This document shows, piece by piece, positions 1-14,131 of a stretch of 14,131 nucleotides of DNA. A program made the position numbers and the translations under genes. Source of the stretch: a virus (taxonomy: Duplodnaviria > Heunggongvirae > Uroviricota > Caudoviricetes); IMG/VR virus record IMGVR_UViG_3300050011_000047, positions 1 through 14,131 of that record. One strand, given 5' to 3'. The notes below the pieces were generated by a model that worked only from the letters and a program-made list of their open reading frames with translations, made no database searches and was not told the DNA's origin. The stretch's first letter is position 1. Every line of letters begins with the position of its first letter.

Positions 1-370
1 ACAGGAGGCACAGGCTCGGCGGGTTCCGCAGGCGGTACGGGTGGGACGGGAGCCGCAGGAGGCATCGGCGCGACTGGCCCCACAGGTGGTACAGGAGGCA
101 CAGGCTCGGCGGGTTCCGCAGGCGGTACGGGTGGGACGGGAGCCGCAGGAGGCATCGGCGCGACTGGCCCCACAGGTGGTACAGGAGGCACAGGCTCGGC
201 GGGTTCCGCAGGCGGTACGGGTGGGACGGGAGCCGCAGGAGGCATCGGCGCGACTGGCCCCACAGGTGGTACAGGAGGCACAGGCTCGGCGGGTTCCGCA
301 GGCGGTACGGGTGGGACGGGAGCCGCAGGAGGCATCGGCGCGACTGGCCCCACAGGTGGTACAGGAGGCA
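1..370 (+). repeat. Perfect 90-bp tandem repeat, 4 full copies (starts 1, 91, 181, 271) plus a partial copy at 361
   Basis: Identical units read directly from the sequence; each encodes 10 Gly-X-Y triplets; there are no spacers. Confidence 0.97.
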
Positions 371-1143
371 CGGGAGCAGCAGGCGCAACCGGCGCAGCAG
401 GCCCGAGCGGCCCTGCTGACGGATGGTTTTCAGCAGGAGAGACATGGACTTACGCAAGCGCGGACGGCCCCACGTTTACATTCACAGTTGCCGCAGATGT
501 AACAACGAAGTATTCCGTAGGGATGAGGCTTCGCCTGACGCAGACCACCATAAAGTATTTCATCATCACTGCCGTCTCAAGTTTCTCGGGAGGAAATACA
601 ACGATCACAATGTACGGCGGCACGGTCTACACCCTTGCTAACGCGGCCATATCCCTGAATTCGTACTCAGGGGCAAAATCTCCATTTGGTTTTCCTCTTG
701 ATCCTTCAAAGTGGACAGAGAAGTTGGCATCAAGTGCAACGGATGAGCAAACTAACTGCACCCTCAACCAGTTCTACAATTTGGGGAGCCGCACCATCTC
801 AGTACCTATTGGTTCCTGGATTCTCGGGTTTGAGTTCAATGCAGGTGTAATCTCATCTACCGGAGCAGCAGGAGATAAAGAATTGAGTGCTGTATTTGGC
901 ATCTCCACATCTTCCTCATCGTGGAGTGATGACGAACTGCGGTTGTTCGTGCGCTTCGACTCCTACATCGCCACCGTGGGAGACATTCAAATTTACACCT
1001 TCGCCAAGAGGGATAAAAATGTTGTGCTCGCTAGTAAGACAACGTACTACTTGTTGGGTGTGGATCAGATAGGCGGATCGTTCATCACCACTAACGGCAG
1101 TGATGGAACTACGGTGTTGCGTGCCGTCTGTGCGTACCTATAG
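1..1143 (+). CDS. Collagen-like (Gly-X-Y) fibre/virion protein, 5'-truncated by the window edge; C-terminal globular domain is a probable receptor-binding module
   Basis: Frame 1 is open from base 1 and reads ([30 protein letters not shown])x4, with Gly every third residue. It continues in frame through [25 protein letters not shown] into the listed 523..1143 ORF, so the ATG at 523 is not the true start. Confidence 0.85.
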
Positions 1144-1184
1144 TTAGGCGCTAGAATAGGCAACATGGAGAACCTCCGTCCGTG

Positions 1185-1265
1185 ATGCTAGTTCTTTTGC
1201 TCACGTTGCAAGCGGCAATGCTCATATGTGCCGCCGGGGCTACGACCGTGCTCGCACGTCACTAG
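1185..1265 (+). CDS. Putative 26-aa hydrophobic peptide MLVLLLTLQAAMLICAAGATTVLARH
   Basis: Its ATG overlaps the TGA of a 6-codon ORF (1165-1185, MENLRP) that follows TAGAAT at 1152; it fills the intergenic gap. Confidence 0.35.
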   Translation: MLVLLLTLQAAMLICAAGATTVLARH

Positions 1266-1281
1266 CGGCTAGACTCACGGC

Positions 1282-1659
1282 ATGGCCGTGAACGAGGAAC
1301 AACCTGAGCGCCCGGAGGGCCGTAGACTTTCCATCTCCGAAGGTGCGGTTCGGGACATCGTGGAAAACGCGATCCTGCGCTTGCAACTCGAACTTGGCAA
1401 GACGTTCGCCTCTGCGGCGGATGTGAAGCGTTTGGAGGATGACCTCCGTCTTGCGGCGGACGTAACGGCTAAACGGTTCGAGGCCATCGACACACAGATG
1501 CAGGGCTTGGAGAAGGACAAGGCGGGACGAGATGCCGTGACGCAGTTCAAGAAGTGGCTCACGGGCGGCGCTCTCCTCGCGACCCTGTTCATGGCGATCC
1601 AAGTCGGAATCTCGATTTGGTTGGTGACCCGTGGAGTCCACCCCACAAGTACCCCCTGA
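1282..1659 (+). CDS. Membrane protein with coiled-coil-like N-terminus and one C-terminal TM helix (lysis-region type)
   Basis: Hydrophobic stretch WLTGGALLATLFMAIQVGISIWLV; the ATG lies 6 nt after TAGACT (1270-1275). Confidence 0.75.
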   Translation: MAVNEEQPERPEGRRLSISEGAVRDIVENAILRLQLELGKTFASAADVKRLEDDLRLAADVTAKRFEAIDTQMQGLEKDKAGRDAVTQFKKWLTGGALLATLFMAIQVGISIWLVTRGVHPTSTP

Positions 1660-1771
1660 GCAGCACGAAGACGAAGGACTGAGTCCTCGGTGGTGGATCA
1701 TCGCGGGTGCGCTTCTCGTGCTCGCGCTCATCAATGTCGTGCTCGAACTCATCGTCATTTTCGTCAAGTAG
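1631..1771 (+). CDS. 46-aa single-TM membrane protein (not in the ORF track)
   Basis: GTG start; reads MESTPQVPPEQHEDEGLSPRWWIIAGALLVLALINVVLELIVIFVK, with an acidic N-terminus and a long hydrophobic helix; it fills the gap before 1795. Confidence 0.6.
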   Translation: MESTPQVPPEQHEDEGLSPRWWIIAGALLVLALINVVLELIVIFVK

Positions 1772-1794
1772 CAGCAGGCTGCTAGAGTGTTGAC

Positions 1795-2190
1795 ATGACC
1801 ACTGGCCCCAAGGGAGAGAAGGGCAATCGCGGTGCGCAAGGAGTGCGCGGCGATGTCGGCAAGTGGAAACTGTCCCTCGCAATCGCGGCGCTCGCGCTCG
1901 TCACATCGCTCGGTGGCAACGTCGTGGTGCTCCGCGTCGCGCGGGCGAATAGCCTCAAGGGGCGCGAGGCACACACTGGCCTCTGCGCGTTGCGTAACGA
2001 CCTCGTGAAGCGCGAGTCCGACCTCCGGCGCTCGATCCACTCGACCAACTTTTTCCTCCGCAAGAACCCTGACGGCATCCCCGGCATTCCCGTCACGCTC
2101 ATCAAGGCCGGATTGAAGAACTCGAAGGCTACACTCGCGAACCAAATCGCGACGGTACGGGTTCTCGACGGCGCACTCAACTGCGGGTAA
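1795..2190 (+). CDS. Membrane-anchored protein with a short collagen-like N-terminus, a TM helix and a helical ectodomain (lysis accessory-like)
   Basis: GPKGEKGNRGAQGVRGD triplets, TM LSLAIAALALVTSLGGNVVVL, two Cys; the ATG lies 6 nt after TAGAGT (1783-1788). Confidence 0.75.
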   Translation: MTTGPKGEKGNRGAQGVRGDVGKWKLSLAIAALALVTSLGGNVVVLRVARANSLKGREAHTGLCALRNDLVKRESDLRRSIHSTNFFLRKNPDGIPGIPVTLIKAGLKNSKATLANQIATVRVLDGALNCG

Positions 2191-2195
2191 GCGCG

Positions 2196-2534
2196 ATGCC
2201 GTCGCGCCACTGCTCCGCGTGCGAAGTGAAGTGGCCCCGCGAGGATAGGTTCGCCCTCTGCCCCGTCTGCGGCACCACGACCGGCGTCCTACAGGTTGCC
2301 GAACCGAACGAGGATTGGGAGTCCCGATACGATGCGGCCCGGAAATACACGAGCCCCGAGGCCAAGATCGCGCAGATGCGCCTCGACCGATTCACCGCTG
2401 CCGGACTCGACATCGGGCGGGCGCTCGCGTGGGCGAGCGAGGCCGTAGACCTGCACCTGTTCGAGCGCCTCCGGCGGGAGGGATGCCCGATGGAAGTGGC
2501 AGCCCGGATCGTCGCGCCTCTGCCGACGGGATAG
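2196..2534 (+). CDS. Zn-ribbon protein with a small helical C-terminal domain
   Basis: CSAC...CPVCG motif; C-terminal RLDRFTAAG..DLH..LRREGCP..VAARIV. Confidence 0.7.
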   Translation: MPSRHCSACEVKWPREDRFALCPVCGTTTGVLQVAEPNEDWESRYDAARKYTSPEAKIAQMRLDRFTAAGLDIGRALAWASEAVDLHLFERLRREGCPMEVAARIVAPLPTG

Positions 2535-2543
2535 ACTCAAGGC

Positions 2544-2906
2544 ATGGCCCGCACGAACATTCCGGTCTACACGATTAACCGTGTGGCCTACGTTCCGTTC
2601 TCCCCCGTCACGGCTGACCTCACGAACGGCATGTCCTTCGCGGCCAACGCCGGGCGCACGTGGGTCGAGGTCGATAACCCCGGCACCGTGACGGTCACCA
2701 TCGGCGCGGTCGTGGCAGGCAACGCGGTGGATGACATCGTGATCCCGGACAAGGACTTGGACATTCACGCGGGCAGCGCAGTGCACTTCGGGCCGTTCCC
2801 AACTTCCTTCTACTCGCAGGATGACCTGACCGTCTACTTCGACATCACTGCGCCGACGGACATCGACGGCTCGGCGGTCACCTTCCAAGCGTTCGCGCTC
2901 GGCTAA
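2544..2906 (+). CDS. Probable beta-rich virion structural protein
   Basis: Val/Thr/Asp-rich with few basic residues; NGMSF..N, GPFP and VYFD motifs recall actinophage virion proteins (recognition, not searched); TAGACT-N6-ATG start. Confidence 0.65.
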   Translation: MARTNIPVYTINRVAYVPFSPVTADLTNGMSFAANAGRTWVEVDNPGTVTVTIGAVVAGNAVDDIVIPDKDLDIHAGSAVHFGPFPTSFYSQDDLTVYFDITAPTDIDGSAVTFQAFALG

Positions 2907-2907
2907 C

Positions 2908-3435
2908 ATGGGATACGCGCCTCTTAGCCTCATCGCCGTCGCGCCCGATCCCGAAGACTCAGGCACGGTGCTGCAAGTCTCGCAGGACTCCGGCGACCGC
3001 TTCCCGGCACCGCCGTTCACGTACCTCGCGTGGCCGTCGCAGACGATCCCGAAGTTGGGCGTGGACTCCGAAGAAGGCACCGTGGTCAGCATCGACGCTG
3101 ACACGTTCACACTCGTGCGTCCCGCTAACGCGGTACCGCTCACGGACGGTATGCAGTTCTCGGCGTTCAAGATCATGCCGAACTACAGCATCGAGGAGAC
3201 GGTCACGATCACCGAGATTTTCCCGGCCACCGATACGGGAGTCGTGCTCAATGTGCAGTCGCCCGGCGGCGCAGTCTCACAGGAGACGCTCACCGAGGCC
3301 GTCGTAGACGCGGGCTCGGCCTACACGGCGTCCTTCGAGGCCGAGGAGTCCGGCGTTTGGCACTACGGCTTCACGAGCGATCAGCGCGTGCACCCCGAGC
3401 AGGACTTCTTCATCCGCTTCTCCGAAGTCCTCTAG
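2908..3435 (+). CDS. Probable virion/tail-associated protein
   Basis: Acidic and beta-rich; FPAPPF..WP and ID.DTFTLVR motifs resemble tail-associated modules; starts 1 nt after the previous stop. Confidence 0.6.
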   Translation: MGYAPLSLIAVAPDPEDSGTVLQVSQDSGDRFPAPPFTYLAWPSQTIPKLGVDSEEGTVVSIDADTFTLVRPANAVPLTDGMQFSAFKIMPNYSIEETVTITEIFPATDTGVVLNVQSPGGAVSQETLTEAVVDAGSAYTASFEAEESGVWHYGFTSDQRVHPEQDFFIRFSEVL

Positions 3436-3451
3436 GCGCTAGAATCCTCCC

Positions 3452-3694
3452 GTGAGCACCTATACGATCATCAACGGCACTTCCGCCATCCTCGAAGGTG
3501 TCAACGGTGCGGACAACGGCGACGTTGACCCATACACCTACCGCAACGCCGTGACGCTCACGGATGCGGAAGTCGGCGCACTGTGTCGGCAGCAGGGTGT
3601 GGCAGTCACGTCCGATTTGGCGGGCCTGACGGACGCGGAGCAAATCAAGCGCGTCATCGCCATCTCCTCGTTGTACCTCAACGCGCAGGCGTAG
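3452..3694 (+). CDS. Hypothetical protein, 80 aa
   Basis: GTG lies 6 nt after TAGAAT (3440-3445); tight packing with neighbours. Confidence 0.65.
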   Translation: MSTYTIINGTSAILEGVNGADNGDVDPYTYRNAVTLTDAEVGALCRQQGVAVTSDLAGLTDAEQIKRVIAISSLYLNAQA

Positions 3695-3696
3695 CC

Positions 3697-3864
3697 ATGT
3701 TCTACGCCGTCTCGGGGGCTCTCATCGGGGCATACGAGGCGGCGGCGCTCACAAGGCGGGTTCCCACCGTCTCTACGTGGTCATCGCGCACACCGGCCCG
3801 CAGGGCGCTTGCAGTCGCATGGGCGCTCGGGCTCGCCGTGCACTTTGCACGCCATGCGCGGTAG
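3697..3864 (+). CDS. 55-aa protein with two hydrophobic segments, holin candidate
   Basis: MFYAVSGALIGAYEAAALTRRVPTVSTWSSRTPARRALAVAWALGLAVHFARHAR; lies directly before the endolysin; ATG is 2 nt after the previous stop (the track's 3583 start is likely too long). Confidence 0.55.
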   Translation: MFYAVSGALIGAYEAAALTRRVPTVSTWSSRTPARRALAVAWALGLAVHFARHAR

Positions 3865-3873
3865 ACTGAGCAC

Positions 3874-4425
3874 ATGCGCTACCCCGGAGCGATTTGGTAT
3901 CCATCGCCTGTACGGCATCCCAACCGTCCCGCGACGCGGGGCCTAGTCATCCACTGGACGGTCGGACACAAGGCCGGTGACCTCTCGGCCCTGACGAGCG
4001 GGAAAGAGGATGTGCAGTTCTACGTCACGAAGACGGGCCAGGTCTATCAGTTGCTCGATAGTGACTCGGAGGCATGGCACGCAATGCCGACGGCCAACAC
4101 CTACTGTGTAGGCATCGAGCACGAGGGATCGGGAGAGCCGTACACTCCTGCGCAGTTCGCGGCCTCAACCAAACTCGCGGCGTGGATTTGCAGGACGTAC
4201 AAGATTCCGGTCAGGCATACCGATCCGCATACGAACTGGAAGGGCATCTACGGGCACGCCGATCTTCACGGCATCGACAACAACGATCACACTGATTCGG
4301 TGCCTACGGGTACCGGGTGGCCGAGGTACCTTGCCGGAGTCGTAGCGGCACTTCCGGTGCAGCATCGCGTCCTCCTACGCCTCAAGGCGTTGGCGGGCGG
4401 CGGACGCGCACCGAAGTTGCTCTAA
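3874..4425 (+). CDS. Endolysin, N-acetylmuramoyl-L-alanine amidase (Amidase_2-like), with no evident cell-wall-binding domain
   Basis: LVIHWT, FYVTKTGQVYQL, AWHA, VGIEHEG, IYGH and DHTD motifs match the Zn-amidase pattern. Confidence 0.9.
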   Translation: MRYPGAIWYPSPVRHPNRPATRGLVIHWTVGHKAGDLSALTSGKEDVQFYVTKTGQVYQLLDSDSEAWHAMPTANTYCVGIEHEGSGEPYTPAQFAASTKLAAWICRTYKIPVRHTDPHTNWKGIYGHADLHGIDNNDHTDSVPTGTGWPRYLAGVVAALPVQHRVLLRLKALAGGGRAPKLL

Positions 4426-4435
4426 AAAGGAAGAT

Positions 4436-4476
4436 GCACCCGGCTCATGTCCGGGGCGTCGGCGGACGCCGGGTGC
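4436..4476 (-). terminator. Intrinsic terminator for the minus-strand tmRNA transcript (possibly bidirectional)
   Basis: 9-bp stem GCACCCGGC/GCCGGGTGC plus inner GTCCG/CGGAC; followed on the minus strand by ATCTTCCTTTTT. Confidence 0.65.
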
Positions 4477-4495
4477 GGTGGGTTGTGTGCCCTGA

Positions 4496-4518
4496 GTGGA
4501 GCCGGAGGGAATCGAACT
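4496..4518 (-). repeat. Displaced second copy of the tmRNA 3' end (T-loop to discriminator)
   Basis: gtggagccggagggaatcgaact versus gtggagccgggggagaatcgaact at 4984-5007; the minus strand reads AGTTCGATTCCCTCCGGCTCCAC. Confidence 0.85.
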
Positions 4519-4535
4519 TCTGCTAAACTGGAGAC

Positions 4536-4979
4536 ATGAACGGTTCCACAAGGAAGTGCGTTACATGCTCACGAAAGTTTGTGCCGTCGAGCGGCCATCG
4601 TTCTTGTCCTTCTTGCCGTAAGGCTGCACGCAAGGATACTTGCAAGTGTGGTCAGCCAAAGCAGAGGACATCCAAGCAATGCCTTCCCTGCGCCAATCGT
4701 GCGAAGGTGTATCCGGGACGCACCCTCCACAAGAAGGGCTACATTCTAGTTCGTGTACTCGAACACCCTCGTGGCCCTTACGTGTTCGAGCACATTCTTG
4801 TGATGGAGAAGCATCTTGGTCGTTACTTACTTCCCGATGAAACTGTCCATCACAAGTACGGCATCAAGGATGATAACCGTCTTAGCCATCTTGAGTTGTG
4901 GGTGAAACCACAACCGGCAGGGATTCGTGCCAAGGATGCCGTGCAGTGGGCCAAGATGATCCTGGCCCGCTACACGTAA
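4536..4979 (+). CDS. Free-standing HNH (HNH_3-like) endonuclease with a Cys-rich N-terminus
   Basis: KGYILV..YVFEHILVMEKHLGRYL..ETVHHKYGIKDDNRLSHLELW; CxxC clusters at the N-terminus; visibly lower GC than the flanks; TAAACT-N6-ATG start. Confidence 0.9.
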   Translation: MNGSTRKCVTCSRKFVPSSGHRSCPSCRKAARKDTCKCGQPKQRTSKQCLPCANRAKVYPGRTLHKKGYILVRVLEHPRGPYVFEHILVMEKHLGRYLLPDETVHHKYGIKDDNRLSHLELWVKPQPAGIRAKDAVQWAKMILARYT

Positions 4980-4981
4980 GA

Positions 4982-5309
4982 TGGTGGAGCCGGGGGAGAA
5001 TCGAACTCCCCGTCTGACCACGGTCGTGCGGTAGGACTTCTAGCAGCATATTGGGGGCATGTGCCCTCCACCAAGTTGCCGTCTTTCCCGGCCTAAGTCA
5101 GCCCGTCTCTCCGGGCCGTCCTCCGCGTGGTGCCCTACGCGAATGAGGGGGAGAAGGCGGGGCGGGGGAGCAGACTCCCGAGCCACGACTTCGCCTTGGC
5201 GAACACGTTGGTGATCGCATTTGGGTTTGCCCTCCGGGCCGGTGCGGTAGTCCGCAAGCCGTCTGCATCCTTGCCGTCGTGTCCGAGCCATCGAAACCAA
5301 GTCGGCCCC
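4982..5309 (-). ncRNA. ssrA: tmRNA (328 nt), phage-encoded
   Basis: 5' GGGGCCGACTTGGTTTCGA and 3' GACGGGGAGTTCGATTCTCCCCCGGCTCCACCA; acceptor stem GGGGCCG/CGGCTCC with the G3-U alanine identity pair; encoded CCA; tag frame 5218->5135. Confidence 0.95.
5135..5218 (-). other. tmRNA tag reading frame: (A)AITNVFAKAKSWLGSLLPRPAFSPSFA-stop
   Basis: Resume context CAAAT|GCG matches the usual xAxxY|GCN pattern; open for 27 codons to TAG. Confidence 0.7.
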
Positions 5310-5315
5310 GTGTGT

Positions 5316-5321
5316 ACTCTA
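5316..5321 (-). promoter_or_regulatory. -10 element TAGAGT for the tmRNA
   Basis: Exactly 6 nt from G1 of the tmRNA, the same spacing as at the leaderless genes. Confidence 0.75.
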
Positions 5322-5332
5322 GCGCAAGATCG

Positions 5333-5387
5333 GGACGCGGGTTACCGGACTTGCACCGGCTCGATCCGAGGATGTCTCCCCGCGTCC
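5333..5387 (-). ncRNA. tRNA-like mini-structure without an anticodon arm (unclassified)
   Basis: 9-bp closing stem GGACGCGGG/CCCGCGTCC, small GAG/CTC hairpin, T-arm-like GCCGG-TGCAAGT-CCGGT; the G-U pair favours the minus strand. Confidence 0.45.
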
Positions 5388-5397
5388 GAAGGTTAGT

Positions 5398-5486
5398 AGG
5401 AGCGGCCCGCGCCCTTTATCTGACGGGCTCCGGTTACGCGGGGTCATAGGCAGTGTGTACGCACCGCCGTTGCTTATGCCGCTCCT
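5398..5486 (-). ncRNA. 89-nt multi-stem RNA candidate (unclassified)
   Basis: Closing stem AGGAGCGGC/GCCGCTCCT, hairpin GGCGGTG/CACTGCC, nested CCCGC/GCGGG and GCCC/GGGC; TATCGT (5498-5493) sits 6 nt before the first paired base. Confidence 0.45.
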
Positions 5487-5621
5487 CTCTGCACGATATG
5501 TTGGCAAGGCGCTACGGAGTCGGTTGAAACTCCCTCTCGCACCTTGGCTCCCACCGCGAGGGATGGCTACGGGCCGCGCGGATCGAAGATAGGAGGGGTC
5601 GAGAACAGTCGCCGGATGTGC

Positions 5622-5641
5622 AATCCCTCAGTCGAGGGATT
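5622..5641. terminator. Hairpin AATCCCTC-AGTC-GAGGGATT just after the sortase stop (terminator or operator)
   Basis: Perfect 8-bp inverted repeat; no clear U-tract. Confidence 0.45.
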
Positions 5642-5645
5642 CGCG

Positions 5646-6089
5646 TTAGCGCACCGGCAGCGCGAACACGACGAGCCGGTACGTGGCCGAGAACGGCGGC
5701 GTACACGTCGAGAGCACGAGGCGTTCGTGCCCGATGTCTGCGAGCGGTGCAACATCGGACGGGCTCAAGACTTCGCTGCCGGAGACGGCGTACACAGTTG
5801 TGCGTCCACCGATCCGCAGGTAGATGCGGGCTCCGCGCACGAGCCGGTTGAGCCAACGGAAGGGGCCATGCCCGTCGAAGCCGGGCACGGGCGTCACGCG
5901 ATGACCGGCGATAGCGATGGTGCAGCCGCAACCGGGACGGCCCGAGCCTGCGTAGAAGCCGGGGCCACGCGCGAGCACCGCCTCTCCCGTCCCCTCCCGC
6001 ACCACGGTGCGGATGCCGAGTGTTGGGATTGCCAACACAGGCGCACTCGCGACGAGCGCGGGAGGGGAAGGAGGGGCGGCGTAGATCAC
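5646..6089 (-). CDS. Sortase, class E-like, 147 aa, with no N-terminal TM anchor
   Basis: LAIPTLGI..VREG....L.RGPG, IAIAGHR (His), LVLSTCTPPFSATYRLVV (Cys, Arg) give the full catalytic triad; the GTG at 6089 overlaps the upstream TGA (GTGA); the upstream in-frame extension to 6197 is a shadow of the collagen gene. Confidence 0.9.
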   Translation of the reverse strand: MIYAAPPSPPALVASAPVLAIPTLGIRTVVREGTGEAVLARGPGFYAGSGRPGCGCTIAIAGHRVTPVPGFDGHGPFRWLNRLVRGARIYLRIGGRTTVYAVSGSEVLSPSDVAPLADIGHERLVLSTCTPPFSATYRLVVFALPVR

Positions 6090-7309
6090 TTGGTGAAGGC
6101 CAACTTCTTCGGCTTCGCCGTGATGACGATGCGCTTGATGATGACCTTCGGCTTCGCAGGCTTGTGCCAAGCCGCCGCAGTGGCGTTCTTGACGCAAACC
6201 AACTGGCCGCGTGCATTGAGCGTAAGCACAGTGCCGACCGGAGCCTTGGACTGCACTCCGTTCAAGTTCGGGCAGAGGTCAGCCGAAGCGCCGTCGGCAC
6301 CGTTCTTGCCGTCCGCACCTGCCGGGCCGGTTGCGCCCGTTGCGCCCTGTGCGCCGTCCGCACCCGTGGCTCCGTTCGAGCCATTGGAGCCGGGAGCACC
6401 GTTCGCGCCATCTGCACCGGGAGCACCGGGTGCGCCGTTGCAGACTGCGCCGTCGAAGTAGAACGGCGATTCACTGTCCGAGTTCGGGTTGAACGTCCAG
6501 ACATCGACACCGCCGTAGGTGCAAACGCCCTGCCCTTCCTCGCCGGAATCGTTGACGGCAAACACGCTCGCACCGTTGGTGCCGTTCGTGCCGTTCGTGC
6601 CGTTCGTCCCGTTCGTACCGTTCGAGCCGTTGGCACCGGGTTCGCCGGGAGCACCCGGATCACCCTTGGGGCCGGTATCGCCGGTTGCGCCCTGAATGCC
6701 CTGACCGCCCGGCTGACCGTTGCAAACGAACTGCTGGTCAACACGCTCACCTGCGGCGTTGTAGACCTGAATGGCAACTCCGCCGGTCGTGGCGCAAACA
6801 TCTCCGCCTTCGCCGGGGCCGAACGTCACGGTGGTTACCGTGTCGCCGGGAGTACCATCCTTGCCGTCCTTGCCGTTGGTGCCGTTGGTGCCGTTCGAGC
6901 CCGGAGCACCGTTCGACCCATTCGAGCCGTTCGACCCATTCGTGCCGTTGGTGCCGTTCTTCGGGCACGCCTGCAACGTGAGGGTGCCCGTCTCGGTGGA
7001 CGTGTTCGTGTTGTGCGGATACGAGTTCTTTGTCTCCGTGAACGTGAACACGACCGAGTGGCTACCGATGGTGCTACCCGCGATGCCCGACTCCGTGTAC
7101 GTCGTGGTCGAGGAGCCGTCGCTCGGGTTGAGGGCAGTGATCGAGTAGCCACTGTCAGCCACGTTCGTAGCCGTCCAGACAACTTTCGATGTGCCTGTGG
7201 TGGTATCGCAAGTCTGGACGCCCGTGACCGAGTTGCTCCACGCAAACGCCGAACCTGCCCAAACCATCGCCGCAACAAACACGGCAATGGCGGAGATTGC
7301 CTTCCTCAT
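6086..7309 (-). CDS. Secreted collagen-like protein, probable sortase substrate
   Basis: Sec-type signal MRKAISAIAVFVAAMVWAGSAFA; AGGAGG Shine-Dalgarno (SD); three Gly-X-Y tracts separated by Cys-containing spacers; basic tail ending KKLAFTK. Confidence 0.9.
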   Translation of the reverse strand: MRKAISAIAVFVAAMVWAGSAFAWSNSVTGVQTCDTTTGTSKVVWTATNVADSGYSITALNPSDGSSTTTYTESGIAGSTIGSHSVVFTFTETKNSYPHNTNTSTETGTLTLQACPKNGTNGTNGSNGSNGSNGAPGSNGTNGTNGKDGKDGTPGDTVTTVTFGPGEGGDVCATTGGVAIQVYNAAGERVDQQFVCNGQPGGQGIQGATGDTGPKGDPGAPGEPGANGSNGTNGTNGTNGTNGTNGASVFAVNDSGEEGQGVCTYGGVDVWTFNPNSDSESPFYFDGAVCNGAPGAPGADGANGAPGSNGSNGATGADGAQGATGATGPAGADGKNGADGASADLCPNLNGVQSKAPVGTVLTLNARGQLVCVKNATAAAWHKPAKPKVIIKRIVITAKPKKLAFTK

Positions 7310-7443
7310 TCGTCTTCCTCCTTTTCGGGCGGGGTATCCGCCGATTCCCCGGATAGTAGCCCATCCGGGACAACTTGTGTAGGGCTAATCGCGGCCGACC
7401 ACATGAGCAGGCTCTCCGCCTGTGCATACCGTGTCTCGCTCAT
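7306..7443 (-). CDS. Hypothetical 45-aa acidic protein (not in the ORF track)
   Basis: MSETRYAQAESLLMWSAAISPTQVVPDGLLSGESADTPPEKEEDE; fills the gap and its stop overlaps the collagen start (ATGA). Confidence 0.45.
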   Translation of the reverse strand: MSETRYAQAESLLMWSAAISPTQVVPDGLLSGESADTPPEKEEDE

Positions 7444-7454
7444 ACCCTCGGGCC

Positions 7455-7664
7455 TCACGTGAGCGCCCGTCGATACGCTGCGCTGTAGAGCGCGGGATGG
7501 TGGATCGCGTCTAGCGCGCGCTCGCGCGGGACATCGAAGGAGTCGAGCACGATTTTGCCGCTGCTCGCCATGACGGCGAGCCGGACGGTCGTGTCCGTAA
7601 CCTCCTCGATGTCGATGTGGAAGCCGACGCCCGCATCGCGGACGAAGATCGTCTCGGCGCTCAC
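7455..7664 (-). CDS. Hypothetical 69-aa protein
   Basis: GTG at 7664 preceded by GAGGAGG and overlapping the upstream TGA; reads MSAETIFVRDAGVGFHIDIEEV...HHPALYSAAYRRALT. Confidence 0.65.
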   Translation of the reverse strand: MSAETIFVRDAGVGFHIDIEEVTDTTVRLAVMASSGKIVLDSFDVPRERALDAIHHPALYSAAYRRALT

Positions 7665-7801
7665 GCAGCCTCGACCTCCTCGTTGTCGCAGAGTTCTCCC
7701 CAACCGCAACCGCAGTCGAGAGGCTTGTTGTCCGGACTTAGCCGGATACCCACCCACGGGCAACCGCAGGGGGCGAGCGGGGTGTCTGTGTTGTTGGTCA
7801 T
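7661..7801 (-). CDS. 46-aa Cys-rich protein, first gene of the minus-strand operon (not in the ORF track)
   Basis: MTNNTDTPLAPCGCPWVGIRLSPDNKPLDCGCGWGELCDNEEVEAA; GTGA-coupled to the next gene; leaderless promoter directly upstream. Confidence 0.6.
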   Translation of the reverse strand: MTNNTDTPLAPCGCPWVGIRLSPDNKPLDCGCGWGELCDNEEVEAA

Positions 7802-7870
7802 GGCCCCATCATCGTCAGCCCTCGGCCCGTTGTCTACCCCCTCGATGGAGGGATTCGCTACACTCCGAGC
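7802..7870. promoter_or_regulatory. Divergent promoter region
   Basis: Minus strand: TAGACA(7836-7831)-17 nt-GATGAT(7813-7808)-6 nt-ATG 7801. Plus strand: TACACT(7859-7864)-6 nt-ATG 7871. A dyad CCCTC-N4-GAGGG lies between them. Confidence 0.6.
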
Positions 7871-8092
7871 ATGGGCCTCTTATCTCGCCACCGTGACCGC
7901 CGCGATGTGCGGCGCAACCTGCGGCGACTTGCGTGGTTCATCGAAGCGGCGCTCGCGCCTCCAACCGATCCGCGCGCTGCGATCCTCACGACCGCCGACC
8001 TCCCTACGGTGAGCATCGAGCAGGAGGGGCAGAAGAAGCCGAAGCGCGGCAAGCGGCGCAGGATGTTTGGCATCCCGGATCGAGATGCCTAA
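7871..8092 (+). CDS. Hypothetical basic protein, 73 aa
   Basis: Leaderless start signature; overlaps the next start. Confidence 0.6.
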   Translation: MGLLSRHRDRRDVRRNLRRLAWFIEAALAPPTDPRAAILTTADLPTVSIEQEGQKKPKRGKRRRMFGIPDRDA

Positions 8093-8363
8093 CATCTCGG
8101 TAGGCAAGACGCGCGAGAAGCCGAAGCCCCCGTCGAGCAAGCGGCCCGGTGACGCGGCGCGGAAGAAGCGGCAGAAGGACGCGCACAAGGTTCTCGAAGA
8201 CCGCAAGAAGGAGCCGATCCCGTGCAACACTGTGGTGGCTCGCGTGGGCATCACGCTCTCGAACGTGAACCCGGACGTGCTCATCGTGTGCGGCAACTGC
8301 GAGCATGAGAACTGGAAGTGGCTCGAATGCTGCGCGAAGTGCAAGCGTGCGCTCGATGGCTAG
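8085..8363 (+). CDS. Basic protein with a C-terminal Zn ribbon
   Basis: Lys-rich N-terminus; CGNCEHENWKWLECCAKC motif. Confidence 0.7.
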   Translation: MPNISVGKTREKPKPPSSKRPGDAARKKRQKDAHKVLEDRKKEPIPCNTVVARVGITLSNVNPDVLIVCGNCEHENWKWLECCAKCKRALDG

Positions 8364-8649
8364 CGAGCCCGTGTGGGACGGCGAGCCCATCATCTCGCTC
8401 ACCCACATGCAACTTCTGCACCTGTACTCCTTCTGCCCGCAGTGGCAGGGCCTCGCCATAGGCCCGACGATCCTGTTTACACACGGCCAACACGCGGTGG
8501 TGGACATCGAGGCGATATTCGTCAAGACGCGCGAGGAGGCCGCCGATGCGATGGTGAGCAACATCCACAATGCGTGCGTGCGCGAGAACATCGTGTATGT
8601 CGAGGACGAGTGGACGATCACGTCACTCGCTCTCGTCGGCGGCTGCTAG
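8356..8649 (+). CDS. Hypothetical protein, 97 aa
   Basis: ATG at 8356 overlaps the previous gene end; normal amino-acid composition. Confidence 0.65.
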   Translation: MASEPVWDGEPIISLTHMQLLHLYSFCPQWQGLAIGPTILFTHGQHAVVDIEAIFVKTREEAADAMVSNIHNACVRENIVYVEDEWTITSLALVGGC

Positions 8650-8715
8650 AGTCTCCACTGTCCCGGCGGCAGTGTGCGCGCGAAGCCATTGGCAGCGGCC
8701 CTCCGTCGGGACTCC

Positions 8716-8744
8716 TTGACGCAGTGCTCGCGCTCATCTAGGGT
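8716..8744 (+). promoter_or_regulatory. Sigma70-type promoter TTGACG-17-TAGGGT
   Basis: Near-consensus -35 with a 17-nt spacer, upstream of AAGGAGG and ATG 8770. Confidence 0.65.
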
Positions 8745-8769
8745 GCGCCAAACGACAAGGAGGACGTGC

Positions 8770-8982
8770 ATGAGTCAGTCGAGTAAGAAGCAGGCCAAGC
8801 GGCACGTGCAGATGGAAGCAGCGAATCCGCCGGTCACGCTCAACCCGTGTCTCGGAAAGGTGCGGTACGAGTCGGAGGAGCAGGCGCTTGCCGAGTCCTC
8901 CTTCCGCCCGTACTTCTGCCCGTGGTGCGAAGGCTTCCACACATCGGCGCACGGCTTCAAGGGCTCCCGCAAGGGAAGGTGA
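8770..8982 (+). CDS. Small phage Zn-finger-like protein
   Basis: AAGGAGG SD; C.GKVRY.SE..A...RPYFCPWCEGFH motif. Confidence 0.75.
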   Translation: MSQSSKKQAKRHVQMEAANPPVTLNPCLGKVRYESEEQALAESSFRPYFCPWCEGFHTSAHGFKGSRKGR

Positions 8983-8992
8983 CGATCACCCT

Positions 8993-9028
8993 ATCGGGGG
9001 GATGGCAGGCCGCTGCCCATCCCCCGAT
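8993..9028 (+). terminator. Strong hairpin after the 8770 gene
   Basis: ATCGGGGGGATGGCAG / CTGCCCATCCCCCGAT, nearly perfect stem; weak U-tract. Confidence 0.5.
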
Positions 9029-9061
9029 ACTTGGGGTATGTCCCCTACGAAGGAGCGCACC

Positions 9062-9286
9062 ATGTTCGACATCACCGTTCGGATGCGACGTAATCTCAAG
9101 TCGCGGATGGGCCTTTGCTTCACCAAGGGTCAGGTCATTCGCGTGAGGTACTCGCCCGAGGAAATGCTCAACGGCCACAAGGTCTTGAGCGAAGGTTGGA
9201 GCGCTATCCACCCGTTGTTCGAGGGCGGCACCAACCCGAACGTGACGGTCTTCATCCCCCTCGCGTGGGCCGAGCGCATCGCATGA
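9062..9286 (+). CDS. Hypothetical protein, 74 aa
   Basis: GAAGGAG SD; ATGA overlap with the next gene. Confidence 0.7.
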   Translation: MFDITVRMRRNLKSRMGLCFTKGQVIRVRYSPEEMLNGHKVLSEGWSAIHPLFEGGTNPNVTVFIPLAWAERIA

Positions 9287-9825
9287 AGGTGATCGGCCTC
9301 GATGATGCAGCCCGGCAGATGGGCCTCCGTCTGCCGGTGCGCATCGAGTTGCACGCCGAGTGCGGGCGCTCCTCGAAGGGCGGCTACGTCGGCGTCTTCA
9401 ACGGCACGCACCGCATCCGCGTGCGCGTCGGCAAGGCCAAGTTCCGTGTCGGCGCTACGGTGCGCTTCACCGAGGCGGCAGCGTGCGCGACACTGTGGCA
9501 CGAGATGACGCACGCACTCCAATGCGAGCGCGACTTCGACGGGAACTCCGCCGAGGCATTCGAGCACTACGACTCCGACATCCGCTCGCGACTCCGTGAG
9601 GCCGGGCTCGATCCCGACTCCTTCGGGCAGTTGCTCGGGGATCAGGTCGCAGCCGAGCGCACCATGAGCAAGCAGATGTTCGGACGCTCCTTCTCCCCGA
9701 CGTTCGACGTGTACGAGGCGAGCCCGTGGGAGGTCGAGGCCCGAGCGGTGGCCGACGCATTGCAGCACGTCGCAATCACCTTTACCATCTCTCCCAAGAC
9801 CCGACGTAATGCCAAACGACAATGA
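9283..9825 (+). CDS. Zincin-type metallopeptidase-like protein, 180 aa
   Basis: TLWHEMTHALQ (HExxH) with distal SPWEVEAR supplying a candidate third ligand; ATGA-coupled start at 9283. Confidence 0.8.
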   Translation: MKVIGLDDAARQMGLRLPVRIELHAECGRSSKGGYVGVFNGTHRIRVRVGKAKFRVGATVRFTEAAACATLWHEMTHALQCERDFDGNSAEAFEHYDSDIRSRLREAGLDPDSFGQLLGDQVAAERTMSKQMFGRSFSPTFDVYEASPWEVEARAVADALQHVAITFTISPKTRRNAKRQ

Positions 9826-9840
9826 AGGAGGCATCAAACG

Positions 9841-10167
9841 ATGGCAACGGGTAGACCCGATCCGGTCGAAGTGTGGGCACCCCTGTTCCTAACCTACGCG
9901 GGCTCCGGCGCTCCGAAGTTCACCAAGGAGCAGGTGCTCGCGGACGGCTTCGCGATCCTGGGTGACCACTGCAAGTTGTGCGACGACAAGGTGACCGGCA
10001 CTGCCAAGGATCACATGCGCACGCACCGTAAGGACTTGACTATGTGGCTCGCGAAGCGGCGCTCGGAGGCGGCGAAGAAATCCCTTGCCGGGCTCGCGGC
10101 GGCGCGCAAGGAGAAGAAGTTGCAGGACGAGACAATCAACGAACCAAAGGAGGACGACGATGAGTGA
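9841..10167 (+). CDS. Protein with a C2H2-like Zn finger and a basic helix
   Basis: AAGGAGG SD; C-x2-C-x10-H-x3-H (CKLC...HMRTH). Confidence 0.7.
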   Translation: MATGRPDPVEVWAPLFLTYAGSGAPKFTKEQVLADGFAILGDHCKLCDDKVTGTAKDHMRTHRKDLTMWLAKRRSEAAKKSLAGLAAARKEKKLQDETINEPKEDDDE

Positions 10168-10387
10168 GTACGAGTTCACGATCAACGAGGCGTTCGTTGA
10201 TGTCAAGGACGGCGAAGGCGTGCCTCGGCCCGTCTACCACCTGCGCTTCAAGGGCGAGACGCTCCGCATCGCTACCCGGATGGCGGAGGCGCTCGAATGG
10301 CTCGCGCATCCGTACCACCAAGGCCATGCCTACTCGTGTTACTCCGTCATCGACGGCACCGAGCGGGAAGTCCACCGCAACAGGTAG
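10160..10387 (+). CDS. Hypothetical protein, 75 aa
   Basis: AAGGAGG SD before ATG 10160; overlaps the previous stop region. Confidence 0.7.
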   Translation: MSEYEFTINEAFVDVKDGEGVPRPVYHLRFKGETLRIATRMAEALEWLAHPYHQGHAYSCYSVIDGTEREVHRNR

Positions 10388-10418
10388 CATGCGCGGACAA
10401 CTTCTACGAGGAGGACGA

Positions 10419-10682
10419 ATGAGCGATGCAGTAGAGGACGGCGCGGAGGAGGAGTTCACACTTCCGACTCCGCCGGAGACGACGACGTACCGCCCGATGA
10501 AACTTGGGATGAGCGTGGACGAGGAGACGGGCGCGGTCACGCTCCTGTTCATCGTCTCCCCGATCAAGTACGTGGAGGTCATCATCTCCGCAGGCGCGGC
10601 GGCAAGCATCAAGGCGAGCATCCCCGACGTGAACGTATCGGGGATCGTAACACCGCCCAAGCCGCAAATCGTTCGCGTCTAA
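10419..10682 (+). CDS. Hypothetical acidic protein, 87 aa
   Basis: GAGGAGG SD before ATG 10419. Confidence 0.7.
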   Translation: MSDAVEDGAEEEFTLPTPPETTTYRPMKLGMSVDEETGAVTLLFIVSPIKYVEVIISAGAAASIKASIPDVNVSGIVTPPKPQIVRV

Positions 10683-10738
10683 GCAGCACCTTTACCGACG
10701 CTCGGGTTATACTGCTCGGGCGTCAGCCTGCGCGCGTT

Positions 10739-10768
10739 TTGATGAAACGTGTGTTCGGGCGATAGAGT
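10739..10768 (+). promoter_or_regulatory. Candidate promoter TTGATG-18-TAGAGT for the head genes
   Basis: Lies in the intergenic gap before ATG 10779; a second TATACT is at 10708-10713. Confidence 0.45.
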
Positions 10769-10778
10769 CCCGTGTGAC

Positions 10779-11648
10779 ATGGAGCAAGTCAGACTCGACA
10801 AACTCCTCATCTCCGAGGTATCAGGCGTGGATGACCCGGCGAACATGCTTCCCGGATGGATGGTCACCAAGTCGGCGGACGGCAACGGCCCCGATCTTCT
10901 GCTCGTTCTCGCGGACGAGATGGAGACGCTCACGAAGGCGAGCGATTCCAAGCAGCCCTACGGCGACGTGAAGTACGCCGATCCGGGTTATCAGAAGGAC
11001 GGCAAGAAGCGGTACCCGCTCGACACGGAGACGCACATCCGCGCGGCATGGTCGTACATCAACGTGCCTGCCAATGGCGAGGCGTACACCGCCGAGCAAC
11101 TCACGAGCATCAAGGCCAAGATCAAGACGGCCATGAAGGGGCTCGGAGCGGAGACGGAGAGTGCGGCGACGAAGACGCGCTCCGAAAACATCGTGGCGAC
11201 CATCAAGGGGATTCTCCTTGGAACGCCCACGGAACAGGAAGGCGAGGACATGGACAAGGACGAACTCGTCGCAGCCATTGTCGAGGGCAACGAGCCGCTC
11301 GTCAAGGCAGTGACAGACGCCGTTGCCAAGTCGCTCACCCCCGCCGAGGGCGAGGGCGCGACGGTGACACCGGCAGCGGTGGAGACACCGGCAGCGGAGG
11401 ATGCTCCGGCATTCACCGAGGCACAGATTGGCGAAGTGACCAAGGCCGTCGAGGCCCTGCTCGCTCCGTACAACGAGATTTTCGAGAAGGTTCTCGACCG
11501 TCTCGAAGGCACTGAGAAGCACCTTGGCATCGCGGCACGCAAGAGTCTCGACGGACAGGAGTCCGGCGAGGGCGAAGGCGAGCCCGTTGTGAAGGCCACC
11601 CCCGACCTCGGTGACGCCATCGCGGCTGCGCTCACGCGCAAGTCGTAA
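10779..11648 (+). CDS. Capsid scaffold-like protein with a prohead-protease-like N-terminal fragment
   Basis: N-terminal ISEVSGVDDPAN resembles the E.S.VD.PAN motif of XkdF-type proteases; YGDVKYADPG..KKRYPLDTE.H.RAAWSYIN domain; acidic Ala-rich helical tail; directly precedes the capsid gene. Confidence 0.75.
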   Translation: MEQVRLDKLLISEVSGVDDPANMLPGWMVTKSADGNGPDLLLVLADEMETLTKASDSKQPYGDVKYADPGYQKDGKKRYPLDTETHIRAAWSYINVPANGEAYTAEQLTSIKAKIKTAMKGLGAETESAATKTRSENIVATIKGILLGTPTEQEGEDMDKDELVAAIVEGNEPLVKAVTDAVAKSLTPAEGEGATVTPAAVETPAAEDAPAFTEAQIGEVTKAVEALLAPYNEIFEKVLDRLEGTEKHLGIAARKSLDGQESGEGEGEPVVKATPDLGDAIAAALTRKS

Positions 11649-11690
11649 GGCGACCGGGTTCACGAGAACGAAAGGCAAGGTAGAGCAGAC

Positions 11691-12716
11691 ATGGCTCTTT
11701 CGACCGAGGAACTGCTCCGCAAAGCCGTTCTCGTTGCTACCGATGGCACCGCTGGCGCTCCGGCGAACAGCAATGGTGACTTCGGTGGTGCGGGCGAGGC
11801 GGCTCTCAGCATCGAGCAGGTCACACAGTTCATCGAGTTGATGGCAGCGCAGCAGGTCATGCTGTCAGAGGCTCAGACCAAGACGAGTTCCGCTGCGAAG
11901 TGGAACGAGTCGATCATCGACATGGGCGGGCGCATCATGAAGCCCGGCATCGAGGCGCAGCGCCTCGTGGAAGGTCAGCGTCGCAAGCCGACGACTGGCA
12001 TTGTCGAGATTTCGACCGTGCTTGGCCGTGCGGAAGTCCCGATTTCCGACGAGACTCTCGAAGACAACGTGGCGGGTGCGAACATCGTCGCGTCGATTCA
12101 GCGTCTCATCGCGGATCAGGCGGGCTTCGACATCGAGGACTTGTTCGTGAACGGCGACACCGCCAACGGCAGCGATGCCTGGCTCGCCCTCGCGGACGGG
12201 TGGCTCAAGCAGGCGACCAACGGCAAGGTTGGCGCAGGCCGGGCGACCCCCAACACGTTCTCGGCGGCGACATACGGCAAGGACTATCAGGCCATCTTCA
12301 AGAAGATGTTGCAGTCCATGCCGAAGCGGTACCTGCGCAACCTCAAGGTGAACGGGCGCTTCTACGTCCCGGTGACCTTGGAGCAGGGTTGGAGGGACAT
12401 CCTCGCGAGCCGTGTCGGCCCGCTCGGTGACCTCTCGCTCACGCAGTCGTCCGACCTCACGTACCAGGGCGTCAAGGTCGTGCCCGCACCGTCGTTCGAT
12501 GCCGGTATCGCTGCCGGTTCGCCCGACACGTGCACGATCCTGCTCTCGGCCAACTCGAACCTCTACGCCGGTTACCACCGCGCGATGAAGTTCGAGACGT
12601 TCCGTGACCCCCGCGAAGGCGCAACGTCGTTCATCATCACGTGCCGTGTCGATCCGCAGGTCGCGGTCATCGACGCCACCGTGACGGCGACGAGCGTCGA
12701 TGTGGAACTGGACTGA
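11691..12716 (+). CDS. Major capsid protein (HK97 fold, P2/XkdG-like)
   Basis: 341 aa; LSIEQVTQFIEL, EVPISDETLEDN, DIEDLFVNGD and DGWLKQ motifs are typical of this capsid group; position after the scaffold gene. Confidence 0.9.
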   Translation: MALSTEELLRKAVLVATDGTAGAPANSNGDFGGAGEAALSIEQVTQFIELMAAQQVMLSEAQTKTSSAAKWNESIIDMGGRIMKPGIEAQRLVEGQRRKPTTGIVEISTVLGRAEVPISDETLEDNVAGANIVASIQRLIADQAGFDIEDLFVNGDTANGSDAWLALADGWLKQATNGKVGAGRATPNTFSAATYGKDYQAIFKKMLQSMPKRYLRNLKVNGRFYVPVTLEQGWRDILASRVGPLGDLSLTQSSDLTYQGVKVVPAPSFDAGIAAGSPDTCTILLSANSNLYAGYHRAMKFETFRDPREGATSFIITCRVDPQVAVIDATVTATSVDVELD

Positions 12717-12722
12717 GCAACG

Positions 12723-13019
12723 ATGGCCGGTAACGTCATCCGCGCATACCAACTAGCGGCGCAGCCGTGGGTTGTCGCCGTGAGCGATTCGTTCTTGGGC
12801 GAGTACCTCGCGGACTTGGTTGCCAAGGGGCCGGAGACGAGTGACCTCAAGGACACGGAGAACCCGTTGCTCCTGTGGGCCGCTCCTCTCACGAACGGTC
12901 TTGACGACTCGGCAGGCACGACGTTCGTTGTTTCGGCAGAGGTCTACAAGCGCATTCAGTCACGGCGCTACGTGGACGGCAACGCCGGTACGACGGACGA
13001 CACGGCTGACCCCGCGTAG
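12723..13019 (+). CDS. Hypothetical head-associated protein, 98 aa
   Basis: 6 nt after the capsid stop, before the terminator. Confidence 0.65.
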   Translation: MAGNVIRAYQLAAQPWVVAVSDSFLGEYLADLVAKGPETSDLKDTENPLLLWAAPLTNGLDDSAGTTFVVSAEVYKRIQSRRYVDGNAGTTDDTADPA

Positions 13020-13044
13020 TTCGCTCCGCACATGCACCAACTTC

Positions 13045-13070
13045 GAGAGGGTCGGGAAACCGGCCCTCTC
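13045..13070 (+). terminator. Intrinsic terminator of the head operon
   Basis: 11-bp stem GAGAGGGTCGG/CCGGCCCTCTC with a GAAA loop, followed by TGTGTCTTGT. Confidence 0.75.
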
Positions 13071-13095
13071 TGTGTCTTGTGGTACAGTTCTTCGC

Positions 13096-13170
13096 AGCGG
13101 GGGGGGGTGAAATGGCTTCCACGCCGGGCTCATATCCCGGAAACACTCGGTTCGACTCCGTGACCCGCTA
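13096..13170 (+). tRNA. Degenerate tRNA-Met(CAT), initiator-like
   Basis: Acceptor AGCGGG/CCCGCT, anticodon arm CCGGG-CTCATAT-CCCGG, T-loop TTCGACT, D stem GTG/CAC. Defects: about 2 extra G in a G9 run, no T8, a T-T mismatch in the T stem and no encoded CCA. TGG-TACAGT promoter at 13080-13088. Confidence 0.6.
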
Positions 13171-13176
13171 CTTCCA

Positions 13177-14131
13177 ATGGATGAGCCCACAGACACCCCC
13201 GACGGCGCGGCTCTCATTCGCGACATGCTCACGGGTATCACGCCCGGCCCGGAGGACATCCCATCCGACGAGCCTGAGCCTGAGCCTGAGCCCGAGCCCG
13301 AGCCCGAGCCCGAGCCCCTCGTAGAGAAGGAGCCCGAGGAGCGCGAGCCGATCCTGTGGCACTCGAACGCCCCGTGGGTGGGAAGCGGCTACGGAATGCA
13401 GACGGGCCTGTTCGGCCCGCTCCTACAACGTGACCTCGGCCACCCGGTAGCGTTCTCGGCGTTCTACGGGCTTCGAGGTAAGAAACTAGGGTGGGTCGAT
13501 CCCGCTACCAACCTCCCGTTCGCCGTCTACCCCGCCGGGCGCGACAACCACGGGAACGACGTGCTCGGTGCGCACACTAAGCACTACCTCAACGGGCGCA
13601 AGGGGTTCGTCGTGTTCCTCTCCGACGTGTGGGTGCTTCGTGCCGAACTCGCCGCGCAGTTGCCGATGATCGCGTGGTGCCCGGTCGATCACGAGCCGTG
13701 CATCCCGCAGACGATTCAGTGGTTCAAGAAGTCCGGGGCCTTGCCGGTGGCGATGTCCGAGTTCGGACGTGACATGCTGCTCGCGGGCGGCATCAATCAG
13801 GTGCAGTATGTGCCCCACGGGTTCGACCCCGAAATCTTCAAGCCTGCCGACCGGCAAGAAGCGCGCGCCGTGCTCGGGCTCCCGAAGGACAACTTCATCG
13901 TGGGTATGGTCGCAGCGAACCTCGGGCAGCCATCACGCAAGGCGTTCTCGCAGGCGCTCATGGCGTTCTCGATCTTCAAGAAACGCCACCCGGATTCGAC
14001 GCTCTACCTCCACACAATGATGGAGCACCCGCTCGGGGAAGACCTCCCTGCACTCTGCGACTCGCTCGGGTTCCGCCCCCTCTGCGTCGATCCTTATATG
14101 ATCACCGTCGGCGCTCCCAACTCGATGATTT
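13177..14131 (+). CDS. GT-B fold glycosyltransferase (GT4-like), 3'-truncated by the window edge (not in the ORF track)
   Basis: Open frame from ATG 13177 to the end: ILWHSNAPWVGSGYGMQT, FLSDVW, AWCPVDHEP, AMSEFG, YVPHGFDPEIFKP, FIVGMVAAN...RKAF. Confidence 0.88.
   Translation, partial: MDEPTDTPDGAALIRDMLTGITPGPEDIPSDEPEPEPEPEPEPEPEPLVEKEPEEREPILWHSNAPWVGSGYGMQTGLFGPLLQRDLGHPVAFSAFYGLRGKKLGWVDPATNLPFAVYPAGRDNHGNDVLGAHTKHYLNGRKGFVVFLSDVWVLRAELAAQLPMIAWCPVDHEPCIPQTIQWFKKSGALPVAMSEFGRDMLLAGGINQVQYVPHGFDPEIFKPADRQEARAVLGLPKDNFIVGMVAANLGQPSRKAFSQALMAFSIFKKRHPDSTLYLHTMMEHPLGEDLPALCDSLGFRPLCVDPYMITVGAPNSMI
13270..13317 (+). repeat. Hexamer microsatellite (GAGCCT)3(GAGCCC)5 encoding (EP)8
   Basis: Read directly; in frame with the glycosyltransferase. 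Confidence 0.95.

What the first reader, a model, noticed from the sequence alone, without database searches (positions are those of the whole stretch)
4436..5014. Integrase-free HNH cassette inserted at the tmRNA T-loop with its own replacement 3' end
The HNH gene is bracketed by two tmRNA 3' ends (4984-5007 and 4496-4518) whose identity stops exactly at the T-loop. The terminator follows the distal copy, suggesting it is the ancestral end. This is the geometry of integrase-made att duplications, yet the roughly 490-bp insert holds only the HNH gene and its leaderless promoter. The functional copy has a different T-stem (GGGGAG/CTCCCC) from the displaced one (CCCTC). A plausible model is a minimal homing element that cleaves the ancestral ssrA allele of competing phages or the host while carrying a recoded, resistant end.
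Basis: partly seen in the sequence, partly recalled or inferred. Interest (0 to 1): 0.8.

Follow-up and report, generated by a model that had tools for sequence, protein, structure and literature searches.

The report
Homing nuclease cassette at phage tmRNA
A 490-base selfish DNA cassette encoding an HNH nuclease has inserted into the 3' end of this phage's tmRNA (ribosome-rescue RNA) gene, supplying a new working end and pushing the original end downstream, and its relatives sit at the same spot in about a hundred other phage and bacterial loci without needing an integrase.

Summary
Confirmed, and strengthened by an empty allele. A close HNH-less relative of this phage (L260/L261; tmRNA 90% identical) ends its tmRNA with exactly the window's distal copy (23/23 nt, T-stem GAGGG/CCCTC). 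The 493-bp segment 4518-5010 (new 6-bp T-arm, acceptor strand, CCA, antisense HNH gene, leaderless promoter) replaces 3 nt. Streptomyces phage MulchMansion versus LilMartin repeats this anatomy independently, in a genome with no tyrosine integrase. Among close homologs, 100 of 109 scorable loci abut a tmRNA 3' end, against 3 of 77 distant HNHs; the family is under purifying selection. Best reading: a free-standing homing endonuclease (I-HmuI-like fold) that targets ssrA and carries a replacement end, like fungal mitochondrial mORFs. Not supported: a fixed T-loop junction (it varies across members), and 'recoded for resistance' (MulchMansion's new T-arm also occurs in HNH-less phages). Host attack and cleavage are untested. 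I found no paper on this family, but this scan found it before on other DNA (e1-1183788, e1-2240749, e1-720658, e1-1486166).

The parts
4982..5309 (-). Phage tmRNA gene (ssrA), functional copy; resident body plus cassette-borne 3' end
   Evidence: Rfam RF00023 E 7.5e-9; ARAGORN relaxed; acceptor and T stems fold; 90% identical to the empty allele L260
5135..5218 (-). Tag reading frame of the tmRNA (27 codons, begins AITNVF, ends SPSFA)
   Evidence: ARAGORN; near-identical tags in L260 and G001
4982..5010 (-). Replacement 3' end brought by the cassette: 6-bp T-arm (5011-4993), acceptor 3' strand (4992-4986), discriminator A4985, encoded CCA
   Evidence: Identity with the empty allele stops after G5011; T-stem differs from both HNH-less relatives
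4940..4976 (.). 16-bp hairpin inside the last HNH codons, 6 nt after the CCA end; probable two-way transcription stop or processing signal (inferred)
   Evidence: MFE -30.8 kcal/mol, z -5.6 on the tmRNA strand, z -2.9 on the HNH strand
4536..4979 (+). HNH endonuclease gene, 147 aa: two N-terminal Cys-rich zinc fingers, then an HNH_3 catalytic domain (H86, H105, H106, D113, N114 kept; Y108 and H118 replace near-invariant Asn)
   Evidence: PF13392 over cut-off; PHROG 20891 E 1e-28; model pLDDT 91.7, best fold match I-HmuI Z 5.8, rmsd 3.0, 63 residues; I-TevI zinc-finger match E 0.006; conservation
4521..4535 (+). Extended -10 element (TGc TAAACT) 6 nt before the ATG: leaderless promoter (inferred)
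   Evidence: Sequence; TANNNT 5-8 nt before an in-frame start in 62 of 85 family loci against 2 in control windows
4495..4517 (-). Displaced original tmRNA 3' end (T-loop, CCCTC strand, acceptor strand, ACT)
   Evidence: 23/23 identical to the native end of HNH-less L260 and L261
4518..5010 (.). Whole inserted segment: 493 bp replacing 3 nt (AGG) of the empty allele, net +490 bp, GC 53%
   Evidence: Junction count
4436..4476 (.). Resident hairpin between the displaced end and the convergent amidase gene; not part of the cassette
   Evidence: z -3.1; 96.6% identical over 59 nt in the empty allele

Best explanation
A minimal free-standing homing endonuclease cassette that uses the tmRNA gene as its home. 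Shown: the cassette is optional, about 0.5 kb, carries a replacement tmRNA 3' end so the gene stays whole, leaves the resident end behind it, and belongs to an HNH clade that sits almost only at ssrA 3' ends in phages, actinobacteria and CPR bacteria. Inferred: during co-infection (or in a cell with a second ssrA allele) the HNH protein nicks or cuts the uninterrupted ssrA 3' region; repair by homologous recombination copies the cassette, with the tmRNA body as left arm and the T-loop/acceptor fragment plus flank as right arm. The carrier is immune because its site is split: the working end has the upstream context but an altered T-stem and 3' flank, the displaced end lacks everything upstream of the T-loop. 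Which base changes matter is unknown; I put about 0.35 on the T-stem change itself being what protects. The hairpin in the last codons probably keeps the two convergent transcripts apart.
For: Empty allele of the same phage lineage with the distal copy as its native end; second HNH-less relative G001. Independent pair MulchMansion/LilMartin: 445 bp identical, then a 559-bp insert, distal copy equal to the empty end; no PF00589 hit in either complete genome. 100 of 109 scorable loci at 140 bits or more lie within 200 nt of a tmRNA 3' end, 4 more at 0.4-1.2 kb; 3 of 77 below 105 bits (Rfam checks). Patchy: 7 HNH-positive among about 63 relatives of three carrier genomes. Median dN/dS 0.085. Closest solved fold is the homing nickase I-HmuI; the zinc finger resembles that of I-TevI. 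Junction position varies between members, as expected of recombinational repair. Precedent: mORFs that bring a foreign 3' end and displace the native one (PMC3630166).
Against: No cleavage or inheritance data. Only about 16 of 111 loci keep a recognisable distal copy. Known free-standing enzymes often cut far from their own gene (PMC2988022), so the site may lie in the tmRNA body. The new T-arm of MulchMansion exists in HNH-less phages. The window's protein has two changes at near-invariant Asn positions (within the family's usual range) and no obvious third metal ligand was mapped. Fold match is modest (Z 5.8). Loci are not independent events.
Confidence: 0.72

Rival explanations
1. Intronless homing from a distant site: the enzyme cuts in the conserved tmRNA body (or 5' end), and the 3' end is only a co-converted natural donor allele, with no role in immunity.
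For: T4 Seg enzymes cut hundreds of bases from their gene (PMC2988022); the 'new' T-arm is a natural allele in Streptomyces phages; L033 and L200 have identical T-arms in both copies.
Against: MulchMansion is identical to empty LilMartin over the whole tmRNA body, so a body site would be cut in the carrier too; all 10 HNH-positive actinobacterial ends have A after the discriminator against 47 of 55 C in HNH-less ones, which points to the 3' end.
Confidence: 0.12
2. An integrase-made mini-island: the remnant of a larger ssrA island, or a non-autonomous element moved in trans by a tyrosine integrase.
For: The tmRNA-plus-displaced-fragment layout is the Islander signature and T-loop crossovers are a known class (PMC4383910); G000 encodes a tyrosine recombinase at 49,976-50,497.
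Against: Cassette spans cluster at about 0.45-0.66 kb with the HNH gene alone; junctions vary; both orientations occur; MulchMansion has no PF00589 gene; the recombinase is shared with HNH-less relatives and no other copy of the ssrA end lies near it.
Confidence: 0.06
3. A domesticated weapon: the phage uses the nuclease to destroy the host's or a rival phage's ssrA so that its own, oddly tagged tmRNA takes over, with spread as a side effect.
For: Purifying selection; the phage tmRNA has an unusual long tag; SegB has a second role in phage fitness (PMC13096335 abstract).
Against: Most close homologs sit in cellular genomes beside the only ssrA; related phages with the same odd tag lack the gene; the host is unknown.
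Confidence: 0.06
4. The protein acts on tmRNA or its transcript at the RNA level, and the linkage reflects function rather than a DNA target.
For: Tight linkage; in a bacterial sub-group the downstream hairpin contains an inverted copy of the acceptor strand that tracks the local allele (55 of 98 convergent loci, six acceptor variants).
Against: Does not explain precise insertion with end displacement, patchiness, or the DNA-nickase fold with zinc fingers; the window lacks that inverted copy.
Confidence: 0.04

Closest known systems
Mobile endonuclease ORFs (mORFs) of fungal mitochondria, e.g. Allomyces macrogynus atp6 and Glomus atp6/atp9/cox2/nad3 (PMC3630166)
   Same: Endonuclease gene preceded by a foreign 3' end that repairs the target gene; native end displaced downstream and identical to that of an element-less relative; no intron, no integrase.
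   Different: Here the target is a structural RNA gene of phages and bacteria, the enzyme is HNH (not LAGLIDADG or GIY-YIG), usually antisense, with its own leaderless promoter; the replaced piece is only about 29 nt.
Free-standing homing endonucleases of T4-like phages: SegB in the tRNA region, MobE (PMC2988022, PMC2330249 as cited there)
   Same: Stand-alone, optional nuclease gene in a phage, next to conserved RNA genes; MobE is HNH.
   Different: SegB is GIY-YIG and cuts a tRNA intergenic region; these genes do not duplicate a target end, are normally co-oriented with neighbours and cut far from their insertion site.
tRNA/tmRNA-targeting genomic islands (Islander, PMC4383910)
   Same: Restored tmRNA gene plus displaced 3' fragment bracket the insert.
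   Different: No integrase in the element, 0.49 kb (below the 2-kb filter), variable junction, moves without a genome-encoded tyrosine integrase in MulchMansion.
Group I introns in the tmRNA T-loop, some with LAGLIDADG genes (PMC11915505)
   Same: Selfish elements that colonise the same T-arm region of ssrA.
   Different: No intron or splicing here; neutrality comes from a replacement end; different nuclease family.
I-HmuI family of nicking HNH homing endonucleases (PDB 1u3e; PMC3428280)
   Same: Best structural match of the catalytic domain.
   Different: Intron-encoded, N-terminal HNH with C-terminal DNA-binding domain in I-HmuI; here zinc fingers come first and the gene is free-standing.

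Membership tests
Free-standing homing endonuclease gene | Nuclease domain of a homing-endonuclease family | tested here: met
   PF13392 over cut-off; I-HmuI best fold match
Free-standing homing endonuclease gene | Outside any intron or intein | tested here: met
   No intron family in the Rfam scan; own promoter motif; tmRNA folds without it
Free-standing homing endonuclease gene | Optional in close relatives, with a precise empty allele | tested here: met
   L260/L261, G001; LilMartin
Free-standing homing endonuclease gene | Site-specific cleavage of the empty allele | not testable with these tools
   Only positional evidence
Free-standing homing endonuclease gene | Excess inheritance in mixed infection | not testable with these tools
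   Needs crosses
tDNA-targeting genomic island (Islander type) | Intact tDNA plus displaced end fragment in the same orientation | tested here: met
tDNA-targeting genomic island (Islander type) | Tyrosine integrase gene in or overlapping the element | tested here: not met
   493 bp hold only the HNH ORF; the only PF00589 hit is 45 kb away
tDNA-targeting genomic island (Islander type) | Multigene unit of 2 kb or more | tested here: not met
   0.49 kb; criterion from PMC4383910
tmRNA T-loop group I intron with homing endonuclease | Group I intron interrupting the T-loop, LAGLIDADG gene | tested here: not met
   No RF00028-type hit; T-loop is uninterrupted; nuclease is HNH
Fungal mitochondrial mORF (3'-end replacing) | Foreign 3' end, nuclease gene, displaced native end identical to an element-less relative | tested here: met
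   against PMC3630166
Fungal mitochondrial mORF (3'-end replacing) | Mitochondrial protein-coding target; LAGLIDADG or GIY-YIG enzyme | tested here: not met
   Phage RNA gene, HNH enzyme; it works like an mORF but is not a member
I-HmuI-like nickases | Single-strand nicking activity | not testable with these tools
   Fold only, Z 5.8 over 63 residues

The most novel reading that the evidence does not exclude
An undescribed, ssrA-specific homing lineage that moves among phages, actinobacterial chromosomes and CPR bacteria, uses the conserved T-loop/acceptor fragment as a built-in right homology arm, is SOS-regulated in many chromosomes, and so gives an integrase-independent origin for att-like tmRNA duplications and a drive for tmRNA allele exchange.
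Probability: 0.35. Interest if true: 0.8.

Novelty: new variant of a known kind. Interest (0 to 1): 0.62.

Why it matters
It shows a third way, besides integrases and group I introns, for selfish DNA to occupy the tmRNA 3' end, the commonest kind of island site. Displaced tmRNA fragments are read as integrase scars; some may be homing scars. The element could also shuffle or protect ssrA ends and so affect where islands and prophages can integrate. It is directly testable: MulchMansion and LilMartin are cultured Streptomyces phages on the same host that differ by this cassette. A small nuclease aimed at a near-universal bacterial sequence would also be of interest as an enzyme.

Tried and rejected
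ARAGORN at default settings missed the tmRNA. Repeat finding over the whole window missed the duplication because of the 1-nt offset. DNA search of cultured phages found no close relative; the amidase scan of viral contigs found nothing; a tmRNA 5' pattern gave five unrelated phages. The empty allele came through an amidase homolog. Assembly artefact: rejected, the cassette recurs in independent samples (three span the HNH, two end inside it). 'Fixed T-loop crossover': rejected at family level. 'Recoded T-arm is cassette-specific': rejected for MulchMansion. A complete LexA box in the window's promoter: only one half-site, supplied by the T-loop itself; not claimed. Serine recombinase in the phage: no hit. 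Foldseek gave no match at E 0.001. The tree is the quick version with weak support; it clusters tmRNA-adjacent members but does not place the window's protein with a donor. The host could not be identified. Literature searches found no description of HNH genes at ssrA 3' ends; the library lacks most subscription papers. Two unpublished genomes (G030, G067) were left out of all counts.

Full report
Setting. The window is the first 14 kb of a complete 92,362-bp, 63% GC phage genome with capsid, amidase and sortase genes nearby. A divergent tmRNA gene lies at c[4982-5309]. Its predicted fold closes a 7-bp acceptor stem with a G3-U pair and a 6-bp T-stem using the end at 4982-5011. A 147-aa HNH gene (4536-4979, + strand, 53% GC) converges on it and stops 2 nt from the CCA. 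A second 3' end lies beyond the HNH start, at 4495-4517; chance does not give it.

The empty allele. A homolog of the flanking amidase (87% identical) led to two assemblies, L260 and L261, of a related phage with a 90% identical tmRNA, the same kind of tag and no HNH. Its native end reads GAC GAGGG TTCGATT CCCTC CGGCTCC ACT. The window's distal copy equals it over 23 of 23 nt, and the resident hairpin after it (4436-4476) is shared. On the left, identity runs through G5011 and then breaks. The novel segment is 4518-5010, 493 bp in place of AGG. So the distal copy is the displaced original, and the working T-arm GGGGAG/CTCCCC came with the insert. A second relative, G001 (capsid protein 92% identical), also lacks the HNH and has a third T-stem, GTGGG/CCCAC. 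L260 has about 47 extra bases after its end that the window lacks, so the right flank has one further indel of unknown polarity. The cassette is 99.9-100% identical in five other assemblies as far as they reach.

An independent case. The best cultured homolog is gp182 of Streptomyces phage MulchMansion (51% identical), again antisense just after the tmRNA. Against LilMartin the DNA is identical for 445 bp up to the base of the T-arm, then 559 bp are inserted, and the distal copy equals LilMartin's native end. Neither complete genome has a tyrosine integrase hit. The new T-arm differs at three positions, including one compensated pair, but the same T-arm is the native one in HNH-less Sushi23 and Pepperwood. 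It is therefore a donor allele, not proof of recoding for resistance; against Sushi23 the first difference is the base after the discriminator.

The family. About 240 loci were fetched from viral, genome and metagenome collections. Of distinct loci scoring 140 bits or more, 100 have a tmRNA 3' end within 200 nt of the HNH gene, 4 at 0.4-1.2 kb, 5 none, 4 too short; below 105 bits, 3 of 77 scorable loci do. The low-scoring set was screened with a home-made, actinobacteria-biased profile plus Rfam on about 28 loci, so a few divergent tmRNAs may be missed. Carriers are mostly actinobacterial genomes, with CPR bacteria and phages; most are convergent, 13 co-oriented. Among about 63 relatives of three carrier genomes, 7 have the gene. 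All 10 HNH-positive ends in that set have A after the discriminator; 47 of 55 HNH-less ends have C, and most of the 8 exceptions still show the cassette's hairpin. A distal copy is recognisable in about 16 of 111 loci, spans cluster near 0.45-0.66 kb, and the copy starts at different points from the T-stem base to the 3' strand. A -10 box 5-8 nt before the start codon occurs in 62 of 85 loci against 2 in controls. Median dN/dS among close pairs is 0.085 (non-independent pairs, dS partly saturated).

The protein. Two Cys-rich fingers precede an HNH_3 domain. The model is confident (pLDDT 91.7); the best solved match is the homing nickase I-HmuI (Z 5.8, rmsd 3.0, 63 residues), and the second finger resembles that of I-TevI (E 0.006). 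H86, H105, H106, D113 and N114 are kept; Y108 and H118 replace near-invariant Asn, two deviations of 55, which is ordinary for the family. Activity is likely but not shown.

Mechanism. Shown: an optional, one-gene, ssrA-bound cassette that repairs the gene it interrupts. Inferred: the HNH nicks or cuts uninterrupted ssrA near its 3' end, and homologous repair from the carrier copies the cassette; splitting the site between two incomplete copies protects the carrier. In the window the protective change could be the T-stem or the flank after ACC; in bacteria and MulchMansion the base after the discriminator is the better candidate. The 16-bp hairpin at 4940-4976 (z -5.6) replaces the displaced resident hairpin next to the working end; hairpins overlapping the HNH 3' end recur in other members. 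Rivals are a distant cut site, an integrase-made mini-island, a domesticated weapon and an RNA-level role. The phage has a tyrosine recombinase at 50 kb, but so do HNH-less relatives, and no ssrA fragment lies near it.

Comparison. It works like the fungal mitochondrial mORFs that bring a foreign 3' end and displace the native one (PMC3630166) and like T4 free-standing endonucleases (PMC2988022). It has the Islander signature but fails the integrase and size criteria (PMC4383910), and it is not one of the T-loop group I introns (PMC11915505). I found no paper on HNH cassettes at ssrA. Earlier notes of this scan report the same family on other DNA; I treated them as leads and retested the main claims. 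What this locus adds is a base-exact empty allele for a phage, and a cultured pair on which homing can be tested.

Verdict: real, a new variant of a known kind (3'-end-replacing homing cassette aimed at tmRNA genes), interest 0.62.

Noticed in passing
L096, L098, L101, L103, L110, L126 and others, 60 nt upstream of the HNH start: A LexA-type box (TCGAAC-N4-GTTCGA; consensus as in PMC9380542) overlaps the HNH promoter in 28 of 88 cellular or metagenome loci at 3 mismatches or fewer, against 4 in control windows: chromosomal cassettes may be SOS-induced. The T-loop sequence GTTCGA is itself one half-site; the window has only that half.
   Followed up: partly
L095, L098, L115, L122, L003 and others, just after the tmRNA end: In 55 of 98 convergent loci the downstream hairpin carries an exact inverted copy of the local acceptor 3' strand, tracking six different acceptor variants. 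Absent from the window. Unexplained; may bear on insertion or on shielding tmRNA from antisense RNA.
   Followed up: partly
window 5135-5218 (-): Unusual 27-codon tmRNA tag ending SPSFA, conserved in HNH-less relatives L260 and G001, so independent of the cassette.
   Followed up: partly
window 5333-5388 (-): tRNA-like fold without anticodon arm just upstream of the tmRNA; not significant against shuffles (z -0.7) and not conserved in L260 or G001 alignments.
   Followed up: partly
L260 about 1880-1927: The empty allele has an extra hairpin of about 47 nt directly after its tmRNA end that is missing behind the window's displaced end.
   Followed up: no
L359 770-1099 and L360 655-984: Near-identical strains of this phage carry an additional optional Endonuclease_7 (PF02945) gene upstream of the amidase that the window lacks.
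   Followed up: no
G000 14378-14995 and 60950-61459: Two more low-GC ORFs with HNH-like motifs in the same genome; not of this family.
   Followed up: no
window 13099-13171 (+): tRNA-Met(CAT) after the capsid gene, also present in three related contigs.
   Followed up: no
L002 375-684: A homolog lies near a possible permuted (two-piece) tmRNA in a phage contig.
   Followed up: no
L273, L280, L290, L314, L316, L335, L344: ssrA ends with the cassette's signature (AGA after the discriminator plus hairpin) but no HNH hit: probable decayed cassettes.
   Followed up: no

Follow-up and report, generated by a model that had tools for sequence, protein, structure and literature searches.

Two adjoining minus-strand genes, encoding a short sortase and, directly upstream of it, a secreted collagen-like protein, lie within the first 14,131 nucleotides of a Caudoviricetes record in IMG/VR (IMGVR_UViG_3300050011_000047); this whole stretch is referred to here as the window. 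The features discussed below are as follows, with coordinates in the window unless stated otherwise.

5646 to 6089, minus strand: sortase, 147 aa; its GTG start overlaps the TGA stop of the collagen-like gene (GTGA)
5901 to 5903, 5703 to 5705 and 5676 to 5678, minus strand: catalytic triad codons of the sortase, His63, Cys129 and Arg138 respectively
5859 to 5894, minus strand: family-specific loop TPVPGFDGHGPF, sortase residues 66–77, with a six-residue insertion right after His63
6086 to 7309, minus strand: collagen-like secreted protein, 407 aa, the putative sortase substrate
7241 to 7309, minus strand: Sec-type signal peptide, residues 1–23, as read from the sequence
6959 to 7240, minus strand: N-terminal all-beta domain, residues 24–117, a generic FN3/Ig-like sandwich
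6284 to 6955, minus strand: three Gly-X-Y blocks (6839–6955, 6566–6718 and 6284–6436)
6188 to 6280, minus strand: C-terminal two-cysteine domain, residues 344–374, with invariant columns across four phage-type proteins
6113 to 6187, minus strand: Lys-rich linker, residues 375–399, of alternating basic and hydrophobic residues, fast-evolving
6089 to 6112, minus strand: terminal octapeptide P-K-K-L-A-F-T-K-COOH, the putative minimal sorting signal
7455 to 7763, minus strand: small conserved protein that heads the leftward island; start uncertain
49976 to 50497 of the 92-kb record: tyrosine recombinase (integrase)

The complete record is 92,362 bp long and carries a 217-bp terminal repeat at its ends, which marks it as a closed genome. 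It encodes a tail fibre, an amidase endolysin and a virion structural protein in addition to the integrase, and with the terminal repeat these genes bear out the phage origin of the element. Genes for the virion, for lysis and for integration thus occur together on a single closed genome, which suggests lysogeny, and this soil phage is probably temperate. Near-identical DNA is absent from GenBank phages, and IMG/VR holds one related phage only, a UViG of 93.8 kb. When GenBank phages were searched with the sortase protein, only two unannotated Enterococcus phage records were recovered, at 28% identity. No RNA genes were found in the window by ARAGORN or by Rfam at the gathering threshold. The conserved part of the small protein at the head of the island spans 7458–7673 (about 74 aa in relatives) and is 59–61% identical to L002:3503-3727 and L003:2560-2787, which occupy the same place upstream of the collagen-like gene; the protein has no match in Pfam, PHROG or NCBIfam.

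A strong ribosome-binding site, AAGGAGG, lies 7 nt 5' of the collagen-like ORF. The signal peptide has the n-region MRK, a 16-residue hydrophobic core and a predicted cut between AFA and WS; it coincides with the hydrophobic window of the protein, residues 3–21, and is kept in both homologues that were read at full length (P0011 and P0012). The AF2 model of the full protein is poor (pLDDT 42), with pLDDT values of ∼70–82 for the N-terminal sandwich only, and residues 24–117 match FN3/Ig domains at VIA-align Z ≤ 6.8, as generic folds. The Gly-X-Y blocks comprise 13, 17 and 17 triplets (47 in all), parted by two small two-cysteine inserts; Pfam Collagen PF01391 matches in three stretches (1.1e-23, 83.2 bits against a cut-off of 27.2), and the PHROG matches of tail-fibre type come from these repeats only. 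The C-terminal two-cysteine domain is also present in the collagen-like neighbour of sortase P0021, and the homologues P0011, P0012, P0164, P0167 and P0168 have this domain and the tail in common. With the C-terminal 70 residues as a homology query, no match was obtained at E ≤ 1e-3.

For 25 years, a sorting signal has meant a motif, then a hydrophobic helix, then a basic tail; an enzyme anchored in the membrane acts on a substrate that the helix retains there. To our knowledge, the known sortases (classes A–F) require Gly or Ala at P1'. The collagen-like ORF ends in PKKLAFTK followed directly by TGA (sequence end KPAKPKVIIKRIVITAKPKK), the basic stretch sits before the LAFT motif, and neither a hydrophobic segment nor a positive tail follows it. 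The gene anatomy thus confirms the description in the earlier note of a secreted upstream protein that has a signal peptide, ends in LAFTK and lacks a membrane anchor. The scissile bond is presumably that between Thr406 and Lys407. Counted from this bond, the tail has L or A at P4, A or P at P3 and Thr at P1, as do LAXTG and LPXTG signals; P1' is K, L, R or P across the family and never G, and the L-P/A-x-T-G pentapeptide is accordingly absent. The reading that Lys replaces Gly is therefore correct for the phage tail but does not hold as a rule, the last residue being variable and the preceding [FY]-T more constant.

The octapeptide is all but invariant while the adjoining linker evolves fast (dN/dS 0.42–0.87 across the C-terminal 64 aa of the collagen-like proteins). 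Its eight residues are unchanged, except for F/Y, in the first five phage-type proteins, and in L100 Ala-Pro stands in place of the first Pro-Lys; the bacterial counterpart is P-R-x-A-P-[FY]-T-K. In 34/34 loci the stop codon follows one residue past the Thr. The earlier note had asked whether homologues might run on as LAFTG and a TM helix; none does, and the motif stays at the extreme C-terminus.

The adjoining gene encodes a sortase by sequence and by predicted fold. Pfam Sortase PF04203 matches at 1e-21 (77.4 bits, cut-off 26.6) and TIGR01076 at 49.8 bits (cut-off 39.35). The AF2 model (pLDDT 96, pTM 0.87) has the eight-stranded beta-barrel of the sortase fold, with matches to many solved sortases at a Foldseek E of ∼1e-11 and TM 0.76–0.82, and it resembles T. 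fusca SrtE, S. coelicolor SrtE1 and class C sortases. His63, Cys129 (in LSTCTP) and Arg138 do not vary across two sortase alignments, of 9 and 60 sequences, and dN/dS among the phage-type copies is 0.17–0.36. From the intact triad, the selection on it and the modelled fold, the phage-type enzyme looks active. All six phage-type sortases lack a TM helix and a signal peptide. We considered whether either might be hidden in the window sortase; its sole hydrophobic window, a mild one at residues 12–30, is beta-strand 1 of the fold.

The earlier note had placed the enzyme in class E. The class E model NF033747 is indeed the top NCBIfam match, and class E is the nearest class, yet the score is 71 bits against a cut-off of 160 and the match begins only at position 69 of the 211 in the profile, so that the assignment does not stand. 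The sortase falls below every NCBIfam class cut-off: the models for classes C, D, F and GN (NF033745, NF033746/NF058671, NF033748 and TIGR03784) lie at 36–50 bits against cut-offs of 140–166, with no match of the class F model to the window sortase. On NF033747 the bacterial relatives score 39.7–56.8 bits and a canonical TM relative, P0010, 138 bits. The N-terminal cytoplasmic segment and TM anchor that characterize class E are absent from the window sortase and from its bacterial relatives.

Sortases of this type are consistently found beside a protein with a tail of this type. Collagen-like proteins that end in K-L-A-[FY]-T-K-stop adjoin 6/6 phage-type sortases (the window, L002, L003, L028, L098 and L100). 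In ∼26 bacterial loci, drawn from Gaiellaceae-like Actinomycetota MAGs and soil metagenomes, a signal-peptide sortase of 150–186 aa lies 2–9 nt downstream of, or overlaps, the gene for a signal-peptide protein that ends in P-R-x-A-P-[FY]-T-K-stop or, more rarely, in APLTK, APFTR or IPFTP; the neighbours of two more distant sortases end in KYTK and APFTL. The ending [FYL]-T-x-COOH was therefore present in 34/34 neighbours, a count that refers to readable neighbours and leaves out those of P0015, P0016, P0020, P0024 and P0029. As a measure of background, the loose pattern [FYL]T[KRP] ends 2 of the 1097 stop-to-stop ORFs in the phage genome. In each of three MAGs checked, P-[FY]-T-K-stop occurs once per genome, adjoining the sortase each time. 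The earlier note had proposed a search among sortase neighbours for a terminal motif without a TM helix; such a motif does co-occur with anchor-less or short secreted sortases, and was found beside none of 19 canonical TM class-E-like sortases. Comparative evidence thus supports the tie that it proposed, by way of the terminal LAFTK tail, between the collagen-like protein and its neighbouring sortase.

The loop inserted after His63 follows the same distribution. Its full form is found in the sortase clades whose neighbour ends in [FY]-T-K; it is one residue shorter in P0021, which has an APFTL tail, and missing from the APFTR and IPFTP groups and from canonical TM sortases. The six-residue insertion tracks the Lys-ending tails, so that enzyme and tail change together; the loop might accommodate either the terminal residue or the nucleophile that comes in.

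The enzyme–tail family is rare, and all data on it come from MAGs and metagenomes. A search for A-P-[FY]-T-K-stop across a sample of 401 genomes, taken from the class to which the Gaiellaceae MAG belongs, gave 17 matches. Sixteen of these were chance matches: seven had TGG at the end, and the other nine fell in short frames that are non-coding and are not followed by a sortase; within this sample the enzyme–tail pair was confined to the Gaiellaceae MAG. In IMG/VR, the DNA pattern for PKKLA[FY]TK-stop was found in the related 93.8-kb UViG and, by chance, once in an AT-rich phage (L025). The sortase phylogeny places the phage clade (support 100/100) next to the bacterial APFTK clade, a grouping of moderate support (81/89), and sets the two apart from the TM sortases (95/88). 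The substrates of the cellular members, in Gaiellaceae-like Actinomycetota, differ in being Thr/Gly-rich. The system is thus carried by a phage, as the earlier note had it, but is not a phage invention, being part of a family of short secreted sortases that is found in cells. Since about 30 loci in soil actinobacteria share this pairing, it looks to be a mode of marking proteins for a sortase that has not been described. A literature search that included the tail strings turned up mention of neither such a signal nor a phage sortase like this one, and the pair accordingly keeps its place as a candidate undescribed system.

Among known systems, the class E enzymes (S. coelicolor SrtE1/SrtE2 with the chaplins, T. 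fusca SrtE and S. avermitilis SrtE, 5go5) give the best matches in sequence and fold (1.8e-9 for the class E chain 5go5; TM ∼0.79 for 9m4u and 5cuw). They share with the window sortase an actinobacterial origin, the His-Cys-Arg triad, the Tyr of a G-x-Y before the catalytic His and, going by its putative signal, a tolerance of Ala at P3 (L-A-x-T). Tyr46 is conserved among the nine sequences aligned and lines up with the Tyr of 'GHY' in the 5go5 chain; going by alignment rather than by numbering, we take it to be the putative equivalent of the beta3/beta4-loop Tyr (SrtE1 Tyr229). That Tyr is conserved in class E and has been proposed to read Ala at P3 (PMC5148588). Unlike class E, the bacterial forms carry a signal peptide immediately ahead of beta-strand 1, and in the phage forms neither signal nor anchor is present; the window core is shorter (147 aa), with the insertion past the catalytic His; and a single residue follows the Thr of the substrate, where class E signals continue with Gly, a hydrophobic helix and a basic tail.

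The tail resembles canonical LPXTG-type signals in its C-terminal site, in positions P4–P1, which are akin to L-[PA]-x-T, and in the Sec signal of the substrate, which like canonical substrates has a stalk-like region (Pro/Thr/Gly-rich or collagen) before the sorting signal. It differs in having no hydrophobic domain, nothing past P1', K, L, R or P at P1' and basic residues before the motif; moreover, P2 is fixed as Phe/Tyr (Leu in the APLTK variant), whereas it is free in LPXTG. The architecture of signal peptide, N-terminal globular domain, collagen stalk and sortase signal recalls Scl1/Scl2 (SclA/SclB), LPXTG-anchored adhesins of S. pyogenes. Since the two Scl models, NF038330 and NF038329, score the collagen-like protein at 48.7 bits against 325 and 34 against 400, respectively, the similarity behind these scores is confined to the Gly-X-Y repeats. 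Scl1/Scl2 differ from the collagen-like protein, which has a stalk broken by two-cysteine inserts, another terminal signal and a dedicated adjoining sortase, and which belongs to a phage of an uncultured actinobacterium.

On balance, we think it probable that the two genes form a dedicated sortase–substrate cassette with a minimal, anchor-less sorting signal. The collagen-like protein would be exported by Sec and would fold outside the membrane into a disulfide-containing trimeric fibre, with the tail P-[KR]-x-[LA]-[AP]-[FY]-T-x-COOH standing in for the LPXTG motif, hydrophobic helix and basic tail. Cys129 would attack the bond past Thr406, freeing the single terminal residue (here lysine), and the fibre would be passed to an amine acceptor, most likely the stem peptide of host peptidoglycan, to yield a covalently attached surface fibre; we infer the cleavage, the transpeptidation and the acceptor from sequence comparison. 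The cassette would be native to Gaiellaceae-like (Thermoleophilia-type) soil Actinomycetota, in which both proteins carry signal peptides. Capture by the probably temperate 92-kb phage would have been accompanied by the placing of a collagen-like ectodomain on the tail and by loss of the export signal of the enzyme.

Several considerations weigh against this interpretation, among them the rarity of the family and the weak outcome of the complex prediction given below. Judged from their sequences, the phage enzyme is signal-less and the substrate Sec-exported, which puts them on opposite sides of the membrane, a situation that the canonical mechanism does not explain. In addition, a soluble substrate that is not retained at the membrane could diffuse off before it is processed, and P1' of the tail, as read, is not Gly, unlike in the known sortases. 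By analogy with a signal-less endolysin, our guess is that the signal-less phage sortase reaches the wall once the membrane is breached at lysis.

The enzyme might instead polymerise or cross-link the fibres, joining Thr406 to the epsilon-amine of a linker Lys in another chain or trimer, or to a phage or host surface protein, so that a covalent fibre network or pilus-like polymer of the kind made by class C would result, rather than anchoring to peptidoglycan. Class C pilus sortases are as good a match to the fold as class E (3o0p and 4g1j at TM ∼0.8), one bacterial member scores highest on the class C model, and in class C, as here, a dedicated sortase lies beside its own substrate. The composition of the Lys-rich stretch before the tail is kept in phage and bacterial substrates, and a soluble enzyme with a soluble substrate would be better suited to joining protein to protein than to reacting with lipid II at the membrane. 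We nevertheless consider cross-linking unlikely: the linker lysines are not positionally conserved, the substrate has neither a pilin-type YPKN motif with its lysine nor CnaB/CnaA pilin domains, and in the 147-aa enzyme, which has no TM anchor, a lid segment of the class C type is not visible.

Processing alone is a very improbable account. The enzyme would then be a C-terminal peptidase, maturing or activating the fibre with no ligation, either by clipping off its final residue or by hydrolysis of the acyl intermediate. There is no obvious use in the loss of one residue that may be K, L, R or P, and conserved P4–P1 positions followed by a variable P1' are the pattern of a leaving group and not of a functional terminus. 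Cytoplasmic trimming before export would solve the topology problem, and sortases do hydrolyse the acyl intermediate if a nucleophile is absent (PMC9126251), but the bacterial enzymes are exported, as transpeptidases are.

We also modelled the sortase in complex with the tail. The score was 0.34 (median of three runs; best control 0.03), which lies in the range of 0.60 or under where the mark was reached by 7 of 80 solved complexes and by both of the mismatched pairs that reached it at all, the overall figures being 58/80 solved complexes and 2/110 mismatched pairs. At least 65% of contacts are shared between the runs, with a partner pLDDT of at least 51. The prediction weakly favours a sortase–tail pairing, and because solved sortase–peptide complexes exist, the pass may reflect likeness to these rather than binding. 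This weak prediction, together with the strongly basic, amphipathic character of the region, which resembles non-covalent wall-binding tails, is what could be said for a tail that binds wall or membrane, or is the signal of some other machine, in which case the sortase would serve host LAXTG/LPXTG proteins and the two genes would be adjacent through shared regulation. We give this little credence, given that [FYL]-T-x-COOH ends every readable neighbour, that the three MAGs each have a single tail, always beside the enzyme, that tail type follows sortase clade and active-site insertion, and that the motif mirrors the known P4–P1 specificity of sortases.

An artefact, whether it arose from truncation of a LAFTG-TM gene, from a sequencing error or from a frameshift that split a collagen–sortase fusion, has only the odd look of a single sequence in its favour and a negligible probability, as the same motif is followed by a stop in 34 independent loci and every homologue ends right past it. 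A frameshift or read-through fusion of the two genes was likewise rejected: the distance from stop to sortase start is −1, +7, +5 and +4 nt in the first four phage-type loci, never in frame, a +1 shift would have to be assumed in half of the loci and, in the other half, a −1 shift, and the sortase frame read upstream shows no hydrophobic segment.

A dedicated cassette thus remains our preferred reading. A further step, possible but one about which we have somewhat more doubt than belief, is that it represents a new class of sortase, soluble and anchor-less, that would recognize an eight-residue C-terminal tag and release a single free amino acid, in a reaction that would be practically irreversible and independent of the membrane, with the phage enzyme let out at lysis to stitch pre-exported fibres to wall material or released particles. 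We know of no credible phage-borne sortase–substrate cassette in the literature, and our literature search found none. Peptidyl asparaginyl ligases, which are plant enzymes with a two-residue leaving group, may offer a functional analogy in their very short leaving group at the extreme C-terminus and the lack of a role for the membrane, although their fold and catalytic machinery are unrelated.

A review that covers these ligases, butelase-1 and OaAEP1 among them, points out that reversibility sets the limit on labelling by sortases, the Gly-peptide that is set free acting as a competing nucleophile (PMC9126251). A natural single-amino-acid leaving group, combined with a short free C-terminal tag, would be a candidate for irreversible C-terminal ligation. 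If the interpretation is true, a natural system that dispenses with both anchors and has one residue past the scissile Thr would mean that membrane retention is not required for sorting, and that there is a sortase group outside classes A–F. For the biology of the phage, it poses the puzzle of how a cytoplasmic transpeptidase would meet a secreted substrate.

The earlier note had described an anchor-less collagen-like protein with a signal peptide and a terminal LAFTK motif, encoded just upstream of a sortase, and this arrangement was confirmed from the sequence. The collagen-like gene is preceded by a strong ribosome-binding site, and its 407-residue product is organized as follows.

Collagen-like substrate (6086–7309, minus strand), from N- to C-terminus
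Residues 1–23: Sec signal peptide, ending ...AFA before WS
After the signal peptide: β-sandwich, FN3/Ig-like
Then: 47 Gly-X-Y triplets in three blocks, with two-cysteine inserts between them
After the Gly-X-Y blocks: conserved C-terminal domain with two cysteines
Between this domain and the tail: Lys-rich linker
C-terminus: octapeptide PKKLAFTK, with TGA immediately after

The sortase starts at a GTG overlapping this TGA. It has His63, Cys129 and Arg138, is modelled as a sortase barrel (pLDDT 96) and contains neither a TM helix nor a signal peptide. Both genes lie in a small leftward island that separates the lysis genes from the rightward genes beyond it. The full IMG/VR record, of which the window is the first 14.1 kb, is 92,362 bp long (63% G+C). 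Its 217-bp terminal repeat looks more like an overlap left by assembling a genome that is circular or permuted than like a physical end.

Genes of the phage (window coordinates unless stated)
1–1143 plus genome 91513–92362, plus strand: tail-fibre gene with collagen repeats, spanning the record ends
3874–4425, plus strand: Amidase_2 endolysin, without signal peptide
5646–6089, minus strand: sortase, leftward island
6086–7309, minus strand: collagen-like protein, leftward island
7455–7763, minus strand: conserved protein of ~74 aa, first gene of the leftward island
Window, plus strand: HNH endonuclease
Window, plus strand: virion structural protein, PHROG 1623
49976–50497 of the record: tyrosine recombinase, so that the phage is probably temperate

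The island gene order is common to L002 (from a 93.8-kb UViG), L003 (related phage contigs) and L098 (a short contig), where a metallophosphatase gene directly follows the sortase (L002:5451–6014, L003:4559–5107, L098:1090–1953); tblastn of the whole genome of the present phage found no such gene. Just downstream of the window sortase, on the same strand (4982–5309, minus), there is a sub-threshold, full-length tmRNA match (Rfam RF00023, model positions 1–374, E 6.9e-10, 29.8 bits where the gathering score is 47) with no ARAGORN call; the segment is 78% identical to L002:6846–7172, inside a 1.3-kb gene-free gap of that related phage.

Five more phage-type sortases were found (64–79% identity), and the DNA upstream of all five (loci L002, L003, L028, L098 and L100) encodes a collagen-like neighbour ending K-L-A-[FY]-T-K-stop. 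Homologues keep the LAFTK-type motif at the extreme C-terminus and do not continue as LAFTG and a TM helix, the outcome that the earlier note had named as counting against it. The phage-type sortases are under purifying selection (dN/dS 0.17–0.36); the C-terminal 64 residues of the substrate evolve fast (dN/dS 0.42–0.87), with the last eight nearly invariant.

Relatives were sought in species-representative genomes and JGI metagenomes. Canonical class-E-like sortases (227–306 aa, N-terminal TM helix, mostly Solirubrobacterales) had a tail-bearing neighbour in 0 of 19 cases. In short sortases of 150–186 aa the signal peptide runs straight into β-strand 1, and 26 of their loci have, immediately upstream and typically spaced TGA-nn-ATG, a gene for a secreted protein; these loci come in part from MAGs labelled Gaiellaceae, Actinomycetota and Actinobacteria. 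Besides its signal peptide, the secreted protein contains an NGNG stretch, a module with four cysteines and a stalk rich in Thr, Gly and Pro, and it ends ...ALLATATA-P-R-x-A-P-[FY]-T-K-stop or, more rarely, APLTK, APFTR or IPFTP. The neighbours of two more distant short sortases end KYTK and APFTL, the latter being also collagen-like, with the same C-terminal cysteine domain as the phage substrate. The tail consensus is P-[KR]-x-[LA]-[AP]-[FY]-T-x-COOH, with fixed P2 and P1 positions and a variable final residue that is mostly K. P-[FY]-T-K-stop occurs once per genome in 3/3 MAG genomes, always adjoining the sortase, and the loose tail pattern ends 2 of the 1097 ORFs of the phage genome.

Further features were noted at individual sortase loci. 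In one bacterial lineage (L004–L009) the pair lies ~2 kb from an mraZ-rsmH-ftsL-PBP cell-division cluster, and on a metagenome contig the short sortase P0029 directly follows a protein of 379 aa that carries a Pfam CLIPPER domain (PF01345). A clade at L049, L050 and L055 has neighbours that are Ala/Pro/Lys-rich, with repeated KAPR(A/V)AKAPR, and end RRQIPFTP-stop; no such ORF was seen upstream of its close relatives at L067 and L068. A separate group of short signal-peptide sortases, like P0008 and P0009, has neighbours (L022:3300–3873, and upstream of the sortase at 972 in L071) ending ...LTLAFNSKQVVGARV-N-PV-x-HKV-x-K-x-VFRL-x-N-[RK]-stop. Here L-A-F-N-S stands ~26 residues short of the C-terminus, not followed by a hydrophobic helix, and the ending may be a second non-canonical signal.

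Class E, with which the earlier note had compared the system, is the nearest NCBIfam class for the window enzyme, which falls below its cut-off (71 against 160 bits). The bacterial members (40–57 bits) are under the NCBIfam cut-offs of classes C, D, E, F and GN, and two of the three tested miss the generic TIGR01076 cut-off. The closest solved structures come from class E (5go5, 9m4u, 5cuw) and from class C, all at <30% identity. Tyr46 lines up with the 'GHY'-motif Tyr of class E and is presumed to be the β3/β4-loop Tyr, for which a role in reading Ala at P3 has been proposed (PMC5148588). The catalytic His is followed by a six-residue insertion (H-[RD]-V-T-P-V-P-G-F-x-G-H-G-P-F) in the phage clade, the APFTK clade and the sortase beside the KYTK tail; the insertion is one residue shorter beside the APFTL tail, and is missing in the APFTR and IPFTP groups, the L049/L050/L055 clade included, and in canonical sortases. 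Because the corresponding loop of known sortases such as SrtA borders the leaving-group/nucleophile site, we infer that the insertion fits the enzyme to a leaving group that is one residue long and has a free carboxylate. Phage-type sortases also have, ahead of the catalytic His strand, two additional cysteines, P-G-C-[GAD]-C (residues 53–55; window 5925–5933, minus), where bacterial members have P-G-Q-G-T.

The tree joins the phage clade (100/100) to the APFTK clade at moderate support (81/89) and splits TM sortases from both (95/88). A profile search against 1.84 billion representatives gave 20,494 sortases, only 48 of them below 1e-30, with mostly 130–190-aa forms at the top. The short-sortase/tail family is rare. 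Of 401 genomes sampled from the class around the Gaiellaceae MAG, that MAG alone has the pair. Among 50,697 GenBank phage records, the sole matches were sortase-like ORFs 28% identical to the window enzyme in two short unannotated 'Enterococcus phage' records (PQ519980.1:1174–1530, OR846644.1:6299–6655).

The most economical reading would be that sortase chemistry of the usual kind acts on a reduced signal: Cys129 would attack the Thr–X bond, the single terminal residue would leave and an amine would resolve the acyl-enzyme. We lean narrowly towards such an enzyme–substrate pair, with transfer to the wall or an amine acceptor; all rivals together hold a sizeable minority of our belief. Peptidoglycan would be the favoured acceptor because the substrates are built like wall-anchored proteins (signal peptide, globular head, stalk, then signal); in the main rival, the sortase would instead cross-link the fibre to lysines. 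For the enzyme–substrate pair, the stretch that precedes the tail, amphipathic and basic (ALLATATA... in bacteria, KVIIKRIVI... in the window), may hold the C-terminus near the membrane or wall, substituting for the TM helix in retention. Complex prediction with the last 64 residues of the substrate weakly suggests binding: the median score of three runs was 0.34 against 0.03 for the best control, and the mark, reached by 58/80 solved complexes and 2/110 mismatched pairs, was reached at scores of 0.60 or under by only 7 of those 80 and by both mismatches. Runs agreed in at least 65% of contacts, with partner pLDDT of at least 51; the pass could reflect likeness to solved sortase–peptide complexes.

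An export signal is absent from 6/6 phage-type sortases and present in the bacterial enzymes. The phage-type substrates keep the Sec signal peptide and eight cysteines, which suggests that the fibre folds outside the cytoplasm. Our working idea, by analogy with the endolysin, is that the phage sortase would be let into the wall compartment only by the breach of the membrane during lysis, and ligation would then coincide with the burst; alternatively, it might act on the precursor before export. A shifted collagen–sortase fusion is ruled out by stop-to-start distances of −1, +7, +5 and +4 nt at the first four phage-type loci, in frame in none, and these are therefore two proteins.

The system resembles class E/housekeeping sortase systems in its way of working and streptococcal Scl adhesins in fibre build, but it falls outside class E and every other NCBIfam sortase class, its tail is not a canonical sorting signal and its fibre lies outside the Scl families. 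No description of a tail signal of this kind was found in the literature, literal tail strings included. The original interpretation is partly supported: comparative evidence ties a terminal, anchor-less tail to the sortase, which falls below the class E cut-off. The chemistry is presumably that of known sortases, and the novelty lies in how the signal is built, in the topology of the enzyme and in the carrier.
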